A DNA stretch of 64,000 bases, from positions 8,174-72,173 of the forward strand of contig DASWHR010000027.1 in assembly GCA_036398095.1 (NCBI GenBank), read 5' to 3'. Each line of letters begins with the position of its first letter. Within the stretch, counting starts at the first letter, position 1. The position numbers were made by a program, and so were the translations under genes. The notes under the pieces were generated by a model. That model searched no databases. It saw only the letters and a list, made by a program, of their open reading frames with translations, and was not told the origin of the DNA. This document shows positions 1-64,000 of this stretch, one piece after another. This stretch comes from Actinomycetota bacterium (GTDB lineage: Bacteria > Actinomycetota > AC-67).

Positions 1-895
1 CCGCCAGGCGCCGCGCGTTGGCGAAAATCAGCGTGGTGCGGTGGGCCAGCACGAGCTCGAGCAATTTGGGATGCACGGCCGGCCAGATGCTGCGCCGCGT
101 CTGCGCCTCACCCAGCATCGGCGTGCCCGGCTCCGGCGGGACCGTGGACAGGTCGCTCATGTCCTCGATCGGCACGACGACGGAGATTTCAAGTTCTTTG
201 CGGATGCCGGCGTCCACGATCGTGACCGGTCGCGGCCCGTGTTCGGTCGTCCCGCCCAGGAACGCGGCGATCTCCTCAAGCGGCCGCTGCGTCGCGGACA
301 GGCCGATTCGCTGCGGCGGCGCGCCGGTGATTTGCTCCAGCCGCTCCAGCGAGAGCGCCAGGTGCGCGCCGCGCTTGACCGGCGCGAGCGCATGGATCTC
401 ATCCACGATCACCCAACGGACGCTGCGCAGCGTTTCGCGCGCCTGGGACGTGAGCATCAGATACAGCGATTCGGGCGTGGTGATCAAGATGTCGGGTGGC
501 GCGCGCAGGATCGCGGCGCGTTCGCGTGAGGACGTGTCGCCGGTGCGCACGGCGGCTTCGGGTACGTGGATGCGCTCGCCCAGCCGCTCGGCCGCAAGCG
601 CCATCCCGCTTAGCGGCGCGCGCAGGTTCTTTTCGATGTCGACGGCGAGCGCGCGCAGCGGCGAGATGTAGAGCACTCGCATCCGGGACGTCTTGTCCGG
701 CACCGGCTCGGTGGCCATCCGGTCGAGCGCCCACAAGAATGCCGCGAGCGTCTTGCCCGATCCGGTGGGCGCGCAGATCAGCGCATGCTCCCCGCCCGCG
801 ATCGCCTCCCAGCCCAGCGACTGCGCCTTGGTCGGCGCGGCGAACGTCGATTCGAACCACGCGCGCGCGGCGGGGGAGAAGGCATCAAGGCTCAC
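1..895 (-). CDS. lhr: Lhr-like DEAD/DEAH-box ATP-dependent helicase, N-terminal part (gene continues upstream of window)
   Basis: Reverse-strand translation gives MSLDAFSPAARAWFESTFAAPTKAQSLGWEAIAGGEHALICAPTGSGKTLAAFLWALDR...VIVDEIHAL...GLSATQRPLEEIA. Walker A (GSGKT), the DEIH box and SAT motif occur in Lhr order. The GTG start is near 895. The ORF runs off the window edge, so the six-frame track lists no complete ORF for it. Confidence 0.8.
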   Translation of the reverse strand, partial: MSLDAFSPAARAWFESTFAAPTKAQSLGWEAIAGGEHALICAPTGSGKTLAAFLWALDRMATEPVPDKTSRMRVLYISPLRALAVDIEKNLRAPLSGMALAAERLGERIHVPEAAVRTGDTSSRERAAILRAPPDILITTPESLYLMLTSQARETLRSVRWVIVDEIHALAPVKRGAHLALSLERLEQITGAPPQRIGLSATQRPLEEIAAFLGGTTEHGPRPVTIVDAGIRKELEISVVVPIEDMSDLSTVPPEPGTPMLGEAQTRRSIWPAVHPKLLELVLAHRTTLIFANARRLA

Positions 896-996
896 GGCGC
901 TCAGGCTACTCCGGGCCGGCGACGTCCGGCGCGGCGAATGATGCGGAGGAAGCGGGGCCGCCGCGCCGCACGGCGGCCCCGCTTCGGGTGATGGCG

Positions 997-1635
997 CTAC
1001 TGGATGACGGTGTAGGGCTTTCGAACCGGTTCCTGGCGACCGGCGGTGCCGCAGAAGTCGCCGTAGCCGCTGGGCGGAAGCGGACCGGTCGCCGACACGT
1101 TTGCGACCGTGGTCTCGTGCGCGTGCGGCGTGCCGCCGCCGGTGCTGCCGTTGCTCGTCACGTGCACGCCCTCGCACAGGAACACCACGTAGCCGTTCCA
1201 TCCGCTCGCGGTCGGGCCGCACGACATCGAGGTCGGTAGCGGGCCGAGCGGGTTGTGGAAGAAGCCCGCGTCGTCGTGGCTGAAGAACATCCGGTCGGCG
1301 CACGGGCTCGAGTTGAACTTGTCGTCCACGCAGATGCCGTCGCCGTCGTTGTCGATGCAGACCTGGAACGCGACGTTGTGACCGTTGAGCGCGTCGAGCA
1401 CCTCGACGAAGCCGCCGAGGGTGAAGTCCAGGCAGGCGCCGCCGGTGCCGATTCCGGTTCCCGGTTCGCAAACCAGCGTGCCGTTGTCCACGGCCGGCCC
1501 GGCTCCTTGCTCCTTGGCGACGACGGTCCCGCCGCCGATGACGACGTCGGCCTGTGCGGTGCCGACGACCGTTGCGAACAGTGCGCCCAGCGACAGCACG
1601 ACGGCGATCGCGGCGCGGATGGTGGTGCGAGTCAT
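997..1635 (-). CDS. secreted hypothetical protein (signal peptide, Gly/Thr-rich, Cys-containing)
   Basis: This is the 997..1728 ORF trimmed to the internal ATG at 1635 (MTRTTIRAAIAVVLSLGALFATVVGTAQA is a signal peptide). A GGAGG RBS sits 7 nt upstream. GC3 is high. No recognisable domain. Confidence 0.55.
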   Translation of the reverse strand: MTRTTIRAAIAVVLSLGALFATVVGTAQADVVIGGGTVVAKEQGAGPAVDNGTLVCEPGTGIGTGGACLDFTLGGFVEVLDALNGHNVAFQVCIDNDGDGICVDDKFNSSPCADRMFFSHDDAGFFHNPLGPLPTSMSCGPTASGWNGYVVFLCEGVHVTSNGSTGGGTPHAHETTVANVSATGPLPPSGYGDFCGTAGRQEPVRKPYTVIQ

Positions 1636-1753
1636 GTCGGTTCCTCCCCTTGAATCCGCCGGCCTCTGCCGGTCCGATGCGATAAGGATCGCCGGGGTCG
1701 GGCCGGCCGTCCGTGCATTCCTGCACATTCGGGGCCGGTCCTTTGATGTCCTT

Positions 1754-2080
1754 CTAGGAGAGGATCTCGCGCAGGCCCTTCAAGGCCGTCGGGACCACCC
1801 GGTAGTAGGTCCAGGTACCGCGGCGCTCGCGCTCGAGCAACCCGGCCTCGGTCAGGACCCGCAGGTGGTGGGTGACGGTCGGCTGCGTCAGGCCGAGGGG
1901 AACGACAAGGTCGCAGGTGCAGGCCTCGCGACCCGGCTGGGCGGCGATGAGCGACAGCAGCCGCAGGCGGGCCGGATCGGCAATGACCTTGAAGGCGGCG
2001 GCCGCCCGTTCGGCGTCCCGTTTGGTCAGCGGGGAGTCGAGGACCGAGCAGCATTCCAGGACGGGCACAGAACTTTTCAC
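1754..2080 (-). CDS. arsR: ArsR/SmtB-family metalloregulator
   Basis: It has a winged-HTH and the canonical metal(loid)-binding ELCVCDL-type motif, here EACTCDLVVPL, plus an N-terminal CC pair. The listed ORF (to 2176) runs through the AT-rich intergenic region, so I trimmed it to the GTG at 2078-2080. The gene is divergent from a CadI/ArsI-like gene. Confidence 0.8.
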   Translation of the reverse strand: MKSSVPVLECCSVLDSPLTKRDAERAAAAFKVIADPARLRLLSLIAAQPGREACTCDLVVPLGLTQPTVTHHLRVLTEAGLLERERRGTWTYYRVVPTALKGLREILS

Positions 2081-2223
2081 CCCTGGATATTGACAGACAT
2101 CTATATGATGCGTCAAGATGCTGCCCAGAAGATATCGATGAAGGTCGATATAGATATCTGTGGATATCGATGCCAATGGATATTGATGTGGGTCGATGTG
2201 GATGGAAGTGGAGGGAGGACGTC
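2081..2223. promoter_or_regulatory. AT-rich divergent promoter/operator region between arsR and cadI-like genes
   Basis: About 45% GC in a ~70% GC background. It contains many GATAT/ATATC/GGATAT(T/C)GA repeats, including the inverted repeat TCGATAT-N12-ATATCGA around 2143-2170. A GGAGG RBS precedes the ATG at 2224. Confidence 0.6.
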
Positions 2224-2619
2224 ATGGGACGAGTGCAACTGGCCATCAACGTGCGCGACGTGGACGAGGCGATCGCGTTCTACTCGAAGCTGTTCGACAC
2301 CGAGCCGGCCAAGGTCAAGCCCGGCTACGCCAACTTCGCGATCGCGGACCCGCCGCTCAAGCTGGTCCTGATCCAAAACGAGGCTGCGCCCGGCACGCTG
2401 AATCATCTCGGAGTTGAGGTCGCCGGCCGCGACGAGGTCGCCGCCGCAACCAAGCGACTGTCCGCCAAGGGTCTCGCCACGGTCACCGAGCAAGGCGCCT
2501 GCTGCTACGCCGAGCAGGACAAGGTTTGGGTCACCGACCCGGGCGGCGCGTCCTGGGAGGTCTACACCGTCCTCAAGGACGCTGAGGTGATGTCCCCGTC
2601 GGGCACCGCCTGCTGCTGA
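2224..2619 (+). CDS. cadI: CadI/ArsI-family VOC (glyoxalase-fold) metalloprotein
   Basis: MGRVQLAINVRDVDEAIAFYSKLFDTEPAKVKPGYANFAIADPPLKLVLI...TEQGACCYAEQDKVWVTDPGGASWEVYTV is near-collinear with the mycobacterial CadI (Rv2641) sequence as I recall it and with ArsI C-As lyases. The vicinal Cys-Cys is conserved. An extra C-terminal SPSGTACC tail is present. I trimmed the listed 2170 start to the ATG at 2224, which follows a GGAGG. Confidence 0.8.
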   Translation: MGRVQLAINVRDVDEAIAFYSKLFDTEPAKVKPGYANFAIADPPLKLVLIQNEAAPGTLNHLGVEVAGRDEVAAATKRLSAKGLATVTEQGACCYAEQDKVWVTDPGGASWEVYTVLKDAEVMSPSGTACC

Positions 2620-2645
2620 ACCGGAGACCGGCATACGATGGCGGG

Positions 2646-3218
2646 ATGCCGGATCCCGCCATCGATGCCGTCCGCGCCGAAGCCGCGCGCGTGGTCGCGC
2701 TTGCTCGCTCGCTGACTCCCACCGACTGGAGCGCGCCGAGCCGCTGCGACGATTGGACCGTCGCCGATGTGATCGCCCATCTCGCGTGCGATTGTCAGCG
2801 GTTCACCGAGTGGCTGGCCGATGCCGAGCGGGGCGTGCTGGTCCCGCCGTTTCCGCCGGAGCAGTTCCGCGCCGACAACGCGATGATGCTCGAGCGCTTC
2901 ACCGGCGTGACCGGCCCGCGGCGCCTCGCCGCCTTCGAATCGGCCTTCGGCCGGTGGATCGAACGCGCCGCCGCGCTTGACCCGGCGACGCCGCAGCGGC
3001 ATCCGCGTGGAACCATCAGCGTCGGCTCGCAGCTGTTGCTTGCCGCCGGCGAGTTCGCGATCCACGGCTGGGACGTCGCCGACGCGCTCGGTCGAGATTG
3101 GGATCCGCCGGCCGCGCTGGTCGACATCGTGGCCGCCTGGACGTCGAACGTCGCGCCCGTCCGGAACGGTGACCCCTGGCATGCGCTGCTGAAGGCGAGC
3201 GGCCGCACGCCGATCTGA
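2646..3218 (+). CDS. DinB_2 / mycothiol-dependent maleylpyruvate-isomerase N-terminal-domain family protein (TIGR03083-like)
   Basis: N-terminal pattern ...DWSAPSRCDDWTVADVIAHLA... with a conserved His and about 190 aa, typical of the actinobacterial MDMPI/DinB_2 family. This is a family-level call only. Confidence 0.6.
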   Translation: MPDPAIDAVRAEAARVVALARSLTPTDWSAPSRCDDWTVADVIAHLACDCQRFTEWLADAERGVLVPPFPPEQFRADNAMMLERFTGVTGPRRLAAFESAFGRWIERAAALDPATPQRHPRGTISVGSQLLLAAGEFAIHGWDVADALGRDWDPPAALVDIVAAWTSNVAPVRNGDPWHALLKASGRTPI

Positions 3219-3227
3219 GCGGCGCGG

Positions 3228-4139
3228 TCAGCGCGTGATGGTGCTTCCGAGGAGGATTCCGTTGGCCCAGTAGGCGCCGGTTGGCCCGTCCGGAAGCAGG
3301 TCGTAGGTCGCGGATGCCTCGCGCCAAACGACATCGATGCCTTCGACGGTCGCGCCGTCCATCGGGTCCCCGGCCGCGAGCGCTCCGATGGGCCGGCCGC
3401 GGGCGTCGGGATGGGCGGATGCCGCGACCAGAACGCGGCCGTCGCTGAGCGTCAGGCGCAGCATCGGATGAGGCGATCCGACCGGACGCCGAACCGTCCG
3501 AAGGACCGGCGCGGCCACGCGGCGCCCGCGCGCGTCCATCGTCCATACAAGATCGCCGGAGCGGAGCGTGGTCACGTCGCGATCCCCCGACGGTGTCGCG
3601 ATCAGCGTGCCGGCCGCCAGGCAGATCGGACAGAACGCGTCGACGGGTCGCTGCGTCGCGACGTGAATCGAGCCGTTGCGGGCGATCGTGCCGTCGATCG
3701 CGGTCGCGTCGCCTTCGGTCCCCTCGTTAACGGTGAACCGCCAAGCGGCATCCGATGAGGTCAGCGCGATCACCCGGATTCGCTTGTGCACTTCGTAGAT
3801 GCGCATCGTCTGGTCGTCGGTGAGCGGCTCGCGATAGCCGAGCGACGCGCGGATCGCGGCGGCTTCCCTGGATCGTTCCGCGATTCGGTACCACGCGAGG
3901 CCGCGCTCGCGGCGCTCCTGCGGTCCGACGCCGACCGGATAATCGTCGGGATCGCAGAAGAAGATGTCGAAGCGCTCGTCCAGGGCGAGGCGCGCGTCCC
4001 ACTCGTCGGTGATCACGCCGCCGCTCGCCTGCGGCGAGGCCGACGGCGAAGGGGAGGCCGACGGCTCCGTGCGCTGTGGCCGATACGTGCAGGCGCCGGC
4101 AACCAGGGCCAGCAGCGCGACGAGCGCGATCCGCTTCAC
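3228..4139 (-). CDS. lipoprotein with C-terminal Hint (Hedgehog/intein-like) domain
   Basis: Lipobox VKRIALVALLALVAGAC, then a Ser/Pro-rich linker. The C-terminal block CPICLAAGTLIATPSGDRDVTTLRSGDLVW...LLPDGPTGAYWANGILLGST looks like a Hint module. The GTG start at 4139 overlaps the TGA of the upstream oxidoreductase (GTGA). Confidence 0.65.
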   Translation of the reverse strand: MKRIALVALLALVAGACTYRPQRTEPSASPSPSASPQASGGVITDEWDARLALDERFDIFFCDPDDYPVGVGPQERRERGLAWYRIAERSREAAAIRASLGYREPLTDDQTMRIYEVHKRIRVIALTSSDAAWRFTVNEGTEGDATAIDGTIARNGSIHVATQRPVDAFCPICLAAGTLIATPSGDRDVTTLRSGDLVWTMDARGRRVAAPVLRTVRRPVGSPHPMLRLTLSDGRVLVAASAHPDARGRPIGALAAGDPMDGATVEGIDVVWREASATYDLLPDGPTGAYWANGILLGSTITR

Positions 4140-5656
4140 GCTCCCAGCGCCACCCGCGCGGCGTTGCGGCCGGCTGTGCCCATCACGCCGCCGCCCGGCC
4201 GCGCTCCCGATCCGCACAGATACAGCCCCTCGATCGGTGTGCGGTAGTCGAAGCGCTCGCCGAAGGACTGCTCGGGCGTGATGGCGCCGTGAAAGATGTC
4301 ACCGCCGGTCAGCGCGAGCCGCTCTTCCAGGTCCGGCGCCGCGAGCACGTCCTCGGCCACGATCGCATCGCGAAGGTTCGGCGCGTAGGCCGCCAGCGCC
4401 GCCACCGCATTCTCGCGCGCTGCGGCGCGAACCAGGTCCCAATCCTCCGGAAGCGACGGCGCGTACTGCGTGAACGCGCTGAGCACGTGCCGGCCGGCCG
4501 GCGCCAGGGTCGGGTCGGTCGAGGACTGAAGAAAGACCTCCATGTACGGCCGCGGCGAGGGCATCGCGCCGCGAGCGTCCTCGCGCGCCTGCTGGATGTA
4601 TTCGATCGAAGGACAGATCTCGACCGTGCCGAAATGCTGCGACGCCGGCTCGGTTCCCGGCAGCATCGAAAACGACGGCAGCTCGCTCAGCGCCAGGTTC
4701 ACCTTCACCACCGCGCCCTCGTAGCGCCACGACGCGACCCGCTCGGCGAACGGCGACGGCAGCAGTCCCTCATCCAGCAAAGAACCGAACGTGACCGCCG
4801 GCGTCGCATTCGACAGCACCATCGGCGCTTCGACCAGCTTCCCGCCGGCAACCTCCACGCCTCGCACCCGCCCGCCGTCCACCACGATCCGCGCAACCGG
4901 CGACGAGACGCGGATGACCGCGCCCGCCTCACGCGCCGCCGCCGCGATCGCCTGCGTCACGCCGCCCATCCCGCCGCGCACGTACGCCCACGTCCCGTCC
5001 ATGCCGTTCAGCTCGCCGCCGATCGCGTGGAACGTCATGATCCAAGCGGTGCCGTCCTCCTCCGGCCCCAGCGCCGTCCCGATGATCCCTTGCCCGGCCA
5101 TCGGTCCTTGGATCTCGGGCGCGCCGAAGAACGAGCGCACCGTGCCGGCGCACGAGCCCGACACGCACATCCGGTACATCTCGTCTCCCAACGCGGCCCG
5201 CACGCCGTCCAGACCCGGCGGATCGGGCGACTCGACGAGCGGGCGGATCGCGGCGACCGCATCATCCCAGAATGCGCTCCAGCGCTTGTGTGCGTCCGCG
5301 TCGGCGGGACTGATCTTCGACAGCTCCGCGCGCGTGCGCTCGCCGTCGCGCCACACGAAGTAGTGGCGGCCGTCGGGCAGCGGCACGAACATCTGCGGAT
5401 CCTTCGGCGTGAACACCAGGCCGTGACGCGCCAGCTCCAGCTCGCGGTAGACGTCCGGCCGCAGCAGCGACAGCGAATACGACGCGGTCGAGATCCGGTA
5501 GCCCGGCGCGAGCTCTTCGGTGACGGCCGCGCCGCCGATCACGTCGCGCCGTTCCAACACCAGCACGCGCTTGCCGGCGCGCGCCAAGTAGGCGGCGGCG
5601 ACCAGTCCGTTGTGGCCGGCGCCGATCACGATCACGTCGTGTCGTTCGGCGATCAT
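4136..5656 (-). CDS. phytoene-desaturase (CrtI)-like FAD/NAD(P)-dependent oxidoreductase
   Basis: N-terminal Rossmann motif DVIVIGAGHNGLVAAAYLARAGKRVLVLE. About 500 aa with a C-terminal GSGARPGGGVMG motif typical of the CrtI/amine-oxidase fold. Confidence 0.75.
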   Translation of the reverse strand: MIAERHDVIVIGAGHNGLVAAAYLARAGKRVLVLERRDVIGGAAVTEELAPGYRISTASYSLSLLRPDVYRELELARHGLVFTPKDPQMFVPLPDGRHYFVWRDGERTRAELSKISPADADAHKRWSAFWDDAVAAIRPLVESPDPPGLDGVRAALGDEMYRMCVSGSCAGTVRSFFGAPEIQGPMAGQGIIGTALGPEEDGTAWIMTFHAIGGELNGMDGTWAYVRGGMGGVTQAIAAAAREAGAVIRVSSPVARIVVDGGRVRGVEVAGGKLVEAPMVLSNATPAVTFGSLLDEGLLPSPFAERVASWRYEGAVVKVNLALSELPSFSMLPGTEPASQHFGTVEICPSIEYIQQAREDARGAMPSPRPYMEVFLQSSTDPTLAPAGRHVLSAFTQYAPSLPEDWDLVRAAARENAVAALAAYAPNLRDAIVAEDVLAAPDLEERLALTGGDIFHGAITPEQSFGERFDYRTPIEGLYLCGSGARPGGGVMGTAGRNAARVALGA

Positions 5657-5696
5657 TTCATCACTGTACGCGAGCCCGCACGCCGCGACCGGGACG

Positions 5697-6725
5697 CTAC
5701 GACCATTGGATGCGCTCGAGCGCGCCGTCGCCGACGAGCGAAGCGAACGCGGCGGCGAGCGCGGGATCCAGATGATTGCCGGCGAGGCGTTCGATCTCGG
5801 CCAGCGATCGTTCGACCGGCCACCGCTTCTTGTAGGGACGCTCGTGCGTGAGCGCGTCGAAGACGTCGGTCACGGCGACGATCCGCGCGCTCAGCGGAAT
5901 GTCCTCGCCGGCGAAACCGGCCGGATAGCCGGCGCCATCCCAGCGCTCGTGGTGGAACAGTGCGATCTCTTGCGCGGCCTTCAACACGGCCGCGTGGCTG
6001 CCCCACAGGATCCGGCCGCCGATCACGGTGTGGGCGCGAACGCGTGCGAACTCGGACTCGTCCAGCGGTCCGGGCTTGAGCAGCGTCGCGTCCGGAATGC
6101 CGATCTTTCCGATGTCGTGCAGCGGCGCCGCAAGCCGGATCGTCTCGCACTCGCCGGCCGCCAGTCCGGCCGCCTCGGCGAGCAGTCCCGACGTTTCGCC
6201 GACGCGGCGCGTGTGCGCTGCCGTGTCGTCGTCGCGGTATTCGGCGGCGCGCACGAGCCGGTCCAGCACTTCGCGCCGCGCGTCCTCCAACTCGCCGGTC
6301 CGCTGACGCACCTGCTCTTCGAGCAGCGCGCCGGTGTCGGTCAGCAACCGGCGCAGCGCCACCGCCTCGAGTGCGCCGCGGACCCGTGCGATCAGCGTCG
6401 CTCGGTCGGCCGGATCCGCGATTGTGTCGCGCGCGCCTGCGGCCAGCAGCCGCGCCGAATCCGCCGCCGTCGCCGCCACGGCCAGCGTTGCGGCATCCCC
6501 CAGCAAGCGCAGCACGTCGACGGCTTCGTCGGGCGGCGCGTCCACGATTGTCAGCGCGACCGGCGTGAGCCCGGCCGGCGCGAGGCGCCCTGCGGGCTCG
6601 GTCCGGATCGCGGTGAAGCCGGCAGCGCGAAGCATGGTCGCGATCGCGTCCGAAGAGGACACCACCGCGATGGCCATCGCGGTGACGTTCCCGGGCGGCG
6701 GGACCGGGCTGCGCTGCGCGCTCAT
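5697..6725 (-). CDS. HD-GYP domain c-di-GMP phosphodiesterase with REC-like N-terminal domain
   Basis: HD motif HDIGKIGIP and GYP motif DGAGYPAG are present. I trimmed the listed ORF (to 7061) to the ATG at 6725 (MSAQRS...), because its upstream part is Arg/Pro-rich frame noise. The exact start is uncertain; an MAIAVV start is also possible. Confidence 0.7.
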   Translation of the reverse strand: MSAQRSPVPPPGNVTAMAIAVVSSSDAIATMLRAAGFTAIRTEPAGRLAPAGLTPVALTIVDAPPDEAVDVLRLLGDAATLAVAATAADSARLLAAGARDTIADPADRATLIARVRGALEAVALRRLLTDTGALLEEQVRQRTGELEDARREVLDRLVRAAEYRDDDTAAHTRRVGETSGLLAEAAGLAAGECETIRLAAPLHDIGKIGIPDATLLKPGPLDESEFARVRAHTVIGGRILWGSHAAVLKAAQEIALFHHERWDGAGYPAGFAGEDIPLSARIVAVTDVFDALTHERPYKKRWPVERSLAEIERLAGNHLDPALAAAFASLVGDGALERIQWS

Positions 6726-6876
6726 CTTGCCCGGCACTGTACGCGAAGCCGTGCGAACCGGGCATCCCTTCCCCGGTCGCGGAGAGCCGCGGAAGGATTG
6801 TGGGGATCTGCGTCCGCGACCTGGCGGAGGCCTCTTCGTTTGACCAGATGAAGGCTCACGCGACAAGGAGAGGCGC

Positions 6877-7131
6877 ATGGCACGCAGACTCGGGCTTGTG
6901 ATCGCAGGACTGCTCGTCTTCGGCGCGTCGCTCCCGGCGCATGCGGCCGGCGAGGCGGCCGCCGCGGAGATCGTTCGCGGCAGCGCGACCGCGGGATTCG
7001 AACGCCCGGCCGACGTGCCGTGGCTTCTGATCGTCGCCCTAATCGGCGCGGCGATTCTCACCCTTCAGGCCGGCTTGCGACCGCAGCCGCGCGCCGTGCG
7101 CGTGGCGATCAGGCCACCCAAGCAACGCTAA
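6877..7131 (+). CDS. small secreted/membrane protein (signal peptide + C-terminal TM)
   Basis: A strong AAGGAGAGG RBS lies 7 nt upstream. Signal peptide LVIAGLLVFGASLPAHA and a second hydrophobic segment WLLIVALIGAAILTL. 84 aa. Confidence 0.5.
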   Translation: MARRLGLVIAGLLVFGASLPAHAAGEAAAAEIVRGSATAGFERPADVPWLLIVALIGAAILTLQAGLRPQPRAVRVAIRPPKQR

Positions 7132-7208
7132 AGATCTGGCGGGGATCCATCGAGAGGCGGGAGCGTCGGCGGCTCTCGCCTCTCAGGTTCTTCCTGCGTC
7201 CGATCCGT

Positions 7209-7868
7209 TCATGAGCGGGTCATCTCGGCAGGCAGGATTCCCTCGAACCCGCGCATCATCCAGTTGACGGCGATGGCGACCATCTTGTCGCGCTCCAGCG
7301 GCTTGGAGGCCAGCCACCATCGGGCCAGCTCTTCGGCGACGGCGACGATCGCGCGGTTGTAGAGCTCGACGATCACGGGCGGTGCGTTGACCGGCTCGGC
7401 CAGCGCGTCGGCGCGGTCGGTCATGATCTTGATGATCTGCTCGCGCACGCGGATGCCCCGCTCGACGATCCCCGGGTCGGACGTGCCGGGCGGGCCGAAC
7501 ATCACCCGGAAGGCGCTCGGGTTGACGTCGGCGTAGTCCAGGAACGCGGCCAGACCGACCGTGAGCGCGTCGCGCAGCTTCATTCGCCCGGTCGAGGCGA
7601 GCACGCCGATCATGTGCGCCCGGAACCGTTCCTCTTCCCGTTCCAGCACCGCGAAGTAGATCTCTTGCTTGCCGCCGCTGAAGCAGTCGTACAGGACCGG
7701 CTTGGTCGTGCCCGCCTTGCGGCCGAGCGCCTCCATCGAGGCGTCCGCGAAGCCGCCCTGGGCGAACAGTTCCAGGGCCGCGTCCAAGACCAGGGGACGC
7801 CGCCTGGCCGGGCCGAGATACTCGGCTCGCTTGCCTTTCTGAGCCCGCGGGTCTGCCATGACCGCCAT
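7209..7868 (-). CDS. TetR-family transcriptional regulator
   Basis: N-terminal HTH LDAALELFAQGGFADASMEALGRKAGTTKPVLYDCFSGGK. About 220 aa. Divergent from the Tat-amidohydrolase gene. Trimmed to the ATG at 7868. Confidence 0.8.
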   Translation of the reverse strand: MAVMADPRAQKGKRAEYLGPARRRPLVLDAALELFAQGGFADASMEALGRKAGTTKPVLYDCFSGGKQEIYFAVLEREEERFRAHMIGVLASTGRMKLRDALTVGLAAFLDYADVNPSAFRVMFGPPGTSDPGIVERGIRVREQIIKIMTDRADALAEPVNAPPVIVELYNRAIVAVAEELARWWLASKPLERDKMVAIAVNWMMRGFEGILPAEMTRS

Positions 7869-8225
7869 TGTGGCCCCCGACCGGGGCGGCAACGCAAGGA
7901 TTCGGACGAAACTTTCTTAGCGGACAACCCTCAGGTTCTTGACGATTCGTCGCGAAACGATCACAATGCTACGGCGCGGTAGGTTTTCGCGCCCGGCCGA
8001 TCCGGCGGCGATCCCGACTGGACGGAAGGATTCCGGCGAGAGAGTCACGAACTAGACACCACGCACCGCATGCAGCAAACGTTGAAGAAACCGACCCGGG
8101 AGCCGGCCATGATTCGTTGGAAGCGTTCATGGGAGGACCTGTCCGAGGCCCTTCCGCTCGACGTAATGCCTTGCTCGAACGGCGAGTTCTATCCGCCGCC
8201 CCCGACCAAGGAACAAAGAGCCGTC

Positions 8226-10034
8226 ATGGAGATCGCCGACCGCGAGGTCGAGCGCGTCCGCAAGAAGTTCAACATGAACCGCCGCGACTTCGTTCGCACC
8301 ACCGCGGCCATGGCGATCTGCTTCTGGGCCCGCGACGTCGTCATCGGCGGCGGCGGCGCGCAGGCGCACAACACCACCACCACCGACGCATGCGATCTTG
8401 AATGGGAAGAAGAAGTCGGCCTGTTCACCCTCAACAACCTGCCGGGCGAGTTCGTCTTCGACATCCAGTCCCACCACGTCGAGTCCGACGGCATGTGGCG
8501 CGTCACCAACCCCGGCTTCCACGCGTTCTTCGCCGGGATCTGGTCGCAGGCCGGTCCGATCACCGGTGCGCGCCCGGGCATGCGCAGCGGCGGCAACCTC
8601 GATCCCGGATCGAGCAACTTCGCGGTGCGCGGCGCCGGCGCCGGCGAACTCGACCCGATCGAAAACCTGTCGCGCTTCCACTACATGAAAGAGCTGTTCC
8701 TGGATTCGGCGACGACGATGACGGTGCTCTCGGCCGTGCCGGCCGCGCCCGACATCACCCAGCCGCTGCCGATCGAGCGCGCTGCGCTGACCGTGCAGAT
8801 GGTCAACGAGCTCGCCGGATCGCAGCGCACGGTCATGCACGCGTTCGCGATGCCGAACCGCGGCTCGGCCGGGACCATCGCCTCGTCGCTGGGCCAAGAG
8901 CCCGTCTACATGCAGCGCGAATTCGAGATCATGGAGGAGCGCGCGGTCAAGTACGGTTCGATCATCCGCGGCTGGAAGACCTACCCCGCATGGGGTGACA
9001 TTCCCTACGCGAGCGGCTGGTTCTTCGACGACGAGCTGGTCGGGCAGCGCTTCATCGACCACGTTCGCGCCCTCAGCCAGAAGTACCCGAAGCTGCCGCC
9101 GAACATCGCGACGCACAAGGGCTTCGCGCTTCCCGCGTTCGACCAGCGGGCCGCCTCGCCCCGCGACATCGGCCCCGCCGCTTCCCGCAACCCGGATGTG
9201 AACTTCATCGTCTACCATTCGGGCTTCGACGGCGAGACCGTCGGCCCCTACGGCGGCGACACGGCCGATATCTCCACCGACGGCGCCAAGGGCGACCGCC
9301 GCGTGAGTTCGGCCGACCGTATGGTGGACTCGCTGATCAAGTCGCTTCGCGAGAACAACTGGGACGCGACCCGCTTCGGCACCGTGCCGGGCGTCAAGTG
9401 GGCGAACGTGCCAAACGTCTTCGCCGAGATCGGCTCGACCTGGCGCGACGTCATGGGCCAGATCCGCCGCGGCGAGCCCGTCTCAAGCACACCGGCCGCC
9501 GCGATCCATCTGCTCGGCAAGCTCATCACCTACGTCGGTCCGAAGCGGATCGCGTGGGGAACCGACTCGCTGTGGTTCGGATCGCCGCACTCCGAGATCG
9601 TCGGCTTGAGGCGCGTGGACTACAGCCACGCGCCCGGGCTGTGGGACTTCTACAAGCTCCCGTACGCGATCGACGGTGACGCCGACGACCCGCGGGTGGA
9701 CACGCGCAACTGGGTCAACTACACGCCGTCGTCGTCGAACGCGTCGCTGCCGGGCTGGCCGACGGATTCCAAGGCCCACCCCGAGCGGTCGATCCGCAAC
9801 TGGATCTTCGGCCGCTCCGCCGCCGAGGTGTATCGCGTCGACGCCGACGCGCACATGCTCGACCGGGGCACGCATCCGCTCAAGTGCGACGAGGTGCAGA
9901 AGATCCGCGACGCCTACATCGTGAACCAGTACACGCCGAAGGAGCAGGTGCCGATGGCGTCCAACACGCTGATCGGTGCGCGCACTGCCTCCGAGCTCAA
10001 AACCGAAAGGATGAATCAGCCGTGGGCGCCGTAA
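8226..10034 (+). CDS. Tat-exported amidohydrolase-family metal-dependent hydrolase
   Basis: Twin-arginine motif NRRDFVRTTAAMAICFWA. The C-terminal part (WGTDSLWFGSPHSEI) resembles the amidohydrolase TIM-barrel family. The listed ORF starts at 8070, but codons 8070-8225 are A/T-ending and look non-coding. From the ATG at 8226, GC3 is typical of the other genes. Confidence 0.55.
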   Translation: MEIADREVERVRKKFNMNRRDFVRTTAAMAICFWARDVVIGGGGAQAHNTTTTDACDLEWEEEVGLFTLNNLPGEFVFDIQSHHVESDGMWRVTNPGFHAFFAGIWSQAGPITGARPGMRSGGNLDPGSSNFAVRGAGAGELDPIENLSRFHYMKELFLDSATTMTVLSAVPAAPDITQPLPIERAALTVQMVNELAGSQRTVMHAFAMPNRGSAGTIASSLGQEPVYMQREFEIMEERAVKYGSIIRGWKTYPAWGDIPYASGWFFDDELVGQRFIDHVRALSQKYPKLPPNIATHKGFALPAFDQRAASPRDIGPAASRNPDVNFIVYHSGFDGETVGPYGGDTADISTDGAKGDRRVSSADRMVDSLIKSLRENNWDATRFGTVPGVKWANVPNVFAEIGSTWRDVMGQIRRGEPVSSTPAAAIHLLGKLITYVGPKRIAWGTDSLWFGSPHSEIVGLRRVDYSHAPGLWDFYKLPYAIDGDADDPRVDTRNWVNYTPSSSNASLPGWPTDSKAHPERSIRNWIFGRSAAEVYRVDADAHMLDRGTHPLKCDEVQKIRDAYIVNQYTPKEQVPMASNTLIGARTASELKTERMNQPWAP

Positions 10035-10555
10035 TCCGTCGAGCCAGCGTTCTCATCGCCGTTGTCGCATTGCTCGTTCCGTCGGGCGCGAGCGCCGCGA
10101 CGACCACGTACGGCCGTCCGTTCGCGAACGGTCCGAGCGGCGGCGACGAGTTCAACACGATCGAGCGTGACGGCGCGACCGGCGAGATGTCCATCGTCCG
10201 CCTCTATCCCACGCCGGTAGGCGGCGCGCTTGGCTGCGGCGGAAGCGGCGGCTGGGCCACGTTCGAGATCGCGCACACTGCGGTCTCAACGATCGAGTCG
10301 GTTGCCGTGGCCTACACCGGAGCGCTCGTCGATCCGTACTCGTTCGTTACGGTCGCCGTCTATCAGGACGGCGCGTTCGTGGACTCGAAGGTCGTTCGCG
10401 GACCCGTGCTGGGAGACGGGACCGTCGAGCTGGAGCCGCGGACCGCCGCAAGCGGCGACGTGACCATCTGGTTCGGCCTGCAGATGTCGTCGGCCTGCCC
10501 CAACATCGGCATGGCCGAGGCCGTCTTCGAGTCGGTGACGGTAACCGAAGCGTAG
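10022..10555 (+). CDS. secreted hypothetical protein
   Basis: GTG start at 10022 (VGAVIRRASVLIAVVALLVPSGASA is a signal peptide) overlaps the end of the upstream gene. No known domain. A Cys pair CGGSGGWATF is present. Confidence 0.5.
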   Translation: MGAVIRRASVLIAVVALLVPSGASAATTTYGRPFANGPSGGDEFNTIERDGATGEMSIVRLYPTPVGGALGCGGSGGWATFEIAHTAVSTIESVAVAYTGALVDPYSFVTVAVYQDGAFVDSKVVRGPVLGDGTVELEPRTAASGDVTIWFGLQMSSACPNIGMAEAVFESVTVTEA

Positions 10556-10559
10556 TTCG

Positions 10560-10934
10560 TTACGCCGGCGCGACGGCCAGCAGGCCATTCATGTCCGGAT
10601 GATTCGAGCAGTAGAAGCGGTACGTGCCCGGCTCCAGGCCGGGCACTCCGTTTACCTCGCTCACTTGGCCGGGCCCGATCTGGCCCGCCCAGAACAGCGG
10701 TGTCGCGTCGGCACGCAAGTCCTCCGAGACGATCGAATGGAAGCCGCCGACGGTGTCCGCGCTCGTGAACGTCAGCGACGCGCCCTGCTCGACCACAAGC
10801 GGCAGTTCCGGAACCTCGGTATCGCCCGGCAGGTACAGGAATGCCGCGACCGTGATAACGCCCGGCGTCGGATCGGCGGCGTGAGCGGGGACCACCCCGC
10901 TCAGGGCAAGCAGCATCGCAAGAGTGCGTCGCAC
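10560..10934 (-). CDS. cupredoxin (plastocyanin/amicyanin-like blue copper protein), secreted
   Basis: Type-1 copper ligand set H...C-x2-H-x2-M is visible (GGFHSIV ... GTYRFYCSNHPDMNG). Signal peptide VRRTLAMLLALSGVVPAHA. Start is GTG 10934 or ATG 10916. The listed ORF extends further upstream as frame noise. Confidence 0.75.
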   Translation of the reverse strand: MRRTLAMLLALSGVVPAHAADPTPGVITVAAFLYLPGDTEVPELPLVVEQGASLTFTSADTVGGFHSIVSEDLRADATPLFWAGQIGPGQVSEVNGVPGLEPGTYRFYCSNHPDMNGLLAVAPA

Positions 10935-11021
10935 GATGCTTCGTATTCGCCCTCGCAGCGTTCGGGTCCTCCCCCGTACGCTTTGATGGAACCGAACCGG
11001 TCCGGGCCGAGTCTTGACACC

Positions 11022-11537
11022 ATGGAGGATGCCGCCACGAGCCAGCGAATCGAGGCCGGTCGGCTCGAAGGGGGCCGTCTGGAGGCGTTGTATCGAACGC
11101 ACGCCGTCAAGGCGGCTCGAACGGCCTATCTGCTCACCGGAGACGCCGCGCTGGCCGACGATCTGGTGCAAGAGGCATTCGTGCGGCTCGCCGGCCGGTT
11201 CGTCGATTGGCGCCGCGAAGACGCGTTCGAAGCGTACCTTCGGCGCACCATCGTCAACCTCGCTCGGACGCGCGCGCGCCGGATGCAGCGCGAGCGCGAG
11301 CGTCACGAGCAACAGGTTGCCGCTCCGGTTCCGCCGCCGCCCGACGTCGCGGACCTGATCGCGGTGCGTGACTCGCTGATGCGCTTGACCGAGCGCCAGC
11401 GCACCGCCGTCGTGCTTCGCTACTACGAGGATCTGCCCGAAGCCGAAATCGCCGATCTGATCGGCTGCCGCCCGGGAACCGTCAAGAGCCTGCTGTCGCG
11501 TGCGATGGACACGCTGCGCGAGGAGCTATCGAGGTGA
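11022..11537 (+). CDS. ECF-type sigma-70 family RNA polymerase sigma factor
   Basis: Region 2 (AYLLTGDAALADDLVQEAFVRL) and region 4 (RQRTAVVLRYYEDLPEAEIADLIGCRPGTVKSLLSRA) are present. Trimmed to the ATG at 11022. About 171 aa. Confidence 0.85.
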   Translation: MEDAATSQRIEAGRLEGGRLEALYRTHAVKAARTAYLLTGDAALADDLVQEAFVRLAGRFVDWRREDAFEAYLRRTIVNLARTRARRMQRERERHEQQVAAPVPPPPDVADLIAVRDSLMRLTERQRTAVVLRYYEDLPEAEIADLIGCRPGTVKSLLSRAMDTLREELSR

Positions 11538-12991
11538 GAACCGTGGATATCAAGGAGAAGCTCGTCAACCTGGCCGAGAGCCAGATGCCCGCCGCGCCCG
11601 CGATCCGCCCCGCGACGCTGCGTCGCGCGAAGCGTCGCCGTGCCGCGGTCGCGGCCGCAACCTCATTCGCGGTCGTCGTCGCCGGGCTCGGCGTCTGGGC
11701 GGGTGTCGATTCTTTCTCGCGCAGCCGGCCGGTCCCGCCGGCCGCGCAGCAGGGTCGCTTCGAGACGTTTCCGCTGGCCGGTCGCGAAGCGAGCGACCTG
11801 GCCGCCTCCGGGTCGGTTGCGTGGGCTGCGGCGGGGGAGACCGTGTTTCGGCTCGGCGATACGCCGGCCACGTTCGAGATCGAAGAGCCGGTCGTGGACG
11901 TCGCGGCGGATCCACGCGGGGCGTGGGTCGCGTCGATGCGAGACGACGACCGGTGCGACGGGTCGCTCGACGTGCTGATCGATTGCGCGACGGCGACGCG
12001 GATCTCCGCCACCGGCGGCCTGGAGCGCTCGATCCCGGTTCCGCGCGCGGGCGGCGGGCTTGCGATCGGCAACGGCGTCGTCTGGATCGGCGGCCGCACC
12101 GAGGTGGTCCGGCTCAATCCTCCGGACGACCCGTTCATCGCGCCGCTTCGCGACGTCACGCGCGTTGTGGACGTGGTCACGATGCCCGGAATGGTGTTCG
12201 TGCTCGCGGAAGCGTCGGGCAATCGCGCGGACCGCGTGCTGATCGCGCTCGAAGATCACCGCGGCAGCGAGATTCGGCGTGTCCCCCTGCCGGGGGCGCT
12301 CGGCATCGCGCAAGGGCTCGGCTCATTGTGGGCGTGGGGGTCGCGGGACGAGGTCGGGGTCCTGCAGATCGAGCCGAGCAGTCTGTCGACCCTGCGCATT
12401 ATTCCGCTCGCCACCGCCCGGGAGCCGGGCGCGCCGATCGTCGTCTCATCGCTCGCGTTCTCGGGCACGACCGTCTACGCGGCCGCGTTGTTCGCCGACG
12501 AGGGACACGTGTATACGGTTGACGTCACCTCGGGCGACGTGACCGGAACGATCGCGGCGGTCGCCGCGCCCGTCGCTGCCGCGGCCGGCACGGAATCGGT
12601 GTGGCTCCTGCACGCCGAACCGGCTCGGGCGGCGCGCATGACGATTCCCGATCCGTGGGCCGCGCACGCGCCGGTCGTGTCCGGCGAGATGCAGAACGTC
12701 CCGCAGCGTCCGGGCCTTTCCACTCCGCGTATCTCCTGGGTGGACCGGTTCGAACGCGCCGGCGACGAATTGACGATCACGTTTCTCGGCGGGATGTATC
12801 CGTGCGGCATGCTCGATCACGTCGAGCTTTGGCGGGACGGCGATACGGTCAAGGTATTGGTCGTGGTGGGAACGCGGCCGGCTCCCGACGGCAATTTCGC
12901 GTGCAAATCGGTGGGTCGTAGCCGAACGACGGTCGTGCAGCTGCCGGCCGACTGGCGAAGCCTCGCCGTGGACGACGCCTCCCGCCGGTAG
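11534..12991 (+). CDS. putative membrane-anchored anti-sigma factor with large beta-propeller-like ectodomain
   Basis: GTG start overlaps the sigma stop (GTGA). There is a short cytoplasmic N-terminus, one TM (AAVAAATSFAVVVAGLGVWAGV), then about 420 aa of repeated ...VW..G....V.RL.P... blades. Confidence 0.6.
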   Translation: MRTVDIKEKLVNLAESQMPAAPAIRPATLRRAKRRRAAVAAATSFAVVVAGLGVWAGVDSFSRSRPVPPAAQQGRFETFPLAGREASDLAASGSVAWAAAGETVFRLGDTPATFEIEEPVVDVAADPRGAWVASMRDDDRCDGSLDVLIDCATATRISATGGLERSIPVPRAGGGLAIGNGVVWIGGRTEVVRLNPPDDPFIAPLRDVTRVVDVVTMPGMVFVLAEASGNRADRVLIALEDHRGSEIRRVPLPGALGIAQGLGSLWAWGSRDEVGVLQIEPSSLSTLRIIPLATAREPGAPIVVSSLAFSGTTVYAAALFADEGHVYTVDVTSGDVTGTIAAVAAPVAAAAGTESVWLLHAEPARAARMTIPDPWAAHAPVVSGEMQNVPQRPGLSTPRISWVDRFERAGDELTITFLGGMYPCGMLDHVELWRDGDTVKVLVVVGTRPAPDGNFACKSVGRSRTTVVQLPADWRSLAVDDASRR

Positions 12992-13090
12992 AGCGCGCTC
13001 CGGCGACCGCCGGTTCGATCCATGCGCCGGGCCGGCTCGAAGACCGCATGCCGCGGCGTTAATGTCACACCCTCGTTGTACGTTGTTTGC

Positions 13091-14317
13091 ATGCTTTCGG
13101 TATCGGTTTCGGAACTCGATCAAGTCACTGCCGAGCTGCATGCGGCGATCGATCGGGTGCAGCGGGTGGCCGCGCGCGCGTCGGACGGCGCGACCGATCT
13201 TGCGGTGAGCGCCTTGCGGGCCGCGGATCGCCTGACCGCGACCGCGACATCGGTCATCGCGCGCGGCGGCTTCTCCGCGGGAGCGGGACTGCCCGCACCG
13301 ATCATGCTGCAGATGGAGGCGCGCACCACAAGCTGGGATGCGCGCACCATCACCCGCATCGCCGGCATCCTTACCGGCATGCCCGACACAGCCTCCGCAT
13401 TCGAAGAAGGCGTGCTGTCTTGGTCGCAGATCCGTGCGATCACCGACGCAGCCAAACCCTGCGACACCGCCGGACGCGAACGCATCGACCGGCTCATCGC
13501 CCGCCGCGCCACGAGCCAATCCAACGCTGACCCCGACCAGATCGTCGCCGACGTCCAAGACGAAGCCGCCACCATCCGCAAGGACCTCACCGAGCGCCGC
13601 GAGCAGCGCGCCGTCGAGCAAAGTTTCATCGCATTCCAGCCGCGCCTGGACGGGCGAACCTTCTTCTACGGCGAAGGGGACCACGCCTCGGTCGCCGGCC
13701 TCGTCGACAGCCTCGACGCCGCAGCCGGCCCACCCAAACCCGACGGCCGCCCCCGCGCCCAACATCGCTACGACGCCCTCATCGCCCTCACCAGCCAAAA
13801 CCCGGGCGGCAACCGGGCGAGCAGGGCGCGGCCGCGGATCATCGCAGCCCTTGACCTTGCAGAACTCACTCGCAACGAACAGGACGCCGCCGCACGCATC
13901 CTGTGGGCCCTGACCGGCCGGCCACCACGCCTGTCACCCATCGGCACCCAAACCCTGCTCTGCGACGCCGACGTGCTCCCCATCATCTTCGACAACGGCC
14001 AACCCATCGCCATCGGCCACCCGACCTCGCCGATCCCGCGTCGCATCCGCCGCGCAATCGAAGCTCGCGACCAAGGCTGCCGATTCCCCGGCTGCCACGC
14101 TCCCCTTGACTGGACAGACCTGCACCACATCATCCACCGCATAAACGGCGGCCGATCCGCACCCGAAAACCTCATCAGCCTGTGCCGCCGCTGCCACCGG
14201 CGCATCCACGACCACGGCTGGAAAATCACCATCAACCCCGGCGGCAACATCATCTTCACCCGCCGCGGCCGCCGCTACGAAAGCCCGCCACCGACCGGCC
14301 CGCCGCTCCTCGAATGA
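13091..14317 (+). CDS. DUF222 + HNH endonuclease domain protein (REP13E12-like family)
   Basis: C-terminal HNH block (LHHIIHRINGGRSAPENLISLCRRCHRRIHDHGW) with the N-terminal domain architecture of the actinobacterial 13E12-repeat proteins. ATG at 13091. Confidence 0.8.
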   Translation: MLSVSVSELDQVTAELHAAIDRVQRVAARASDGATDLAVSALRAADRLTATATSVIARGGFSAGAGLPAPIMLQMEARTTSWDARTITRIAGILTGMPDTASAFEEGVLSWSQIRAITDAAKPCDTAGRERIDRLIARRATSQSNADPDQIVADVQDEAATIRKDLTERREQRAVEQSFIAFQPRLDGRTFFYGEGDHASVAGLVDSLDAAAGPPKPDGRPRAQHRYDALIALTSQNPGGNRASRARPRIIAALDLAELTRNEQDAAARILWALTGRPPRLSPIGTQTLLCDADVLPIIFDNGQPIAIGHPTSPIPRRIRRAIEARDQGCRFPGCHAPLDWTDLHHIIHRINGGRSAPENLISLCRRCHRRIHDHGWKITINPGGNIIFTRRGRRYESPPPTGPPLLE

Positions 14318-14329
14318 CCAGTCTCAGCG

Positions 14330-14686
14330 TTATTGCGTCAGCGATGCGACCCCGAATCCGGTGTTGAACCGCTTGCACCAGATCAGCACGCTCTTGAACG
14401 TCGAAAGGTCGGTGCCGGCCGGGATCGCGTAGTTCTGATCACCGATATTTCCTTTGAGCCGGCCCAGGTTGATTCCCGCGTCGGCGATGACGTCGTCCGC
14501 AAGTCTCGCAACGGTTATCGAACCAGGACCACGAGCACCAGCAGCGACAGTATTCCCGCAGCCGGTAGCGCGCAGCCTCCCACGGCCTTGCCGATCTTTC
14601 GCTGGCGGCCGCTTCGCGTCAACGGAATCCCGGTCGTGCGCGAAATTCGGCTCTTCGCGCGCGTCACGCCGGTGAGGCGCTTCCAT
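14330..14686 (-). pseudogene. possible frameshifted small membrane-anchored protein
   Basis: One reverse frame encodes a TM-like segment KIGKAVGGCALPAAGILSLLVLVVLVR and stops at 14515. The -1 frame continues as a protein-like domain ...ITVARLADDVIADAGINLGRLKGNIGDQNYAIPAGTDLSTFKSVLIWCKRFNTGFGVASLTQ. No single intact ORF spans both. Confidence 0.3.
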
Positions 14687-14702
14687 GAGAACCCGCCCTT
14701 GT

Positions 14703-17363
14703 TCAACGCGACAGCTCCCGCACCACGGCCGGCAGGATTCCGCCCTCGCGGAAGTAGCGCACCTCGGTCGGGGTGTCCAGCCGGCAGCGCGTGTCGAACT
14801 CGACGACCGAGCCGTCGTCGCGACGCGCGACGACCCGCAACGTCTGGCCCGGCTTCAAATCCGACAGGCCGGTGATGTCGAAGACCTCGCGGCCGGTCAA
14901 TCCCAGCAGCGCGGCCGTCTCGCCCGGCGCGAATTCCAGCGGCAGCGCACCCATCTGCGCGAGGTTCGACCGGTGGATCCGCTCGAACGACTCGGCGATG
15001 ACCGCGCGCGCGCCCAGTAACGTCGTGCCCTTCGCGGCCCAGTCGCGACTCGACCCCGACCCGTACTCCTTGCCGGCCAGGATCACAAGTGGCACGCCCG
15101 CCTCGCGATACAGAACCGACGCGTCGAAGATCGTCATCGTCTCGCCGTCCGGCAGATGCGCCGTCACGCCGCCTTCGCTGCCCGGCACGAGCAGGTTGCG
15201 CAGCCGGATGTTGGCGAACGTGCCGCGCATCATCACCTCGTGGTGGCCGCGGCGCGCGCCGTAGGAATGCAGCTTGCCCGGCGCGACGCCTCGCTCGCCC
15301 AGCCAGCGCGCCGCCGGCGAGTCTTTCGCGATCGATCCGGCCGGCGAGATGTGATCGGTCGTGACCGAGTCGCCGACGAACACCAGACAGCGCGCGCCCG
15401 TGATATCGGAAACCGGCGGCGGCTCCATTCCGATGCTTGCGACGAACGGCGGCTCGGTGATGTAGGTCGAAGACGGATCCCACTCGTACAGGTCGCCTTC
15501 GGGAACCGGCAGCGCGGCCCATCGCTCGTCGCCGGTGAACAGGCCTGCGATGCGGCTGCGATACGACTCGGGATTCATCGCGGACGCGACGGTCGAGGCG
15601 ATCTCGGAATCCGCCGGCCAGATGTCGCGCAGGAACACGGGAGCGCCACCGGAATCCAGGCCGAGCGGCTCGGTGTTGAGATCGATGTCGACCGTTCCCG
15701 CCAGGGCATAGGCGACGACCAGCGGCGGCGAACCGAGGAAGGAGAACCGAACCTGCGGATGGATGCGGCCTTCGAAGTTGCGGTTGCCGCTCAGAACGGC
15801 CGCGACGGCAAGCGCGTTCTCGTCCACCGCCTCGGCGATCGGATCCAGCAGCGGACCGGAGTTACCAATACAAGTGGTACATCCAAAGCCGACCGCGAAG
15901 AAGCCGATCTTCTCCAGATCGTCGAGCAGGCCGGCGCGCTTCAGATAGTCGATCACGACCGGGGAACCCGGCGCCAAGGACGTCTTGACCGCCGGATCCA
16001 CGCGCAGGCCGCGTGCGACCGCGTTGCGCGCCAGCAGACCCGCGCCGATCATTACCGACGGATTCGAGGTGTTCGTGCACGAGGTGATCGCCGCGATCGC
16101 GACCGTGCCGTCCCCGACGTGCGTCGAGCCGGCCGGCAGCGACACCGGGATCTTTCTGATCGCCGGCTCGCCGTCTTCATCGCGCAGCGCCGCCAATTCG
16201 CGGCGGAACGTGCGGCCGACCTCGCCGACGACGACGCGATCTTGCGGCCGGCGCGGCCCGGCGAGGGACGGCTCGATCGTGGACAGGTCCAGGTCGAGCA
16301 TCTCGCCGAACACGGGCTCGGCGCCGTGATCGTGCCAGAGTTGCTGCTCCTTGCAGTAGCGTTCGACCAGATCGACCAGGTCGTCGCTGCGGCCGGTCGC
16401 GCGCAGGTAGGCGATCGTCTGCGCATCGACGGGGAAGAAGCCCTCCGTCGCGCCGTACTCGGGCGACATGTTCGCGATCGTGGCGCGGTCGGGGACGGTC
16501 AAGGCCGCCAGGCCCGGCCCGTAGAACTCGACGAACTTTCCGACGACGCCGTGTGCGCGCAGCATCTCGGTCAGCGTCAGCACCAGATCGGTTGCCGTTG
16601 CGCCCGAGGGCATCGAGCCGGACAGCTTCAAGCCGACGACGGCCGGGGTCAGCATTGTGACCGGCTCGCCCAGCATCGCCGCTTCGGCTTCGATGCCGCC
16701 CACGCCCCAGCCGAGCACGCCCAGCCCGCCGATCATCGTGGTGTGCGAGTCGGTGCCGACGAGCGTGTCGGGATAGGCGACACCGTCGGCGCCGGTCATG
16801 ACCACGTCGGCGAGAAACTCCAAGTTGACCTGATGCACGATCCCGCTTCCCGGGGGCACGACTCGCATCTTTCGGAACGACTTCTGGGCCCATCGAAGGA
16901 ACGCGTAGCGTTCGCCGTTGCGCTCGTACTCCAATCCGACGTTGCGTTCGAAGGCTTCGCGCGAGCCGAAGAAGTCGACGATCACCGAATGGTCGATCAC
17001 CAGGTCGACGGGTACGCGCGGGTTGACGCGCGAGGTGTCTCCGCCGAGTCGCTCGACTGCGCCGCGGATCGCGGCCAGATCGGCCACGACCGGCACGCCG
17101 GTGAAGTCCTGCAGCACGACGCGTCCCGGCAGAAACGGAAACTCGACGGCGGTGTCACCGGGCCAGTCTGCGAGCGCGTCCAGATGCAACCGCTCCGCGC
17201 CGGCGCCCTGATGGCGCAGCACGTTTTCGAGGAAGATGCGCACGACGAACGGCAGCCGCGCGATCGCGCCCGCATCCAGAACGCGATCAAGACGGTAGAG
17301 CGCGACGCTGCCGCCGCCGGCCTGCAGCCGGTCCAGCGCGCCGAGCGGGTCGTTGAGGCTCAT
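14703..17363 (-). CDS. acnA: aconitate hydratase A
   Basis: Full-length aconitase (~886 aa) with Fe-S ligand motifs SCTNTSN and GCTTCIGNSG and the C-terminal swivel domain. Trimmed to MSLNDPLG at 17363. Confidence 0.95.
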   Translation of the reverse strand: MSLNDPLGALDRLQAGGGSVALYRLDRVLDAGAIARLPFVVRIFLENVLRHQGAGAERLHLDALADWPGDTAVEFPFLPGRVVLQDFTGVPVVADLAAIRGAVERLGGDTSRVNPRVPVDLVIDHSVIVDFFGSREAFERNVGLEYERNGERYAFLRWAQKSFRKMRVVPPGSGIVHQVNLEFLADVVMTGADGVAYPDTLVGTDSHTTMIGGLGVLGWGVGGIEAEAAMLGEPVTMLTPAVVGLKLSGSMPSGATATDLVLTLTEMLRAHGVVGKFVEFYGPGLAALTVPDRATIANMSPEYGATEGFFPVDAQTIAYLRATGRSDDLVDLVERYCKEQQLWHDHGAEPVFGEMLDLDLSTIEPSLAGPRRPQDRVVVGEVGRTFRRELAALRDEDGEPAIRKIPVSLPAGSTHVGDGTVAIAAITSCTNTSNPSVMIGAGLLARNAVARGLRVDPAVKTSLAPGSPVVIDYLKRAGLLDDLEKIGFFAVGFGCTTCIGNSGPLLDPIAEAVDENALAVAAVLSGNRNFEGRIHPQVRFSFLGSPPLVVAYALAGTVDIDLNTEPLGLDSGGAPVFLRDIWPADSEIASTVASAMNPESYRSRIAGLFTGDERWAALPVPEGDLYEWDPSSTYITEPPFVASIGMEPPPVSDITGARCLVFVGDSVTTDHISPAGSIAKDSPAARWLGERGVAPGKLHSYGARRGHHEVMMRGTFANIRLRNLLVPGSEGGVTAHLPDGETMTIFDASVLYREAGVPLVILAGKEYGSGSSRDWAAKGTTLLGARAVIAESFERIHRSNLAQMGALPLEFAPGETAALLGLTGREVFDITGLSDLKPGQTLRVVARRDDGSVVEFDTRCRLDTPTEVRYFREGGILPAVVRELSR

Positions 17364-17442
17364 TGGGACTCCTTGTGTCGCAGAAAACGAGAGCGTGGTT
17401 GCTCTCATCCTACGACGCCGGAGCGAGCCGCGTTTTCCGCGT

Positions 17443-18591
17443 TCAGGCGCGTTGCGCCGCGCGCATCCCGAGCACGATCATCGCGACCAGGAAGCCCAGC
17501 GCCGCGACCCCGCCGGCGATCGGCGCGGCGATCGCCAGCGCATTCGAACGCGTCGCCGGCGGCCGGCGCGTCGCGCGGCCCGCCGAGCCGTCGCCGCTTC
17601 CCGGCGAGGCGGCAACGCTCGCCTCGGCCGATGCGCTCGCGCCGAGCGAAGGCTCGGCGCCGCCACCGGTCCCGCGCGTCGTGCGGCCGTCCAGCGCCGG
17701 CGCCGGCGACGGGCCACCGTTTCCCGGCAGTGCGGCGAACGGGCTTCCCGCCGCCCAAGCGGGGCGCCCGGTCGCATCGTCGCCGAAGGAGGCGTCCTGG
17801 CCGCCGGCCGAGTCGCGGGCGATCGAGCCGGCGCCGTCGTCGAAGTGATAGAGCGCGACAGTTCGCGCGTCGGATGAAAACGCGCGCGCCGGCCGCGCGA
17901 AGGTCGCTGCGTATCGGATGGTGTCGGAGACGCGAAGCTCGTCGATCGAGCCGATGAAGGACGCAGCCGACTGATTGGCTTTGCCGCCGATGAACAGCCA
18001 CGGATCCTGCGTGCAGTTCGCGCAGCCGATCGGCGGAACCGCGTTGTCGGGATAGGACACGTCACCGGCCGGGCCGGTTGCCGCCGCATCGAGCGTGCCG
18101 TCCACCCAGATCGTCATCCGACCGTCCGCCGCGCGGCGTTGCACGGCGACGTGGTGCCAGAAGCCGTCGGCGACGCTCCGCGATCCGCAGACGCCGCCGT
18201 AGACGCCGCCCGCTCCGGTCACGCCGAATGCGATCCGCATGCGCGAGACGGACAGGCCGAACGCGCGTCCTCCCTCGTCGGCTCCGCGGCTGCGGTCCAG
18301 CAACACGTTGCCGAGCGGCCACCAGGCGGACTCGCCGCAGTCGACCTCGCGCGTGTTCGAGCCGGGCGCGGCTTTGATGAACAGCTCGATCGTGAAGTCA
18401 CCCGCTCCGACGTCGATCGGCGGCCCGATCGACGATGAATTGGGATCGTCCACCACGATCGACAGATACGGCGAGGGATACGAGTCGTGCGAGGGAAGCA
18501 CGAGGCCGTACGACGCGGCGTTGGCCGGCCATGGCGAAGCCGCGGCGAGCACGAGCCCCGCCGCGATGCCGACCAGACTCGCGAGACGCAT
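17443..18591 (-). CDS. LamG/concanavalin-A-like lectin-fold surface protein with signal peptide and C-terminal TM anchor
   Basis: Signal peptide MRLASLVGIAAGLVLAAASPWPANA. The jelly-roll region DFTIELFIKAAPG...FWHHVAV...WVDG...LFIGG...FIGSIDELRVS is LamG-like. The C-terminus carries a TM helix plus a basic tail. The listed ORF (to 19134) is an upstream frame artefact. Confidence 0.65.
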   Translation of the reverse strand: MRLASLVGIAAGLVLAAASPWPANAASYGLVLPSHDSYPSPYLSIVVDDPNSSSIGPPIDVGAGDFTIELFIKAAPGSNTREVDCGESAWWPLGNVLLDRSRGADEGGRAFGLSVSRMRIAFGVTGAGGVYGGVCGSRSVADGFWHHVAVQRRAADGRMTIWVDGTLDAAATGPAGDVSYPDNAVPPIGCANCTQDPWLFIGGKANQSAASFIGSIDELRVSDTIRYAATFARPARAFSSDARTVALYHFDDGAGSIARDSAGGQDASFGDDATGRPAWAAGSPFAALPGNGGPSPAPALDGRTTRGTGGGAEPSLGASASAEASVAASPGSGDGSAGRATRRPPATRSNALAIAAPIAGGVAALGFLVAMIVLGMRAAQRA

Positions 18592-18643
18592 ACAAAGAAG
18601 TGTCGGCTTGCTCGCCCCGAGGCTTGACCGTACGCTCGACCCT

Positions 18644-20020
18644 GTGGAGCAGCAGATCGTCTTCGGAGATCGGTTTTTGTCCGTGAACCTGCCGGATCGG
18701 ACCCGGACGCTCTCGGCCGGCCTGACCACGACCCTCGAACCGACGAACGATCTTGAAGGGGCCGTGCGCGACGCGCTGGCGACTCCCGCCGACACGCCGC
18801 CGCTGCGTGACCTGGCGCGCGGCAAGCGGCGCGTCACCGTCGCCTTCGACGATCCCACCGTTCCCTGCTTCGCGCCGGTCTGGCAGACCGCGATCCCGCT
18901 CGCGCTCGCCGAGTTGGAGGCCGCCGGGGTTGACCGGAAGAATGTGACCCTGCTGTGCGCGAACGCGCTGCACCGGCAGTTCTCCCACAACGAGCTCGCC
19001 GGCATTCTCGGGCCGGATCTGGTGCGCGAGTTCGCCGACCGGCTGGTCTGCCACGACGCGGAAGACCCCGGCATGATCGAGCGGCTCGGCGTCACCGAAC
19101 ACGGATACGACGTCGAGCTCTCCAGGCACGTCACCGACTCGGATCTGACGATCTACGTCAACGCCTCGACGATCCGCGGCTTCAGCGGCGGATGGAAATC
19201 GATCTGCGTGGGGCTGTCCACCTACAACTCGATCCGCCACCACCACAATCCCGACGACATGTCGATGTCGCTGCATCGCAACACGATGCACGAGATGCTC
19301 GACGAGATGGGCGCGCTGGTGACCCAGCAGCTCGGCAGCGATCGCATCTTCAAGATCGAGACGATCCTTTCCAATCCGCTCGCGGTCTCGCGCATCCACG
19401 CCGGCACCGTCGACGGCACGCGCCGCATCGCCGTCGAGACCAACCGCGCCGCGCAAGGCCCGCGCGCGACCGTCGACAAGGCCGACGTCGTTTTGTACGG
19501 CCTGCCCGACTGGAGCCCGTACGCCGCCTACTCGCACACCAATCCCATCTTGACGCTGATCTCGACCGGGCTTGGGTATCTCGGAGGCATGATCGAAGCC
19601 GCCGGCAAGCCCGGCTGCACCGTCATCATCGCCACGCCGTGCCCCGACCGGTGGGACGACCGCGCGCATCCGTCCTACCGCGAGGTATGGGAGCGCGTTC
19701 TGCCGGTCACCCGCGACCCGTACGAGGCCAAGCGGCAGTTCGAGAACGAGTACGCGCGGCATCCCGAATACATCGAGCGCTACCGCTTCCAGAACGGGTT
19801 CCATCCGGTGCACGGGATCATGGCGCTGTTCCCGCTCAAGCGCCTCAAGCACGCCGGGCGCGTCTTCGTCGCCGGCATCGAAAACCCGGCGCTGGCGCGC
19901 CACGTCGGCTACGAGCCGTTCGCGACCGTCGAAGACGCCGTCGGTGCAGCCCAAGAGATTCACGGCGGCGATGCCGACATCGGCCTGGTTCCGTATCCGA
20001 TGGCGGTCAACCGGCAATAG
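18644..20020 (+). CDS. LarA-like (DUF2088, lactate racemase N-terminal domain family) protein
   Basis: The N-terminal pattern ...LSVNLPD...LEGAVRDALATPADTPPLRDLARGKRRVTVAFDDPTVP resembles the LarA/DUF2088 N-terminus. The start must lie after the LamG start at 18591. GTG 18644 or TTG 18608 are the candidates. Confidence 0.5.
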   Translation: MEQQIVFGDRFLSVNLPDRTRTLSAGLTTTLEPTNDLEGAVRDALATPADTPPLRDLARGKRRVTVAFDDPTVPCFAPVWQTAIPLALAELEAAGVDRKNVTLLCANALHRQFSHNELAGILGPDLVREFADRLVCHDAEDPGMIERLGVTEHGYDVELSRHVTDSDLTIYVNASTIRGFSGGWKSICVGLSTYNSIRHHHNPDDMSMSLHRNTMHEMLDEMGALVTQQLGSDRIFKIETILSNPLAVSRIHAGTVDGTRRIAVETNRAAQGPRATVDKADVVLYGLPDWSPYAAYSHTNPILTLISTGLGYLGGMIEAAGKPGCTVIIATPCPDRWDDRAHPSYREVWERVLPVTRDPYEAKRQFENEYARHPEYIERYRFQNGFHPVHGIMALFPLKRLKHAGRVFVAGIENPALARHVGYEPFATVEDAVGAAQEIHGGDADIGLVPYPMAVNRQ

Positions 20021-20022
20021 CC

Positions 20023-20685
20023 GTGCGCGCAATCGCAATGCTCGTCACGGCCGCTGCGCTGCTCGCCTCATGTGGTGGTGGGAACGCCCCCCGGCCCATC
20101 GAATCGCTGTCTCCCGAAGCCGCGGCGTTTCGCGACCTCGGTCTCAAAGGCGCCGGCGCGACCGCGCGCATCGCCTATGGCGTACAGGCCGGGCAAGACG
20201 CCAGCGAGGTGATCGTGTCGCAGCGGCCGCCGCAGCGATCGTTCCGCGTGACGCAAGGACGGACATCGCTGATCGTGGCGACCGAAGCCGGCGATGTGGT
20301 CACCTGCGGCGAAGACCAGTGCTTCCGCATCCCCGGGCTCGGCTCGTCCATCGCGCAGGCCGGCGCGGCGATTCTCGGTCCGCTCGCGCAAGGCTTCGAC
20401 ATGTTCCACGGCGAGCGGAACCTGGCCGAGTTCCAAGCCGCCGCCGACCGAACCATCGCCGGCCGCTCTGCCACATGCGGCACCTGGAAGCCCGATTTCT
20501 CGCCCGAGGGGTTTACGATGTGCTTGGACCCGCAGACCGGCGTCGCGCTGTCCTACGACATCGCCAGCGGAAACATCGCCGTCAGCCTCGAGGCGACGAG
20601 GGTGGACGCGCCCTCCGACGCCGACTTCGAACCGCTCTTTCCCGTGACGGACTTGCCGACGGGCTACGTTCCTCCGACCGATTAG
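20023..20685 (+). CDS. lipoprotein, unknown function
   Basis: Lipobox LLASCGGG. Start is GTG 20023 or ATG 20038. No known domain. It sits immediately downstream of the LarA-like gene. Confidence 0.55.
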   Translation: MRAIAMLVTAAALLASCGGGNAPRPIESLSPEAAAFRDLGLKGAGATARIAYGVQAGQDASEVIVSQRPPQRSFRVTQGRTSLIVATEAGDVVTCGEDQCFRIPGLGSSIAQAGAAILGPLAQGFDMFHGERNLAEFQAAADRTIAGRSATCGTWKPDFSPEGFTMCLDPQTGVALSYDIASGNIAVSLEATRVDAPSDADFEPLFPVTDLPTGYVPPTD

Positions 20686-20767
20686 CCCGGTCGCTGGCCC
20701 GGTCCGGCAGGGATCGGCGGTCGCGGCGAAGAATTCCCTCGCAGGACCGAACAACCGGGAGGAAACC

Positions 20768-22375
20768 GTGAGACGCATCGCCGCTATCGCCGCACTCGCT
20801 TTGATCGCCGCCGCCCTCCCCGGCGGGGCGGATCCGGTCGAGATCGAACGCACCGACGCGATGGTCGCGATGAGCGATCACGTTCGTCTCGACGTCTCGC
20901 TCTACATCCCGCTCGTTGACTATCCCGACGGCGGCTTTCCCTTGATCGTGCGGCAGCACGGGGGCGGCTCGAGCAAGGACAGCGAATACGACGTGCGCTA
21001 CGGAATGAAGGCAGTGCAGACCGGCCGGTTCGCGCTGCTCACCTACTCGCACCGCGGCCACGGCGACTCGGAAGGGATCTTCGACTTCTTCGGCGAGCGC
21101 TCCGCGCAGGACGTGTCCGAGCTGCTCGAGTGGGTTGACGCAAAGACCGACGAGGTGGACGTGAGCCGCGTCGGCATGTGGGGCTACTCGCAGGGCGGCG
21201 GCCTGTCGCTGCTGCCGGCGATGACCGACCCGCGCATCAAGGCCGTCGCGATCGGCAACACCTTCGATGACCTCAACCATGCGCTCAACCCGAACGATTG
21301 CTTCAAGTTCTCGTTCGCCACCGGCATCTTCGCGCTCGCCTACAAGACCGCCGCCGCGCGCACCGACGACGCGACCGCGCTGCGCTGGGGCGCGCAGTGG
21401 AACACCGACACCGAAGACGTCGCGCTGCCCGTTCTCGGCTCGACGACCGACGAAGCCTTCGCGCACTCGCCGGCCGCGCATGTCGGCGGTACGCCCGGCA
21501 CCGTCTACGACACCGGCTTGAACGTGCCCGTCTTCTGGACGAACTCGTGGGAGGACGCGCTGTTTCCCGCCGACCACGGACTCGGCATGATCGCGGATCT
21601 GGATGCGCGCGGGATTCCCACGCACCTGTGGTTCGCATCCGGCGGCCACGAAGTGCCGGAGACGCACCCGGCCGACGAAGCCGGCAAAGAGCAGGCGATG
21701 CTGGAATGGTTCGAGGAGTTCCTGCTCGGCGTCGACCACGGCTACGCGAGCGGCGCGCGTCCGAAGGTCGACTACGCGCAGCGAATCCCCGGCGGCGGAT
21801 GGACGCACAAGACGGCATCCGCATGGCCGGTACCGGGCGACGACGTGACGCTGCACGCCGACGCAGACGGCAGCCTCGGTCCGGTCGCCACGCCGGGCAC
21901 GCTCGGCACGATCGTCAACACGGTCGCATCCGCGAACCTTGCCACCGAGCCGATCCTGTCCAACCGCGCCGCGCCGCTCGTGTCGAACATCGCCGACTCG
22001 CCCGAATCTCCCGCGACGCTGACGTTTGCGACCGACCCGGCCGCCGCGCCGTTCGAGTTCACCGGCGCTCCGCGCGTCGCGATCCGCTACGACAGCACCG
22101 CGCAGCGCGTCGCCCAGTTCAACGTCAAGCTGTGGGACGAGCACGATGGGCAGCGGCGGATGATCACGCGCGGGTGCTTGAGCGACGAGACCCCCGGTGA
22201 CGGAATCGCCGACTTCGACCTTTGGCCGAACTCTCACGTGCTCGCGCCCGGCCACCGCATCGTGATGACCATCTCAACCGTGGACTTCCCCACGTTCAAG
22301 CCCGACACCGAGCCGCAAACTTCCACGCTTGCCTCGGCCACGATCACGATCGGCAGCAGCAAGAGCGTGCATTGA
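20768..22375 (+). CDS. CocE/NonD-family (peptidase S15 / X-Pro dipeptidyl-peptidase-like) alpha/beta hydrolase, secreted
   Basis: Signal peptide, then GYSQGG (nucleophile elbow GxSxGG) and a C-terminal beta-sandwich domain. A GGGAGGAAA RBS precedes the GTG start. Confidence 0.75.
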   Translation: MRRIAAIAALALIAAALPGGADPVEIERTDAMVAMSDHVRLDVSLYIPLVDYPDGGFPLIVRQHGGGSSKDSEYDVRYGMKAVQTGRFALLTYSHRGHGDSEGIFDFFGERSAQDVSELLEWVDAKTDEVDVSRVGMWGYSQGGGLSLLPAMTDPRIKAVAIGNTFDDLNHALNPNDCFKFSFATGIFALAYKTAAARTDDATALRWGAQWNTDTEDVALPVLGSTTDEAFAHSPAAHVGGTPGTVYDTGLNVPVFWTNSWEDALFPADHGLGMIADLDARGIPTHLWFASGGHEVPETHPADEAGKEQAMLEWFEEFLLGVDHGYASGARPKVDYAQRIPGGGWTHKTASAWPVPGDDVTLHADADGSLGPVATPGTLGTIVNTVASANLATEPILSNRAAPLVSNIADSPESPATLTFATDPAAAPFEFTGAPRVAIRYDSTAQRVAQFNVKLWDEHDGQRRMITRGCLSDETPGDGIADFDLWPNSHVLAPGHRIVMTISTVDFPTFKPDTEPQTSTLASATITIGSSKSVH

Positions 22376-22420
22376 CCCTCTGGACGAGCTCACTGGGGGT
22401 GGACTACGCTTTGAAGCGTT

Positions 22421-23137
22421 ATGGGACTACGTTCCCATGGGCGCTCCATACGAATGATCGCCATGGCGACTGCGGTTGGGATGGCGATCGCGGTTCCTAT
22501 CGCCCTCACGAGTGATCGTCTGCCGAGGGAGTCCGGTCACACCGTGCCCGCAGGCGCTCTCGCATCACCAACGCCGTCACTGACGCCATCGCCGGCGCCG
22601 CGACCGGGTCCGTACTACGTCGCCAAGGAGGATCATGATCGGGCGGCGGTGATCGCTCTTGGAGACTCCGGTGCGCAAGCGCTTCTTGGAACCTCCAAGT
22701 ACCGCGTCGTTTCGGTCATCGAGTACGGACCGTTGGGCCCGGCCGACAAGCCTGATCCGGCGGATCCATGTCTGTCGCGCGCATGTCTTCGAGTGGGCAT
22801 GTACAACTATACGAAGTCAGTTGTGGTACGCGTTTTTGTGGACCGATCGGCTTGGACGATTGTCGGAATCGAAGAGAGCCGGCAGACTGCGGGGCCCGGG
22901 CTCACCAACGAGGAAGTGGACCTCGCTCATTATCTGGCGGATCGCGATGTGCGCGTCCAAGCAATTGTCGGCAGCGATCACGCGCATCTTCGCGGGCCGT
23001 GGCCTGGAAGCACCATCGCCCCGGGGCCGTGTTCCGGTGAGATCAGCAGATGCGCGGTCGTGTTCTACAAGCTCGACTCGGACAAGCTCCTCGTTTTCGT
23101 GGACCTGAAATCGGACGAGGTCGTCGCCCTCATCTAA
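22421..23137 (+). CDS. secreted hypothetical protein encoded in a lower-GC segment
   Basis: Signal peptide MIAMATAVGMAIAVPIALTS and a Pro/Ser linker. The gene body is about 57% GC against about 70% for its neighbours. No known domain. Confidence 0.5.
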   Translation: MGLRSHGRSIRMIAMATAVGMAIAVPIALTSDRLPRESGHTVPAGALASPTPSLTPSPAPRPGPYYVAKEDHDRAAVIALGDSGAQALLGTSKYRVVSVIEYGPLGPADKPDPADPCLSRACLRVGMYNYTKSVVVRVFVDRSAWTIVGIEESRQTAGPGLTNEEVDLAHYLADRDVRVQAIVGSDHAHLRGPWPGSTIAPGPCSGEISRCAVVFYKLDSDKLLVFVDLKSDEVVALI

Positions 23138-23179
23138 CGCCGGCACGCTGGGGGATGCACCTCGACGAACCGGAACCGT

Positions 23180-25033
23180 CTACGCGGGAAGCACCGGCAG
23201 GTTCAGCCACGACTCCAGGCCGGCGCGGTGGTGGATCGTGTTCAGCGCCGGCTTGAGCAGGTTCAGGTGGTTCGGCGTGTCGGCCGAGTAGATATCGATC
23301 CGCAGCGAATGGCCGGCCGCGAACGTCTTCGCCGTCGGCCAGATCTCGATCTCGTAGGTGTCGCGCGGTCGCGGCGGCTGCAGCGAGCCGGCCGTATGCG
23401 GGTGATAGGCCGCGATCACGTCGCCGTTCGGCGCAAACATGGTCTTGGACCGATCCAGCGCCTGATGCGACGCCCGCAGATAGCCCTGCGTGATCAACGT
23501 CGAGCGTCCGGACGGATCCACGTCGGTCAGCTTCACCACGAAATCGGTGTCGTGATACGGCGGCAGCGTCTGTAGCAGGCCGGGAAGCGGCCCCGGGTCC
23601 GCGACGCCGGGAATCCCGACCGATGTCGCGCGCAGATGCAGGTTGATCGTGCCGGCGATCTTCATGGCCGAGGAGAACGGCACCGTCGTATACGTGAGGC
23701 CCTTCGGCTCGTCGGTGCGCTGATCCCAATCCATGTAGGCGGCGCCGGCGAGCGCGTTGTCCCACCGCGAGGCGATCTCGGCCGTGCCGGCCGCCGGGTT
23801 GTAGACGTAGCGCGCGTCGGCGTCCGTGCCGGGCGCGTCGGGAGAGAGCACGCCGCCTTCGCGCAAGTAGTAGCGCTGATAGGCCGTCTCGGCCGGCGGC
23901 CACTGCGACGCGCTGCGCCACTCGCCGGTCGCATCCAGATGCGCGCCCGTGCCGATCAGGTAGTACTGCACCCGCGGGCCGTTCATCCACAACGGCGCCG
24001 GCGCGCCGGCGAGCCAGTGCAGATACCAGGCGGCCAGCGCGTCGCGCAGGCCCGGCTTCGGTTCGGGCGTGATGAAGTGCGTCTGTCCGTGATTCCACGG
24101 TCCAACGATCACATAGTTCGGACCGCGGCCGGTTCCGTCGGATTCTTGCGCGTGGGCTTGGCGGAACATCTCCATGCTGCCGCGCGTGAACGCGTCGAAC
24201 CAGCCGGCCAGTTGCAGCACCGGCACGCGCAAGTTCTGGATGCGCGGCAGGGACGATGAGTCGTCGTAGAGCTTCTGCGTGAACGCCGGCGTGGTGTGAT
24301 TCGACGTATACGTCGCGTCCGAATAGGGCGCGTTGAGGTAGTGCAGCATCATCGGGTCGTTCTTCGTCAAGTGATCCGTCCAGGCCGTTTGTCCCTGCGG
24401 GGTGTTCACGTCGGTCGGCGGCTGGGTGTAGAAGCCCGTCGTCCCGGTGGACCATGCAAGCCCGAAGGACCCGATGACCTGGCCGCCGTGATAGACGATG
24501 TCGCGATACAGGTCGCCGTAGGCGCGCTGCGGTGCGATCGCCGCCAGATGCTCGGGCGCGAGCGACGGCGGGAGTGTCGCGACCAGGTTCTGGATGATCC
24601 CCGAGTACGAGCCGCCGTACATACCGACCTCGTCCAGGCACGCGTCGGGGAAGCCGGGCAGCGAAAGGTCGGCCGCCATGTCCACGGCCGCGGCCGCGTC
24701 CAGTTGCTCGCGCATCGAGAACACGATGTCGTATTCGCCCTCCGAGCCGCCGGTGCCGCGCGCGTCCACCTCGATCAATGCGATGCCGGCGCCCGGCAGG
24801 AACGAGGCGCCTTCGGCGGCGCGCGTCTCTTTGCGGTACGGCGTCAGCTCGACCACGCACGGGAAGGGACCGTCGCCGTCGCCGGGCAGGTAGACATCGG
24901 CGGCCAATCGGACGCCGTCGTCCATCACGAGCGGCACGTCGATGAATTTTCGCGGCTCGGCCGCGCGCGTGGCGGCCGGAGCCAGCAGCATGGCGGACGC
25001 GAGGGCGAGCCCGGTCAAACGCTTGATCTTCAC
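23180..25033 (-). CDS. CocE/NonD-family (S15) hydrolase, secreted (paralog of 20768..22375)
   Basis: Signal peptide VKIKRLTGLALASAMLLAPAATRA. GGSYSG nucleophile motif. 617 aa with the C-terminal jelly-roll. A GGGAGGAA RBS precedes GTG 25033. Confidence 0.75.
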   Translation of the reverse strand: MKIKRLTGLALASAMLLAPAATRAAEPRKFIDVPLVMDDGVRLAADVYLPGDGDGPFPCVVELTPYRKETRAAEGASFLPGAGIALIEVDARGTGGSEGEYDIVFSMREQLDAAAAVDMAADLSLPGFPDACLDEVGMYGGSYSGIIQNLVATLPPSLAPEHLAAIAPQRAYGDLYRDIVYHGGQVIGSFGLAWSTGTTGFYTQPPTDVNTPQGQTAWTDHLTKNDPMMLHYLNAPYSDATYTSNHTTPAFTQKLYDDSSSLPRIQNLRVPVLQLAGWFDAFTRGSMEMFRQAHAQESDGTGRGPNYVIVGPWNHGQTHFITPEPKPGLRDALAAWYLHWLAGAPAPLWMNGPRVQYYLIGTGAHLDATGEWRSASQWPPAETAYQRYYLREGGVLSPDAPGTDADARYVYNPAAGTAEIASRWDNALAGAAYMDWDQRTDEPKGLTYTTVPFSSAMKIAGTINLHLRATSVGIPGVADPGPLPGLLQTLPPYHDTDFVVKLTDVDPSGRSTLITQGYLRASHQALDRSKTMFAPNGDVIAAYHPHTAGSLQPPRPRDTYEIEIWPTAKTFAAGHSLRIDIYSADTPNHLNLLKPALNTIHHRAGLESWLNLPVLPA

Positions 25034-25195
25034 AATCGATTCCTCCCGAAATGTTTCCGTACTCCTTCTGCATTGCCCGGTTCGAATCCTGCCGTCCGGT
25101 CCGGCGGTGAATGCCGTTCCTCGCCGCGGCGGCCGATTTGCCCGCGGCCAGGGCCATAGCCTTTCGCTTCGCCGGCCGTTAAACTCGATGAAGCT

Positions 25196-25552
25196 ATGCG
25201 GCGGGGTATCGGGGTATTCGCGCGCGTGCTGCTGGGGGTCCTGGCAGTGCTCGCTCTGGCGATGCCTGGGTCATTGCCTGCTCTCGCCGGCGAAACCTGC
25301 GTTTCCGAGCCCGACTCCAATCCCGGATCGGTTCCCGGCGTGACGCTCGGCCCCGCGACCAAGTGCGTCCGCGACGACGGCGGCGCCACCACGGCAGATC
25401 AAGCTCCGGCCGGCGCGCGAAGCGACGACGGCGCGACCTCGTGGGTCACGATCGCAGGGGCGGGCCTGGCGGTCGGAGGGTTTTCGTACGGATCGTGGCG
25501 CGTCCGCCGCCGCTTCCACCGCTCGCAGTCGCAAGCCCGCGCGGCGGCCTGA
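25196..25552 (+). CDS. small signal-peptide protein with C-terminal TM + basic tail
   Basis: MRRGIGVFARVLLGVLAVLALAMPGSLPALAGE...WVTIAGAGLAVGGFSYGSWRVRRRFHR. GC3 is high. The RBS is weak. Confidence 0.4.
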   Translation: MRRGIGVFARVLLGVLAVLALAMPGSLPALAGETCVSEPDSNPGSVPGVTLGPATKCVRDDGGATTADQAPAGARSDDGATSWVTIAGAGLAVGGFSYGSWRVRRRFHRSQSQARAAA

Positions 25553-25912
25553 TCAGCGGTAGCGGTAGGTGATCCGGCCGCGGTTGAGGTCGTAGGGCGA
25601 CAGCTCCAACTTCACGCGGTCGCCGGGCAGGATCCGGATGTAGTGCTTGCGCATCTTGCCGGAGATATGGCCGAGCACGATATGCCCGTTCTCCAGCTCG
25701 ACGCGGAACATCACGTTGGGCAGCGCCTCGGTGATGACGCCTTCCATCTCGATGGCCTCTTCTTTGGTGTTCTGCGAGCGAGCGAGCTGCTTTTCACGCT
25801 GCTCGGCCCGACTTTGGGCGCGCGCGGCCCGCGAAGCTGCGCCGCCTTTGCGCGCGCCTGGGCTTCGCTGCCCTCCCGGCCGTCCGCCGGGCTTTCTCGG
25901 TCGTCCTGCCAT
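25553..25912 (-). CDS. infA: translation initiation factor IF-1 homolog with ~55-aa basic N-terminal extension
   Basis: C-terminal 65 aa [63 protein letters not shown] are canonical IF-1. [10 protein letters not shown] matches the usual IF-1 N-terminus, but no start codon lies between ATG 25912 and the internal ATG at 25747. The gene is therefore either 119 aa with an R/K/G-rich extension or a truncated 65-aa form. Confidence 0.7.
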
Positions 25913-25924
25913 GGTTGTGTTCGG

Positions 25925-25953
25925 CTCACAAAAAACCGGCCTGCCGGCCGGCG
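25925..25953 (-). terminator. intrinsic terminator (minus strand) downstream of LOX-like gene
   Basis: Minus-strand sequence CCGGCC-ggca-GGCCGG followed by TTTTTTGTG, located about 50 nt after the 26005 stop and 20 nt before the infA ATG. Confidence 0.55.
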
Positions 25954-26004
25954 TCGATCATTCGCAGCCGCTGGCAGTATACCCCCGGCCAGGGGAAACG
26001 CCTT

Positions 26005-27204
26005 TCAGCAGCCGGGCGGCGGCGCGACGCATTCGGCTACGGTCATTCCGGCGATCCGGATGCGCGTGAAGGCCGAGTCGTTGTCTCGTGTGAGCTGGCG
26101 AAGGACGGCCGACGGATCGACCTCGACGACGACCGCGTAGACGCCGTCGTCCAAGTTCGAGATGTCCAGATACTGGCCGGGCAGATCCCAGGTGTAGACG
26201 TCCGCCCATCCGACGTCGATGCCTTGGCGCATCTCGGTCGGGCCGGCCGCGTCGCCGCCCGGCAGGTTGCACTGCGGGAAGTGATGGTTGCGCGGACCGT
26301 TGCCGGGCAGCCCGAACCACAGAAGCCGCGTGTCGATCATGCAGAAGTCGGCTTTGCGGGAGCGCAGAATCTCGGCGCCCGGCGTGCCGTCCGTGTTGAC
26401 CGCATGCAGCCGGTATTCGGCGAAGTTCTGATAGTGGACGTGTCCGTGCGTCGCATGCCACGTGTAGGTGCCGGCATCGGTCGTGGTGCGGGTCCCGTCG
26501 GCGGCGTAGACGTCCTGCCACACCACCGGATCGGTCGCCGCCGAGGCCGCGTCCAAGCGAAGCTCGAACGGTCCGTGTCCGAGGTTGGCGACCGCCGAGT
26601 CGAAGCGCAGGCAGCGAGTGAGCGACGGGTTTTCGGCGAGCTCGTCCGGATAGCACCCGCCGGTGTCTTGATATTCGACCGGCGTGAACGACAGCGCACC
26701 GGCCGCGATCTTGAACTCGGCGGGCGCGAGCGCGACAAGGTCTGGCTTCAGCGGATCGGTTCGCGTCGTGTCCAGCTCGACTTGCGCGATGCCGTCGTAG
26801 TTCGAGTCGATCGCCACCGCGGTGGGGATGACGACGACGTGGTAGAGGCCGTTCGCCGGCTCGCGCATGATCAGCGCTTCGGCCGAGGTGGGAAAGCCGG
26901 TCGCCGACGCGACCGTGGCGCCCGAGGCGTTGAGCACGTACAGGTCGAACACGTTGTATTCGCTGAACCAGCGGATCGCGACTTCGACGCCGCCGTCGTG
27001 GGTGTCCCAATAGCCGGCCGGCAGGTCGATCGTCAGATCGAAGCGGTCGGGCAGCGGCACGTCGCTCGTCGTCCAGGTGCGGCCGGTCCAGGCGAGCGTC
27101 GCCGACGGGTCCGACAGCGTCCCCTGATCGGGCGATGCGGCCGATGCGGGAAGCAGCACTCCGGCCAGCGCCAGCGCCGACAGCAGGATCAACACGCGTC
27201 GCAT
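26005..27204 (-). CDS. secreted lysyl-oxidase-like (LOX catalytic-domain) copper amine oxidase family protein
   Basis: Signal peptide MRRVLILLSALALAGVLLPASA. The motif YTWHATHGHVHYQNFAEY has the W-H-x2-H-x-H-x-H-Y spacing of the LOX copper site (WEWHSCHQHYH). About 399 aa. Confidence 0.6.
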   Translation of the reverse strand: MRRVLILLSALALAGVLLPASAASPDQGTLSDPSATLAWTGRTWTTSDVPLPDRFDLTIDLPAGYWDTHDGGVEVAIRWFSEYNVFDLYVLNASGATVASATGFPTSAEALIMREPANGLYHVVVIPTAVAIDSNYDGIAQVELDTTRTDPLKPDLVALAPAEFKIAAGALSFTPVEYQDTGGCYPDELAENPSLTRCLRFDSAVANLGHGPFELRLDAASAATDPVVWQDVYAADGTRTTTDAGTYTWHATHGHVHYQNFAEYRLHAVNTDGTPGAEILRSRKADFCMIDTRLLWFGLPGNGPRNHHFPQCNLPGGDAAGPTEMRQGIDVGWADVYTWDLPGQYLDISNLDDGVYAVVVEVDPSAVLRQLTRDNDSAFTRIRIAGMTVAECVAPPPGC

Positions 27205-27214
27205 GAATGCCTCC

Positions 27215-28054
27215 TCACAGAAGGATGCGGGGATCGTTGGTGATAACGCCGTCCACGCCCAGCGCGATCATCCGGGCCGCGTCGGCCGCGGAATCCACGG
27301 TCCAGGTGATGACGCGCCGGCCGAGCAGGTGCGCGGCGGCGACGCCTTCGGCGGTGAAATCGGCCGCCTCAAAGTCGGGCGCCGAGATCTCATAGCCGCG
27401 CGCCGTCGCATAGACCGCGTTCTCGGTCAGCAGGAATCCCAGGTCCGAGGTCGTCAGCAGCATCGTGTCGAGCGCCGGATCGAGCAACTCGACGCGGTCC
27501 AGCGCCGGCGGCCAGAACGACTGCACGATGATCCGATCCTTCGGGTACCCCGACGAGCCGATGAGCGCGACGAGCGCGTCGGCGACGAGCGTTCCGGCCG
27601 GATCGAAGTTGGTCTCGCCGGGAATGTCTTTGATCTCGATCATCACACCCCACGCGGGCGATGCCTGCATGCCGCGTGCCAGAACATCGGCAAGCAGCGG
27701 CACCGGCTCGAAGCCGAACGACGGCCGCCACCGCTTCGCCGCGTCGCACTCCGTGGCGCTGTAGGTCCAGTCGATGACCGGGCCGGCGCACGTCGTGGTG
27801 CGGTCGAGCGTGTCATCGTGAATCAGCACCAGCGCGCCGTCCGCGGTCGCTTGCGTGTCCATCTCGAGCCAGCCGTCCACGCCGGCGCCGGCGAACAGCG
27901 CGGCCGCGTTCTCGAAGGCCGCCATCGTGTTTTCGGGTGCGATCGATGCGCCGCCGCGATGCGCGTAGACGGTGACCGGCGACGCCGCGGCGGGTACGGC
28001 CTGAAGCGTGGCGGCGGCGACCGGAAGCAGGCAGAGCAGGGTTCGGATTCTCAC
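27215..28054 (-). CDS. glycerophosphodiester phosphodiesterase (GDPD family), secreted
   Basis: Signal peptide, then VYAHRGGASIAPENTMAAF (HR...PENT) and EMDTQATADGALVLIHDDTLDRTT, which are GDPD catalytic motifs. Confidence 0.85.
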   Translation of the reverse strand: MRIRTLLCLLPVAAATLQAVPAAASPVTVYAHRGGASIAPENTMAAFENAAALFAGAGVDGWLEMDTQATADGALVLIHDDTLDRTTTCAGPVIDWTYSATECDAAKRWRPSFGFEPVPLLADVLARGMQASPAWGVMIEIKDIPGETNFDPAGTLVADALVALIGSSGYPKDRIIVQSFWPPALDRVELLDPALDTMLLTTSDLGFLLTENAVYATARGYEISAPDFEAADFTAEGVAAAHLLGRRVITWTVDSAADAARMIALGVDGVITNDPRILL

Positions 28055-28106
28055 GAACGTGACTTTCTCCGCCGCCGGACCCGATTCCTGCCCTTAATCT
28101 CGGCCG

Positions 28107-28787
28107 TTATGCCGCAGCCTTCGCCTGCTCGATGAACTGCTCGATAGTCGCGACCGGCAAAGCGCCGACCGCGCGGGCGGCCACGCGCCCCCGCGCGTCG
28201 AGGAATACGAACGCGGGGAAGCTCGACATGCCGTAGGCCCCGAGCGCGGTGCTGGATTCGTCGTCGGCCAAGACCGGGACCGTCCAGCCTTCCCGTTCCA
28301 GCCAGGCCTTCGGCGGGAAGTTGCCGCGCACCTCGCTCACCGAGGTCGAGACCGAGACCACTTCGATCCCAGCCGGCGCGCCCTTTTCGGCGAGCCAGGC
28401 TTGGACGACCGGCACCTCCTTCTGGCACACGTGACACCAGTGGGCGATGAACATGATTACCTTCGGCGTGCCGTCGCGGGTGATCGCGATTGCGTCGCCG
28501 TCGAAGGTCGTGCCGCGCATCTCGGGTGCGAGCGCGCCGGCGGCCGGGTCTGGGGCGCCGCCCGAGGGGAAGTCGGGCAGCGCCTCGCCGGTCACGCTCA
28601 CATCCGAGCCGAACGCCGATCCGCCGGTGCCGTCCCCGCCCGACGTCACCACGACCGCGACCATCGCCGCGGCGGCGACGACGGCGAGGGCGATCCATCC
28701 GACGGGCGCTCGCCGCGAACCCCGCCGCTTCGCCTTAGCGCGCGCCTTCTGTCGCGAAATCTGCCGTCCGGCCGTCTTCGTGCTCAT
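28107..28787 (-). CDS. TlpA/ResA-like thiol:disulfide oxidoreductase (thioredoxin fold, membrane-anchored)
   Basis: N-terminal TM followed by a thioredoxin fold with WCHVCQ (CxxC). The start may be downstream of 28787, because that start overlaps the dsbB-like gene by 53 bp. Confidence 0.8.
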   Translation of the reverse strand: MSTKTAGRQISRQKARAKAKRRGSRRAPVGWIALAVVAAAAMVAVVVTSGGDGTGGSAFGSDVSVTGEALPDFPSGGAPDPAAGALAPEMRGTTFDGDAIAITRDGTPKVIMFIAHWCHVCQKEVPVVQAWLAEKGAPAGIEVVSVSTSVSEVRGNFPPKAWLEREGWTVPVLADDESSTALGAYGMSSFPAFVFLDARGRVAARAVGALPVATIEQFIEQAKAAA

Positions 28788-29355
28788 CGGTGGTCTCCTC
28801 GTCGAGAGTGTCGGGGCCCCGTCGCGGCAGCGTCAGCATCAGCACCGCGATCAGCGCGAACGCCGACAGAGCCATGAACGGAATCGAGATGTAATGGAAC
28901 TTCCAGATCCAGACCAGCGTGCAGGGCGCCTCGAGATCACACGAGACCGTCGACTGCGCCGGGAATCGTTCGAGTTGATAGTGGTAGATCGAAAGCAGCG
29001 CGCCGGCGATCGCCAGCGGCAACGCAAACCGCCGGATCGATGCGTCCCGCTTGATCCACGCCACGCCCAGCAGCAGCGTCATCGGGTACATCGCGATCCG
29101 TTGGTACCAGCACAGGCGGCACGGCGTGAAATGCGCGACCTCCGAGTAATACAGGCTGCCGGCCGTCGCGACGGCGGCCGCGACCCACGCGAAGCCGATC
29201 GCCGACGGCCGCAGAGATTCGGCGGCGCCGCGCAAGCGTGCGGCCCACGCGGGCGAGCGGCGCGCGGCGACCCATAGCCCGAGCGCCGCGACCACGAACA
29301 GGTTCGCGGCGACGGTCAGCAGGGCAAAGAACATCGAGAACGTGTCGGTCGTCAT
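28735..29355 (-). CDS. DsbB/BdbC-family disulfide bond formation protein
   Basis: Four-TM protein with Cys pairs (CRLCWYQRIAMYPM ... VSCDLEAPC). Trimmed to the ATG at 29355. Upstream of, and probably co-transcribed with, the TlpA-like gene. Confidence 0.7.
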   Translation of the reverse strand: MTTDTFSMFFALLTVAANLFVVAALGLWVAARRSPAWAARLRGAAESLRPSAIGFAWVAAAVATAGSLYYSEVAHFTPCRLCWYQRIAMYPMTLLLGVAWIKRDASIRRFALPLAIAGALLSIYHYQLERFPAQSTVSCDLEAPCTLVWIWKFHYISIPFMALSAFALIAVLMLTLPRRGPDTLDEETTDEHEDGRTADFATEGAR

Positions 29356-29491
29356 CGCCCGAAGTTTCGGTGGAATCGGGTGCGAGCGGCAGGGTCGTTC
29401 GGTCCCGGGACATCCGGGCCGTCCGGCCCTCAAAGCGCACGAAAGGGCACCATCCGGCGGATCGGATGCGCCCCCGGTAGCATCTGGGGCC

Positions 29492-30322
29492 ATGTTGATC
29501 TCCGCGAAGCTTGCCCCAACGTTCGACTACGCAACGCTCACCGAGTTCTGGACCACGGCCGACGAGGCCGGCTACCACGCCGTCTGGAACTACGACCATT
29601 TCTACGGGCTCGGCCAGCAAGCCCAAGATCACGAAGCGCCGACGCTGGAGGGCTGGACGACGCTGGCGGCGATGGCGGTGCTCGTGAAGCGAGCGCGTAT
29701 CGGCTGCATGGTGACCGGCGTGACCTACCGGCATCCGTCGGTGCTCGCCAACATGGCCATCACCGTCGATCACATCTCGGGTGGCCGGCTGGAGCTGGGG
29801 ATGGGCGCCGCCTGGCACGAGGCCGAACACGCGGGCCTGGGCATCGAGTTTCCGCCGCCGGGGGAGCGGGTCGCGCGTCTCGCCGAGGCGCTGACCGTGA
29901 TCAAGGCGCTCATGACCGAAGACCGCGCGAACTTCGAGGGCCGCTACTACACGCTGCGCGACGCGATCACCCAACCCAAGCCGGTGCAGCGGCCGCGGCC
30001 GCCGATCGTCGTCGGCGGCGTCCAGCCCAAAATGCTGAAGGTCATCGCCGAGCACGCCGACGAATGGAATGTGCCCGGCGCCGATCCCGAGATGTGGGCG
30101 ACGCTGTCGAAGCAGATCGACGACAACTGCGCCTCGATCGGCCGCGATCCGGGGCAGGTTCGCCGCGGCGTGCAACTGTTCATTCATCCCGCCGTCGACG
30201 GACAACCCGAAGAGCAGCTCGCCATGCTGCCCGCCTACGAGGACAAAGGATGCGAACACGTCGTGCTCTCCTTCTACCAGCCGCCCTCCCGCGACCTGCT
30301 CGAGCGATGCGCGCCCAAGTAG
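29492..30322 (+). CDS. LLM-class (luciferase-like) F420-dependent oxidoreductase
   Basis: TIM-barrel LLM motifs: YHAVWNYDHF, GRLELGMGAAW, PPIVVGG. Trimmed to the ATG at 29492. Confidence 0.75.
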   Translation: MLISAKLAPTFDYATLTEFWTTADEAGYHAVWNYDHFYGLGQQAQDHEAPTLEGWTTLAAMAVLVKRARIGCMVTGVTYRHPSVLANMAITVDHISGGRLELGMGAAWHEAEHAGLGIEFPPPGERVARLAEALTVIKALMTEDRANFEGRYYTLRDAITQPKPVQRPRPPIVVGGVQPKMLKVIAEHADEWNVPGADPEMWATLSKQIDDNCASIGRDPGQVRRGVQLFIHPAVDGQPEEQLAMLPAYEDKGCEHVVLSFYQPPSRDLLERCAPK

Positions 30323-30990
30323 CGGCCGTCGCGCTTGCGCTGGCGCTCGGCTCGTGCGGCGGCGGCGGGACGAAAAGCACCGACGCGCCGCTTGAGGGCG
30401 CGCAACTGGTGGTGGACGTCAAGGGCGACCACGCGAACGCGCTCAACGCCGACGGCGTGAAGCCGAAGAACCCGCCGGCCGCCGCCGACATCACCGGCGT
30501 GCGCCTGGACGCCGATACCGACTCGCTGACGGTCCGGATCGCGATCGGCGGCTCGCCGATGACGAACCTCGCCGCCGACTCGATGCAAGGACCGGCATGG
30601 TTCGCGCAGATCTGGGCCGACGCGATCTCGGCCACGCCCGCCTACTTCATGGCGATCGTCCGCGACGGCGAGGCGAAGGAGGAAGGCGGCACCATCACCG
30701 GCTGGCGGTTGTCGGTCTGCCCCGGCGTGGACGTGTGCGAGACTCCGGCCGAGGGAGCGACGCTCAAGATCACTGCGTCCGAAGTGCGGGCCGACATTCC
30801 GCTGACGCTGCTCTCCAATCTGAAGAATCCGTTCACGTGGGCGATGCTCTCGTACTGGAACGAGACGCAAGATCCGGTGCAGGCCCACAGCGACTGGGTG
30901 CCGGAAGCGGCGCGCCCCGGGCCCGGCGCGACCACCTACTCCGCGCCCGAGACTCGCGCGACCTTCCCGCCACAAGACCAAAAGAAATGA
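30307..30990 (+). CDS. lipoprotein, unknown function
   Basis: Lipobox LALGSCGGGG. The ATG at 30307 overlaps the end of the LLM gene by 16 bp. About 227 aa. Confidence 0.55.
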   Translation: MRAQVAAVALALALGSCGGGGTKSTDAPLEGAQLVVDVKGDHANALNADGVKPKNPPAAADITGVRLDADTDSLTVRIAIGGSPMTNLAADSMQGPAWFAQIWADAISATPAYFMAIVRDGEAKEEGGTITGWRLSVCPGVDVCETPAEGATLKITASEVRADIPLTLLSNLKNPFTWAMLSYWNETQDPVQAHSDWVPEAARPGPGATTYSAPETRATFPPQDQKK

Positions 30991-32147
30991 CCGACCGGCT
31001 GATCGTCGCCACCGGACTGTCCACCGACGCGGACGGCGTGGCGGCGGCGGCCGAAGCGGCCTCGGCGGCCGCGCGCGGCCTGAACGGCGCCTCGTGCGAT
31101 CTGGCTGCGATCTTCGTGTCGGCCGCGCACGCCGACGCGGCCGTCGAGATCGCCGCGGCGATCCACGTCGCGCTGCAGCCGGGCGCGCTGATCGGCGCCA
31201 CCGCCGGCACCGTCGCCGAAGGGGCGCGCGAAGTGGAGGATCGTCCGGCGATCGCGGTCTGGGCGGCGCATCTGCCCGGCACCACCGTCGAGCCGTTCTC
31301 GGTCGAGTTCACCGAAACGCCCGACGGTCCGACGTTCCTCGGCTGGCCGGCGCCGCCGGCCGACGCGGCCGTGATCGTGCTCGCCGACCCGTACACGGTT
31401 CCGGTCGACCGCCTCCTTTCGCGCGTCAACGACGAGCAACCCGGGCTGACCATCGTCGGCGGTCTTGCCTCCGGCGCATCGCGGCCGGGCGGACATCGCA
31501 TCTGGCAGGGCGACGAGGTCGCAAACGGCGGCGCCGCCGGCGTCGTGATTCGCGGCCGGGTCGGTGTGCGCGCGCTCGTGTCGCAAGGATGCCGCCCGAT
31601 CGGCACGCCGGCGACCGTCACGAATGCCGAGCGCAACCTGATCGTCGAGCTGGCCGGCCTTCCCCCGATCGAGCGTCTCCGCGACCTGTGGATCGAAGCC
31701 TCTCCCGACGACCGCGCCCTGATCCAGCGCGGCCTGCACATCGGCCGCGTCGTCGACGAATACAAGACCGAGTTCGAGCGCGGCGACTTCCTGATCCGAA
31801 ACGTGATGGGCGCCGACGAATCCACCGGCGCGATGGCCGTCGGGGATCTGGTCGGCGTCGGCGAAACTGTCCAATTCCATGTGCGCGACGCCGCGAGCGC
31901 GGATGAGGATCTGCGCAGGGCGGCCGCGTCGGTCGAGCCGCCGGCCGGCGCGATGCTGTTCACCTGCAACGGCCGCGGTTCGCATCTGTTCGGCGCGCCC
32001 GATCACGACGCCGGCGTGCTCGCCGCAGCCTGGCGGGCGCCGCTCGCCGGCATGAGTTGCTCGGGCGAGATCGGACCGGTGGGCGGCCGCGCCTTCCTGC
32101 ACGGCTTCACCGCATCGGTCGCGCTGTTCTATGACCGCACGTCGTAG
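30987..32147 (+). CDS. FIST-domain (FIST_N/FIST_C) sensory protein
   Basis: ATGA overlap with the upstream stop. About 386 aa. The architecture is consistent with FIST N and C domains. This is a family-level call from memory. Confidence 0.5.
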   Translation: MTDRLIVATGLSTDADGVAAAAEAASAAARGLNGASCDLAAIFVSAAHADAAVEIAAAIHVALQPGALIGATAGTVAEGAREVEDRPAIAVWAAHLPGTTVEPFSVEFTETPDGPTFLGWPAPPADAAVIVLADPYTVPVDRLLSRVNDEQPGLTIVGGLASGASRPGGHRIWQGDEVANGGAAGVVIRGRVGVRALVSQGCRPIGTPATVTNAERNLIVELAGLPPIERLRDLWIEASPDDRALIQRGLHIGRVVDEYKTEFERGDFLIRNVMGADESTGAMAVGDLVGVGETVQFHVRDAASADEDLRRAAASVEPPAGAMLFTCNGRGSHLFGAPDHDAGVLAAAWRAPLAGMSCSGEIGPVGGRAFLHGFTASVALFYDRTS

Positions 32148-32163
32148 GCGGGGTGCGGCGGAT

Positions 32164-32790
32164 ATGCTGCCCGCGATGCTGCTGTTTCTCATACGACACG
32201 CGATGACGCCGGTCACCGGCGTGAAGCTCGCCGGCTGGTCGCCCGTTCCGCTGTCCGCAGAGGGCGTGCGGCAGGCCGGCGCGATGGCGCAACGCTTCGC
32301 GTCGATTCCGCTGGATGCGATCTACTCGTCGCCGGTCGAGCGTGCCGTTCAAACCGCCAAGCCGCTCGCGGCCGTCAAGAAGATGCGGCTGCGAATCCGG
32401 CCGGGCCTCGGCGAGGTCCGCTACGGCGACTGGGAAGGCCGCCCGCTCAAACAGCTCGCCAAGACGCAGCATTGGCGCGACGTGATCGCCCATCCCTCCG
32501 AGGGACGTTTCCCCGGCGGCGAAGCGCTGCGCGAGACGTCGGCGCGTGTCGTGGCGGCCACGGCCGAAGTCGCCGCCGCCCACCCGAACGGTGCGGCCGC
32601 CATCGTGTCGCACGCCGATGGGATCAAGATGATCCTCGCCCACTATGCCGGCATCCACCTCGACCTGTACGCGCGGCTTGCGATCGGTCCGGCGTCGGTG
32701 AGCGCCGTGTGGGTCGGCAACGGCGCCCCGCGAATCCTGAAGATCAACGACAGCGGCTCGCTCGACGAGCTTGCCCCGAGGAAGCGATGA
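32164..32790 (+). CDS. histidine-phosphatase (PGAM-like) family putative phosphomutase (MSMEG_4193-like)
   Basis: N-terminal LFLIRHAMT resembles the RHG catalytic motif. About 208 aa. It lies immediately upstream of DUF3090 and SCO1664-family genes, as in the conserved actinobacterial triad. Confidence 0.6.
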   Translation: MLPAMLLFLIRHAMTPVTGVKLAGWSPVPLSAEGVRQAGAMAQRFASIPLDAIYSSPVERAVQTAKPLAAVKKMRLRIRPGLGEVRYGDWEGRPLKQLAKTQHWRDVIAHPSEGRFPGGEALRETSARVVAATAEVAAAHPNGAAAIVSHADGIKMILAHYAGIHLDLYARLAIGPASVSAVWVGNGAPRILKINDSGSLDELAPRKR

Positions 32791-33356
32791 GCACATCTTT
32801 CGAATTGGATCCCGTATCGCGCATCACCGCCGGCGCCGTCGGCGAGCCCGGCAACCGCACCTTCTACATTCAGGCGCGAAAGGATGAGCTGCTGGTCACG
32901 CTGCTGGCCGAGAAGCAGCAAGTGCAAGTCCTGGCGACGACGCTCGCGCAACTGCTGGAAACGCTCGATCCGATCGACGACGAAGGCGTCCCGCCGGCAT
33001 CGGATGATCTCGAGTTGGAAGATCCGCTGCTTCCCGAATGGCGGATCGGCCCGATGGCGATCGAAGTCGAAGAAGACACCGGCATGATGGTCTTCGTCGC
33101 CGAAGAGGTTCCGGCCGGCGACGACGCCGACGACGAGGACGAAGCCGGCATCGCAGCCTCCATCGAAGAGGAGACCGTCGCCGATCTCGCGCACGCTCGC
33201 TTCGTCGCGACCCGCGCGCAGATGAAAGCGCTTGCCGAGCATGCCGAGATCGTCTGTTCGGCCGGCCGGCCTCGGTGCCAATTGTGCGGCTTCCCGATGG
33301 ACCCCGACGGGCACGTATGTCCCGCGACGAACGGTCATCGTTCCCCCGAGTTGTGA
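32787..33356 (+). CDS. DUF3090-domain protein
   Basis: ATGA overlap with the upstream gene. There is an acidic middle region and a C-terminal CQLCGFPMDPDGHVCP zinc-ribbon-like motif typical of DUF3090. Confidence 0.6.
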   Translation: MSTSFELDPVSRITAGAVGEPGNRTFYIQARKDELLVTLLAEKQQVQVLATTLAQLLETLDPIDDEGVPPASDDLELEDPLLPEWRIGPMAIEVEEDTGMMVFVAEEVPAGDDADDEDEAGIAASIEEETVADLAHARFVATRAQMKALAEHAEIVCSAGRPRCQLCGFPMDPDGHVCPATNGHRSPEL

Positions 33357-34069
33357 GCGAGGCGACCGACTCCGCCGCGATCCGCATCCTGGAACGCGGT
33401 GCAATCGAAGTCCTGGGAGCGTTGCCGAACGCCTCCAACCACACGTTTCTGGCTCGTGTCACGGATGGGGACGCCGCCGTGCGTGCCGTCTACAAGCCGC
33501 GCGACGGCGAATCGCCGCTGTGGGACTTCCCCGACGGGACGCTCTGGCAGCGCGAGATCGCCGCGTGGCACGTGTCGGAGCGGCTCGGCTTTGGGTTCGT
33601 GCCGCCCACGCTCGCGCGCGAGGGGCCCTACGGGATCGGCTCGGTGCAACTGTTCGTCGACCACGATCCGAGCATGCATTACCTCAACATGCCGCCCGAG
33701 TTCGACGATCTGTTCCGCCTGGTCTGCCTGTTCGATCTGCTGATCAACAACGCCGACCGCAAGGCCGGGCATTGTCTGCTGGATCCGAAGACGAGCCGTA
33801 TCTGGATGGTGGACCACGGGGTGTCGTTCCACGAGGACACGAAGGTGCGGACGGTGATCTGGGATTTCGCCGGTGAGCCGATGCCGCCGGTCGGGCTCGA
33901 CGCGGTGCGGCGGTTCTGCGCCGATGTTGCGGCCGACCCGGGGCCGCTGGAGGCGCTGCTGTCGCGGGGCGAGCTGGTCGCGCTCGGGCGTCGCGCGGAA
34001 CGGATCGTCGCGGCCGGCGTGTTTCCCGACCCGGGTCCCGGCCGCCCCTTCCCTTGGCCGCCGGTCTAG
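33317..34069 (+). CDS. SCO1664-family protein (TIGR03843-like)
   Basis: HTFLARVTDGDAAVRAVYKP...LFDLLINNADRKAGHCL...WMVDHGVSFH is characteristic of the SCO1664 family. Start is ATG 33317 or GTG 33353; the GTG overlaps the upstream stop (GTGA). Confidence 0.6.
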   Translation: MSRDERSSFPRVVSEATDSAAIRILERGAIEVLGALPNASNHTFLARVTDGDAAVRAVYKPRDGESPLWDFPDGTLWQREIAAWHVSERLGFGFVPPTLAREGPYGIGSVQLFVDHDPSMHYLNMPPEFDDLFRLVCLFDLLINNADRKAGHCLLDPKTSRIWMVDHGVSFHEDTKVRTVIWDFAGEPMPPVGLDAVRRFCADVAADPGPLEALLSRGELVALGRRAERIVAAGVFPDPGPGRPFPWPPV

Positions 34070-34074
34070 ACCCT

Positions 34075-35106
34075 CTACAGCGAGATCGTCAGCTCGACGA
34101 CGGGAACGTCGACGACCAGGATCGGGTCGTCGGAATTCAGCGGGATCTCGATCAGCGGCTTCGGCGGCTCGGCCGGCTTCCGCGTGGATGCCTTCGGCGT
34201 GGTGGCGGCCGGCTGCTTGACGGTCGCGCTACGCGCGGCTCGCGGCTTCGGCGCGACCGGGGCCGGCGCGGCCGGCGCGGCCGGAACTTCGGCGCCAAAC
34301 TCGGCGCCAAATTCGCCGCCGGTCGGGTGGCCGACGCTCAGCACGTCAAGGTTCAGCGCGCTCAGAAGATTGCGGACCAGATTCACGACCGAGCCGACCA
34401 GATCGGTGGGGGTCGGAGCGGGCGAGGCCGCGGACGGCGCGGACGTTCGGGCGCCGAATATGGGCGTGATTCCGCCGGTCGGCTGCGCGACCGGCGCGGC
34501 CGTCGCAGCGGGTGCGGCCGGGTTCGGCCGCCGGGTCTCGCGGATTCCCAGAACCTGCGTGCGTCGCGTGGGTTGCGTGCCGGGCGTCGTCGCCGTTGGA
34601 CGCACGGACGGCGTCGCCTGCTCGCCGTTCGTCGGCGGCGTGCTCGGCGGGAACGTGTTGGCGACGGTCGGGATCGGAGTGATCGCCGTGCCGCCCCCCG
34701 GAACGCGGTCGCCGCGCGTCGTCGTGAAGAACACCGTTGCCACCAGCACCAGCACCGCAGCGGCCGCCGCGCCGCCGATCTGCCACAGGCGTGCCGCGTC
34801 GCCGCGTCCGAGCAAGCGGCTCATCAGTCGCGCGCGCATGTCGCCCGGCAGTGGCCGAGGCGCGTCCAGGTCGTCGAAGTGAGCCGCGAAGCGCTCGTTG
34901 TGCTCTTCGCCGGTCAATACGTCGGTCAGGCGCGTGCGCATGTCCGTCGGGAGGCGCTTGGGGCGGTCGAGGATGTAGAGCAAGTTTTCGTCGGCCGGCG
35001 CGAGCGTGCTCGCGACCAGCGCGCCTTCCAGGCGCTCGCGCATCCGCGCAGGAATCGGTCGCGGCGCGTCGGCACCGCGAAGCAGCGTCGCCGTCCGGTC
35101 AGCCAC
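34075..35106 (-). CDS. putative anti-sigma factor: repeat-containing cytoplasmic domain, one TM, Pro/Thr/Ala-rich ectodomain
   Basis: Its start overlaps the ECF sigma stop by 8 bp. The N-terminus has three copies of P[RK]x[LI]PxxMRxRLxxxL. The TM is LWQIGGAAAAAVLVLVATVFF. The rest is low-complexity PT-rich sequence ending ...ILVVDVPVVELTISL. Confidence 0.5.
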   Translation of the reverse strand: MADRTATLLRGADAPRPIPARMRERLEGALVASTLAPADENLLYILDRPKRLPTDMRTRLTDVLTGEEHNERFAAHFDDLDAPRPLPGDMRARLMSRLLGRGDAARLWQIGGAAAAAVLVLVATVFFTTTRGDRVPGGGTAITPIPTVANTFPPSTPPTNGEQATPSVRPTATTPGTQPTRRTQVLGIRETRRPNPAAPAATAAPVAQPTGGITPIFGARTSAPSAASPAPTPTDLVGSVVNLVRNLLSALNLDVLSVGHPTGGEFGAEFGAEVPAAPAAPAPVAPKPRAARSATVKQPAATTPKASTRKPAEPPKPLIEIPLNSDDPILVVDVPVVELTISL

Positions 35107-35698
35107 GGTTCGGCTCCAGTTGCCGGCGCATCGCGTCCCGGGCGCGTTGGAGCAGCGACTGGATCTGCACGCGCGGCCGCCCGACTTCGGCGGCGATCTG
35201 CTCGACGGAGTACTCGTCGAGATACTTCAGCACGAGCACCTGCCGGTGCAACGGAGCAAGGTTCCCGAGCGCGCGCAAGACCTCGTCGCGGATGTCGATG
35301 ACGACGTGCGGCTCATAGGGCCGCGGCGCCGGCTGGTTGGCGACCGCCGTCTGCTTTCGTTCGCGCTCCCAGTGACGAGCGATCCGGCGGCGGGCGATGG
35401 TGCACAGCCATGTGTTGAGCGCCGCCTCCCCTCGGAACGAGTCGGCGGAGCGCACTCCTTCGATGAGCGTCTCTTGCATGATGTCCTCGGCGATGTCCTC
35501 ATTCCCTCCGACACGGGCAAGCACGAATCCGTACACAGAAGGAAGATGCTCATCCATCAGCGTCCGGACTGAGTCCGGGTCGCCGGCGGCTACGGCACGC
35601 AACAGATCGGCCTCCCGAGAAGCTGATCCGACCAATTCCATGCGTTCCCCCGTAGCTTCGTGGTCGTCCGAGGACGAAATCAACCGGTGTGTCGCCAT
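35099..35698 (-). CDS. ECF-type sigma-70 family sigma factor
   Basis: Region 2 (LMDEHLPSVYGFVLARVGGNEDIAEDIMQETLIEG) and region 4 (HRQVLVLKYLDEYSVEQIAAEVGRPRVQIQSLLQRARDAM). Start is ATG 35698 or 35641. The listed ORF extends further as noise. Confidence 0.85.
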   Translation of the reverse strand: MATHRLISSSDDHEATGERMELVGSASREADLLRAVAAGDPDSVRTLMDEHLPSVYGFVLARVGGNEDIAEDIMQETLIEGVRSADSFRGEAALNTWLCTIARRRIARHWERERKQTAVANQPAPRPYEPHVVIDIRDEVLRALGNLAPLHRQVLVLKYLDEYSVEQIAAEVGRPRVQIQSLLQRARDAMRRQLEPNRG

Positions 35699-35830
35699 TC
35701 CAGCAAACCTCTCGCCGTTGTGCCAGGAAAGGTTCGGCCCGCCGTTCTGGTTTTCCTGTTGATACAGACGTGAACCTGCCCGGCCGGCGGAGTATTTTTT
35801 GGCCGGGAAATGTCGCACCGCGCCCGCTAC

Positions 35831-35866
35831 CGCTACAATTCGGGCACGCACGGGTGGCGAGTCGGG
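35831..35866 (+). promoter_or_regulatory. candidate sigma-70-type promoter (-35 TGTCGC / -10 TACAAT) in the divergent intergenic region
   Basis: TACAAT hexamer with a 17-nt spacer from a weak -35, oriented toward the 36024 gene. This is sequence-only support. Confidence 0.3.
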
Positions 35867-36023
35867 GAGGAGCGGCAAACCGGCAGGGACGCTGCTTTCG
35901 AAATATTCCGCCATCGACTGGAACCTGAGCGGTTGATAAGAGCATCCTCATAGCACGAAGGGGCTAGAAAGCGGTAGCCCAAATGGGAGGGTGCCGCACG
36001 ATCACGGTCCGGGGGGACACAAG

Positions 36024-37385
36024 ATGAAGAAGTTGCGTTGGACTCGCCGGTTGACGGCGAGCATGGCGCTGGCGGCCGTAGCGATCGTTGCTACCGGTCC
36101 CGGGGCTTCCGCGGCAGTCGACACCTACGCCGCACAGGCCAGCGGTACCACGCTGAGCCTTTCCGTTTCTCTGCCGCTCGGCGACGTCGTCGCCGGGATT
36201 CTCGGCAACGCCGGTGTGAAGGGGAACACGATCTCCGAGCGGATCTCCTTCTCGAACGCCACCGCCGACGTCACCTCGACGCAGTCGAAGGGTTCGGCGC
36301 TCGGTCAGGTGTTCTTCGGAACGCTCGACCCGGTCATCCTTCAGGTCTCGCGCCTGGTGGGCTACTCGAAGGACAAGCTGCCGGAGGTCTCCTCCAGCGT
36401 GACCAGCGCATCGGCCGACGGTGTCGCCGACAGCAAGAAGGACGCAATCGCGGCGGTTGACATCGGCCCGATCCACGTTGGCGTCGGTGAGGTCGAGTCC
36501 ACGGCCAAGCGTGCCGGTCGCCTCGTCTCGACGAAGTCGGCCGCTCGCCTGCTGGGCATCAAGGTCGACCTGGCGTCCGTCTTGAGCGAGGGCGCGATCG
36601 CGGACCTGCTCAAGCCGGTGACCGACCTGCTCGACGGCACAGGCAGCCAGCCCGGTCTGATCGACCAGCTCAACGGCTTGCTCGACGGCGTCGAGGACAC
36701 CCTCAAGGGTGCCGGCCTCGACGTGGACCTGACGATCCCGGCGATCAAGGACCTGCTGTCCAAGCCGCTCGTCAACGTGGGCATCATCGAGTCGGTTAGC
36801 GAGACGGGCTTCAACGGCGCGTCGCGCTTCGCCAAGGGCGTCACCCGCCTGGCGAACGTCGACTTGCTCGGTGGCTTCATCCACCTCGACGCGATCAACA
36901 TCGAGTCGTTCGCGTCGATCGACGGCACGGCCACGGGCGCACTCGCCTCAGGCATCCAGCGCATCGTCGGCCTGAAGGTCGGCGGCAACATCGTCAACCT
37001 GAACACCGGCTCGCTGCAGGTGCTCGGCAAGACGATCCAGATGCCGGTGGACCTGGCGCAGTTGCTCAACGTGACGGTGGACGCGCTCGGCCTGAAGGTT
37101 CAGGTCGCGCAGAAGCCCGAGATCGTCCGCACCGCCACGCACGCTCGTGCCGCGACGTCGTCGCTGCACGTCGGTCTGGCTCCGAAGCTCCTCTCGGGCG
37201 CGCCGCTGTTCTCGATCGCGCTCGACGGTCCGGCTTCGGTCGCGGATGTCCGCGGCGGAAACGTCCTGGGCGTCAAGGAAGTTCGCATCCCCACGACGGG
37301 TGTGAGCGACACCGCGATGCTGCTGGTCGGCATGATGCTGGTCGGTCTTGCCATCGGCGCTCGCAAGTTCGCGCTCAGCAAGTAA
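36024..37385 (+). CDS. large secreted surface protein with C-terminal TM anchor (non-canonical IPTTG sorting-like motif)
   Basis: GGGGGGA RBS. Signal peptide MKKLRWTRRLTASMALAAVAIVATGPGASAA. About 450 aa rich in V/L/G/K. The C-terminus is ...RIPTTGVSDTAMLLVGMMLVGLAIGARKFALSK. The gene is divergent from an ECF sigma. Confidence 0.6.
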   Translation: MKKLRWTRRLTASMALAAVAIVATGPGASAAVDTYAAQASGTTLSLSVSLPLGDVVAGILGNAGVKGNTISERISFSNATADVTSTQSKGSALGQVFFGTLDPVILQVSRLVGYSKDKLPEVSSSVTSASADGVADSKKDAIAAVDIGPIHVGVGEVESTAKRAGRLVSTKSAARLLGIKVDLASVLSEGAIADLLKPVTDLLDGTGSQPGLIDQLNGLLDGVEDTLKGAGLDVDLTIPAIKDLLSKPLVNVGIIESVSETGFNGASRFAKGVTRLANVDLLGGFIHLDAINIESFASIDGTATGALASGIQRIVGLKVGGNIVNLNTGSLQVLGKTIQMPVDLAQLLNVTVDALGLKVQVAQKPEIVRTATHARAATSSLHVGLAPKLLSGAPLFSIALDGPASVADVRGGNVLGVKEVRIPTTGVSDTAMLLVGMMLVGLAIGARKFALSK

Positions 37386-37403
37386 CGCCTCATCCGATAG
37401 ACA

Positions 37404-37431
37404 CGAAGGGCCGCCTGCGGGCGGCCCTTCG
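37404..37431. terminator. bidirectional stem-loop terminator
   Basis: GAAGGGCCGCC-tgcg-GGCGGCCCTTC forms a perfect 11-bp GC-rich stem between convergent genes ending at 37385 (+) and 37473 (-). The flanking U-tracts are weak. Confidence 0.55.
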
Positions 37432-37472
37432 TCTTACTCGGCGCCTTGTTCGGCGCCTTGCTCGGCGACAGC

Positions 37473-37808
37473 TCACTCGCGGCCGTATTTCTCCTCCCAG
37501 CGCTTCCTGCTCAGCCCCGACTTGGGGTCGTACGTGTCCCCCTGCAGGCGTCGGCGCCAGCGCGAGTGAAGCGCTTGCCGGCTCGTGCCCATCAAGAAGG
37601 CGAGGCGATCCCAAGAGAGCCCCCGGGATCGTGCTTTCCGGACGATTTTCTCCTCGAAGATCACGCTCAGGCGATTGAGCTCGCCGACCGCCTCCGCCGC
37701 CGCCCAGACATCGGCGTCGGCACGCATGATCAGGCGCGCGCACTCCGCGAGGTTGTCCCGGCAGCGAGCGATCGTCAAACCACCCGATGGATCGTGCGGA
37801 CGCGGCAT
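37473..37808 (-). CDS. small HTH-domain protein (putative transcriptional regulator)
   Basis: 111 aa. The C-terminal GLSWDRLAFLMGTSRQALHSRWRRR is helix-turn-helix-like. A 13-bp palindrome GTCTCGTCGAGAC lies just upstream of the ATG. Confidence 0.5.
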   Translation of the reverse strand: MPRPHDPSGGLTIARCRDNLAECARLIMRADADVWAAAEAVGELNRLSVIFEEKIVRKARSRGLSWDRLAFLMGTSRQALHSRWRRRLQGDTYDPKSGLSRKRWEEKYGRE

Positions 37809-37893
37809 GCGGATAGTCTCGTCGAGACACGGGCGCGTTCAAGTGCGACGAACGTCGCCGGCAGGGCAAACCCTCAACTTCTGACGGCACTCG

Positions 37894-39357
37894 TCAAGAA
37901 TCTTGACGAGTGCCGTCAATACCTGACGGCCGCCCTCGCCGTCGCCCGGGGCCGGTCATGCCCTTCAGATCCAGCGCCTCGTCCAGCTCCTTCTCCGGAA
38001 GCACCTTGCGCTCTAACGCGACCTGCCGGATCGACTTGCCGGTCGTGAACGCTTCCTTGCTGATCTCGGCCGACAGGTCGTAGCCGATGGCCGGGACCAG
38101 CGCCGTCACGATCGGGAAGGTCTGCTCGGCCAGGTGCAGGGCACGTTCGCGGTCGGGTTCGAGCCCGTCGATGCACTTGTCGACGAACAGGCCGGCGGCC
38201 GACGACAACAGCTCGATCGACTCGAGCAGGTTGCGGGCGATCATCGGCATGAAGACGTTTAGCTCGAAATGGCCTTGCATGCCGCCGGCGACGATGGCGG
38301 CGTCGTTGCCGATCACCTGCGCGGCGACTTGCGTGACGACTTCGGGGATCACCGGGTTGATCTTGCCCGGCATGATCGACGAGCCGGGTTGCAGCTCGGG
38401 CAGCTTCAGCTCGCCCAGGCCGGCGCGCGGACCCGAGCCCATCCAGCGGATGTCGCTTGCGATCTTCATCAGCGACACGGCGATGGTGCGGAGCTGGCCG
38501 CTGGTTTCGACGCAGGCATCCTTCGCGCCTTGCGCCTCGAAATGGTTCTCGGCTTCGCGCACCGCAAGTCCGGAGCGTTCGGCCAGAATGGCGATCGCGC
38601 GCGCAGCGAACCGCTCGTCGGCGTTGATGCCGGTGCCGACGGCTGTGCCGCCCAGCGCCAGCTCGCCGAGCCGCGCGGTGGCGTCTTCGAGCCGGTCGAT
38701 GCCGCGGCGGATCTGCATCGCGTAGCCGGAGAACTCCTGTCCGAACGTGATCGGCGTTGCGTCCATCAGATGGGTCCGACCGGTCTTGATGTCGCCGGCC
38801 CACGCAGCCGCTTTCTCGTCGAGCGCGCCGCGAAGGCGCTGCAGCGCAGGGATCAGGTCGAAGGCGATGCCGGCGAGCGCCGCCACGTGGATCGCGGTCG
38901 GGATCACGTCGTTGGACGACTGGCCGCTGTTGACGTGGTCGTTGGGATGGACGAGCTTGGACCCGCGGTTTCCGCCGGCGATCTCGCTCGCGCGGTTGGC
39001 GATCACCTCGTTGGCATTCATGTTGGTCGAGGTGCCGGATCCGGTCTGAAAGATGTCGAGCACGAAATGCTCGTCGAGCGTCCCGGCGACGACCTCGTCG
39101 CACGCCGCTTTGATCGCGTCCGCGGTCTTCGCCTCGAGCAGCCCGAGTTCTGCGTTTACCGCGGCGGCGGCCCACTTGATCTGCCCGAGTGCTTCGATGA
39201 AACGGCGCGGGAATCGCCGTCCCGACACGGGAAAGTTCTCCACGGCGCGCTGCGTGGATGCGCCCCAGTAGGCATGCGCGGGGACGCGCACCTCGCCCAT
39301 CGAGTCCTTCTCGGTTCGGTCCTTGCTCACGGTCGATCCCTTCCTCGCCTCGATCAC
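37894..39357 (-). CDS. fumC: class II fumarate hydratase
   Basis: GSSIMPGKINP signature. N-terminal DSMGEVRVPAHAYWGASTQRAVENFPVSG. 487 aa. The GTG start is at 39357. Confidence 0.95.
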   Translation of the reverse strand: MIEARKGSTVSKDRTEKDSMGEVRVPAHAYWGASTQRAVENFPVSGRRFPRRFIEALGQIKWAAAAVNAELGLLEAKTADAIKAACDEVVAGTLDEHFVLDIFQTGSGTSTNMNANEVIANRASEIAGGNRGSKLVHPNDHVNSGQSSNDVIPTAIHVAALAGIAFDLIPALQRLRGALDEKAAAWAGDIKTGRTHLMDATPITFGQEFSGYAMQIRRGIDRLEDATARLGELALGGTAVGTGINADERFAARAIAILAERSGLAVREAENHFEAQGAKDACVETSGQLRTIAVSLMKIASDIRWMGSGPRAGLGELKLPELQPGSSIMPGKINPVIPEVVTQVAAQVIGNDAAIVAGGMQGHFELNVFMPMIARNLLESIELLSSAAGLFVDKCIDGLEPDRERALHLAEQTFPIVTALVPAIGYDLSAEISKEAFTTGKSIRQVALERKVLPEKELDEALDLKGMTGPGRRRGRPSGIDGTRQDS

Positions 39358-39492
39358 CTGAGTCTATTGATGACGGCCGCCCGCGGCCGAATCGGGACAA
39401 CGCGGAGGCAAATCCGGGAATCCGGCCGAAGCGGAATCGCGTGGGCGAGGGGCGCGGCGGTGCCGCGGCGAACCCCTGTGCGAGGGGGTGCG

Positions 39493-40245
39493 ATGCGATC
39501 CAGGGCTCGTTTCATGATTCCGTTGATGCTGCTCGCGGTGATGGGGCTGGCGCCGCTGCCGTCCCACGCCGTGACGCAGATGTTCATCATGAACGACGTC
39601 AATTCCAGTCTGGACGTCTACCAGCCGGCCTACACCCCCACGAGCGCGCTGCTTGCGCCCGGGACGGAGGTCAAGTGGCGAAACGACGACTTCGGGTCGC
39701 GATCGATTCATACAGCCACGGCCTATTACGGCGCGGCCTTCGCGTCGTCGGCCGTCGATCCCGGCGCCACGTTTACCACCACCTACGCGGGCGGAACCGC
39801 CCTGTTTCGATGCCTGTACCACTCGTCGCTCGATATGACCCTCACCCCGCCGGCGTGTAGCGGCATGTGCGGCGCGCTGCACGACGCCACCCAGGATCTG
39901 GCGCCGCCCACGGTGTCGATCACGACCAGTGACGGATTCGTCTTCACCGGCGGCGTCCGCATCGACGGGGTCGCCTCCGACGATCGGGCGGTCAAGACGA
40001 TCGCGATCACGTTCCGTCCGATCGCCGAAGTCCCGACCGTTCTTCCCGCCAAGAGCGTCGTCGCGCAGTGTGCCGGATGCGACGGCCCGTCCGCGAAGTG
40101 GAAGACGTTTCAAGATCCGGGCGTGAAAGGGCAGGCGCCGTTCTTGACGATGCCGCCGGGTCCATACCGCGTCGAGGCGATCGCGACCGATCCGCACGGC
40201 AACACCGGCTCCGCGCAGCCGATCACCATCTACGTACTCACCTAG
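39493..40245 (+). CDS. secreted cupredoxin-like protein with additional C-terminal beta domain
   Basis: GAGGGGG RBS. Signal peptide MRSRARFMIPLMLLAVMGLAPLPSHA. Candidate type-1 Cu ligands are H (RSIHTA), C-x2-H-x4-M (ALFRCLYHSSLDM). Trimmed from the long listed ORF. Confidence 0.55.
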   Translation: MRSRARFMIPLMLLAVMGLAPLPSHAVTQMFIMNDVNSSLDVYQPAYTPTSALLAPGTEVKWRNDDFGSRSIHTATAYYGAAFASSAVDPGATFTTTYAGGTALFRCLYHSSLDMTLTPPACSGMCGALHDATQDLAPPTVSITTSDGFVFTGGVRIDGVASDDRAVKTIAITFRPIAEVPTVLPAKSVVAQCAGCDGPSAKWKTFQDPGVKGQAPFLTMPPGPYRVEAIATDPHGNTGSAQPITIYVLT

Positions 40246-40288
40246 CGCTGTTGCTCGCCGCTCGATGCGGCCGATACGCTCGCCGTCC

Positions 40289-42229
40289 ATGAGCGACTAC
40301 GCCTGGACGCCGACACCCGCCTATGCCGACGCTGCGCGCGTCACGCGCCTGATGCGCGCTCACGGAATCGACGACTATCGCGAGCTGGTTCGCCGCTCGA
40401 ACGACGATCCGGCGTGGTTCTGGGATGCCGCCGTCAAAGATCTCGGCATCGAGTTCTTCACGCCGTATGCCCGCGTCTACGACGATGCGCGCGGTATCGC
40501 GTGGACGACCTGGTTCGACGGCGGGACGGTGAACCTGACCTACAACTGCGTGGACAAGCAGGATCCGTCGGCGCGCGCGATCGTGTGGGAGGGCGAGGAC
40601 GGAGCCGTTCGCACGCTCACCTTCGCCGACCTCCGCCGCGAGGTCGATCGCGTCGCGCGCGGGTTGCTGGCGCTGGGGATCGGCCAAGGAGACCGCGTCG
40701 CGATCCAGATGCCGATGGTCCCCGAGAACGCGATCGCGCTCTACGCGTGCGCCAAGATCGGCGCGGTGGTGCTTCCGATCTTCTCCGGCTTCGCGGCATC
40801 GGCGGTCGCGACGCGTCTGCAGGACGCCGGCGCGGTGGCGCTCGTCACGGCCGACGGATTTTTTCGCCGCGGTTCGGTCGTGCCGCTGAAAGAGACGGCC
40901 GATGAGGCGGCCGCCGCCTCGCCCACGGTCGGGCACGTCATCGTGTTCCGACGGATCGGGCGCGACATTCCCTGGACCGACGGCCGCGACGTCGAATGGG
41001 ACTCGCTCGGCCCCGGCGAGCCGTTGGACGCCCCGGCGCTGGATCCCGAGCATCCGCTCATGATCGCCTACACGTCGGGCACGACCGGCAAGCCGAAAGG
41101 CGCCGTGCACGTGCACGGCGGCTTCCTGGTCAAGATCGCCGAAGAAGCTGCGTATCAGACCGATCTAGGTCCGGGCGATCTGCTGTTCTGGTTCACCGAC
41201 ATGGGCTGGATCATGGGGCCGTGGGAGCTGATCGGCGCGAACGCCAACGGCGCTGCCGTGTTGTTCTACGAGGGCGCGCCCGACTATCCGGCACCCGACC
41301 GCATCTGGCGGATCGTCGAGCGGCATCGCGTCACGGCGCTGGGTATGTCGCCGACGGGGATCCGGGCGCTGATCCCGCACGGCGATGAGATGGCGCGTTC
41401 GCGCGACCTGTCGTCGCTGCGGATTCTTGCCTCCACCGGCGAGCCGTGGAATCCCGATCCGTGGCGCTGGTACTTCGAGATCGTCGGCGGCGGCCGTTGT
41501 CCGATCATCAACTTGAGCGGCGGCACCGAGGTGGGGGCGTGCTTCCTTTCGCCTTCGGTGCTCACGCCGCTGCGGCCGTGCACGCTCGGTGGGCCGTCGC
41601 TCGGCATGGCGATCGACGTCTACGACCCCGACGGCAAGCCGATGGGTCCCGGCGAGGTCGGCGAACTGGTCTGCACGAAACCGTGGCCGGGGATGACGCG
41701 CGGCATCTGGAACGATCCCGATCGCTACATCGCCGCGTACTGGTCGCGGTGGCCCGATGTGTGGGTGCACGGCGATTGGGCATCGACCGACGCCGACGGC
41801 TTCTGGTATCTGCACGGCCGCAGTGACGACACGCTCAAGATCGCCGGCAAGCGGCTCGGTCCGGCCGAGGTCGAGTCGATCCTGGTCGAGCATCCGGCCG
41901 TCGCGGAAAGTGCCGCCGTCGGTGTGCCCGACGAGGTCAAAGGCGAGAAGGTCTGGTGCTTCGTGGTGCTCAGGCCCGGCGTCGCCGGCGATGCGGCGCT
42001 TGCCGCGACGCTGCGAACGATGGTGGCCGACGGGCTGGGCAAGGCGTTCCGGCCCGACGCGGTTCGCTTCGTGAATGCGTTGCCCAAGACCCGCAGCGCC
42101 AAGATCTTGCGCCGCGCGGTCCGCGCCGCGGCGCTCGGCGAAGACCCCGGCGACCTGTCCAGCCTGGAAAACCCCGCCGCCCTCGACGAGATTCGGTCGA
42201 CCAGGGAAGAAGACTCTCGAAGCGTTTAG
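40289..42229 (+). CDS. AMP-forming acetyl-CoA synthetase family (acetate/propionate--CoA ligase-like)
   Basis: AMP-binding motif IAYTSGTTGKPKGAVH. The N-terminal region is Acs-like. C-terminal KIAGKRLGPAEVES. Trimmed to the ATG at 40289. Confidence 0.85.
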   Translation: MSDYAWTPTPAYADAARVTRLMRAHGIDDYRELVRRSNDDPAWFWDAAVKDLGIEFFTPYARVYDDARGIAWTTWFDGGTVNLTYNCVDKQDPSARAIVWEGEDGAVRTLTFADLRREVDRVARGLLALGIGQGDRVAIQMPMVPENAIALYACAKIGAVVLPIFSGFAASAVATRLQDAGAVALVTADGFFRRGSVVPLKETADEAAAASPTVGHVIVFRRIGRDIPWTDGRDVEWDSLGPGEPLDAPALDPEHPLMIAYTSGTTGKPKGAVHVHGGFLVKIAEEAAYQTDLGPGDLLFWFTDMGWIMGPWELIGANANGAAVLFYEGAPDYPAPDRIWRIVERHRVTALGMSPTGIRALIPHGDEMARSRDLSSLRILASTGEPWNPDPWRWYFEIVGGGRCPIINLSGGTEVGACFLSPSVLTPLRPCTLGGPSLGMAIDVYDPDGKPMGPGEVGELVCTKPWPGMTRGIWNDPDRYIAAYWSRWPDVWVHGDWASTDADGFWYLHGRSDDTLKIAGKRLGPAEVESILVEHPAVAESAAVGVPDEVKGEKVWCFVVLRPGVAGDAALAATLRTMVADGLGKAFRPDAVRFVNALPKTRSAKILRRAVRAAALGEDPGDLSSLENPAALDEIRSTREEDSRSV

Positions 42230-42340
42230 GAGGGTGCTGAAAAAGTGAGTGTCTGCATGCAAGCCCTCCCGACGTTAGCCCTCCGACCTTGGGCTGATTG
42301 AAGTCCGACCAGGCACGGGTCGGTCTTTTTCAGCACCCTC
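42227..42340. repeat. ~115-bp element bounded by perfect 17-bp inverted repeats (GGAGGGTGCTGAAAAAG ... CTTTTTCAGCACCCTCC)
   Basis: Seen directly in the sequence. The arms start at the acs stop codon and end at the stop of the PPOX-like gene. Internal sub-hairpins are AGCCC..GGGCT and CCGAC-caggcacgg-GTCGG followed by TCTTTTT. Confidence 0.6.
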
Positions 42341-42754
42341 CTAGGGAGTGTGGGACCAGTCGGTCCAGGCGGTGGCGTCGATCGCCACGATGGCCGGCGG
42401 CGGGGGATCGTCGGCCAGTTGCGGGTACTTGTCGCGCAGCGCCGCGTCGGCGCGCTCGTATTCCTCGCCGCGCTCCAGAATCCGGCCGCGGCCTCGGATC
42501 CGGACCCACCACGCGTTCTCCCAGGCTTCCTCGTAGTGGTCCACGATCACGATGCAGTCGGGCCGGACGCGCAGGTTCTCGACGCGGCGGAGGCTGGTCG
42601 TGGTCTTGGGTTTGTGGTCGACCGGAGAGTAGATCGTGTCCCCGATCAGCGCGTAGCAGAATGGAACCAGGTTCGGCCGGCCGTCGGGATCGATGGTGGC
42701 GAGCCGGGCGACGCGGCCGTCGGCGACGCGGCGACGTGCGCGATCCGGCGTCAT
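42341..42754 (-). CDS. PPOX-class (pyridoxamine 5'-phosphate oxidase-like) probable F420-dependent enzyme
   Basis: About 137 aa, MTPDRARRRVADGRVARLATIDPDGRPNLVPFCYALIGDTIYSPVDHKP... The ATG at 42754 overlaps the TGA of the upstream gene (ATGA). Confidence 0.65.
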   Translation of the reverse strand: MTPDRARRRVADGRVARLATIDPDGRPNLVPFCYALIGDTIYSPVDHKPKTTTSLRRVENLRVRPDCIVIVDHYEEAWENAWWVRIRGRGRILERGEEYERADAALRDKYPQLADDPPPPAIVAIDATAWTDWSHTP

Positions 42755-44001
42755 GAGGTGATCTGCATGATCAAGCCGTCGTGGGTGACCACGAACACTT
42801 CGCCGGCGGCGTTTTCGCCGAGCGACACGACCGACTTGTTCGTGCGCGACACGATCCGGCTGGGTGCGCTGCCGTCGCGCGCATCGGTGGCCGACAGCGC
42901 GCGGACGAAGCCCGAGCATGCATCGCTGTAGAAGTAGAAGCCGCGCAGCTTCGGCGAGGCGGCGCCCCGATAGACGTAGCCGCCGGTAACGGCGCAATCG
43001 CCCTGGCTCTGATCGTATTGCGCGACCGGCAGCGTGAGGCCGCTCCGGTTGCACGAGGATGCGTTGAAGCAGGAGCGGCCCTCCATGATTCGCCAGCCGA
43101 AGTTCTTCCCGCCGCGCAGGGGGGCCGGTTCGAAGTCGACCTCCTCGAGCCGGTTCTGGCCGACATCGCCGATCCACAGATCCCCGGTCTGCCGGTCGAT
43201 CGAGATCCGCCACGGATTGCGAAGCCCGTAGTCGAAGATCTCGGCGCGCGCATCGGAGCGGCCGCGGAACGGGTTGCTCGGCGGGATTCCGTACGGCGAC
43301 CCGCTGTTGACGTCGATCCGCAAGATCTTTCCCAGCAGCGTCGTCAGCTTCTGGCCGTTGTTCTGCGGATCGCCGCCGCTGCCGCCGTCGCCCGTGGCGA
43401 TCAGCAGCATCCCGGTCTTGTCGAATACCAGCGCGCCTCCGTTGTGGTTCGCGTAGGGCTGATCGATGCGCAGCAAGACCATCTCCGATCCGGCGTTCGC
43501 GCTGCCGGCGTTTCCGGAGAACTCGCTAATACGGCTATCGCCGCTCGTGTTGGTGTAGTTGACGAACAGCCGGCCGTTGGATGCGAAGTTCGGATGGAAC
43601 GCCAAGCCGAGCAGGCCGCGCTCGCCGCCCGACCCGATCCGGCCGCGAATGTCCAGATACACCTGCGGCGAGGCGCCGGGCTCGATCCGCATGATCCGGC
43701 CGGCTTGCTCGATGGCATACAGCGTCGCATCGCCCGCGTGGGTGACGCCCACCGGCGAATCCAGTCCCGAAGCGACCGTCCGCAACCTGATGCTCAGATT
43801 CGAAAGCGTCGTCGCCGGTGGCGCAGGCGACGCGCTTCGCGCGGTGGGCGGGGTCGGCGACGGCGACGGCGACGGCGTCGGCGAAGGACTGGGCGATGGC
43901 GGTGAGGGCGATTCGCTCGCGGTGGGTCGCGTGACGGGTGAGCCGGACGAGCAGGCGGCAAGGCCCAGCAGCAGGGCGCACAGTGCGGCGATTCCTCGCA
44001 T
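42751..44001 (-). CDS. PQQ-dependent sugar dehydrogenase (soluble aldose/sorbosone dehydrogenase family) lipoprotein
   Basis: Lipobox LGLAACSSG, then a Pro/Ser linker. The beta-propeller signature includes RGLLGLAFHPNF and GGALVFDKTGMLLIATGDGG. Confidence 0.8.
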   Translation of the reverse strand: MRGIAALCALLLGLAACSSGSPVTRPTASESPSPPSPSPSPTPSPSPSPTPPTARSASPAPPATTLSNLSIRLRTVASGLDSPVGVTHAGDATLYAIEQAGRIMRIEPGASPQVYLDIRGRIGSGGERGLLGLAFHPNFASNGRLFVNYTNTSGDSRISEFSGNAGSANAGSEMVLLRIDQPYANHNGGALVFDKTGMLLIATGDGGSGGDPQNNGQKLTTLLGKILRIDVNSGSPYGIPPSNPFRGRSDARAEIFDYGLRNPWRISIDRQTGDLWIGDVGQNRLEEVDFEPAPLRGGKNFGWRIMEGRSCFNASSCNRSGLTLPVAQYDQSQGDCAVTGGYVYRGAASPKLRGFYFYSDACSGFVRALSATDARDGSAPSRIVSRTNKSVVSLGENAAGEVFVVTHDGLIMQITS

Positions 44002-44219
44002 CCACCGCAGCCTAATCGCTCATATTTCGGCTCGCCCGAGGTTCCGAGAGTTTCGATTTCTCCGCTTCCGAAGGAACGTCGAACCGCGATCGCGAATCGT
44101 TGAGCAGTCGAACGCAGGGAATGAGCCGTCCGGAGCAAAGAGGGGATGCTCCGGCCGGCCGTCCCCGCGGGGGCGAACCGGACAGATGGTTCACTAAGGA
44201 AATAGTGTCCGAAGGAAAT

Positions 44220-46727
44220 ATGACCCGGATTCGACTGCGGTTCCTCGTCGGCGCGCTCGCCGTGGTTCTGGCGATCCCCGGCGTCCGCGCGTCCGGCGAG
44301 ACGCCGCCGAAGATTCTCACCGTCGCCAACGACTCGACGCGTCCGCTCGCCTGGGACGGAACGGCCGTGCTGGCGCCGGCCGGCGTCCAGCAGTCGCAGC
44401 TGCGCGACGCGTCCTTCACCGCCGGCGCGGCCCATCAGCGTTTCGTCGCGAAGGTCGGACCGGCACGCGAGGCGCGCGTGACGATCTGGATCCACTGGGA
44501 GACCCCTGAGGATCTCGCCCTGGCCGTCACCGACGGAAAGCAAACGACCTACGCATCTTCGGACGAACAAGCCGGCACCGACGAGATCGTCTCGTTCGAC
44601 GTCGCGAACGGCGCGACCTACACGGTCGAGGTGTATGCGAAAGCCGGCGCACCCACCGGGGTGCGGCCCCAGTACGAGGCGACCGCCTGGGTTCGCCACG
44701 CCGACGGGATCAATACCACCAAGCGCGCCAACGCCACCTTGAAGTTCGTCAAGCCGAACGTGTGCGGCGATCCCAACTATCGCGTCGATGCGAACGGCTC
44801 GCGCGTCTACGAGCCGCCGCCGCCGTGCTACATGAAGCTGAAGATGCCGATTAACGTAGTCTTCGTCGGCTTCGACAAGGCCGAGGTGGACGCGCACAAG
44901 CCGGACGTCGCCGGCCAGTTCCCCGACCCAGACCCGCGCGCCCAATTGGTCAAGCCGATCGTCGAGAACGAATCGCGCACCGGCGGGGGCGTGCCGCTCG
45001 CGCGGAACGGCGGAAGCCAGGTGCGCCAGGCCGCCATGCTTCAGGGTTCGGCGATGAGCTATCTGCCGTGGGCGTACGATTTTGGCGAGCCCAACATCGT
45101 GGTCACCGACGAGGCCTGGACGCGCCGGCTGTTCGGCGCGGCGAAGGCGGCGACGACGTCGGGGGAGTACGCGCACCCCTGGGATCGCGCCTATCTGGAG
45201 TCCTACAACGGCCGTGCCGCCGCGCTCCGCCGCGATCATCCGGTCGTGCCCGGCTCGCCGGTGGACTTCATCGACGCGATGAAGGTCGAAGACTGGATCG
45301 CCAAGAACCCGCCGAAGGGATTGAAGTTCAACCCGGCCGACTCCGCGCTCGGATTCACCTATTTCGTCATCGACACCTACCGTCCGTCATATGCCGGCGA
45401 ATACTTCAACGTGGACCGTTACCACAATTTCCGCGTTATGAACTCGCTCACGACCGACCCCGATACCGGCGAGCAGCGCGGATTCGACTGGGGCCGCGTT
45501 TGGGGCGGCCGCTACCGGTTCTTGATGCTCGACGTCGGCGCGGCGCCGAACTCGTTCGAAGGATCCACGCCGGTCAACGGCGCGACTTACCGCGTCGCCG
45601 GAGGCGGCGATTCCGCGCTGCTGGATCCACCGGTGTGGGAGTACGCGAACTGCGCCGCGATCGACTGCCGCGACTTGCTGCCGATCATGTATCAGCGGAT
45701 CGGCGAGAACGCGCTCAGCGCGTTGTATACGCGTTTCGCGCGCGGATATGCCACCCGCCCGCGCGCCACCGATCTGTACCTGTTGTCGTCGAACACCTGG
45801 ACCGACGCGAACGCGGTCACCGACGCCCCGCCGCGCTACGACGCCAAGCGCGTCGCCGCGAGCGTCTACGACCTGATGCGCTACACGCGCGTCGTGCCGT
45901 TCACCCGCGCGAAGACGCTCCACGCCGGCGACGCCGAGCAAGAGGCGCTCGACGCCGCGCGAATGCAGTCGGCCGCGCGGCTGCCGTCGGGGACCGGAGC
46001 CGACCCGCATCCGGTGATGCGGATGATGCTTCGCGACCGAGCGGCCTACGCGCCGAAGATCCCCGGTTCGATTTCGATTCCGATCGTCAACGCGCTGCTT
46101 CCCGGCGCGACGTCGTGGAACGGCGCCGACGCCGACGGCTCGCTCCTTGCCGACCTCGGCGGCGACCCGTGGGGGCTCGTGCAGTCGATCAGCGACGCCG
46201 GGGCGGCACCGGTTGAGCGGGGCTTCACCGTGCCCGCGATCCGAAACGTCGGCCGCGTGCTCGGGCTGTATCCCGCGACGGAAGGCATCGCCTACACCCG
46301 CGACTTGCCGCCGGACGTGAACGCGCCGCGGCCTCATCCGGCGAAGGCGGACGAGCAGTATCGCGCCTACTACAAGACGTTCGACTGGACGCACGCGACG
46401 ACCGCGACGCCCATGGCGGCGGGATGGTTCTATTCGCGCTTCGAGATCCTGGACAAGGACGCGATCGGGATCGCGCACGCGTTCGACTGGCTCGACCGGT
46501 CGCTCGACGACGTCGCCGACGCGTTCGCGATCCTGGACGTGCGCGGGCACCGGACGCTGCCGAAGGCCGTGGAAGATCAGATCATGCGCGCCGGAACCTT
46601 CATGGGCCAGACCGTCGCCTACGTTCAGTTCGGCCTGATGACCCAAGCCGTGCGCGCCGCCCGTCGCGCCAAGACCGAGACCGAAAAAGTCGTCACCACC
46701 GCGATCAGGGCCGGGGTCCGTCGCTAG
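44220..46727 (+). CDS. large secreted protein of unknown function (~835 aa)
   Basis: AAGGAAA RBS. Signal peptide MTRIRLRFLVGALAVVLAIPGVRASG. There is no domain I can name. It is preceded by a 218-bp structured leader. Confidence 0.6.
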   Translation: MTRIRLRFLVGALAVVLAIPGVRASGETPPKILTVANDSTRPLAWDGTAVLAPAGVQQSQLRDASFTAGAAHQRFVAKVGPAREARVTIWIHWETPEDLALAVTDGKQTTYASSDEQAGTDEIVSFDVANGATYTVEVYAKAGAPTGVRPQYEATAWVRHADGINTTKRANATLKFVKPNVCGDPNYRVDANGSRVYEPPPPCYMKLKMPINVVFVGFDKAEVDAHKPDVAGQFPDPDPRAQLVKPIVENESRTGGGVPLARNGGSQVRQAAMLQGSAMSYLPWAYDFGEPNIVVTDEAWTRRLFGAAKAATTSGEYAHPWDRAYLESYNGRAAALRRDHPVVPGSPVDFIDAMKVEDWIAKNPPKGLKFNPADSALGFTYFVIDTYRPSYAGEYFNVDRYHNFRVMNSLTTDPDTGEQRGFDWGRVWGGRYRFLMLDVGAAPNSFEGSTPVNGATYRVAGGGDSALLDPPVWEYANCAAIDCRDLLPIMYQRIGENALSALYTRFARGYATRPRATDLYLLSSNTWTDANAVTDAPPRYDAKRVAASVYDLMRYTRVVPFTRAKTLHAGDAEQEALDAARMQSAARLPSGTGADPHPVMRMMLRDRAAYAPKIPGSISIPIVNALLPGATSWNGADADGSLLADLGGDPWGLVQSISDAGAAPVERGFTVPAIRNVGRVLGLYPATEGIAYTRDLPPDVNAPRPHPAKADEQYRAYYKTFDWTHATTATPMAAGWFYSRFEILDKDAIGIAHAFDWLDRSLDDVADAFAILDVRGHRTLPKAVEDQIMRAGTFMGQTVAYVQFGLMTQAVRAARRAKTETEKVVTTAIRAGVRR

Positions 46728-47815
46728 CCGAGCACCTCGCGGATCGCGTCCAGAAGGAACTCGATCGCGTCCTCGTGGCATGACTCACCCATGAGACCGA
46801 TCCGCCACGCCGTTCCCGCGAGCGGACCCAATCCGCCGCCGACCTCGACATCGAACCGATCCAGCAGCTCGCGCCGGAGCGCGTCGGCGTCCCGGCCGCC
46901 GGGCAGACGGACCGCTTGCAACTGTGGCAGGCGAAAACCGTCCTGCGCGAACTGCTCGAAGCCGAGTGCATCCAGCTCCTTGGCCAGCACGGCACCGAGT
47001 CGCTCGTGCCGGGCCCATCGGGTTTCGAGTCCCTCTTCGAGCACGAGGCGCAGACCTTCGTGCAATCCGAGCAGCATCGAGATCGGGGCGGTGTGATGGT
47101 AGACGCGCTCGGAACCCCAATATCGCGTCAGCAAGGAAACATCCAGGTACCACGATTGCACCGGGGATCGTCGCGCGGCGATGGCCTCGACGGCGCGCGG
47201 CGAGAACGTGATCGGCGCAAGGCCCGGCGGGACCGACAAGCACTTCTGCGTCCCCGAATAGCACACGTCCACGCCCCACGCGTCGGTCTCGACCGGGATC
47301 CCCGCGAGGGACGTCACGGCGTCCACCACGATCATTGCTCCCGCATCACGCCCGAGCGAGGCGAGCGGCTCGACCGGCTGCCGCATTCCGGTGGATGTCT
47401 CGGCATGCACGAACGCGAGCACTTTCGCCCCGTCCAGGTGTGGCACGATCCGCGCGGGCTCGATCGGGGTTCCCCATTCCGCGCGAACCTCGCGAACCTG
47501 CGCGCCGCATCGCCGGGCGACCTCGGCCATCCGCTCGCCGAACACGCCGGCGATCCCGACGACGGCGATGTCGCCCGGCTCGAGCAGATTCACCAGCGCG
47601 GCCTCCATCCCGGCACTGCCGGTGCCACTGACGGCGAACGTGGTTTCGTTGGCGGTTTTGAACGTGCGCCTGAGCATGTCGCGCACCTCGTCCATCATGG
47701 ACAGGAACTCCGGATCGAGATGGCCGAGCAGCGGACGGGCCATCGCCTGAAGCACCGAGGGAGCCACGGTGGACGGCCCGGGTCCGAATAGCCGCCGAAT
47801 TCGGTAGTTTCGCAC
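46724..47815 (-). CDS. class V aminotransferase (alanine--glyoxylate / serine--pyruvate aminotransferase family)
   Basis: LFGPGPSTVAPSVLQAMARPLLGH and SGTGSAGMEAALVNLLEPGD are collinear with AGXT. Trimmed to GTG 47815, because the listed TTG at 47878 would overlap the divergent neighbour's start. Confidence 0.8.
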   Translation of the reverse strand: MRNYRIRRLFGPGPSTVAPSVLQAMARPLLGHLDPEFLSMMDEVRDMLRRTFKTANETTFAVSGTGSAGMEAALVNLLEPGDIAVVGIAGVFGERMAEVARRCGAQVREVRAEWGTPIEPARIVPHLDGAKVLAFVHAETSTGMRQPVEPLASLGRDAGAMIVVDAVTSLAGIPVETDAWGVDVCYSGTQKCLSVPPGLAPITFSPRAVEAIAARRSPVQSWYLDVSLLTRYWGSERVYHHTAPISMLLGLHEGLRLVLEEGLETRWARHERLGAVLAKELDALGFEQFAQDGFRLPQLQAVRLPGGRDADALRRELLDRFDVEVGGGLGPLAGTAWRIGLMGESCHEDAIEFLLDAIREVLG

Positions 47816-47868
47816 GAGCCGGAAGCATAACCTTGATCCTTTCCGGGTGGGCTGGTCGTTTATAGATC

Positions 47869-49326
47869 GTGAAGCCAACCCACAGGGTGATCTCGCGCGG
47901 GCGCGTCATGCTCGCCGCCGCGTTGTCGGTCGCCGCGATCGTGCCGCTCACGCCGGCCCGAGCGCTCGTTCCTTATCAGGGCTGGACGCCGTCGTCGCTT
48001 GGCATGGTTCCGGAATGCGGCAAGTATGAGACGAGCGGCTACGCGGTCTCCGGTTGTTTGATCACGCGCCGCATGCGCTTCCACCCGACGTTGCCCGGCG
48101 TGGCCGTCGTTGGGACGCTGCGACAAGGGCCGTGGATCACGACGAACGGATCCACCTGGACGCCGCTCGCGCCGCACTGTCTGTCGACGCTATACACAAT
48201 CGAAAGCGCAGTCGGGAACGGCCTGGGCGCCTGCGGGGTCGAAGACATCGCGTTCGATCCGCTCGAGCCTCAGACAATCTATGTCACCGCATTCACGTTC
48301 TCGTCGCCGCTGTTGATCGGCTACAACATCGAGCCGGCCGGCGTGTACCGCTCGATCAACATGGGCGTTACGTGGGAGTTGATCTCGCCTCCGATTCGCG
48401 GCGCCGGCCTTGCGGTGATCCGCGACGCGGCGCGCACCACGATCATGGCGGGACAGATCCAGCACTCCGACTGGGACATCGGTACGACCAAGAGCTTGAT
48501 CATCTCCGACAACGGCGGGCAGACATGGCGCAACGTGAGCCTGCCGGCCGCGTCCGGCTGCAACCGCAACGTCTTCCTGTCCTCGTCGTATCTGGTCGCG
48601 ACGATCGTGCGGCATCCGACGAACCCGAACCTTGTGTATGCGGCAACGAACGGCGGCATCTACATGAGCGCCAACCGCGGTGCCTCGTGGTCGGTTGTGC
48701 TTGCCAAGTGCATCTCGAAACCGGTTTCGATCGGCATGATCTGGGGGCTGACGATCTCCCCCGACGGCAAGACCGTCTTCGCCGGCCTCTGGGACGGGAC
48801 CATCATGATGTCGTCGACGACGCGCACTTCGACCAAGACGTGGAAGAAGGTGACGACGATCGATGGGACGATGATCTCGCACTTGATGCCCGATGTGCGC
48901 GATCCAACGGGAAAGACCTTCTACGCGGCGGCGCTCAACAAGGCGGCCGGAAAGACCAACATCTCCGCCGGCGTCTACCGGATCAAGATCGGCTCGCCGA
49001 CGAAATGGGAGCTGCTGATGGATTCGTGGGCGTCCGGGGTGAACCACGCGATGGGATCCTTGCCGCGCGGCCCGTACAATCTGATCAAAGACTCGCCGGC
49101 ATTCTGGATGGCGCAAAACCCGGTCGACCGCGATGTGATCTACGTGTCGCAGGCCGCCGGCGGAATCTTCTGGCGAAGCGAAGGCTCGCCGTCCCCGTCG
49201 GCGGAGAATCCGGGATTGCCGGCGGTGCCGGCCGCTCCGCCCGTCCCGACCGCGACGCCGACCGCGCTTCCGACCGCGACGTCCACGCCGCGCGTGCCGT
49301 TTCCCACCGCAACCCCGACGCTCTAA
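47869..49326 (+). CDS. secreted BNR/Asp-box repeat protein (sialidase-fold / Ycf48-like beta-propeller)
   Basis: Signal peptide, then repeated S-x-D-x-G-x-T-W motifs (SDNGGQTWRNV, ATNGGIYMSANRGASW, SPDGKTVF). The C-terminus is Pro/Thr/Ala-rich. Start is GTG 47869 or ATG 47908. Confidence 0.65.
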   Translation: MKPTHRVISRGRVMLAAALSVAAIVPLTPARALVPYQGWTPSSLGMVPECGKYETSGYAVSGCLITRRMRFHPTLPGVAVVGTLRQGPWITTNGSTWTPLAPHCLSTLYTIESAVGNGLGACGVEDIAFDPLEPQTIYVTAFTFSSPLLIGYNIEPAGVYRSINMGVTWELISPPIRGAGLAVIRDAARTTIMAGQIQHSDWDIGTTKSLIISDNGGQTWRNVSLPAASGCNRNVFLSSSYLVATIVRHPTNPNLVYAATNGGIYMSANRGASWSVVLAKCISKPVSIGMIWGLTISPDGKTVFAGLWDGTIMMSSTTRTSTKTWKKVTTIDGTMISHLMPDVRDPTGKTFYAAALNKAAGKTNISAGVYRIKIGSPTKWELLMDSWASGVNHAMGSLPRGPYNLIKDSPAFWMAQNPVDRDVIYVSQAAGGIFWRSEGSPSPSAENPGLPAVPAAPPVPTATPTALPTATSTPRVPFPTATPTL

Positions 49327-49340
49327 CGCAGTCGGCGCTC

Positions 49341-49346
49341 TATAAT
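49341..49346 (+). promoter_or_regulatory. consensus -10 hexamer TATAAT 9 nt upstream of the malic enzyme ATG (leaderless-type promoter)
   Basis: Seen directly: gctcTATAATcgcgcccacATG. There is no room for an RBS. Confidence 0.45.
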
Positions 49347-49355
49347 CGCGCCCAC

Positions 49356-50771
49356 ATGAGTCAAATCTCGCCCTCAGCCGGCTATTCGCTGCGTTTGCTC
49401 GTCAACCTGCGCAGCACGCCCGGCACGCTCGGCCGCCTTATGACCGCGATCGGCCGCGCCGGCGGCGACCTTGGCGCGGTGGACCTGATCGAGCATCGCG
49501 GCAACATTGTCGTCCGCGAGATCACCGTGAAATGCCGCGACGACGCGCACGGCCGGCAGATCGTCAAGGCCGCCCAACGCGTCCAGGGTGTCGAGGTTCG
49601 CGGAACCTCGGACCGAACCTTCGATATCCACGTCGGCGGCAAGATCTCGGTCACGCCGAAGTTTCCGCTCCGAAGTCGCGACGACCTGTCCATGGCCTAC
49701 ACGCCCGGCGTCGGACGCGTCTCCAGCGCAATCGCCGAAAACCCCGAGCTTGTCTACGACTACACGATCAAGGCCAACTCGGTTGCGGTCTTCACCGACG
49801 GATCGGCCGTGCTCGGCCTGGGCGATCTCGGTCCCGAGGCTGCGATGCCGGTGATGGAAGGCAAGGCGATGCTCTTCAAAGAGTTCGCCGACATCGACGC
49901 CTACCCGATCTGCATTCGCGCCGACACTGCCGACGAGATCGTGGCCGTGGCCAAGGCGATCGCACCCGGCTTCGGCGGGATCAACCTGGAAGACATCGCC
50001 GCACCCGAATGCTTCGAGGTCGAGGCGCGCCTGCGCACGGAGCTCGACATCCCCGTCTTCCACGACGATCAGCACGGCACCGCCGTCGTCGTCGCCGCCG
50101 CGCTGATGAATGCGGCGCGCGTTGCCGGCCGTCCGCTGGAGGATCTCAAGGTCGTCGTGCTCGGCATGGGCGCGGCCGGTGTCGCCTGCTCGAAGCTGAT
50201 GCTCCGCATCGGCGTCGGCGATCTGATCGGCCTGGATCGTCACGGCGTGATCCATCCCGGCCGCGGCGGTCTGCCGGCCGAGAAGCAGTGGATCGCCGAT
50301 CACACCAACCGCGACAAGGTGACCGGTGACTTGGAGGCGGCGCTCCGCGGCGCGAACGTGTTCGTCGGCCTGTCCGGGCCGAACTTGGTCAAGCCCGAAT
50401 GGGTCGAGCAGATGTCCAACGACGCGATCGTGTTCGCGATGGCCAACCCGGTGCCCGAGATCATGCCCGAGCAAATGCCCCGCAATGTGCGCGTGATCGG
50501 CACCGGCCGCAGCGACTATCCCAATCAGATCAACAACGTGCTCGTCTTCCCCGGCTTCTTCCGCGGTCTGCTCGACTGCCGCGCCTCCAGCGTCACCGAC
50601 ACGCAGAAGGTCGCCGCCGCCGAGGCGCTCGCGGCGTTCGTGGGCGAAACCGAACTCGATGAGGAATACATCCTTCCGTCGGTCTTCGACCGGCGCGTCA
50701 TGCCTTCGATCGCCGCAGCCGTTCGAGACGCCGCGGTCGCCGAAGGTGTCGCTCGAAGAAAGACCGGCTAA
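49356..50771 (+). CDS. NAD(P)-dependent malic enzyme with N-terminal ACT domain
   Basis: The ACT-like N-terminus is followed by the malic enzyme signatures [11 protein letters not shown] and [12 protein letters not shown]. Trimmed to the ATG at 49356. Confidence 0.9.
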
Positions 50772-52111
50772 GGCCCCAGCACGATCACGCGCTCGGGCGC
50801 GGGATTGGGTGCCCGATCGTCTGACCTCGACGCGGCGGCCGGCAGGGTCACCGTGAAAGTGCTGCCCTCATCGACCGCGCTGTGCACGTCGATGTGAGCG
50901 TTCATGCGATCGCACAGCAGCCGCGCCAAGTACAGGCCGATTCCCAGCCCGCCCGCCGCGCGCCGGTCGGCCGGCTCGACTTGAAAGAAGCGGTCGAAGA
51001 CGCGGCCCAGATGCTCTCCAGGGATGCCGGGACCATGATCGCGGACCGACACGACGACACGCTCGCCGTTCCGCGCGGCGACGCGCACGTCCACGTCGCT
51101 TCCCGACGGCGAAAACTTGCACGCATTCGACACCAGCGCCGCCACGATCTGCCGGAGGCGCTCCCCGTCGGTGAGCACGCGCGGCACGTCCGGATCCACG
51201 CGGAGACGAAGCCGGTGTTGCTGGTCGGATGTCTCGGCGCAGGCGGCGCGGACGATCGGCTCGATGTCGACCGGGGCGACCTCGACGGCCAGATCGCCGT
51301 CCTGCAAGCCGGCGATGCGCATTAGGTCGTCGAGATGCCGGCCGAGGCGATGCCCGCCGGCGAGGATACGATCCGCCAGGTAGACGATCAGATCCCGGTC
51401 GAGTTCGCGACCGTGCCGCTTGATCGATTCGGCAAAGCCGACGATCGACGTGAGCGGCGTGCGCAGCTCGTGCGAGACGATCGCGATGAAGTCGTGCTTG
51501 AGCCGCTCGGTCTCGATGCGCTCTTCGACGGTCGCCAGCTCGTGCGCGTGGATGATCGCGTTCTGCACCGCCGAGGCGATGGCCGGGGCGAAGGCGGTGA
51601 TCGTGTCGCGATCCGCTTGCGTGAAGGCATCCACCTCGGGCGCGTCCACCTGGACGACGCCGATGATCTCGCCGTGGGCGATGAGCGGCAGCCCGAAGTA
51701 GCTGCGAACGCCGCTGCTGACGCCCTTCGTGCGGCCCTCCGGATGGACGCGCGAATCGATGGTGATATCCGGGATGTAGACGGGGTCGCCGCCGGCCGCG
51801 ATCCCGCCCGACACGCCCGCGCCGACGGGGATTCGCACCGTCTTGGCCGCGGGCGAAGCGGGCGGATCTGTCGCGGCGGCGAGCAGAAACCCGTTTTCGA
51901 TCAACTGAATCGCGCCGCCACCGAAGCCGACCAGCCGCCGCAGCGCCGCAAGGCTCCGATCGAGCGCATCCTGCAGGTCTAGCGTGCCGGTGACTTCGCG
52001 CGTCAAGGCAAGCAACAGCCGGCCGGTGCGATCCTCTCCGTTCACACCTGCACAATGCGCGTTCCGGAGGCCGCGCGTCCATGCCTCGGCCGGGCCATTC
52101 GCGCGCCACAA
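50768..52111 (-). CDS. GAF-domain sensor histidine kinase (orphan; no cognate response regulator adjacent)
   Basis: H-box IAIVSHELRTPLTSIVGF and ATPase N/G boxes (SNACKF, DHGPGIP, GGLGIGL). An N-terminal GAF-like region is present. The start is uncertain: TTG 52111 or GTG 52045. Confidence 0.8.
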   Translation of the reverse strand: MWRANGPAEAWTRGLRNAHCAGVNGEDRTGRLLLALTREVTGTLDLQDALDRSLAALRRLVGFGGGAIQLIENGFLLAAATDPPASPAAKTVRIPVGAGVSGGIAAGGDPVYIPDITIDSRVHPEGRTKGVSSGVRSYFGLPLIAHGEIIGVVQVDAPEVDAFTQADRDTITAFAPAIASAVQNAIIHAHELATVEERIETERLKHDFIAIVSHELRTPLTSIVGFAESIKRHGRELDRDLIVYLADRILAGGHRLGRHLDDLMRIAGLQDGDLAVEVAPVDIEPIVRAACAETSDQQHRLRLRVDPDVPRVLTDGERLRQIVAALVSNACKFSPSGSDVDVRVAARNGERVVVSVRDHGPGIPGEHLGRVFDRFFQVEPADRRAAGGLGIGLYLARLLCDRMNAHIDVHSAVDEGSTFTVTLPAAASRSDDRAPNPAPERVIVLGP

Positions 52112-52126
52112 AACGCCCGATGAGTG

Positions 52127-52855
52127 TCAAAGGTCGGCGAACATGAACCCGACCCACAGGCCGTGCGCGACCGAACGCGAATCAACGCGCAGCCCCAGCC
52201 GCTCGAAGTGGCGTGCGACGTTTCCCAAGTCGCGCTCGAGCAGCTCGTGTCCGTCACGCGCAGTCCGGGGATCGACGGCCTGGGGAAAGTCGATGAGCAC
52301 CGGCCGTTCGTCCCACCACAGGATGTTGTAGGGCGACAGGTCGCAGTGGATGACGTTCGCGGCGAGCATCTTTTCGACGTTGGCGACGATCCGTTCCCAC
52401 GCGTCGCGCGCCTCGCGATGGCCGAGCCGGACGCGATTCAGTTGCGGCGCGGCGGTCTCGATCGAGCCGATGTATTCCATCGCGATCGAGCGCGGCCCTT
52501 GCGCGATCGGCTCGGGCACGTCGCAGCCGGCGGCGTGCAACTCGACCAGCCGCTCCCACTCGCGGTGGATCCATAGCCCTTCCTGCATCTGATGGCCCCA
52601 CCCGGTCTTCTTCTGGATCGCGCGCCGGTCGCGGGCTTTCAGCGTGCGAATGTCGGCGCCCATGTAGGCAAGGTCGGCGCGAAAGCCGCGTTCCTCGATC
52701 GGTTTGTATTCCTTGATCGCGATCAGGTCGCGTCCCGTGCGCGGATGGGCTTCGCACAGCACGACCGTCGCTTCCTTGCCGCTCTTCATGGGCCGGATGG
52801 GGCGCGTGATGTAGGCCTCTCCGGTGAAGTAATCCAGGGTTTCGCTTGTGAGCAC
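52127..52855 (-). CDS. RIO1-family atypical serine protein kinase
   Basis: VIHCDLSPYNILWWDERPVLIDFPQAVD matches the catalytic and metal-binding loops of RIO kinases. A GGAGA RBS precedes the GTG start. Confidence 0.75.
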   Translation of the reverse strand: MLTSETLDYFTGEAYITRPIRPMKSGKEATVVLCEAHPRTGRDLIAIKEYKPIEERGFRADLAYMGADIRTLKARDRRAIQKKTGWGHQMQEGLWIHREWERLVELHAAGCDVPEPIAQGPRSIAMEYIGSIETAAPQLNRVRLGHREARDAWERIVANVEKMLAANVIHCDLSPYNILWWDERPVLIDFPQAVDPRTARDGHELLERDLGNVARHFERLGLRVDSRSVAHGLWVGFMFADL

Positions 52856-53077
52856 GATCGCATCTCCTCGAAAAGGTCGCAGTCGGATAGGACATGCGCC
52901 ATCGGGAGTCGCGAGGGGTGTGACGGTGTGTCGAGAGCGGACCGGAATCCGGTCCGCTTCTTACACAGCGTGGAGGCTGGCGGCGTCCCGAAGGCGCGCG
53001 AAGACCGTGACGGTGTCCGTCATGGTGCGCCTCCCTTCGGGTCAGAGCCGGCACCGCGGCCGGCGATGTGAACGACT

Positions 53078-54379
53078 CTACGTCGCCGGCCGAGCCGCGT
53101 CCAGCATTTTTTCGGCGACCGCCTTGGTGCGGTCGTATCGGATGAATGACGGCAGCGCGAGTGCGACCACGCCGGCGCCGACCAGGCAGGCCAGCCCGCC
53201 CGACACGACGCTGAGCCGCACCGACGTCAATCCCGCGACCACGCCGGCTTCCACATCGCCGAGCGTCGGGCCGCCCGCATAGACGGCGATCTCCATCCCC
53301 GACAGGCGGCCGCGAAGATGGTCGGGCGTGACCTCTTGCACGATCGCCATCCGGAAGATGCCGCTGACCGCGTCGGCGAAGCCGGCCGCCGCCAAGCACG
53401 CGACCGCGACCGGGATGCTGCGCGTCAACCCGAACGCGGCGATCGCAACGCCCCAGCCCAGGACCGAGAGCGTGACGGCCAGGCCTTGCCGGCGTATGCG
53501 TCCCGACCAGCCGCTCGCCGCCATCGCCAGGAACGATCCGGCGCTGGGCGCGGCGTAGAGAAGTCCGAGGGACTTTGGCCCGCCGCCCATCATCGCCGCC
53601 ATCGCGGGAAACAGCGCCCTGGGCATGCCGAACACCATCGCGTTCAGGTCGATCAGGAATGAGCCCTGCAGCATCGGCCGGCCGCGAAGGAACGCGAAGC
53701 CTTCCAGGATCGACTTGAACCCGGGCGCGGCGGCATGCTCGCTCGCCGGCGAGGGCCGCATCATCGAGATCATCGCCAACGCGAACACGAACGTGCCCAC
53801 GTCGACCAGGTACGTGCCGGCCAGTCCGATCGTTGCGATCGCCAGCCCGCCGATCGCCGGCCCGGCCAGATGCGAGATCCCGAACGAGGATCCTTCTAGC
53901 GCCGCCATCGCCGGCAGCTTCGCCGGCGCGACCAAACGCGGCGCCCACGAGCGACGCGCCGGGATCGCGAAACCGAACGCGCCGGCCTGCACCGCAGCCA
54001 TTACGTAGAGGAACCACAGCGGCCCGCCGATTGAGGCGTTCCACGCGAGCAGCGACGACACGCCGATCTCGGCCAGGAGAATGATCGTGAGCAGCCGGCG
54101 ACGTTCGTGCGCGTCGGCGATCGCGCCGCCGACGATCGAGGCCACGATCAGCGGCGCCAACTCGGCCGCGCCCAGCAAGCCGACGGCCATCGCCGAGTGC
54201 GTGATCCGCCAGACTTGGTAGGGGAGTGCCACCATCGCCATGGCGGACCCGAGCGACGACACCGACATGCCGAAGAACAGGAAGCGGAAGTCGCGCGACT
54301 CGCGAAGAGGAGAGACGTCAAGCGCAATCCCGCGAATGCGAGACCGCATCCGCGAGCCGGGTTTCGACGGTTCGCTCAC
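53078..54379 (-). CDS. MFS transporter
   Basis: About 12 predicted TM segments with the MFS arrangement. 433 aa. Confidence 0.8.
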   Translation of the reverse strand: MSEPSKPGSRMRSRIRGIALDVSPLRESRDFRFLFFGMSVSSLGSAMAMVALPYQVWRITHSAMAVGLLGAAELAPLIVASIVGGAIADAHERRRLLTIILLAEIGVSSLLAWNASIGGPLWFLYVMAAVQAGAFGFAIPARRSWAPRLVAPAKLPAMAALEGSSFGISHLAGPAIGGLAIATIGLAGTYLVDVGTFVFALAMISMMRPSPASEHAAAPGFKSILEGFAFLRGRPMLQGSFLIDLNAMVFGMPRALFPAMAAMMGGGPKSLGLLYAAPSAGSFLAMAASGWSGRIRRQGLAVTLSVLGWGVAIAAFGLTRSIPVAVACLAAAGFADAVSGIFRMAIVQEVTPDHLRGRLSGMEIAVYAGGPTLGDVEAGVVAGLTSVRLSVVSGGLACLVGAGVVALALPSFIRYDRTKAVAEKMLDAARPAT

Positions 54380-54431
54380 AACCGAGCAACGTTAGCGCGA
54401 TCCGCGGTCGCCGGGCATAGATTTACGCCGG

Positions 54432-55319
54432 CTATGGGCGGAAGGCGGCCGTTTCTCGCACAAGTGCGTCCACCAGCGCGCCGGCGGCGGGCGGAAGCGT
54501 TCGCTCGTGGAGCCAGGCGATCACGTAGTCGAAGTCGGCGCTGGATCCCGCGCGGGCCAGCGGCACGGATCGAATATCCGGCGGCAGGCGGACCGAGTCG
54601 GGCAGCACGCCGACGCCCAGGCCCCGGCGTGCGAGCGACACGACCGCCTCGGGGGTCGCGTCGCGCAGCCGCACGCGCAGACGCAAACCGGCTCGCTCGG
54701 CAAGATGCGTTACGTGCCGCGTGACCATGAACTCGGGCGCCAGCATCAGCAGCGGCTCGGCGGCCAGCGCCCCGATCGGGACCGAACGCATTGACGCGAA
54801 GCGGTGCGCGGGCGGCACCGCCAGCACGACCCGCCATGTCGCAAGCTTGCGCGAGCGCATCCCGTCCTCCAACGCGCTGCCGGCCAACGTGGACAGGTCC
54901 ACTTCTCGGTCGTGCAGCGCGCGGATCGCCTCCTGCGCGTCCAACGACCGGATCTCCACCTCCACGTCCGGATGCGCGGCATTGAAACGTTCCAGTCCGC
55001 GGGCCAAGACTGCGATGCCGCCGGCGAGGGACGACAGGCGAATCCGTCCGGCCGCGCCGCGCGTGATCGCATCGGCCGCCTCCCGGGCACGATCCATCTC
55101 GGCCAGAACCCGCGAGGCGGCGGCCGCGATCTCGGTGCCGAGCGGCGTCGGCGCGGCGTGCCGCGGCAGCCGGTCGAAGAGCCTCCCGCCCAGCTCGTTC
55201 TCCAGTCGCGCGATGCGGCGCGACAGGGCCGGCTGCGCGACGCGCAGGTCGTCGGCTGCGGCCGAAAACGTCCCGGCATGCACGATTGCCCGGACGGCGG
55301 CCAGATCGTGGGTATCCAT
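54432..55319 (-). CDS. LysR-family transcriptional regulator
   Basis: N-terminal HTH LAAVRAIVHAGTFSAAADDLRVAQPALSRRIARLENELG plus a LysR substrate-binding domain. It is divergent from the citE-like gene. Confidence 0.85.
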   Translation of the reverse strand: MDTHDLAAVRAIVHAGTFSAAADDLRVAQPALSRRIARLENELGGRLFDRLPRHAAPTPLGTEIAAAASRVLAEMDRAREAADAITRGAAGRIRLSSLAGGIAVLARGLERFNAAHPDVEVEIRSLDAQEAIRALHDREVDLSTLAGSALEDGMRSRKLATWRVVLAVPPAHRFASMRSVPIGALAAEPLLMLAPEFMVTRHVTHLAERAGLRLRVRLRDATPEAVVSLARRGLGVGVLPDSVRLPPDIRSVPLARAGSSADFDYVIAWLHERTLPPAAGALVDALVRETAAFRP

Positions 55320-55437
55320 CCATGCAGAACCATAACAGAACGGCATGGTTTATGACTCGAATGGCTATTGGACAGCATGAAAGCGAGCGGGAGATACTGA
55401 CCCTCGGCACCCGATTCCTAACAGGAGGTCTCACCGA

Positions 55438-56379
55438 ATGCGCGCGCGCCGCTCATGCCTATCGGTCCCCGGCTCGTCGGCGAAGTTTCTCGCCAAGGCG
55501 GCCACGCTGGACGCCGACGAAGTTTTCTTTGACCTGGAAGACTCCGTCGCCCCGCTCGAAAAGGAGGCCGCGCGCGGCAACGTCGTGCAGGCGCTGAAGG
55601 AGCACGAGTACAAGGCGCCCACCAAGGTGCTCCGTGTCAACGGCGTCTACACACGCTGGTGCGCCAAGGATCTGATTGAGGTCGTCGAGAACGCCGGCGA
55701 GCAACTCGACTGCATCATGATTCCCAAGGTTGAAACCGTCGCCGACGTGAAGTTCGTGTCGAACATGCTTCGCATGATCGAACAGAACATGGGCTTCGAA
55801 AAGAAGATCGGCATCGAGGTGCAGATCGAAACCGCGCTGGGCCTGCTGAATCTTCCGCAGATCGCCGCCTGCGACGATCGCATCGAAGACCTGATCCTCG
55901 GTCCGGCCGACATGAGCGCCTCGCTGGGTCTGCCGACCGTCACGGCCGGCGAGCCGATCCCCGGCTACGAGAATCTCGATCACTTCCACTACGTGCTTAC
56001 GCACATCAACATCGCGGCGCGCGCCAACAACTTGCAGGCGATCGGCGGGCCGTACCTGCTCATCCGCGATCTGGATGGCTTTCGCGCCGCCGCGATGCGC
56101 GAGCGCGCGCTGGGCTACGACGGCAAGTGGGCGCTGCATCCCGACCAGGTCACCGTCCTCAACGAGGTCTTCGCGCCGACGCAAGACGAGTACGACAAGG
56201 CCGAATCGGTGCTCGAGCACTACAAGTACGTCACCGAGGTCGAGCGCAAGGGCGCCGTCATGTTCGGCAAGGAGATGATCGACGAAGCCAGCCGCAAGAT
56301 GGCCGAACAGTTCGCCGCACGCGGCCGCGCCGCCGGCATCAAGCGCGTCAAACAAGTAAAGGACTTCCTCGGCGGATGA
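55438..56379 (+). CDS. citE: HpcH/HpaI-family CitE-like acyl-CoA lyase (malyl-/citramalyl-CoA lyase type)
   Basis: FFDLEDSVAP, IMIPKVE, GKWALHPDQV are collinear with malyl-CoA / beta-methylmalyl-CoA lyase and mycobacterial CitE. Confidence 0.8.
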   Translation: MRARRSCLSVPGSSAKFLAKAATLDADEVFFDLEDSVAPLEKEAARGNVVQALKEHEYKAPTKVLRVNGVYTRWCAKDLIEVVENAGEQLDCIMIPKVETVADVKFVSNMLRMIEQNMGFEKKIGIEVQIETALGLLNLPQIAACDDRIEDLILGPADMSASLGLPTVTAGEPIPGYENLDHFHYVLTHINIAARANNLQAIGGPYLLIRDLDGFRAAAMRERALGYDGKWALHPDQVTVLNEVFAPTQDEYDKAESVLEHYKYVTEVERKGAVMFGKEMIDEASRKMAEQFAARGRAAGIKRVKQVKDFLGG

Positions 56380-56384
56380 AAGGT

Positions 56385-56684
56385 TTACCGAGCCGGTGCA
56401 GCCACGGCCGTCGTCGCGACGAGTCGCTCCCAGACGACGGCATCGTTCCCGGCGCCCGCGCTGTTCATCGCGTCGCGAACGAGGGATGTCGCTCGCGTGA
56501 TCGCGGGTTCGATGCCATCGCCTTCGACCGTGATCGCGATCTCGATCTCGCCGTCGGCCATGGAGCCGCCGATCGCCGGATCCGCCCTCGGAAGCGATGC
56601 CAAACTGGCCATGACTTCGTCCAGCCAGGCTTCGGCTCCCTCGGGTCGCAGGATCCGGCCCGCCAGCCCAATTTCGTATCTCAT
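56385..56684 (-). CDS. small hypothetical protein
   Basis: 99 aa, not Arg-rich. A GGGAG RBS lies 9 nt upstream. Convergent with citE. No homology recognised. Confidence 0.35.
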   Translation of the reverse strand: MRYEIGLAGRILRPEGAEAWLDEVMASLASLPRADPAIGGSMADGEIEIAITVEGDGIEPAITRATSLVRDAMNSAGAGNDAVVWERLVATTAVAAPAR

Positions 56685-56789
56685 GCGGCGGCTCCCAACA
56701 ATCGCATCGGCGGAACCATTGTTTCAGATTCGTCGCGTACCGCCAATCGGACGGCTGATCGTTTTCGAACCCGACAGAAGTGAGGTCCC

Positions 56790-57964
<1,175 letters not shown>

Positions 57965-57968
<4 letters not shown>

Positions 57969-58633
57969 ACGAGCACGTTCTGCATGCCTTGTCGGCCGAG
58001 TGCGCGCGGACGGGGGCGCTGCTGGATTCGCTGACGTCCGACGACTGGCCACGGCCGACACGCTGTCCGCCACTGACGGTGTTCGAGCTGGCCGCGCACG
58101 CCTACCGGGGCGCGCTTCGCATCGCCGAAATGATCGACGAGGGTGCGCGCGACGACGAAGCTGAAAAGAGCGCGATCACCTATTTCCAGTACGACGCGAA
58201 GGCCGAAGCCCCGATGATCGTCAAGCGGGCACAAGAGGTTGCACAGACGCTGCACCCGGGGACCATGGCCGGCATCTGGCAGTCGGGGTGGGATGCCGCG
58301 CTCGCGAAGGCCGCGCCCCACATGCACGTCGATCCGGTTTTCGACACCGTCTTCGGGCGGATGCACCTGTCGGAGTACCTCAAGACCCGCGTGGTCGAGG
58401 TCACCATCCACGCGATGGACATGCGGGACGGACTCAATCTGGCGCCCGACCCGACCGAGCCGGGCCTGACCGTGTGCTGCGAGGTCCTACGTGGCCTGCT
58501 CGGCGCCGACGTCCGGCCGCTCGGCATCGACGATGTCCGCTTCGCCGAGACCGCGACCGGCCGCGCGACGCTGGACGACGCCGAGCGCGAGATGCTGGGC
58601 CCGCTGGCCGGCCTGTTTCCCGTGCTCGCATAG
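57965..58633 (+). CDS. DinB_2 / MDMPI N-terminal-domain family protein (TIGR03083-like), second copy
   Basis: The GTG at 57965 overlaps the ACAD stop (GTGA). WPRPTRCPPLTVFELAAHA is a family-typical N-terminus. Confidence 0.55.
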
Positions 58634-58690
58634 CCAGCGGCGAACCGATTCCGAAAGTACACTTCCGACACCGCAAGGAGGACTCAGTCG

Positions 58691-59197
58691 ATGGGCGAGG
58701 CACGAGACTTCGGACGCTTCTACGAGGACTTCGTCATCGGGGACGTCTACAAGCACTGGCCGGGAAAGACGATCACCGAGTCCGACGATCACCTGTTCTG
58801 CATGATCACGATGAACCATCATCCGCTGCACACCAACGTCCACTACGCCGAGACCTCGACGCATTTCAAGCGCAACGTCGTCGTCGGAAACCTCGTCTAC
58901 TCGCTGGCGCTCGGGATGAGCGTCCCGGATGTGTCCGGCCGCGCGATCGCCAACCTGGAGGTCGAATCGCTGTTGCACAAGGGGCCGATGTTCCACGGCG
59001 ACACGCTCTACGCCGAGACGACAGTGCTGGACAAGAAGGAATCCTCCTCCAAGCCCGACCGGGGGGTCGTCGCGGTCGAAACGCGCGGCTACAACCAGGA
59101 CGGCGTCGAAGTGCTGTACTTCCGTCGCAAGGTCATGGTCCCGAAGCGGTCGCACCACCCCGAGACGCAGCCGGGCCGTCCCGAGCCGCGCGAATAG
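58691..59197 (+). CDS. MaoC-like (R)-specific enoyl-CoA hydratase/dehydratase
   Basis: AAGGAGG RBS. Hot-dog fold with HFKRNVVVGNLVYSLALG. 168 aa. Confidence 0.8.
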   Translation: MGEARDFGRFYEDFVIGDVYKHWPGKTITESDDHLFCMITMNHHPLHTNVHYAETSTHFKRNVVVGNLVYSLALGMSVPDVSGRAIANLEVESLLHKGPMFHGDTLYAETTVLDKKESSSKPDRGVVAVETRGYNQDGVEVLYFRRKVMVPKRSHHPETQPGRPEPRE

Positions 59198-59207
59198 GAG
59201 GTCCTGG

Positions 59208-60392
59208 TTGAACTGGGTCGATCTCGTCATCCTCGGCGCGCTCGGCCTCGGCATCTGGACCGGCTACCGGCGCGGCGCCGTCTTGCAGGTGTTCTCCTGG
59301 GGCGGATTCGTTCTGGGGTTGGTGATCGGCTTCCTGCTGGCGCCGCCGCTCGTCGGCTTGTTCATCAACAACCCCGAAAGCGCGTCGATTCCCATCTACA
59401 CGATCGTCGCGCTGCTCGGCATCGCCTTCGTGGTCGAAGGGATCGTCGCCGCGTTCGCGATGAAGCTTCGCAAGAAGATCACCAACGCGACGATCAACAA
59501 GACCGACAAGATCGTCGGCTCGGCGATCGCCGGCATCCTGTCTCTGGTCGGCGCGTGGCTGCTCGGGTCGACGCTTGGCAACCTGCCGGCCAAGTCGGTC
59601 GCGTCCGCCGTGCGCGAATCGGCGATCATCCGAGTGCTCAACAACATCGCGCCGCCGCCGCTTTCCATCACCGCCGAGATCAGCCGCCTGCTTCGCAACA
59701 GCGGCTTCCCCGAAGTCTTCGCCGCTCTCAATCCGTCACTCGCGCCCGGCGTCGAACCGCCGCCCGAGAGCCTGGCCGGCGACCAAGAGATCCTGGCTGC
59801 GGCCGAGATCACCTACAAGATCGAATCCAAAGGATGCAACGGGCTGGTAGACGGCTCAGGATTCCCGATCGGATCGGACATGCTCGTCACCGCGGCGCAC
59901 GTCGTGGCCGGCACGCGTGACACGCAGGTCCTGCCGGCGACGGACCGGCGCTCCTACAAGGGAACCGTCATCTATATGGACACCGACAAGGACATCGCGA
60001 TCATCCGCGTGAGCCTGCCCGGCAAGGTGTTCTTCGTCGAAGACGAGCACGCGGCGCGAAACACCGACGGCGCGGCGATCGGCTATCCCGGCGGCGGAAA
60101 GCGCAAGATCTCGCCGGCGCGCGTGCGGTCGCGTACGCAGGCTCGCGGCTACGACATCTACTCGCAAGGGACGGTCACGCGCACGATCTATGTGCTCCAC
60201 GCCGAGGTGCGCCAAGGCAACTCGGGCGGGCCGTTGGTGGATACCGACGGCAGGATTCGCGGGATGGTCTTCGCCGCCTCCCGCGAGGATCCCAACGAGT
60301 CCTACGCCCTGGCCGAAAACGAGATCTTCCGCGCCGTCGATCGCGCCAGAGGAAAGACCCAGCAGGTCGACACCGGCCGCTGTGCCCTGTAG
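59208..60392 (+). CDS. MarP-like membrane serine protease (CvpA-family TM domain fused to trypsin-like S1 protease)
   Basis: AGGAGG RBS 6 nt before TTG 59208. About four TM helices (CvpA-like). Catalytic triad His (TAAHVV), Asp (DIAIIRV), Ser (GNSGGPLV). Confidence 0.75.
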   Translation: MNWVDLVILGALGLGIWTGYRRGAVLQVFSWGGFVLGLVIGFLLAPPLVGLFINNPESASIPIYTIVALLGIAFVVEGIVAAFAMKLRKKITNATINKTDKIVGSAIAGILSLVGAWLLGSTLGNLPAKSVASAVRESAIIRVLNNIAPPPLSITAEISRLLRNSGFPEVFAALNPSLAPGVEPPPESLAGDQEILAAAEITYKIESKGCNGLVDGSGFPIGSDMLVTAAHVVAGTRDTQVLPATDRRSYKGTVIYMDTDKDIAIIRVSLPGKVFFVEDEHAARNTDGAAIGYPGGGKRKISPARVRSRTQARGYDIYSQGTVTRTIYVLHAEVRQGNSGGPLVDTDGRIRGMVFAASREDPNESYALAENEIFRAVDRARGKTQQVDTGRCAL

Positions 60393-60413
60393 CCGGCGAG
60401 TACCATTGAAGCC

Positions 60414-61595
60414 GTGCGCGACTATGCGATCCTCCATTACCACGAGATCGGGCTGAAGGGCGGCAATCGGTCGTTCTTCGAGCGGGCCCTGCAGCGCAAC
60501 GTCGATCGCGCGCTGAGGGGTCTGGCCGGCAATGCCAAGCGGCTGCCCGGCCGCCTGCTCGTCCCGTTGGTCGCGGGCGCGGATCGCGACGAGGTGATCA
60601 TGCGCCTCGGCCGCGTCTACGGCATCGCCAACTTCGCGCTGGCCACGGGTGACGAGATGACGCTCGAGCAGATCCACGACGTCGCCTGGGACCATATGCA
60701 GCGCGCCGACTTCGAAACGTTCGCCGTCCGCGCGCGCATCGCGCACTCGACGCTGCCCTACACCGTTCGTGAGCTCAACGAAAGGATCGGCGCCGTCTTG
60801 CTCGAGCGCAGCAAGACGAAGGTGAACCTGAGCGCGCCCGATCTGACCGTCCACGTCGAGATCGTCGGCGATCTCGTGCTCGTCTACACCACCAAGCATC
60901 CCGGGCCGGGCGGCCTGCCGGTCGGTGTCAGCGGCCGCAGCGTCGTGTTGATCTCGGCCGGGATCGACTCGCCGGTCGCGGCCGCCCGCATGATGCGCCG
61001 CGGCTCGAAGGTCACCTTCGTGCACTTCCATTCGATGCCGTTCACCGACGCGTCCAGCACGCGGCAGACCGAAGAGATCGTCCAGCATCTGACACGCCAC
61101 CAGAACGAGGCGAACTTGTGGATCGTGCCGCTGGCGCAGGCGCAGCAAGAGATCGTCGCCGTCGCGCCGCAGCAGCTTCGCACGATCCTGTACCGCCGAA
61201 TGATGATGCGCATCGCCGCGCTCGTCGCCGAGCAGGAAGGCGCCAAAGCGCTGGTCACCGGCGACTCGCTCGGCCAGGTCGCCAGCCAGACGATCGAGAA
61301 TCTCACCGCCGTCGAGGATGCCTCGTCGCTGCCGGTGCTTCGGCCGCTGATCACGCTCGACAAGATCGAGATCATCGCCGAAGCGCAGAAGCTGGGAACG
61401 TTCGAGGTGTCGGCGGCGCCGTGCCAGGAAGCCTGCGTCCTGTTCGAGCCCAAGCGGCCGGCGACCAAGGCGAGCGTAGAGGAATCCCGCCGCGCCGAGG
61501 AGAAGCTGGACGTGGACGCGCTCGCCAAAGAGGCTTTCGCGCAGGCCGAGCTCCGCACGTATCGTTATCCGGAGACTCCAGGAGACCACACGTGA
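60414..61595 (+). CDS. thiI: tRNA 4-thiouridine synthase (tRNA uracil 4-sulfurtransferase)
   Basis: THUMP-like N-terminus and PP-loop SAGIDSPVAA. 393 aa. GTG start. Confidence 0.85.
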   Translation: MRDYAILHYHEIGLKGGNRSFFERALQRNVDRALRGLAGNAKRLPGRLLVPLVAGADRDEVIMRLGRVYGIANFALATGDEMTLEQIHDVAWDHMQRADFETFAVRARIAHSTLPYTVRELNERIGAVLLERSKTKVNLSAPDLTVHVEIVGDLVLVYTTKHPGPGGLPVGVSGRSVVLISAGIDSPVAAARMMRRGSKVTFVHFHSMPFTDASSTRQTEEIVQHLTRHQNEANLWIVPLAQAQQEIVAVAPQQLRTILYRRMMMRIAALVAEQEGAKALVTGDSLGQVASQTIENLTAVEDASSLPVLRPLITLDKIEIIAEAQKLGTFEVSAAPCQEACVLFEPKRPATKASVEESRRAEEKLDVDALAKEAFAQAELRTYRYPETPGDHT

Positions 61596-62677
61596 GCGAC
61601 GAAGAGTTCCGACCGCCGCCCGAGCCCGCCGACCCGCCGGGCGTGCTTGACTCCGGGTGGTCCGCGGCTAGGGTCAACCCGGGAGGATCCGACATGAGCG
61701 TGCCCATCAAACCTGCCCGAAACCCGCGCTGGGAGCCCCAGGCGGACGAGCCGATCACGCTCGACGCCGAGCCCGCCCCCGACGACGACGGCAGCTACGA
61801 CGACGACGTCGCGAAGATCCTCACCGAGATCCAATCGGTCACCGCCGTCGCAGAGCTCGAGGCTCGGGTCGCCGAGCTCGAACACGAACTGAGCCGCGTC
61901 CGCAGCGGCCACGCCGAGGACACCGACAAGGTGAGCGGCGAGCTGACGATCATGAGGGCCCGCATCGAAGACGCGCTGGGGGCCGTCGGCGCGACCGTCG
62001 AGCAGCTCCGCGGCGAAGCCGCCCGCAAGGCCTTGGAAGCGGCCGAACCCGCGGTGCCGGTCATCGACGAAGACGCGCTTCGCGAGCGCGTCCGCACCGA
62101 GATCAAGCCGGCCCGCGACGAAGTCGTCGCGACCGCCCGCGAAGAGGTCAACGCGCGCGTCAAGCAGATGCGCATCGACCTGGACGCCTCGGTCAACACG
62201 ATCCGCGCCGAATTCCAGTCTTCGTTCACCGGGCTTCTGCAAGGAATGGAATCGGGCCTTCAGCAGGCTCGTGAGCAAGCGATGCGCGAGATCACGCGCC
62301 TCCGGGAACGGATCGAACCCGAATTGCAGACCGCGCGTGAGGACGTCGCCGATCAGACGTCAACGCTGCGCCGGGATCTGGTTTCGAGCGAGGAGACCTT
62401 CACCGGCGCGCTGCGCGCGTTCGCGGGCCGGCTGGAGGGGCTGCAGTCGCAGCTATCGGAAGCGGGCGCGCGTATGGCGGCCGAACGGGCCGCAGCGGCC
62501 GCGCAGCTTCAAAGCATGGGCACGCGCATCGACGCGCTGGACGAGCGCATCACCGAAGGGCTCGCCCGCCTGTCCGAGGGAATCTTGCGCGTCGCCGAGA
62601 ACATCGGGTCGGCCACGACCCTGCAGCGCCGCATCGCGGCCCTGGAAACCGCGATGAGCGACCTGCCCCAGGGATAG
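61592..62677 (+). CDS. coiled-coil protein, unknown function
   Basis: The GTG at 61592 overlaps the thiI stop (GTGA). The N-terminus is Pro-rich and acidic, followed by about 300 aa of heptad-like coiled coil. An alternative start is the ATG at 61695. Confidence 0.5.
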   Translation: MSDEEFRPPPEPADPPGVLDSGWSAARVNPGGSDMSVPIKPARNPRWEPQADEPITLDAEPAPDDDGSYDDDVAKILTEIQSVTAVAELEARVAELEHELSRVRSGHAEDTDKVSGELTIMRARIEDALGAVGATVEQLRGEAARKALEAAEPAVPVIDEDALRERVRTEIKPARDEVVATAREEVNARVKQMRIDLDASVNTIRAEFQSSFTGLLQGMESGLQQAREQAMREITRLRERIEPELQTAREDVADQTSTLRRDLVSSEETFTGALRAFAGRLEGLQSQLSEAGARMAAERAAAAAQLQSMGTRIDALDERITEGLARLSEGILRVAENIGSATTLQRRIAALETAMSDLPQG

Positions 62678-62680
62678 GGC

Positions 62681-62944
62681 CTACTTCTTCTTCTTGGCCT
62701 TCTTCGGACCGGCCTTGGCGGCCGGCTTCTTCGCGGCAGGCTTGGCCTTGGCGGCCTTGCCGTTCGTCTTGCCCGCGGCTGGAAGGAACTGGACGGTCCC
62801 GGCGCCTGGGGCGAACAGGGTCTCGGACCCGTCCTCCCAGCGGACCTGGATCAAGGATCCCACGACCTTGCGCAGAGTTCCTTCGCGGCGGCTCCCGCCG
62901 ACCTTCGAGCCTTCCACGACGACCCGGTCTCCTACCTTCGGCAT
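62681..62944 (-). CDS. DUF1918-domain protein with C-terminal histone-H1-like Lys/Ala/Pro-rich tail
   Basis: GGGGAGGA RBS. MPKVGDRVVVEGSKVGGSRREGTLRKVVGSLIQVRWEDGSETLFAPGAG matches DUF1918. It continues into AAGKTNGKAAKAKPAAKKPAAKAGPKKAKKKK. Confidence 0.65.
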   Translation of the reverse strand: MPKVGDRVVVEGSKVGGSRREGTLRKVVGSLIQVRWEDGSETLFAPGAGTVQFLPAAGKTNGKAAKAKPAAKKPAAKAGPKKAKKKK

Positions 62945-63004
62945 GCGGCGATCCTCCCCTGTGCGATACGATACGGACGGTTTCCCGGTCCCCCAGATTC
63001 AGGT

Positions 63005-63032
63005 TTGCCAATCGGGGACCGCGCGCTATACT
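63005..63032 (+). promoter_or_regulatory. candidate rRNA operon promoter (-35 TTGCCA, 16-nt spacer, -10 TATACT)
   Basis: Seen directly, about 270 nt upstream of the 16S 5' end. Confidence 0.45.
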
Positions 63033-63295
63033 AGCGCTCCGCTGTCCACTGGGGACGGCGGGAACTCGACCAAACTCCTACCCGAGATTTGGGTTGGTGT
63101 TTGGTCGCTGTCTGCGCCTTGAAAACCGCATAGCGAGGACACGCGATTCGATCCGGGCCGGAAGAGCTTTCGGGTTCGACCGGACCGGGGGAACGCAAGT
63201 GAGAGCGGGCACCCTTTTGTAACGCCTTGTTAGAGATCAGCACCGACGGCAACCAAGGAGCTTCGGCCCCGAGGAAGCCGGCGGTGAGAAACCTC

Positions 63296-64000
<705 letters not shown>

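Follow-up and report, generated by a model that had tools for sequence, protein, structure and literature searches.

Textbooks present translation initiation factor IF-1 as the minimal initiation factor, a single OB domain of about 71 residues. In the window (the whole 64-kb stretch of DNA that was analyzed) a gene on the reverse strand encodes an IF-1 in which this domain is preceded by a long basic segment, and the locus raises the question of whether that segment is a translated part of the protein, whether the gene is the working IF-1 of its cell, and how its mRNA begins. As an explanation of the locus as a whole, we favor, with somewhat more confidence than doubt, a working extended IF-1 that carries an RNA-binding arm and is expressed from an mRNA with a leader of about 57 nt containing a hairpin.

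The IF-1 Core and Its Reading Frame

The gene and its parts are as follows.

25553..25912, minus strand: infA-ext, complete ORF of 119 aa with its stop codon (ORF list, family profile matches)
25553..25765, minus strand: canonical IF-1 OB-fold core, codons 50–119 plus stop, beginning KEEAIEMEG (TIGR00008, tblastn, Foldseek)
25745..25747, minus strand: internal ATG encoding Met56, preceded by an SD-like AAGAAGAGG formed by the K-E-E codons

The gene encodes a full bacterial IF-1, and this identity is certain. The infA equivalog model TIGR00008 aligns over its entire length (model positions 1–69 of 69) with amino acids 50–118 at 125.2 bits (cutoff 61.15), in agreement with the preliminary description, which had placed a canonical IF-1 at the C-terminus; Pfam eIF-1a (PF01176) matches amino acids 54–117 (7e-28; 96.5 bits, cutoff 30.2), and E. 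coli IF1 aligns by tblastn with positions 25765–25556 at 68.6% identity. Scores against the eukaryotic model TIGR00523 (eIF-1A; 30.3 bits versus a cutoff of 102.9) and the aIF-1A models (16–24 bits versus cutoffs of 91–202) fall below threshold. With 119 aa, 49 of them ahead of the profile match, the product differs from the single-domain IF-1 of ~70–75 residues; this departure from the textbook protein is one of architecture and not a failure of homology.

The ATG at 25912 (codon 1) is the only ATG, GTG, or TTG in frame upstream of Met56 (ATG 25747), so that a scan of in-frame codons agrees with the earlier statement that no start codon lies between the two. An in-frame TGA at 25960 closes the ORF upstream, and the stretch from this TGA to 25912 is free of start codons. 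The same 119-aa product has also been called on a JGI contig. A near-cognate start at the canonical IF-1 position was considered and rejected; the codons there (AAC ACC AAA) are each two changes from AUG. The protein extends past canonical IF-1 by 47–49 aa, and of the basic extension of ~55 aa described initially, the extension stands and the length does not, having been counted to Met56. The 49-aa form contains ten arginines, three lysines, eight glycines, four prolines, and two glutamates, with a net charge of +11.

Gene calls in the databases suggest a different product, 64–66 aa long, which would start at Met56 (ATG 25747) or Ile54 and leave the extension as untranslated leader. The 90%-identity cluster of the window protein comprises one 119-aa, two 66-aa, and five 64-aa calls; PGAP and other callers annotate 64–66 aa, and the SD-like AAGAAGAGG lies ahead of Met56. 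The ATG at 25912 has no Shine-Dalgarno sequence, and GC3 is lower in the extension (0.65) than in the core (0.91). Against such a short product, the conserved IF-1 N-terminal motif KEEAIE sits upstream of Met56, which is probably not the main start, and comparison with relatives bears on the matter directly.

Conservation of the Extension

Relatives were sought in 5.8 billion protein clusters, and the best 120 clusters at 90% identity were inspected. The matches are dominated by IF-1 proteins of 100–130 aa and not 72 aa; in about 92 of the 120 clusters the IF-1 core is preceded by 30 residues or more. Among the matches listed, extended IF-1 (100–130 aa) splits into at least four subfamilies.

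Window type: 119 aa in the window
120–130-aa type: MARPRRGPAPR...SRQARLEKKQ.QRTKQLARAGD.KE.
100–102-aa type: MARRRSGRPPSRR..VD.ETRAKREARAGSTKEAA
~103-aa type: MPQKKRRGGGGG...

These share a common plan, consisting of a basic MARxRR N-terminus, a Gly/Pro/Arg/Gln linker that varies in length, and a conserved segment ([SA]R-x9-Q[RK]-x-K[QK]-x2-R) directly ahead of the IF-1 core. The window tail begins with the motif M-A/P-(G/R/K)-R-P-R, which has the form MARPRR in the family. An alignment of 29 extensions shows no variation at R28, Q38, or R45 and at least 90% conservation of R39, K41, and Q42; K50, E51, I54, E55, and G58 of the IF-1 N-terminus are invariant in the same alignment.

The pattern of nucleotide substitution also points to a coding role. 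Between the window and the closest genome relative (L088, GCA_035541035.1), the 47 codons of the extension differ by 12.5 synonymous and 2.5 non-synonymous changes; the resulting pN/pS of 0.08 equals that of the core (binomial P = 4e-6 against neutrality). Over all ten pairwise comparisons among five relatives, pN/pS is 0.08–0.55 in the extension, significantly below neutral in every case, and 0.08–0.20 in the core; the tail is under weaker constraint than the core in the more distant pairs, with values of 0.3–0.55. This synonymous excess indicates that the reading frame of the extension is under selection at the protein level, which disposes of the ORF-calling artefact. The preliminary description had named absence of the extension from close relatives as grounds for abandoning it; sequence and architecture are kept in those relatives and in distant ones as well. 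The variable length of the Gly/Pro/Arg region and its weaker constraint in distant pairs are as expected of a loosely specified region.

A profile built from the extension alone was searched against 1.84 billion representatives and retrieved IF-1 proteins only, apart from two matches, one a chimeric call fused with the neighboring luciferase-like gene and the other a junk repeat; the extension therefore appears to be a module specific to IF-1. This set is clustered at 50% identity, so that extended IF-1s sit behind other IF-1s and the search gives no estimate of family size. A genome-contig search with the full protein yielded, among the matches listed, canonical-length IF-1 from many phyla and no extended member, and a search of metagenome contigs with the pattern KE[EDQ][AT]IEx[DE]G, the universal IF-1 N-terminus, found at least one locus (L095).

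Conserved residues and architecture across subfamilies of differing DNA, together with the synonymous excess, bring the short-product reading close to refutation, and we give it almost no weight. On comparative sequence evidence, the extension is a translated, conserved, lineage-specific appendage under selection; of the two forms originally proposed, the 119-aa protein with its basic extension is favored over a truncated IF-1 by conservation of the extension and by purifying selection in its frame.

Carriers and Annotation

Extended IF-1 was found in both cultured and metagenomic members of the Actinomycetota.

Egibacter rhizosphaerae: QBI21395.1, 100 aa, complete 4.64-Mb genome (4,637,169 bp)
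Euzebya sp.: WP_370324891.1 (assembly GCA_041238305.1), called at 86 aa; the gene has coding capacity for 102 aa
Euzebyales MAGs: 102 aa
Egibacteraceae MAGs: called at 87 aa
'Actinomycetota bacterium': several MAGs

The start of these genes has been called inconsistently, with products of 64, 66, 77, 119, or 156 aa depending on the caller. In the two closest genome relatives (L088 and L087), PGAP calls proteins of 66 aa and 77 aa, and the DNA upstream of each encodes the same extension. The long form in L087 has a probable TTG start with GGGAG ahead of it; in L086, where the JGI call of 156 aa is probably over-long, a GTG after GGAGGAG gives a 119-aa product beginning (M)ARAHRQ. A Shine-Dalgarno sequence is present before the long-form start in L086, L087, and L082, unlike the window, and the good examples in L086 and L087 count further against the short product. 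Start annotation of extended IF-1 is unreliable, mostly toward truncation: pipelines often produce N-terminally truncated proteins of 64–88 aa, in which the extension and the conserved KEEAIE N-terminus are lost.

Genomic Context and the Possibility of a Second IF-1

Two neighbors flank the gene immediately.

26005..27204, minus strand: co-directional gene upstream, encoding a secreted protein like lysyl oxidase, with 92 nt from its stop to the infA start; synteny shared with L087 and L088
25196..25552, plus strand: convergent 118-aa ORF with no Pfam match, its stop abutting the infA stop; counterparts in L087 and L088

The window gene lies among genes for lysyl oxidase, GDPD, and S15 peptidase, and L087 and L088 are syntenic with it (GDPD, lysyl oxidase, infA, small convergent ORF, S15 peptidase). 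Neighbors in the other subfamilies are a luciferase-like oxidoreductase (127–129-aa type), CobS with a histidine phosphatase (Euzebya/Egibacter type), and a CAP-domain protein (~103-aa type). The 64-kb window contains no L36, S13, or second IF-1 (tblastn with E. coli IF1), and no L36, S13, Map, or second IF-1 occurs within flanks of up to 10 kb on each side of the extended-gene loci; the observation that infA is not beside rpmJ/rpsM holds in the window and equally near every extended locus examined. In most Actinomycetota loci examined, infA lies in the order adk-map-infA-rpmJ-rpsM. Among the canonical-length IF-1 loci listed, ribosomal-protein neighbors are lacking in Gammaproteobacteria, most Spirochaetes, a Desulfovibrionales-like group, and one Thermoleophilaceae, and a location of infA outside the ribosomal-protein cluster is ordinary among bacteria at large.

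This context bears on whether the extended gene is the only infA of its cell. On balance, we lean toward its being the working IF-1, moved away from the ribosomal-protein cluster, and not an accessory copy. The IF-1 core is not divergent, scoring at twice the equivalog cutoff, and its signature recurs in canonical-length IF-1 of other lineages, inside or outside the ribosomal-protein cluster; a similar form (EALPN/LGYISGKMRMNY) occurs within the ribosomal-protein cluster of a Rubrobacter MAG.

Alternatively, a ribosomal-protein cluster beyond the window might hold a canonical infA as well. The extended gene would in that case encode a specialized second IF-1 or S1-like OB protein whose arginine-rich tail would confer extra RNA affinity, for example an RNA chaperone, an antiterminator, or an initiation factor for stress or particular conditions. 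Nitriliruptorales-like genomes (L009, L089, and L090) do hold a canonical infA of 72–79 aa in adk-map-infA-rpmJ-rpsM; the best 120 matches of a search with S13 were all Nitriliruptorales-like, and the clusters inspected contain this canonical gene. Its core (..EPLPN..LAHISGKMRMHY..RVVVEL..) is only 77–79% identical to extended-type cores despite the kinship of Nitriliruptorales with Euzebyales and Egibacterales, which would fit an old duplication, and in the loci examined the extended gene never lies in the ribosomal-protein cluster and its neighborhood differs by subfamily. E. coli IF1 is itself credited with RNA-chaperone and transcription-antitermination activity (Phadtare et al. 2007, cited by PMC3017892), which would suit a paralogue.

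We nevertheless regard an accessory paralogue as rather unlikely. The full equivalog score and a core pN/pS of 0.08–0.20 show no relaxed constraint, the core signature is shared with canonical-length IF-1 of other lineages, and no genome or contig carries both types among the matches listed. Named carriers divide between the two types: Egibacter rhizosphaerae, Euzebya, Euzebyales, and Egibacteraceae for the extended type (among the matches listed), and Nitriliruptorales, Coriobacteriia, and Anaerosomatales for the canonical type (among the best 120 canonical matches). These best 120, of which about a quarter carry names, include none attributable to Egibacter or Euzebya and none on the Egibacter rhizosphaerae chromosome; given that scope, both the taxonomic split and the result for the chromosome are weak arguments.

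Proposed Leader and Candidate Transcription Signals

Two elements lie between the lysyl-oxidase-like gene and infA.

25929..25952, minus strand: intrinsic-terminator-like element, stem-loop 25952..25935 with T6 at 25934..25929; stem and U-rich tract shared with L088 and L096
25976..25981, minus strand: candidate −10 element TATACT, between the lysyl-oxidase stop and the hairpin

The first, a GC-rich stem-loop directly before a U-tract, has the form of an intrinsic terminator: the hairpin GCCGGCC-GGCA-GGCCGGT has a 7-bp stem (6 GC) and a 4-nt loop and is followed by T6. A terminator close upstream of ATG 25912 had been noted before, and we find 16 nt from the T-run to the ATG. By count, such hairpins are not above chance (two overlapping sites versus 1.1 ± 1.1 in shuffled sequences); the element is credible because it is conserved in relatives. 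The intergenic regions of the window, L088, L087, and L096 (the closest metagenomic relative among the matches listed, with a 91% identical protein) were aligned, and TAT.CT is invariant in all four (TATACT in the window, TATTCT in L087). About 23 nt past it, the GC hairpin is identical in L088 and has the same stem with the loop AACAA in L096; L087 has at the same place an unrelated perfect 10-bp stem (GGAACCGGCC/GGCCGGTTCC). A U-rich tract occurs in the window, L088, L096, and L087 (TTTTTTG, TTTTTTG, TTTCTTTG, and TTCCTTGTTGG, respectively), and in the relatives the start codon comes 17–30 nt after the hairpin and U-tract. That a structure persists at this position in spite of a changed sequence speaks for a function. 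In loci of subfamilies A and B, a TANNNT at −52 to −76 precedes a small hairpin; this range was chosen after the data had been seen, and the support it gives is suggestive only.

These features suggest that transcription would begin near 25969 from a promoter with the −10 element TATACT (25981..25976), and that the infA mRNA probably has a leader of ~57 nt, which would hold the hairpin and U-tract. A scan for the full sigma-70 −35/−10 consensus found no promoter upstream of infA, and a search of the window with Rfam assigned the leader to no known RNA family. A promoter ahead of a strong terminator is an awkward arrangement.

The preliminary description had raised an unusual leaderless arrangement, in which the hairpin and T6 would end the upstream gene and the promoter would lie in the 16-nt gap or overlap the terminator. 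Leaderless mRNAs are frequent in Actinomycetota, and the short gap between T-run and ATG and the lack of a Shine-Dalgarno sequence in the window would suit one. Within 160 nt ahead of ATG 25912, however, the sole TANNNT is at −69, not at the distance that a leaderless mRNA needs, and positions −12 to −7 read CCGAAC; the conserved TAT(A/T)CT precedes the hairpin in the window and its three aligned relatives, and relatives have SD sequences and 17–30-nt spacers after the hairpin. A leaderless or near-leaderless mRNA is therefore highly improbable.

Within the leader proposed here, the hairpin and U-tract would end the lysyl-oxidase transcript and might also act on infA as an attenuator or as a 5′ stem-loop that stabilizes the mRNA. 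The order of elements (candidate −10, ~23 nt, GC hairpin with U-tract, start codon), found in the window, L088, L096, and L087, resembles that of transcription attenuators. Unlike them, the region shows no alternative antiterminator structure, ligand-binding element, or Rfam match that we could identify, and a terminator serving the upstream gene would suffice to account for the attenuator-like element. By analogy with the antitermination activity reported for E. coli IF1 (PMC3017892), self-regulation of infA through antitermination in its leader is conceivable.

Predicted Structure and Proposed Role

The extension divides into two predicted segments.

25838..25912, minus strand: Gly/Pro/Arg/Lys-rich tail, codons 1–25, predicted to be disordered (AF2 pLDDT <50 for residues 1–23)
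25778..25837, minus strand: arginine-striped predicted alpha-helix, codons 26–45 (AF2), with the motif SR-x9-QR-x-KQ-x2-R

An AlphaFold2 (AF2) model computed with the family alignment has a disordered stretch at residues ~1–25 (pLDDT <50), a helix at 26–45 (pLDDT about 55–75), a short linker, and an OB barrel at 55–117 (pLDDT >90); the protein ends two residues past the last OB strand (E111–117 of 119). In a Foldseek search of the PDB, the first 14 matches are all bacterial IF-1, the best being M. tuberculosis IF-1 (3I4O; 76% identity, target TM-score 0.97, rmsd 1.1 Å), and eIF1A and aIF1A chains come next; the modeled OB (S1-like) fold is superposable on solved IF-1 structures. The bacterial IF-1 chains found in this way have 66–87 residues, compared with 119 here. 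Arginines of the predicted helix (28, 31, 35, 39, and 45) lie along one face at a spacing of 3–4 residues, and from this arrangement we infer that residues 26–45 may form an arginine-rich RNA-binding helix.

Translation from ATG 25912 would yield a 119-aa IF-1 whose C-terminal 70 residues, an ordinary OB domain, would, as family membership suggests, occupy the A site of the 30S subunit, flanked by h44, the 530 loop, and uS12. The N-terminal 49 residues would form a flexible Gly/Pro/Arg tail followed by the arginine-striped helix joined to the OB domain, and may serve as an extra RNA-binding arm that makes more or altered contacts with 16S rRNA, mRNA, or initiator tRNA on the 30S subunit. Such a role for the tail is plausible by analogy with the systems compared below.

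With canonical IF-1 (TIGR00008/PF01176; 3I4O; E. coli IF1, 1AH9, 71 aa), the protein shares residues 50–119 and all family-conserved positions; it differs in the 47–49 extra N-terminal residues with their conserved motifs and in the location of its gene outside adk-map-infA-rpmJ. The eukaryotic homolog offers a parallel for the arm. IF1 is a single OB domain, and the OB domain of eIF1A binds the A site like IF1 and is preceded by a conserved, positively charged N-terminal tail of ~25 aa that threads toward the P site and the mRNA channel (PMC2731904); this tail is described as stabilizing binding and favoring the closed complex (PMC2731904; PMC5756025). Like eIF1A and aIF1A, the window protein has a homologous OB domain after a flexible, conserved, positively charged tail rich in Lys, Arg, and Gly. 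Unlike in eIF1A, the tail is about twice as long and includes a predicted helix, and the AF2 model, which ends at the OB domain, has neither a C-terminal helical subdomain nor an acidic C-terminal tail. Homology between the tail and the eIF1A N-terminal tail (NTT) was considered and rejected: hhalign of the family profile against human eIF1A aligns only the OB core, positions 60–118. The likeness is one of analogy, probably by convergence.

A search of a limited full-text literature collection turned up no account of a bacterial IF-1 extended at its N-terminus, and the protein is a real, conserved, and apparently undescribed variant of a universal translation factor. A conserved basic arm of 30–60 residues under selection shows IF-1 to have been elaborated in bacteria in the same direction as the eukaryotic eIF1A NTT. 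Its occurrence both in cultured genera, Egibacter and Euzebya, and in numerous lineages known from metagenomes provides a tractable natural system for the study of what such a tail contributes to 30S binding and start-codon selection. Interest would be higher if the extended factor were the only IF-1 and its tail altered start selection. In its most far-reaching form, which we consider speculative and distinctly doubtful, this reading would apply to a sizable clade of Actinomycetota, including the cultured Egibacter and Euzebya, whose sole IF-1 would carry an eIF1A-like basic arm, arginine-rich helix included, that alters start-site selection and would feed back on its own expression. If this were so, the arm would extend on the 30S subunit to the region of the mRNA, the P site, or the initiator tRNA and might, for example, stabilize initiation on mRNAs that lack an SD or a leader; the terminator hairpin in the infA leader would be melted by the factor itself; and bacteria would have reached, by convergence, a counterpart of the tail mechanism of eukaryotic eIF1A.

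Arginine-rich RNA-binding extensions are also known from the tails of ribosomal proteins and from arginine-rich-motif helices. The IF-1 extension differs from these in having no sequence relationship to them, the extension profile finding only IF-1; it resembles them in its R/K/G/P composition, in its net charge of +11, and in the placement of arginines 3–4 residues apart on the predicted helix.

Gene Calls and Codon Usage of the Extended infA

The extended infA gene has been predicted at five different lengths (64, 66, 77, 119, or 156 aa) across the window copy, its 90% protein cluster, the two closest genome relatives (L087 and L088), and a further extended locus (L086). The PGAP call of 66 aa implies a start at Ile54, a non-ATG codon, and the short calls drop KEEAIE, the conserved N-terminus of IF-1. 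Codon usage differs within the window gene: GC3 is 0.65 in the 49-residue extension (25766-25912) versus 0.91 in the IF-1 core (25556-25765), and 0.87-0.89 in the neighboring genes. A-ending synonyms occur among the first codons (GCA GGA CGA .. AGA AAG .. GGA); these may keep a start region that has no Shine-Dalgarno (SD) sequence unstructured.

Start Codon of the Canonical Gene

The canonical infA of the ribosomal-protein cluster in Acidimicrobiia/Microthrix genomes has neither ATG nor GTG at its start (14 loci among the matches listed). The codon at that position, about 7-8 codons ahead of the IF-1 core, is CTG in 11 of the 14 listed loci; all codons found are as follows.

Codons at the infA start position in Acidimicrobiia/Microthrix
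CTG: L010, L012, L017, L028, L029, L031, L038, L058, L065, L068, L072
TTG: L063, L069
ATC: L048

An SD motif (GGAGG/AGGAG) lies 5-8 nt 5′ of the CTG (11/14 loci), and from the sequence CTG looks like a conserved infA start codon in this group. The infC gene starts with AUU, and the CTG at the infA start position resembles that case.

Genes and Elements Adjacent to infA

Convergent to infA runs a short ORF (110-118 aa, no Pfam match) that either directly adjoins the infA stop codon or overlaps it; its position is conserved in the two closest relatives.

Window 25196-25552, + strand, convergent small ORF
L088 6379-6726, − strand, convergent small ORF
L087 7287-7619, − strand, convergent small ORF

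Its product has hydrophobic segments in both the N-terminal and C-terminal parts, the latter followed by RVRRRF.

In the subfamily with 123-129-aa proteins, very stable GC hairpins are found 120-140 nt 5′ of the extended infA at two loci, with a candidate -10 element downstream of each.

L082 about 9863-9897, GC hairpin without a U-tract, -43.5 kcal/mol over 40 nt
L095 about 3169-3208, GC hairpin without a U-tract, -37.3 kcal/mol over 40 nt

One protein, P0401 (157 aa; compare L082 10001-11336), is a chimeric or frameshifted call in which about 74 N-terminal residues from an extended IF-1 are joined to a luciferase-like protein; the luciferase-like gene lies directly downstream of the extended infA in this subfamily, and the fusion probably arose through an assembly error or a frameshift.

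In the ribosomal-protein cluster of a Nitriliruptorales MAG (L009), the interval between map and infA (5262-5932) holds a pair of short ORFs, one of 84 aa and the other of at most 231 aa, which by eye look like an antitoxin with its PIN-type toxin. The window itself ends in an incomplete rRNA gene, which continues past the window end.

Window 63295-64000, + strand, bacterial 16S rRNA gene, 5′ 701 nt (Rfam RF00177, 650 bits)

Follow-up and report, generated by a model that had tools for sequence, protein, structure and literature searches.

Homologues of animal lysyl oxidases (LOX) have been known from bacteria since at least 2015, when a survey by Grau-Bove et al. recorded the family domain PF01186 in Actinobacteria (including Streptomyces), Proteobacteria, Bacteroidetes, Gemmatimonadetes and Deinococcus-Thermus (PMC4448552). 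These bacterial proteins usually carry a signal peptide and are of unknown function, and collagen-like proteins of bacteria have not been described as targets of LOX-type cross-linking (PMC4448552). The LOX of the archaeon Haloterrigena (HTU-LOX) is, after removal of its leader, an active, BAPN-sensitive amine oxidase of relaxed specificity; it oxidizes a wide range of small amines, and the authors of that study suggested that it serves to acquire nitrogen from unusual amines (PMC6452851).

The gene described here lies within 64,000 nucleotides of DNA (the window) from an uncultured soil actinomycetotan and is an ordinary new member of this known family. The identical protein is already present at NCBI under the name "lysyl oxidase family protein", and among species-representative genomes relatives occur at no fewer than 305 places, spread over about nine phyla, so that the initial annotation, which had called the domain rare in bacteria, was right only in a relative sense. 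The architecture found here, a signal peptide followed by a PPC-like domain and a LOX domain, defines a clade of more than 1,000 clusters at 50% identity (E<=1e-30), mostly from uncultured Actinomycetota. It is very probable that the product of the gene is a LOX-family enzyme with two domains that is exported via Sec, and that the DsbB-TlpA pair encoded upstream is a general module and not a maturation system dedicated to LOX. As it stands, the gene matters little, since the family is known, the protein has been annotated automatically and the idea of a maturation operon fails on comparison with relatives. The value that remains is modest: a sizeable clade with this architecture is documented, and a bacterial LOX that is both compact and secreted could offer a tractable system for studying the biogenesis of lysine tyrosylquinone (LTQ).

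The LOX gene and its product

The gene and the features of its product are as follows:

26005..27204, minus strand: LOX gene, 399 amino acids, encoding a signal peptide, a PPC-like domain and a LOX catalytic domain
27139..27204, minus strand: predicted signal peptide, residues 1-22, Sec type as read by eye (MRR, hydrophobic core, A-S-A cleavage motif)
26755..27138, minus strand: N-terminal beta-jelly-roll of the PPC / collagen-binding-domain type, about residues 23-150
26008..26739, minus strand: LOX catalytic domain, about residues 156-399, from superposition on LOXL2 and the Pfam match
26431..26460, minus strand: copper motif W249-H250-x2-H253-x-H255-x-H257-Y258, from a phmmer alignment to LOXL2 5ze3
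26353..26355, minus strand: Lys284, the LTQ-precursor lysine, in SRKADFC, aligned with LOXL2 K653
26194..26196, minus strand: Tyr337, the LTQ-precursor tyrosine, in GWADVY, aligned with LOXL2 Y689
25925..25952, minus strand: terminator-like GC hairpin with a T-run, 53 nt past the LOX stop codon

The GC3 of the open reading frame (0.87) is normal for real genes in a window of 68% GC. The product matches the PF01186 profile far beyond chance (residues 242-388, E 5e-12, 46.3 bits against a gathering cutoff of 20.4). The match spans model positions 73-198 of 204, i.e. the C-terminal two-thirds, and the remainder of the assignment rests on the predicted fold, in which 201 residues superpose on the catalytic domain of LOXL2, indicating that the LOX fold is present. 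A search of the NCBIfam profiles returned no LOX model matching the protein. The copper motif is contained in TWHATHGHVHYQNF (residues 248-261). H253, H255 and H257 align with the LOXL2 copper ligands H626, H628 and H630 (phmmer, 5ze3), H250 is the equivalent of LOX H289, and all four histidines are invariant in 49 of 49 homologues. Tyr337 is likewise invariant (49/49) and Lys284 is kept in 48 of the 49, the sole exception looking like an alignment shift of one column; C184, C198, C288 and D291 vary little or not at all in the same set. Among 88 bacterial loci, the H-x2-H-x-H-x-H motif together with the lysine and the tyrosine is retained in 84, and the latter two residues in 86.

The gene encodes a protein of the lysyl oxidase family with all catalytic residues; its secretion is predicted, and its copper and LTQ chemistry as well as its substrate class are putative. 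The initial annotation had proposed a LOX copper motif behind a signal peptide and had named a PF01186 search and an alignment of the LTQ lysine and tyrosine as checks; motif and Sec-type leader are both present, and the significant profile match and the conserved residue pair bear the proposal out.

The N-terminus (MRRVLILLSALALAGVLLPASA/AS, the slash marking the predicted cleavage site) shows, by eye, the n-, h- and c-regions of a Sec signal peptide, and the predicted structure contains a leader helix at residues 2-14 with low pLDDT. The hydrophobic leader is kept in LOX homologues but the RR pair is not, which argues against export via the Tat pathway, and this route was rejected. The protein would thus be extracellular and exported via Sec, with a leader that is conserved in its homologues. 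It contains six cysteines, four of which are invariant or nearly so, and three disulfides are predicted; the catalytic domain of LOXL2 has ten cysteines. Downstream of the gene, the hairpin is probably the 3' end of the transcription unit; it is a pattern-based call, as the number of terminator-like sites in the region does not exceed chance and only the position of this one is suggestive. An Rfam search of 24-31 kb for regulatory RNAs gave no match at E<=0.1, and a scan for sigma-70 promoters, which is uninformative for a high-GC actinobacterium, found none.

With human LOXL2 (PDB 5ZE3) and the animal LOX/LOXL proteins, the protein shares the W-H-x2-H-x-H-x-H copper motif, the positions of the LTQ lysine (K..FC) and tyrosine (D.Y), the cysteine following that lysine (C288 here, C657 in LOXL2) and, as a prediction, secretion. 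In contrast, identity is only about 20-24%, SRCR domains and the animal propeptide are replaced by the PPC-type jelly-roll, and a collagen or elastin context is absent. The likeness to HTU-LOX, compared by description, comprises a prokaryotic origin, an N-terminal hydrophobic leader, a pre-catalytic N-terminal segment, conserved copper histidines, the LTQ lysine and tyrosine, and a cryptic native role. However, HTU-LOX is archaeal and has a short auto-inhibitory stretch where the present protein has a folded PPC domain, and of the two, activity and relaxed amine specificity have been demonstrated experimentally for HTU-LOX only. Two further differences concern the 2015 survey, in which architectures were mostly single-domain and the first histidine of the motif was described as missing in bacteria (PMC4448552), whereas the present clade adds an N-terminal PPC-like domain and keeps H250 invariantly.

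After export, the catalytic domain would bind Cu(II) via H253, H255 and H257, with H250 nearby, and copper and O2 would drive the self-processing of Tyr337 and Lys284 to LTQ. The mature enzyme would then act on primary amines, either small amines or peptidyl lysine, by oxidative deamination, forming aldehydes, NH3 and H2O2. The jelly-roll might serve as a stabilizing, targeting or auto-inhibitory module. LTQ biogenesis is regarded as a self-processing reaction that needs only copper and O2, and therefore a maturation factor or accessory gene is not expected.

Upstream genes and their distribution among relatives

Upstream of the LOX gene, the following features were identified:

27215..28054, minus strand: secreted GDPD (PF03009 2.6e-34, 119.8 bits against a cutoff of 23.6; HRGG and ENT motifs)
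28107..28787, minus strand: TlpA/ResA/DsbE-F-type protein with a thioredoxin fold, a membrane anchor and a WCHVC active site (PF00578, PF08534, PF13098)
28735..29355, minus strand: DsbB/BdbC-type membrane disulfide oxidoreductase (PF02600 1.2e-13; NF002849 (PRK03113) 132.1 bits against 124)
27980..29475, minus strand: lineage-specific segment with the DsbB gene, the TlpA-like gene and the 5' end of the GDPD gene, in place of which the sister genome L001 has 136 bp (blastn of the window)

The three genes reported initially, dsbB-like, tlpA-like (overlapping) and GDPD, directly upstream and on the same strand, were all recovered. The GDPD is a generic representative of its family: equivalog-level NCBIfam models score below cutoff, and its closest solved relatives are PDB 2pz0 and 5t91 GlpQ. 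The gene that follows it upstream is "TlpA/ResA-like" in the broad sense only and not TlpA proper: the NCBIfam models for ResA, StoA and TlpA are all far below cutoff (18.2 bits against 230 for the TlpA equivalog NF047696), and its PDB relatives are Etrx, ResA, StoA and DsbF of Mtb. In the DsbB-like protein, C79-x2-C82 and C139/C145 are invariant in 37 aligned sequences. As in the BdbC/BdbD system of Bacillus and the DsbE/DsbF-type systems of Mycobacterium, a membrane oxidoreductase of the DsbB/BdbC family with two cysteine pairs is followed immediately downstream by the gene for a membrane-anchored CxxC thioredoxin-fold partner, but this partner belongs to the ResA/TlpA/AhpC-TSA type rather than to the DsbA/BdbD (Thioredoxin_4) type.

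The spacings between the four genes are -53, +52 and +10 nt, the first being an overlap of the DsbB-like and TlpA-like open reading frames. At the last junction, the GDPD stop codon lies inside the GGAGG Shine-Dalgarno motif of the LOX gene, and in L001 the two genes overlap as ATGA. LOX closes a cluster of genes on the same strand and would be closely coupled in translation to the secreted GDPD. We infer co-transcription of the cluster, and, given the tight packing of all four genes on one strand and their stable order, LOX is likely to be co-expressed with DsbB-TlpA.

The arrangement is identical in three assemblies, which are 99.0-99.5% identical and therefore represent one species. L001, the nearest different genome (about 80% nucleotide identity), is fully collinear and has the order luciferase-like / GDPD / LOX / infA, devoid of DsbB and TlpA; in the next relative, L003, the order is luciferase-like / LOX / infA, and the GDPD gene is missing as well. 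Relative to L001, the DsbB-TlpA pair is thus an indel of roughly 1.4 kb, and the 86 further loci of LOX relatives that were retrieved lack it as well. Homologues of DsbB or TlpA were found at 0 of 89 loci of LOX relatives, even at E<=0.05, and the 25 commonest neighbour families of 40 two-domain LOX relatives include no thiol-redox family. Conversely, a TlpA-like partner lies beside DsbB at 46 of 63 DsbB loci, and LOX or GDPD near DsbB at 0 of 83. The pair occurs in three unrelated contexts, one of them in the metagenome-assembled genome GCA_040905475.1, where a LOX relative and a DsbB-Redoxin pair sit on separate contigs and the several kb that flank either of them do not contain the other. 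When 148 neighbours of DsbB-TlpA were scanned with Pfam, 219 families came up, none with more than four members and none enriched. On this comparison of gene order, the pair appears to be a free-standing general disulfide-bond (housekeeping) module that was inserted here recently and by chance. It may nevertheless help to fold the three predicted disulfides of the LOX protein, as it would for any exported protein, and a local functional benefit to LOX in this species may exist.

It should be noted that an HMA protein, a P-type ATPase and a multicopper oxidase were seen near DsbB-TlpA in the first three contexts. The copper link of the pair that this suggested was rejected, since tblastn found each of the three in one or two of the 83 DsbB loci and no copper family was enriched in the scan of 148 neighbours. 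A search for mobile-element signatures at the indel yielded only short repeats at chance level; a 13-mer is present at 27933 and 29376, near the boundaries, with a third copy within the segment.

Possible roles of the locus

The neighbourhoods of LOX relatives are heterogeneous. Among 142 neighbours scanned with Pfam, the counts were seven for SDR, four for CoA-transferase and three each for aldehyde dehydrogenase, MFS and Cupredoxin_1; the scan for a conserved partner of the clade revealed synteny within sub-clades only, too thin for a pathway.

One possible role would be a secreted scavenging route, in which the GDPD cleaves glycerophosphodiesters, e.g. glycerophosphoethanolamine, to glycerol-3-phosphate and a primary amine such as ethanolamine, and the LOX-type oxidase deaminates the amine to NH3 as a nitrogen source, an aldehyde and H2O2. 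The signal peptides on both proteins and the close coupling of the genes in the window and in L001 are consistent with such a route, as are the activity of the archaeal LOX on many small amines, with its proposed role in nitrogen acquisition (PMC6452851), and the aldehyde dehydrogenase, SDR, MFS or flavin amine oxidase genes that adjoin some relatives and suggest small-molecule catabolism. However, the linkage of GDPD and LOX is limited to two close lineages, the species of the window and L001, the other 83 loci of LOX relatives show a single GDPD, 4 kb away and on the opposite strand, and L003 lacks the gene. In addition, the GDPD is generic (nearest solved relatives 2pz0 and GlpQ). The route is therefore unlikely; if true, it would free and deaminate the amines of phospholipid head groups, which would be less striking than a role in cross-linking.

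In the latter role, the protein would be a true oxidase of peptidyl lysine, forming cross-links in a surface, sheath or matrix polymer made of protein, to which it would bind through the PPC/collagen-binding-domain-like module. Uncultured soil Actinomycetota would then possess allysine-based protein cross-linking, a bacterial counterpart of the maturation of the animal extracellular matrix. In animals, LOX chemistry serves to cross-link proteins, the present protein is predicted to be secreted, and the PPC-like module is conserved throughout the two-domain clade, most matches covering more than 90% of the query. Against this stand the generic occurrence of PPC domains as appendages of secreted enzymes, the lack of a conserved candidate substrate gene beside relatives, the lack of a collagen-like (G-X-Y) open reading frame in the window, where a run of six or more G-X-Y triplets was found in no frame, and the lack of described precedents among bacterial collagen-like proteins (PMC4448552). 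We thus regard cross-linking as rather improbable.

Very doubtful, since comparative genomics has largely refuted it, is a DsbB-TlpA-GDPD-LOX operon functioning in the envelope, with a thiol-redox pair dedicated to the folding or the cofactor or copper maturation of LOX: it would fit the tight same-strand spacing, the order shared by the three assemblies, the six cysteines with their conserved quartet and the need of LOX, as a Sec-exported protein, to form disulfides and acquire copper outside the cell, but the three assemblies are one species, neither the sister genome nor the outgroup has the pair at the collinear site, the association is found at none of the 89 LOX and 83 DsbB loci, the two are on separate contigs in GCA_040905475.1, LTQ formation is regarded as autocatalytic and the copper ligands are histidines, not cysteines. 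The suggestion of a co-localized context for folding and cofactor maturation is not supported, DsbB and TlpA being absent from L001, L003 and all 89 LOX loci.

The general-module reading is thus retained for the pair. A copper theme had also been proposed from two cupredoxins elsewhere in the window, for which the candidates are:

about 10560..10950, minus strand: small secreted cupredoxin-like protein (H...C-x2-H-x2-M; PF13473 E 6e-5, 23.4 bits, below the cutoff of 27)
about 39490..40245, plus strand: cupredoxin-like protein (C-x2-H-x4-M; no Pfam match)

The theme thus relies on two putative cupredoxins that are unlinked to the LOX gene, at a distance of 12-15 kb. No Pfam match is above cutoff for either protein, and the cupredoxins themselves stand at the level of their motifs.

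The lysyl oxidase-like protein

The G+C content of the window is 64-71% along its whole length, and a third-position GC of about 0.8-0.9 marks its real genes. The lysyl oxidase (LOX)-like gene belongs to a minus-strand gene series.

Genes at the LOX-like locus
29355..28735, minus: DsbB/BdbC-like protein (PF02600, 1.2e-13; NF002849, 132 bits against a cutoff of 124)
28787..28107, minus: TlpA/ResA-like thioredoxin-fold protein (AhpC-TSA/Redoxin/Thioredoxin_2; WCHVC motif; N-terminal membrane anchor)
28054..27215, minus: GDPD (PF03009, 2.6e-34; own signal peptide)
27204..26005, minus: LOX-like protein (PF01186, 5e-12; 46.3 bits against 20.4)
core ~25765..25553, ORF 25553..25912, minus: infA
divergent from the minus-strand series, plus: luciferase-like monooxygenase

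The LOX copper motif, the signal peptide and the upstream same-strand dsbB-like, tlpA-like and GDPD genes described in the initial annotation are confirmed, far beyond chance, and the proposed Lysyl_oxidase profile search returned the tabulated PF01186 match. The TlpA-like open reading frame overlaps that of DsbB by 53 nt and is followed after 52 nt by the GDPD gene, the stop codon of which lies inside a GGAGG Shine-Dalgarno motif, 6 nt before the LOX ATG; a GC hairpin with a T-run is found 53 nt past the LOX stop codon. Co-transcription of the four genes is likely.

The copper-motif string TWHATHGHVHYQNF occupies residues 248-261 of the LOX-like protein. At the N-terminus, MRR, a hydrophobic core and ASA-A make up a classical Sec leader, and Tat export is unlikely because the homologues keep the hydrophobic leader without the RR pair. 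The only PDB match obtained with phmmer is human LOXL2 (5ZE3, in which the published residue number is the chain index plus 317), and in this alignment H253, H255 and H257 correspond to LOXL2 H626, H628 and H630. The search for the Lys/Tyr pair that forms the lysine tyrosylquinone (LTQ) cofactor was likewise positive, with K284 aligned to K653 (SRKADFC versus GHKASFC) and Y337 to Y689 (GWADVY versus GCWDMY). Among 49 homologues with 30-79% identity, H250, H253, H255, H257, Y337, C184, C198, C288 (the counterpart of the LOXL2 Cys after the LTQ Lys) and D291 are invariant, and K284 and C312 are present in 48. The full H-x2-H-x-H-x-H, K and Y set is found in 84 of 88 loci with LOX relatives from many phyla. 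H250 (human H289), the first His of the copper motif, is kept in 86 of the 88 bacterial loci; according to a 2015 survey, bacterial sequences lack it (PMC4448552).

An AlphaFold2 model built from the 49-homologue alignment is confident (pLDDT 89.3, pTM 0.87) and agrees with the PF04151 matches precomputed for several homologues; the architecture is a signal peptide, a PPC-like N-terminal jelly-roll domain and a LOX domain. The protein has all testable defining features of the LOX family, and neither of the outcomes named in the initial annotation as refuting the assignment occurred. An identical protein (P0001, 100% identity and coverage), named 'lysyl oxidase family protein', is already in NCBI/ENA, where its source is an uncultured 'Actinomycetota bacterium' MAG (73.6-kb contig), and the protein is a new yet ordinary addition to a family that was known and annotated before.

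With family membership, catalytic residues, fold and gene order of the LOX-like gene established, its chemistry, predicted from sequence, would be copper- and LTQ-dependent, BAPN-sensitive amine oxidation. The protein would be exported by Sec and form up to three disulfides, including the conserved pairs C184-C198 and C288-C312; Cu(II) would be bound at H253/H255/H257, Y337 and K284 would be self-processed to LTQ, and primary amines would be oxidised to aldehydes, NH3 and H2O2. The PPC-like domain may serve to stabilise the enzyme, to target it or to restrain it; in HTU-LOX, a prokaryotic LOX from Haloterrigena, a stretch at the N-terminus is reported to be inhibitory (PMC6452851). The enzyme might scavenge small amines, possibly supplied by the adjacent secreted GDPD; among 89 loci with LOX relatives, a GDPD gene adjoins the LOX gene only in the nearest different genome. 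Cross-linking of protein is another tentative possibility.

Distribution and neighbourhoods of LOX relatives

The peptide pattern G[IV]x[VRP]GW[AG]D[VIW]Y retrieved 305 confirmed LOX relatives from 185,579 species-representative genomes, in Actinomycetota, Acidobacteriota, Planctomycetota, Chloroflexota, Verrucomicrobiota, Pseudomonadota, Myxococcota, Elusimicrobiota, Patescibacteria and Dormibacterota. When 1.84 billion 50%-identity cluster representatives were searched with a profile built from the 49 homologues, 8,976 matched at E<=1e-3, 5,378 at E<=1e-10 and 1,061 at E<=1e-30, counts that take in any eukaryotic LOX and, at the weak end, PPC-only matches. LOX is on record in five bacterial phyla, Actinobacteria among them (PMC4448552), and an archaeal LOX is active and BAPN-sensitive; its specificity for amines is relaxed and its native role cryptic (PMC6452851). 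From these counts and published enzymes, the domain, which had been called rare in bacteria, is indeed uncommon but not exceptional.

The gene order of the window recurs in two further assemblies, which are 99.5% and 99.0% identical to it and therefore represent the same species. The nearest different genome (L001, identical to L002 and L010; LOX 79% amino acid identity) is collinear with the window over more than 12 kb at 80-82% nucleotide identity, with the exception of one segment: window positions 29475..27980 (1,496 bp, containing DsbB, the TlpA-like gene and the GDPD leader) are replaced by 136 bp (3807..3942). Its order is luciferase-like, GDPD, LOX, infA, and the GDPD and LOX genes overlap by ATGA. 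In the next relatives (L003/L004, LOX 51% amino acid identity) the order is luciferase-like, LOX, infA, without GDPD and without the redox pair. The pair is a roughly 1.4-kb indel in an otherwise collinear region; a single gain or relocation in the lineage of the window is the most parsimonious history, and the indel may exemplify cassette-like movement of a two-gene disulfide module. Neither a transposase nor convincing flanking repeats were found at the indel.

Distant LOX relatives are found in unrelated contexts: with an MFS transporter and a flavin amine oxidase, in an SDR-LOX-SDR-methyltransferase order with a CoA-transferase, or with cytochrome oxidase genes. No DsbB or TlpA homologue was detected in the 89 loci by tblastn with the window proteins, even at E<=0.05, and DsbB, thioredoxin and GDPD are not among the 25 commonest Pfam families of 142 neighbours of 40 two-domain relatives. 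The proposed folding and cofactor-maturation context is thus unsupported, the pair being missing from all 89 loci, L001 and L003 among them.

In one PPC-LOX sub-clade (including L007 and L008), the order CoA-transferase/SDR/LOX/SDR/methyltransferase is conserved beside a Tad-pilus cluster, and Cupredoxin_1 occurs in 3 of the 142 neighbours; both may hint at sub-clade-specific pathways.

The DsbB and TlpA-like pair

DsbB has many homologues (at least 4,681 at E<=1e-10), and an alignment of 37 sequences shows no change in either Cys pair. Three distant Actinomycetota genomes have a Redoxin/AhpC-TSA gene directly after DsbB, overlapping it by 4 nt; the three contexts differ, and none includes LOX or GDPD. 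One of these loci (L093) shares its MAG with a LOX relative (L007), but the two are on separate contigs, and neither locus contains the other's gene. Because 46 of the 63 DsbB loci, metagenomic or genomic, that leave room downstream have a TlpA-like partner directly after DsbB, LOX or GDPD occurs in 0 of 83 DsbB loci, the contexts vary, and a suspected association with copper was tested and rejected, the pair forms a self-contained extracytoplasmic disulfide module, probably a housekeeping one. Among solved structures, the TlpA-like protein is closest to Etrx, ResA, StoA and M. tuberculosis DsbF; its score against the TlpA equivalog model, 18 bits, is below the cutoff of 230.

Cupredoxin-like candidates and further genes

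Pfam detected no cupredoxin in the 39 confident ORFs scanned in the window. A motif search revealed two small secreted proteins in which the ligand spacing is type-1-copper-like.

Cupredoxin-like proteins
~10560..10950, minus: C-x2-H-x2-M; PF13473 (Cupredoxin_1) at E 6e-5, below the gathering score
~39490..40245, plus: C-x2-H-x4-M; no Pfam match; runs on into a second domain

Thus, of the 'two cupredoxins elsewhere' two motif-level candidates are left, neither of which reaches the Pfam threshold; their genes belong to other transcription units, 15 and 12 kb away from LOX. Cupredoxins are not known to take part in LOX function.

A solitary infA adjoins the LOX gene, a position kept in L001 and L003. 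Where it starts is ambiguous: the ORF has room for 119 aa, with an N-terminal extension that is basic and rich in Arg, Gly and Pro, the lengths called in relatives are 64-77 aa, and the first in-frame internal ATG would cut off the usual IF-1 N-terminus. The 118-aa product of ORF 25196..25552 (plus) combines a signal peptide with a middle part rich in Pro, Gly and Asp; its C-terminal hydrophobic helix and the RVRRRF after it resemble a signal for sorting or anchoring. No Pfam family matches it, and a similar-sized gene convergent with infA occupies the position of this ORF in L001, L003 and L090, one of the same-species assemblies. S15 X-Pro dipeptidyl-peptidase-like paralogues with signal-peptide-like leaders (20768..22375, plus; 23180..25033, minus) flank the locus; between them lies a 238-aa ORF (22421..23137) without a Pfam match, where L001 has two small genes. 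At a distance of about 21 kb from the LOX gene are genes for a flavin-containing amine oxidase (4136..5656, minus) and for a protein with a Hint domain (3228..4217, minus); the LOX relative in locus L005 has a flavin amine oxidase as its convergent neighbour, too. The sole Pfam signal of an 875-aa protein (44100..46727, plus) is PPC, below threshold (24.7 bits versus 25.9); it would be a second protein of the window with a PPC domain, and is probably secreted.

What the first reader, a model, noticed from the sequence alone, without database searches (positions are those of the whole stretch)
34075..35698. ECF sigma with an atypical anti-sigma: triple P[RK]xLPxxMRxRL repeat and Pro/Thr-rich ectodomain
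The downstream, overlapping (8 bp) partner lacks the zinc HxxxCxxC anti-sigma motif. Instead it has three ~30-aa repeats: PRPIPARMRERLEGAL, RPKRLPTDMRTRLTDVL and PRPLPGDMRARLMSRL. These precede one TM and a low-complexity PT-rich tail. I do not recognise this repeat as a described anti-sigma domain.
Basis: partly seen in the sequence, partly recalled or inferred. Interest (0 to 1): 0.55.

Follow-up and report, generated by a model that had tools for sequence, protein, structure and literature searches.

The report
Repeat-built anti-sigma partner of ECF sigma
An alternative sigma factor gene is tightly coupled to a membrane protein whose inner part is two or three copies of one short proline-capped helix instead of a known anti-sigma domain; it is probably an undescribed type of anti-sigma factor, common in uncultured Acidimicrobiia.

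Summary
An ECF sigma (35099..35641, minus strand; the true start is MELVGS, not the ATG at 35698) overlaps by 8 bp a 343-aa protein (34075..35106). That protein has three copies of P[RK]x[LI]PxxMRxRL at residues 15, 49 and 83, then one TM, then a Pro/Ala/Thr-rich tail. It has no cysteine. It is not a one-off. In 86 related loci the same sigma clade is followed by an overlapping gene, and all 63 partners long enough to judge carry 2-3 copies of a 22-aa unit (G-[LIV]-D-x-P-R-P-L-P-x-x-L-R-x-R-L-E-x-A-L-L-A), a basic stretch, one TM and interchangeable outer domains. No Pfam, NCBIfam, PDB-sequence or Foldseek match to an anti-sigma domain reaches significance. The only trace is a weak, in-register resemblance of the last repeat plus TM to helix 4 plus TM of RskA-type class I anti-sigmas. 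AlphaFold gives confident helices but no fixed fold. A conserved two-block promoter-like motif lies before the sigma gene and before a divergent surface-protein gene. Best reading: an autoregulated ECF sigma held by a single-pass anti-sigma whose repeated helices wrap the sigma. The anti-sigma role is inferred. It is a new variant of a known kind, of moderate interest.

The parts
35099..35641 (-). ECF (group 4) sigma factor, 180 aa, start MELVGS
   Evidence: Pfam Sigma70_r2 plus r4_2 and NCBIfam sigma70-ECF. There are 818 homologs with E<=1e-10, most about 180 aa, named from Acidimicrobiales/Actinomycetota MAGs. The ATG at 35641 was read.
35657..35685 (-). Promoter-like two-block motif GGTTGAT-N16-CACGAA upstream of the sigma gene (putative autoregulated ECF promoter), followed by a GGGGGAA Shine-Dalgarno sequence
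   Evidence: The motif cCGGTTGAT-N15-16-CAC[TCG]AA lies 32-55 nt (a few up to 95 nt) before the sigma start in 37 of 79 related loci. The PWM score is 31.2 here. There are exactly 2 matches in the 64-kb window against 0.00 expected.
34075..35106 (-). Partner protein, 343 aa: putative single-pass (N-in) anti-sigma factor, translationally coupled to the sigma by an 8-bp overlap
   Evidence: ORF; junction GTGGCTGA. A start codon lies at -8 in 69 of 80 metagenome loci and the rest have 4-14-nt overlaps. Orthologs P0121-P0128, L006 and L007.
35011..35076 (-). Repeat 1 (aa 11-32, GADAPRPIPARMRERLEGALVA)
   Evidence: Repeat HMM 30.8 bits, iE 3e-10; AF2 helix 20-34 preceded by a Pro loop.
34909..34974 (-). 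Repeat 2 (aa 45-66, ILDRPKRLPTDMRTRLTDVLTG); the middle repeat, present only in some lineages
   Evidence: Repeat HMM 29.2 bits; AF2 helix 54-65. The middle repeat is absent or degenerate in most family members.
34807..34869 (-). Repeat 3 (aa 80-100, LDAPRPLPGDMRARLMSRLLG); the membrane-proximal repeat
   Evidence: Repeat HMM 27.9 bits; AF2 helix 88-100. hhalign aligns it in register with RskA helix 4 (P=0.005, probability 7%).
34723..34785 (-). Transmembrane helix (aa 108-128, WQIGGAAAAAVLVLVATVFFT), preceded by basic residues; the Ala-rich start is nearly invariant
   Evidence: Hydropathy scan and flanks; AF2 helix 103-130; A115 invariant and A116 at least 90% across the family.
34078..34722 (-). 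Extracytoplasmic tail (aa 129-343): Pro/Ala/Thr-rich with three conserved islands (VLGxKxxR, amphipathic LxSVxxLVxxLL, C-terminal ...[ST]xSL)
   Evidence: Composition; alignment of 8 orthologs.
35931..35959 (+). Second copy of the promoter-like motif (GGTTGAT-N16-CACGAA), facing the divergent gene
   Evidence: The same divergent pair is present in syntenic loci L006 and L007.
36024..37385 (+). Divergent candidate target gene: secreted protein with a signal peptide, a choice-of-anchor P domain and a C-terminal IPTTG + TM + basic tail (sortase-type signal)
   Evidence: ORF; NCBIfam NF040603 at 31.9 bits against a cutoff of 27. The N-terminus is conserved in L006 and L007; ATG at 36024. The sortase-signal reading comes from the sequence and general knowledge and was not tested.

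Best explanation
This is an autoregulated ECF sigma / anti-sigma module of an uncultured Acidimicrobiia-type actinomycete. The partner is a single-pass membrane protein with its N-terminus in the cytoplasm. Its cytoplasmic part is not a globular anti-sigma domain. It is a flexible string of two (here three) copies of one unit: a short helix, a D-x-P-R-P-L-P loop, and a 12-15-residue amphipathic helix L-R-x-R-L-E-x-x-L-L. I propose that these helices fold onto the sigma factor and wrap it. The membrane-proximal repeat would lie on sigma-2, like helix 4 of class I anti-sigma domains, and the first repeat on sigma-4, like helix 1 of class I or the first helix of class II CnrY. This would block binding to core RNA polymerase and hold the sigma at the membrane. 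The extra middle repeat of this lineage would add a contact. An envelope signal sensed through the variable outer domain would lead to proteolysis of the partner, probably regulated intramembrane proteolysis that exposes the Ala-rich TM start. The freed sigma would then transcribe its own operon and the divergent surface-protein gene from GGTTGAT-N16-CAC[TCG]AA promoters. Shown: the gene pair, the coupling, the repeats, their conservation and association with the sigma clade, the predicted helices, the lack of a fixed fold, and the motif pair. Inferred: binding to the sigma, which repeat binds which domain, proteolytic release, and promoter function.
For: Strict +1 position with an overlapping start: [AG]TG-NNT-GA in 7 of 7 context loci, in 69 of 80 metagenome loci, and other 4-14-nt overlaps in the rest. 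63 of 63 partners with at least 100 aa carry the repeat, while the outer domains vary: Pro/Thr tail, TIG, Peripla_BP_6, beta-propeller. A constant cytoplasmic module plus a variable sensor is the usual anti-sigma layout (PMC7826278). The repeat is strongly conserved: D3 96%, R6 97%, L8 87%, R15 92%, L16 91%, E17 85%, L20 88%. Linkers between repeats vary from 20 to 84 aa, and the last repeat usually ends 5-10 aa before the basic stretch and TM. AF2 with an MSA gives pLDDT 82 but pTM 0.28, meaning confident helices without tertiary packing, as expected for a fold-on-binding segment. The dual sigma-4/sigma-2 helix interface is common to class I, II and III anti-sigmas (PMC7406223). There are weak in-register matches of the last repeat plus TM to RskA-type models. 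A conserved promoter-like motif pair lies in the divergent intergenic region, also in L006 and L007.
Against: The first and last repeats share one consensus, including the polar residues. That is not expected if they read the non-homologous sigma-2 and sigma-4 surfaces, unless those residues serve helix capping and intrahelical salt bridges. Covariation on 54 pairs shows no sigma-2/sigma-4 asymmetry. The similarity to RskA is not significant (hhalign probability 7%; NCBIfam 15-25 bits against cutoffs of 100-225). The promoter motif lacks the AAC typical of many ECF -35 elements, and its function is untested.
Confidence: 0.55

Rival explanations
1. Multivalent sequestration: each repeat is an equivalent docking site for the same surface of the sigma factor, so one membrane protein holds two or three sigma molecules (or a sigma dimer) rather than wrapping one.
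For: The first, middle and last repeats have the same consensus, including charged positions. Linkers are long and variable, 20-84 aa. The copy number varies between lineages, 2 or 3. AF2 shows no inter-repeat packing. Within-protein repeats are slightly more alike than between proteins (0.367 vs 0.329, permutation p about 0.002, not corrected for phylogeny).
Against: The coupled, overlapping genes suggest roughly equimolar synthesis. [quoted passage not shown] The conserved polar residues (R13/E17 at i, i+4; Pro at the helix start) could be structural rather than contact residues.
Confidence: 0.2
2. It is simply a very diverged class I (RskA-like) or class II anti-sigma domain. The membrane-proximal repeat would be helix 4, and the first repeat the remnant or a duplicate that replaced helices 1-3, so nothing is mechanistically new.
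For: 5-6 of 39 family members hit NF052375 and NF010501 at E of 1e-5 to 1e-2. Those models are RskA-type: my recalled Mtb RskA scores 162 bits and RslA 59 bits. hhalign aligns LPGDMRARLMSRLL...TM with RskA PPAHLRTAILDATK...TM in the expected register. Two-helix class II anti-sigmas exist (PMC7406223).
Against: The scores are 4-10 times below the curated cutoffs and include the TM and Ala-rich composition. hhalign probability is 7%, and the repeat alone gives nothing. Profile positions for helices 1-3 never match. No PDB anti-sigma (RseA, ChrR, RslA, RskA, RsdA, RsiW, CnrY, NepR, RsbN) appears at E<=10 with either the domain or the repeat profile. No known anti-sigma domain is an internal sequence repeat, as far as I know.
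Confidence: 0.15
3. It is not an anti-sigma factor. It would be a co-transcribed membrane protein that is a target, a positive regulator, or a scaffold using the PRPLP-helix units to bind another cytoplasmic protein.
For: There is no direct evidence for sigma binding. Casas-Pastor et al. caution that not all putative +1 anti-sigma factors need function as such (PMC7826278). The P-R-P-L-P stretch resembles proline-rich ligand motifs (from general knowledge, not tested).
Against: The association with one sigma clade across very different neighbourhoods is near-perfect. The translational coupling is conserved. The layout of a constant cytoplasmic module plus variable sensor is that of anti-sigma factors. 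There is weak similarity to anti-sigma models only.
Confidence: 0.1

Closest known systems
RskA-type class I anti-sigma factors (M. tuberculosis RskA/SigK; NCBIfam NF052375, NF010501)
   Same: Encoded directly after an actinobacterial ECF sigma. Single-pass, N-in. A Pro-started amphipathic helix (P-x-x-L-R-x-x-[IL]-L) a few residues before a basic stretch and an Ala-rich TM. Weak in-register alignment of this segment. In class I, that helix binds sigma regions 2.1/2.2 (PMC7406223).
   Different: The helix 1-3 bundle is absent (those profile positions never match, and AF2 gives no bundle). The helix unit is repeated 2-3 times with one consensus. The RskA C-terminal domain is absent. Scores are far below the family cutoffs.
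Class II anti-sigma domain (CnrY of Cupriavidus metallidurans; NepR)
   Same: A minimal cytoplasmic segment made of separate helices that embrace the outside of the sigma, with the first helix on sigma-4 and the second on sigma-2 (PMC7406223, PMC8103513). The two-repeat core of this family has the same count of binding helices, and it shows no stable fold of its own.
   Different: No sequence similarity (no PDB hit at E<=10). As far as I know, CnrY and NepR helices are not repeats of each other. Here each helix has a conserved G-x-D-x-P-R-P-L-P cap, and a third copy can occur.
RsdA (anti-sigma-D, M. tuberculosis; Pfam PF16751)
   Same: An actinobacterial single-pass anti-sigma with a long Pro/Thr/Ser/Ala-rich extracytoplasmic tail (from my recollection of the sequence).
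   Different: No match of the N-terminal domain to PF16751 or to RsdA chains in the PDB. My recalled RsdA sequence matched no NCBIfam model, so I could not validate it.
RsbN (class III anti-sigma of BldN, Streptomyces venezuelae)
   Same: An actinobacterial membrane-anchored anti-sigma with a small all-helical sigma-binding part that was unrecognisable by sequence before its structure was solved (PMC8103513, PMC7406223).
   Different: No sequence similarity. RsbN has three non-repeated helices.

Membership tests
ECF (group 4) sigma-70 factors | Only regions sigma-2 and sigma-4, about 180-200 aa | tested here: met
   Pfam Sigma70_r2 plus Sigma70_r4_2; TIGR02937 at 89.9 bits against a cutoff of 42.9; no named subfamily model reaches its cutoff.
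Class I anti-sigma domain (ASDI: RseA, ChrR, RslA, RskA, RsiW) | N-terminal bundle of helices 1-3 that binds sigma-4 | tested here: not met
   No Pfam zf-HC2, RskA or RseA_N hit in 39 members. NCBIfam and hhalign matches never cover profile positions 1-30. The AF2 model has no bundle, pTM 0.28.
Class I anti-sigma domain, zinc-binding (ZAS) subgroup | H-x3-C-x2-C motif | tested here: not met
   Zero cysteines in the 343-aa protein.
Class I anti-sigma domain | Fourth helix, after a flexible linker, that binds sigma regions 2.1/2.2 | tested here: inconclusive
   The last repeat plus TM aligns in register with RskA 66-108 (hhalign P=0.005, probability 7%). NF052375 and NF010501 score 15-25 bits against cutoffs of 100 and 225. 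Binding is not testable here.
Class II anti-sigma domain (CnrY, NepR) | Short cytoplasmic segment of two helices that wrap sigma-4 and sigma-2 | tested here: inconclusive
   Two conserved helix units are present in all members and there is no autonomous fold. There is no sequence similarity to any PDB chain, and the complex could not be modelled.
Class III anti-sigma domain (RsbN) | Sequence or fold similarity to RsbN's three-helix sigma-binding part | tested here: not met
   No PDB sequence hit at E<=10. Foldseek against the PDB gives 0 matches, though the model is not globular, so the fold test is weak.
RsdA family (PF16751) | RsdA SigD-binding N-terminal domain | tested here: not met
   No Pfam hit at E<=0.1 for the window protein or at E<=0.01 for 39 relatives.
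Membrane-bound anti-sigma factors in general | Encoded next to and co-transcribed with the sigma; cytoplasmic N-terminus, single TM, extracytoplasmic sensor | tested here: met
   The +1 position with an overlapping start across 86 loci. A basic stretch before the single TM. Variable outer domains.
Membrane-bound anti-sigma factors in general | Binds and inhibits its cognate sigma | not testable with these tools
Covariation on 54 pairs is uninformative.

The most novel reading that the evidence does not exclude
A fourth structural class of ECF anti-sigma module. In it, one short Pro-capped amphipathic helix unit, repeated two or three times on flexible linkers, replaces the non-homologous helices of classes I-III. 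[quoted passage not shown] The module is the standard regulator of a large ECF clade in Acidimicrobiia and is currently annotated only as 'hypothetical protein'.
Probability: 0.4. Interest if true: 0.65.

Novelty: new variant of a known kind. Interest (0 to 1): 0.47.

Why it matters
ECF sigma/anti-sigma pairs are the third major mode of bacterial signal transduction, and they are used as orthogonal switches in synthetic biology. Only three structural classes of ECF anti-sigma domain are defined. A sigma-binding module built from repeats of one about 22-aa unit would be the simplest one known. It would allow dissection of what a single helix contributes to sigma inhibition, and it raises a concrete stoichiometry question: 1:1 wrapping or 1:2-3 sequestration. 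It would also let hundreds of 'hypothetical proteins' in Acidimicrobiia, an abundant but poorly cultured soil and water lineage, be annotated. With the predicted promoter GGTTGAT-N16-CAC[TCG]AA, it gives a first handle on their envelope-stress regulons. Against this, most ECF groups already have group-specific anti-sigmas unrecognised by Pfam (PMC7826278), so the existence of one more is not surprising in itself.

Tried and rejected
(1) The word-index search with the N-terminal 139 aa found nothing. The exhaustive phmmer search was needed to find relatives.

(2) The scan of GTDB genome contigs with the sigma found only 26-28% identical ECFs from unrelated phyla, so it gave no context.

(3) Single-sequence AF2 was uninformative (pLDDT 41).

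The afdb50 library was unavailable.

(5) Foldseek against the PDB gave 0 hits. This means little for a non-globular model.

(6) P0130 and P0132, multi-stretch hits, are HEAT-like and unrelated tandem-domain proteins. I rejected them as false positives; P0147 was not inspected.

(7) The PDB hits of the repeat profile (Psb27 RPLPEKLKARLEQ, Mtb AroG PLPTDLRTRLDAALA; E 0.2-0.7) are chance matches to similar short segments in unrelated proteins.

(8) MI/APC covariation between repeat columns and sigma columns on 54 pairs showed no sigma-2/sigma-4 preference. It is underpowered.

(9) The within-protein versus between-protein repeat similarity test gave only a small excess and is confounded by phylogeny.

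(10) The NF033761 GltJ hit (E 0.0036, 16 bits against a cutoff of 450) comes from low-complexity composition.

(11) The literature holds no paper with 'PRPLP' and anti-sigma and no description of a repeat-built anti-sigma. The ECF Hub supplements are not held, so I could not determine the ECF group number of this sigma.
Full report
**Observation**

The region holds two overlapping minus-strand ORFs. The upstream one (35099..35914 as the longest ORF) carries Sigma70_r2 and Sigma70_r4_2 and passes the NCBIfam sigma70-ECF model (89.9 bits against a cutoff of 42.9), but no named subfamily model. The downstream ORF (34075..35106, GTG start, 343 aa) overlaps the sigma stop by 8 bp (GTGGCTGA). It matches no Pfam family at E<=0.1, and only a compositional NCBIfam hit.

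The three units align with scores of 40-56, against 18-21 (sd about 4) for shuffles, and 0 of 2000 shuffles reach them. The protein has no cysteine. It has one hydrophobic segment (108-128) preceded by arginines, and a tail that is 17% Pro, 15% Ala and 12% Thr.

One correction is needed. Homologous sigmas are about 180 aa, and a conserved promoter-like element lies at 35657-35685, downstream of the ATG at 35698. The sigma most likely starts at 35641 (MELVGS).

**It is a family, not a curiosity**

The word-index protein search found nothing. An exhaustive phmmer search of 1.84 billion cluster representatives found 27 proteins. One is the same protein called from Met22, which cuts repeat 1 (P0121). 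Seven are orthologs with the same Pro/Thr-rich tail. The more distant ones have the same N-terminal motif two to four times, one TM, and different outer parts.

The sigma has 818 relatives at E<=1e-10. The closest come from Actinomycetota, Acidimicrobiales and Acidimicrobiia MAGs. Seven context look-ups showed a gene starting exactly 8 bp before the sigma's end every time. The partners were 232-779 aa and carried nothing recognisable, TIG, Peripla_BP_6 or a beta-propeller. The junction [AG]TG-NNT-GA was seen in all seven loci for which DNA was available.

A scan of metagenome contigs with the sigma profile gave 80 more loci. In 69 of them a start codon sits at -8, and the rest have 4-, 11- or 14-nt overlaps. 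A repeat HMM built from the family finds the unit in 63 of 63 partners with at least 100 residues available: 51 have two copies, 10 have three, and 2 have one strict copy plus degenerate ones. No other copy exists in the window.

**Anatomy of the repeat**

The 22-residue consensus is G-[LIV]-D-x-P-R-P-L-P-x-x-L-R-x-R-L-E-x-A-L-L-A. Conservation is D3 96%, R6 97%, L8 87%, R15 92%, L16 91%, E17 85% and L20 88% over 136 distinct repeats. Spacing between repeats ranges from 20 to 84 residues. The last repeat usually ends 5-10 residues before a basic stretch and the TM.

The domain alignment shows that a first and a last repeat are universal, while a middle one is present or degenerate only in some lineages, including the window's. 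The first and last repeats share one consensus, polar positions included.

AF2 without an alignment was useless (pLDDT 41). With 39 sequences it gave pLDDT 82 but pTM 0.28. Confident helices lie at 2-8, 20-34, 39-46, 54-65, 67-80 and 88-100, with the TM at 103-130, and there is no fixed packing. Each unit is thus a short helix, a Pro loop and a longer helix, and the domain behaves as beads on a string.

**Comparison with known anti-sigma domains**

The tests below found no significant match:

- Pfam on 39 members finds only outer-domain families (TIG, Peripla_BP_6).
- Profiles of the whole cytoplasmic domain and of the single repeat find no anti-sigma chain in the PDB even at E<=10.
- Foldseek against the PDB finds nothing, though this is a weak test for a non-globular model.
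- Sources name relatives only 'hypothetical protein'.

NCBIfam gives the only lead. 5-6 of 39 members hit NF052375 'anti-sigma factor' and NF010501 'putative anti-sigmaE protein' at 15-25 bits, against cutoffs of 100 and 225. Sequences of M. tuberculosis RskA and RslA that I recalled from memory score 162 and 59 bits on NF052375. This validates the recalled RskA sequence and shows that these models represent RskA-type class I anti-sigmas.

The family's hits cover only the repeat(s) plus TM, against profile positions of about 31-141. hhalign aligns LPGDMRARLMSRLL...TM with RskA PPAHLRTAILDATK...TM (residues 66-108), which I take to be helix 4 plus TM, with P=0.005 and probability 7%. The repeat alone gives nothing. 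Helices 1-3 of the class I domain are absent. Membership in class I is therefore not met. A remote relationship, or convergence, of the repeat with helix 4 remains possible.

**Literature frame**

Casas-Pastor et al. 2021 state that 114 of 157 ECF groups have a putative anti-sigma, usually at +1 and usually with one TM. Most match no Pfam anti-sigma domain and most are group-specific (PMC7826278). So the absence of a match is ordinary.

Casas-Pastor et al. 2020 show that classes I, II and III share a dual interface: one helix on sigma-4, and one on sigma regions 2.1/2.2. In class II CnrY this is done by just two helices that wrap the sigma (PMC7406223; also PMC8103513). No paper in the library combines 'PRPLP' with anti-sigma or describes a repeat-built anti-sigma.

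**Surroundings**

A two-block motif, cCGGTTGAT-N15-16-CAC[TCG]AA, lies 32-55 nt (a few up to 95 nt) upstream of the sigma start in 37 of 79 related loci and is followed by a Shine-Dalgarno sequence. In the window, GGTTGAT-N14-17-CACNAA occurs exactly twice (0.00 expected). Both copies are in the 350-bp divergent intergenic region: 35657-35685 (-) before the sigma, and 35931-35959 (+) before the divergent gene.

That divergent gene (36024..37385) encodes a protein with a signal peptide, a choice-of-anchor P domain and a C-terminal IPTTG-TM-basic tail. The gene and the second motif copy are conserved in the syntenic loci L006 and L007. This fits an autoregulated ECF sigma with a neighbouring target gene. 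Promoter function is inferred.

**Mechanism**

Best-supported reading (0.55): the partner is a single-pass, N-in anti-sigma. Its repeated helices fold onto the sigma, with the membrane-proximal repeat on sigma-2, the first repeat on sigma-4, and the middle repeat as a lineage-specific extra contact. Release would follow proteolysis triggered through the variable outer domain. The nearly invariant Ala-rich start of the TM is compatible with site-2 cleavage and Clp recognition, as known for RsiW and RseA. That last point rests on general knowledge and was not tested.

The main difficulty is that the repeats share one consensus although sigma-2 and sigma-4 are unrelated. The conserved polar residues might be structural (R13-E17 at i, i+4; Pro at the helix start). 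Alternatively, each repeat may dock the same site of a separate sigma molecule (rival, 0.2).

Two further rivals remain: a diverged class I/II domain (0.15), and not an anti-sigma at all (0.1).

**Verdict**

It is a new variant of a known kind: a widespread, unannotated anti-sigma-type module built from tandem copies of one helix unit. Interest is moderate (0.47). Unrecognised group-specific anti-sigmas are common, but an internally repeated sigma-binding module with a single consensus is unusual, and it poses a clear, testable stoichiometry question.

Noticed in passing
window 35657-35685 (-) and 35931-35959 (+): Two copies of GGTTGAT-N16-CACGAA face outward in the sigma/divergent-gene intergenic region (0.00 expected in 64 kb). 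The same pair is present in L006 and L007. This is a candidate family-specific ECF promoter and gives a first regulon member.
   Followed up: partly
window 36024-37385 (+): The divergent gene encodes a secreted protein with a choice-of-anchor P domain (NF040603, 31.9 bits against a cutoff of 27). Its C-terminal IPTTG + hydrophobic segment + basic tail looks like a sortase (LPXTG-type) sorting signal. The longest ORF starts at the GTG at 35991, but orthologs start at the MKK... Met.
   Followed up: partly
window 35663-35678 (-) and equivalent spacers in L013-L092: The spacer between the two promoter-like blocks often contains a short GC-rich palindrome (window CGTCC-TCG-GACG; many loci CCCGG-N-CCGGG). 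Its meaning is unknown.
   Followed up: no
window 30597-34069 (+): A FIST-domain protein is followed by an MSMEG_4193-type histidine phosphatase (32131..32790), DUF3090/TIGR03847 (32787..33356) and an SCO1664-family protein (ends at 34069). This is an actinobacterial conserved cluster converging on the partner gene with a 5-bp gap, and it is syntenic in L006 and L007.
   Followed up: partly
window 63295-64000 (+): The 5' 701 positions of a bacterial 16S rRNA gene run off the window end (Rfam RF00177, 650 bits). They could be used to place the organism.
   Followed up: no
P0121 (public gene call of the same protein): The public gene call starts at Met22 and so removes repeat 1, and it differs by one residue (R to S near the C-terminus). 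Automatic start calling probably hides the first repeat in other family members too.
   Followed up: no
L010 1699-3984 and L011 1854-3989: In two distant loci a Beta_propel (PF09826) protein is encoded just upstream of the sigma. In L008 the same domain is fused to the partner itself. This suggests the sensor domain can be fused or separate.
   Followed up: no
sigma family alignment A1 (window sigma residue 80): An invariant Cys lies in the W-L-C-x-I-A-R-R-R segment of region 2 across 34 sigma homologs at 51-83% identity. Its significance is unknown.
   Followed up: no

Follow-up and report, generated by a model that had tools for sequence, protein, structure and literature searches.

A choice-of-anchor P family surface protein with a predicted sortase-type signal, encoded divergently from an ECF sigma factor gene in an actinobacterium

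Genes and features of the locus

The DNA analysed (the window) is a 64-kb stretch from an Actinomycetota bacterium, in which a gene coding for a surface protein lies divergently from an ECF sigma factor gene. The open reading frame (ATG at 36024, stop codon at 37383-37385, GC3 = 0.88) codes for a protein 100% identical to HEX9695180.1, a MAG protein listed by NCBI as 'choice-of-anchor P family protein'; the window gene is therefore already a named member of this family. It is referred to here as the type A paralogue, as distinct from a second copy, type B, described below. The features of the locus are as follows:

34075..35106, minus strand: putative single-pass anti-sigma factor gene (343 aa), with an 8-nt overlap with the sigma stop
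35099..35698, minus strand: ECF sigma factor gene (199 aa), outside the BldN family, with matches to Pfam Sigma70_r2 and r4_2
35699..36023, no strand: divergent intergenic region between the sigma and surface-protein genes (325 nt)
36011-36016, plus strand: Shine-Dalgarno-like GGGGGG, 7 nt before the ATG, conserved in the orthologous loci L009 and L024
36024..37385, plus strand: choice-of-anchor P family surface-protein gene, type A paralogue (453 aa)
36024..36116, plus strand: signal peptide, residues 1-31, read from the sequence and from alignment conservation
36064..37433, plus strand: tract homologous to the type B paralogue (84% DNA identity by blastn and a sliding identity profile)
36762..37007, plus strand: match to the choice_anch_P model (residues 247-328)
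37287..37301, plus strand: IPTTG pentapeptide (residues 422-426), homologous by position to LPXTG/LAXTG
37302..37382, plus strand: spacer VSDTA, 15-residue hydrophobic segment MLLVGMMLVGLAIGA and basic tail RKFALSK, read from the sequence
37403..37432, no strand: terminator hairpin between two convergent genes

The terminator hairpin was identified by folding. It has a 13-bp G+C-rich stem and a 4-nt loop, lacks a T-tract, and has a predicted stability of -31.9 kcal/mol (z = -6.7), matched by none of 200 shuffled sequences. It falls within the tract common to the paralogue.

An earlier note on this DNA, made from the sequence alone, had described the product as a large surface protein of 454 aa with a signal peptide. 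The surface protein and its signal peptide were borne out, the length is 453 aa, and 'large' holds only in a relative sense. On inspection, the N-terminus consists of MKKLRWTRR, a hydrophobic stretch and a cleavage-like site between ASA and AV; the family alignments (A1 and A5) show conservation of the RR and of the hydrophobic core. Judged by inspection and conservation, the protein is thus predicted to have the N-terminal signal peptide of a sortase substrate.

The product is a secreted actinobacterial surface protein of unassigned fold, with a beta-rich ectodomain. Two AlphaFold2 models had pLDDT values of 59.8 and 65.6, and none of their Foldseek matches in the PDB exceeded a TM-score of 0.26. 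The Foldseek matches were rejected as a fold assignment, as they reflect a generic likeness of long beta-hairpins. A profile search against PDB sequences gave no match, and comparison of the N-terminal and C-terminal halves for internal duplication yielded nothing significant.

The window protein passed the curated cut-off (27) of the NCBIfam model NF040603 (31.8 bits, E = 1.3e-7), in a partial match confined to the residues listed above (profile positions 44-124 of 185). Full-length relatives that are more distant fall under the cut-off or are not matched; the 450-aa architecture represents a sub-group that the model covers only loosely. A search of 1.84e9 proteins found only 77 representatives at E<=1e-3. 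The family is small and restricted to Actinomycetota, and its members almost always adjoin an ECF sigma/anti-sigma pair, so the ECF-sigma neighbour to which the earlier note drew attention proved to be a consistent association across the family loci. A literature search for 'choice-of-anchor' found no publication on family P.

The C-terminal sorting signal

The C-terminus has the three-part architecture of a sorting signal, as had been proposed: the pentapeptide IPTTG, the spacer VSDTA, and a hydrophobic segment (MLLVGMMLVGLAIGA) followed by the positively charged tail RKFALSK. The pentapeptide had been labelled 'pseudo-LPXTG'. It is non-canonical indeed, but the label undersells it, since the TG is invariant and canonical motifs appear in distant members. 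In an alignment of 12 close homologues P423, T425 and G426 were invariant, and over 50 members (22-86% identity) the only invariant columns were T425, G426 and P387. At the position aligned with IPTTG, distant members have LPRTG, LARTG, LAQTG or LAHTG. The family C-termini form a graded series from IPTTG, HPRTG and LPTTG to canonical LPRTG/LAxTG followed by a hydrophobic segment and RRRR. Three of the remote members, P0102 (LARTG), P0072 (LPRTG) and P0103 (LAFTG), sit in a conserved sigma/anti-sigma cassette.

The T-G bond is the one cut by sortases, and in Actinobacteria the class E enzymes recognise LAXTG (PMC5148588). An IPxTG motif is also documented, as the IPQTG of the pneumococcal pilin RrgB is a working signal for class C sortases (PMC5640630). 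It shares with the window motif the isoleucine at P4 and the P-x-T-G core, although RrgB belongs to an unrelated protein family, and neither a pilus gene cluster nor a class C sortase lies near the window gene. The long chaplins ChpA-C, substrates of the class E sortases SrtE1/E2 in Streptomyces coelicolor (PMC5148588), have the same layout of signal peptide, TG-ending pentapeptide, hydrophobic segment and basic tail. Unlike the chaplins and other LPXTG/LAXTG substrates, the window protein has IPTTG as its pentapeptide and is not matched by generic anchor models; it shows no sequence similarity to chaplins, and its tail is conserved rather than merely basic. Given the invariant T and G, and the LPRTG/LAxTG motifs at the aligned position in distant members, IPTTG can be read as an LPXTG-type pentapeptide whose scissile T-G is conserved, that is, as a diverged but genuine sortase-type signal that would descend from the LPXTG/LAXTG of those members. 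The hydrophobic segment and RKFALSK tail would keep the precursor in the membrane, and a sortase would cut IPTTG between T425 and G426 and attach the protein to peptidoglycan.

The C-terminus might instead be merely a membrane anchor, its transmembrane helix and cytoplasmic RKFALSK tethering the protein, with xPxTG a relic or a structural element. The generic LPXTG-anchor models PF00746 and TIGR01167 gave no match to the window protein even at E<=1. Such short generic models often miss actinobacterial signals. No TLxTC-type sortase ORF was found within the 64-kb window, and Pfam detected no sortase in the genes called for the fetched loci. In the near clade the first three motif positions have drifted widely (LTKTG, FAKTG, NTRTG), and position 1 is I in the window protein and H in relatives, not L. 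Further, VRRFALSK in the tail and GPxLLGxA in the helix are conserved to a degree well beyond that of ordinary LPXTG signals, as expected if the mature protein retains the helix, and four members (P0076, P0081, P0085 and P0086) end in a plain transmembrane segment and a long cytoplasmic tail with no TG motif. Against this, even members at 22% identity keep the T and G, which do not change across the 50 aligned sequences although the positions around them do; such a pattern is difficult to account for unless the scissile T-G is under selection. The LPRTG/LAxTG motifs of distant members point to a sortase signal as the ancestral state. A simple membrane anchor is therefore unlikely.

The near-clade C-terminal domain (x[PTAS]xTG, GPxLLGxAxLVRRFALSK) might also be a distinct signal, recognised by a dedicated enzyme or a specialised sortase rather than by a housekeeping class E enzyme. 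The 42 members with the common tail pattern [RK][RK][FYL]x[LMVI] share an unusually well-defined C-terminal profile, unlike the distant LPRTG/LAxTG motifs with RRRR tails, and at P4 and P3 the pentapeptide fits none of the class consensus sequences in PMC5148588. It would be unusual for a sorting system to serve one protein family alone, and no candidate enzyme gene is linked to the family in any locus. A search of 5.8e9 proteins with a tail-only profile, a weak test, retrieved nothing beyond fragments of this family. To our knowledge, no characterised sortase accepts all of the near-clade pentapeptides. Taken together, a separate signal of this kind appears very unlikely, and a diverged signal of the ordinary sortase type is the reading preferred here.

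The intergenic region and the divergent sigma factor

The earlier note had described the region between the sigma and surface-protein genes as a structured control region of 325 bp with promoter boxes and hairpins. The following sequences were read in it:

35779-35785 / 35801-35807: arms of hairpin 1, CCCGGCC / GGCCGGG, with T6 in the loop
35834-35839: TACAAT
35920-35924: GGAAC
35921..35988, plus strand: conserved upstream block, ~100 to 35 nt before the ATG (alignments A4 and A7)
35961-35966 / 35975-35980: arms of hairpin 2, GGGCTA / TAGCCC, with an 8-nt spacer

The length of the region, TACAAT and both hairpin sequences are as had been read; GGAAC is also present, starting at 35920 and not at 35916. 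The functions ascribed to these sequences did not hold up. Relative to dinucleotide shuffles the two hairpin regions scored z = -1.5 and -1.2, not beyond chance, and the whole 325-nt region folded at z = +0.16. None of TACAAT, the exact GGAAC and the two hairpins is conserved in L009 or L024, the two orthologous loci, and neither box is in statistical excess. A sigma-70 promoter scan found no sigma-70-like hexamer pair; its lone terminator-like match is the T-run in hairpin 1, which is within shuffle expectation. Positions 35400-37600 were also compared with Rfam at E<=1, and no family was found; mir-2483, sR39 and RsmY appeared there as chance matches, all far under their gathering scores.

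Conservation is instead concentrated in the upstream block. Positions 35921-35943 are identical in L009 (23/23), and AACCTGAGCGRTTGATAAGAGC (window 35922-35943) is identical at 21 of 22 positions in L024. A second part, 35951-35988, shows weaker, decreasing conservation. The block as a whole keeps a constant distance to the ATG of the surface-protein gene and a variable distance to the sigma gene, and is likely to be a promoter-proximal or leader element of the former. Exact-pattern scans of metagenomes and genomes with the conserved 18-mer CTGAGCGGTTGATAAGAG recovered only the known L009 contig; other matches were discarded as chance, having no surface-protein gene.

The start of the sigma gene at 35698 is backed by protein-level conservation, in L009 and L024, of the N-terminus MATHRLISS..HE.TGERM. 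The sigma factor matched TIGR02937 with 91 bits; against TIGR02952 (BldN family) it scored 57.2 bits, under the cut-off of 206.45. Sigma orthologues lie divergently from the surface-protein gene in L009 (79% identity) and in L024, and this adjacency is thus kept in three type A loci, the window included. The product of 34075..35106, whose putative anti-sigma role is read from its position and topology, matched no Pfam or NCBIfam family and is unrelated to the DUF5667 anti-sigma factor of the paralogous locus. The conserved adjacency suggests that the surface-protein gene is probably regulated by the neighbouring sigma factor: the divergent ECF sigma would drive its transcription, and the co-transcribed membrane anti-sigma factor would hold the sigma inactive until an envelope signal arrives.

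The type B paralogue and the overall interpretation

The type B paralogue, HEX9697500.1, is 87% identical to HEX9695180.1 overall and 89% identical over the mature part. The two accessions are 2,320 apart and both contigs were found in the same two samples, so both copies are probably in the same MAG. Homology between the two genes begins inside the signal peptide and stops just past the terminator; the upstream DNA, the start of the signal peptide and the sigma factors (28% identity) are unrelated. This arrangement is most likely the outcome of gene conversion, which would keep the mature parts near-identical while the promoter region, the signal-peptide start and the sigma factor differ.

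Type B genes stand in the co-directional order sigma, DUF5667 anti-sigma, surface protein (L001, L004, L020/21 and L022); L023 has the same order, but its middle gene codes for only 54 aa with no Pfam match. The best model for the type B sigmas, far over any other, is TIGR02952 (155-205 bits, just or well under the equivalog cut-off). A sequence of the form CGTYAC-N15-18-CGTTG occurs nine times in 142.7 kb (shuffles: mean 0.6, maximum 3), in all cases directly 5′ of an anti-sigma or surface-protein gene, and at the paralogous locus CGTYAC-N16-17-CGTTG precedes both of these genes. The motif agrees with the published BldN-dependent rsbN promoter (PMC4255298). Likeness to the BldN/RsbN module of Streptomyces (PMC6101532, PMC4255298) is limited to type B, and extends to a single-pass anti-sigma gene next to the sigma gene, a sigma-type promoter motif of its own, and cell-surface targets; with RsbN it is a likeness of module layout, not of compared sequence. 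As with the chaplins, the type B copies appear downstream of a BldN-type ECF sigma. Convincing BldN orthologues have been reported only in morphologically complex actinomycetes (PMC4255298).

Alternatively, the adjacent sigma may not be the regulator of the window gene, which would be driven by a housekeeping-type promoter or by a transcription factor acting at 35921-35988, the synteny being simply inherited. No promoter of the CGTYAC-N16-17-CGTTG type was found in the window. A search of both strands of the type A intergenic region for GGAA-N-CGT-type ECF promoters found no -35/-10 pair, and the two strands share no motif, their only common k-mers being those of the CCGGCCGG palindrome. No CGT-type -10 is conserved at a suitable spacing in the conserved 23-nt block, and just three type A loci are known, all fairly close relatives. 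On the other hand, two unrelated sigma/anti-sigma modules flank one small family, a double independent linkage that is unlikely without a functional tie, and the type B module has a promoter-like motif common to its anti-sigma and surface-protein genes. Control by something other than the adjacent sigma is less likely than not, and control by the ECF sigma is retained in the interpretation that follows.

Taken as a whole, the locus is best explained, with reasonable probability, as coding for a Sec-exported family protein with a sortase-type anchor, probably under ECF-sigma control, that is a paralogue, most likely gene-converted, of the copy in the BldN module. For the window itself the result is mainly a correction of the record: the anchor appears genuine but diverged, and no significance can be attached to the boxes and hairpins put forward as control elements. 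In a more specific version, the two copies would answer to different ECF sigma/anti-sigma sensors, one BldN-like with DUF5667 and the other of an unclassified type; gene conversion would keep their mature coding regions alike but leave promoters and signal-peptide starts distinct, and their common C-terminal domain (xPxTG...VRRFALSK) would be a lineage-specific sorting signal for a specialised sortase. This version is quite unlikely; were it true, the chain from BldN-type sigma to anti-sigma to anchored surface protein would be an ancestral form of the BldN-chaplin circuit of Streptomyces. More broadly, a BldN-like ECF sigma and a DUF5667 anti-sigma factor emerge with a conserved downstream partner in a core chromosomal neighbourhood, namely a small and probably wall-anchored family, and the candidate motif CGTYAC-N16-17-CGTTG may offer an entry to the targets of BldN-type sigmas outside the sporulating actinomycetes.

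Gene, neighbours and protein family

The surface-protein gene lies in a window of 67.8% G+C and has a third-position G+C of 0.88. Its product was counted at 453 residues, one fewer than an earlier note on this DNA had claimed. The genes around it are arranged as follows:

34075-35106 (-), putative anti-sigma; 8-nt overlap with the sigma stop; one hydrophobic helix
35099-35698 (-), ECF sigma; Sigma70_r2 and r4_2, TIGR02937 at 91 bits
36024-37385 (+), surface protein; ATG at 36024, 453 codons, stop at 37383-37385
37473-37808 (-), 111-aa ORF, no Pfam family; convergent with the surface-protein gene, with the same terminator hairpin
39499-40245 (+), 248-aa ORF, no Pfam family; signal-peptide-like start

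A GGGGGG run 7 nt 5' of the ATG and the ATGAAGAAG start are kept in both orthologous loci (L009 and L024), so the gene starts at 36024 and not at the upstream GTG at 35991. The sigma N-terminus (MATHRLISS...TGERM) is conserved at the protein level in the same two loci, which supports a sigma start at 35698; the boundary of the 325-nt intergenic region was therefore drawn correctly in the earlier note. The gene at 34075-35106 (-) is called a putative anti-sigma by position only; it had no family match in Pfam or NCBIfam, including to any known anti-sigma family. Its cytoplasmic N-terminal 100 residues contain three copies of [IL]PxxMRxRL (IPARMRERL, LPTDMRTRL and LPGDMRARL); one transmembrane helix follows the N-terminal region, and then a Pro/Thr/Ala-rich, low-complexity exterior.

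A Pfam search with the surface protein found nothing. The curated NCBIfam model NF040603 (choice-of-anchor P; cut-off 27 bits) was passed with 31.8 bits over residues 247-328, making the gene one more member of this group; an identical protein from an Actinomycetota MAG (HEX9695180.1, 100% identity) already bears the name. The family is small: a word-indexed search against 5.8e9 sequences recovered 12 proteins, and a set of 1.84e9 cluster representatives gave 77 family representatives at E<=1e-3. Two AlphaFold2 models (pLDDT 59.8 and 65.6; pTM 0.55 and 0.65) predicted long beta-hairpins, antiparallel and accompanied by two inserts that are helical. No PDB relative was found by sequence, nor any internal duplication.

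The C-terminal pentapeptide

The earlier note read the C-terminus as the tripartite architecture of a sortase substrate with a non-canonical IPTTG motif, and this reading is reasonable. The pentapeptide (residues 422-426) is IPTTG or HPRTG in 12 close homologues, with P, T and G invariant. Among 50 full-length members (22-86% identity) only three columns do not vary, and T425 and G426 make up two of them. Near members carry IPTTG, HPRTG, TPRTG, LPTTG, SPTTG, NPRTG, LTKTG, LSRTG or FAKTG, after which come a conserved helix and the tail GPxLLGxAxLVRRFALSK, while distant members carry canonical LPRTG or actinobacterial LAxTG (LARTG, LAQTG, LAHTG, LAYTG), and then a hydrophobic stretch before RRRR. 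The C-termini of the listed members form a graded series between these ends, so IPTTG is the positional homologue of a standard cell-wall sorting motif. Sortases cut the T-G bond, and LAXTG is recognised by the class E enzymes found in Actinobacteria (PMC5148588); the pneumococcal pilin RrgB has IPQTG as a working signal (PMC5640630).

The invariance of T-G amid drifting neighbours is best explained by continued processing. Against processing count the very relaxed P4-P2 positions of the near-clade motif, the unusually conserved near-clade tail, the failure of generic anchor HMMs (Pfam, NCBIfam) to match the protein, and the lack of a sortase gene in the 64-kb window (no TLxTC-type ORF) or in any fetched locus. 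A profile search with the near-clade tail, a weak test, found no other protein families using it. The protein would work like an actinobacterial sortase substrate, sortase processing being predicted.

A twin arginine in the signal-peptide n-region (W-T-R-R-L-T-A; 36024-36116) is conserved through most of the family alignment. It might mark the signal as Tat-type, an unusual feature in a sortase substrate; TIGR01409 gave no match. In the distant locus L022, a second protein of 517 aa (4136-5689) lies directly 3' of the family member and ends in NLPRTG, a hydrophobic segment and RRRR; it matches PF00746 weakly (E = 0.055).

Intergenic region and possible sigma control

The 325-nt region had been described as structured. 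It folded no better than shuffles (-124.3 kcal/mol; mean of the shuffles -125.2; z = +0.16), and Rfam gave nothing above noise. Both proposed hairpins are present as sequence (CCCGGCC/GGCCGGG at 35779-35785 and 35801-35807; GGGCTA-N8-TAGCCC at 35961-35980), but their regions had z = -1.5 and -1.2 against dinucleotide shuffles, and neither is conserved, or shows compensatory changes, in L009 and L024. TACAAT does occur (35834-35839); its role as a promoter box found no backing, as it too is not conserved in these loci and the region contains no sigma-70-type hexamer pair. The GGAAC box lies at 35920-35924, four bases from where it had been placed, and its counterparts in L009 and L024 read CGAAC and GAAAC; like TACAAT and the hairpins, it found no support as a control element. 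Among RNA structures, strong support was obtained for the terminator hairpin at 37403-37432 alone (z = -6.7).

Conservation is instead seen in the primary sequence. The block 35921-35943 (GAACCTGAGCGGTTGATAAGAGC) is identical in L009 (23/23) and nearly so in L024 (21/22 over 35922-35943), and a second, weaker block follows to about 35988. The first block keeps a constant distance of ~100 nt to the surface-protein ATG and a variable one to the sigma gene, so it belongs to the surface-protein gene, where it could act as promoter, operator or leader.

The intergenic region also holds a 17-nt imperfect direct repeat (35767-35783 and 35916-35932; GACGTGAACCTGCCCGG / GACTGGAACCTGAGCGG; spacing 149 nt) and a 12-nt inverted repeat (35786-35797 and 35901-35912; GGCGGAGTATTT / AAATATTCCGCC), both of which coincide in part with blocks conserved in L009. 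Short repeats present in two copies often arise by chance.

The divergent arrangement of sigma and surface-protein genes (type A) is conserved in three loci, the window, L009 (72% identity for the surface protein, 79% for the sigma) and L024 (69% for the surface protein). A second, co-directional arrangement (type B: BldN-like sigma, anti-sigma, surface protein) links the family to ECF modules a second time. It was found around P0002, which is closer to the window protein than any other relative (identity 87% for the whole protein, 89% for its mature part) and whose neighbourhood differs from that of the window gene. There (L001) the order is opposite-strand class A PBP, AP endonuclease, response regulator, ECF sigma, DUF5667 membrane protein and surface protein, and then, on the opposite strand, an acyltransferase and an epimerase, with bS22, an HTH_17 protein and further genes beyond them. 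The cassette recurs in L004 and in L020/L021 and L022, the family members in L020/L021 and L022 being only 21-27% identical; L023 has the same order, but there with an intervening gene of only 54 aa and no Pfam match. In L004, L020/L021, L022 and L023 it is flanked by rex-hemACD-like and proC-like genes.

The type B sigmas scored 155-205 bits against TIGR02952 (BldN family; cut-off 206.45 bits), some 60-100 bits above any other model, whereas the window sigma, which shares 28% identity with them, scored 57 bits; the window anti-sigma is unrelated to that of type B. The surroundings of the type B cassette (L020, L021, L023, L001) form a conserved actinobacterial core neighbourhood, with rex-like, hemA/C/D and glutaredoxin-like genes and a class A PBP on one flank, and HAD hydrolase, acyltransferase, epimerase, bS22, HTH_17 and proC/proline dehydrogenase genes on the other. 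It presumably resembles the bldN region of Streptomyces and the Rv0500-Rv0512 region of M. tuberculosis.

In the type B loci the motif CGTYAC-N15-18-CGTTG occurred nine times in 142.7 kb (shuffle mean 0.6, maximum 3), always on the coding strand:

between sigma and anti-sigma genes: L020 2790, L021 8292, L022 757
5' of the surface-protein gene: L001 6164, L004 6477, L005 693, L010 1482, L011 525, L020 4361
further position, in addition to the nine: L021 9863

L022 has a further, relaxed copy of the motif. The motif, a candidate promoter for the BldN-like sigma, precedes both the DUF5667 anti-sigma and the surface-protein genes in these loci. The Streptomyces gene rsbN is transcribed from a separate promoter that depends on BldN, and the chaplin and rodlin surface-protein genes are driven by BldN too (PMC4255298, PMC6101532). 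With this parallel to BldN/RsbN, the placement of the motif before anti-sigma and surface-protein genes makes the type B arrangement look like an ECF regulon with the surface protein as its adjacent target.

Type B genes are preceded by intergenic regions of 450-530 nt (L004 6291-6740, L005 442-964, L010 1289-1822, L011 328-804), of which ~300 nt are strongly conserved among these four loci, including a long leader, ~230 nt from the candidate promoter to the ATG.

No matching promoter was found in the window, and its intergenic region yielded neither an ECF-like -35/-10 pair with conserved spacing nor a motif common to both strands. The suggestion of the earlier note that the window gene is a putative target of the adjacent ECF sigma is a reasonable one, with indirect support from the adjacency kept in three loci and from the two separate linkages of the family to ECF modules.

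Probable paralogues and possible gene conversion

At the DNA level the window resembles L001 only over 36064-37433 (6470-7838 in L001; 84% identity): the similarity begins inside the signal peptide, reaches 92-98% in the vicinity of 36974-37213 and stops shortly after the shared terminator. Signal-peptide starts sort by context (MKK..W.RR in type A, MRNGV in type B), and the 5' ends group by type, as do the flanking sigmas. The mature regions, in contrast, sort by lineage: that of the window protein (A) is 89% identical to P0002 (B) and 72% to P0005 (A), a homologue that is itself 80% identical to P0004 (B). This discordance suggests gene conversion between paralogues. The NCBI accessions of the window protein and its paralogue are 2,320 apart, and the two contigs share one pair of source samples; the simplest reading is that one genome holds two paralogues whose mature parts would evolve in concert. 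A wider reading, and an improbable one, is that the family combines a lineage-specific sorting signal, two sensor-specific surface-protein copies that gene conversion keeps similar, and an ancestral circuit from BldN to the surface protein.
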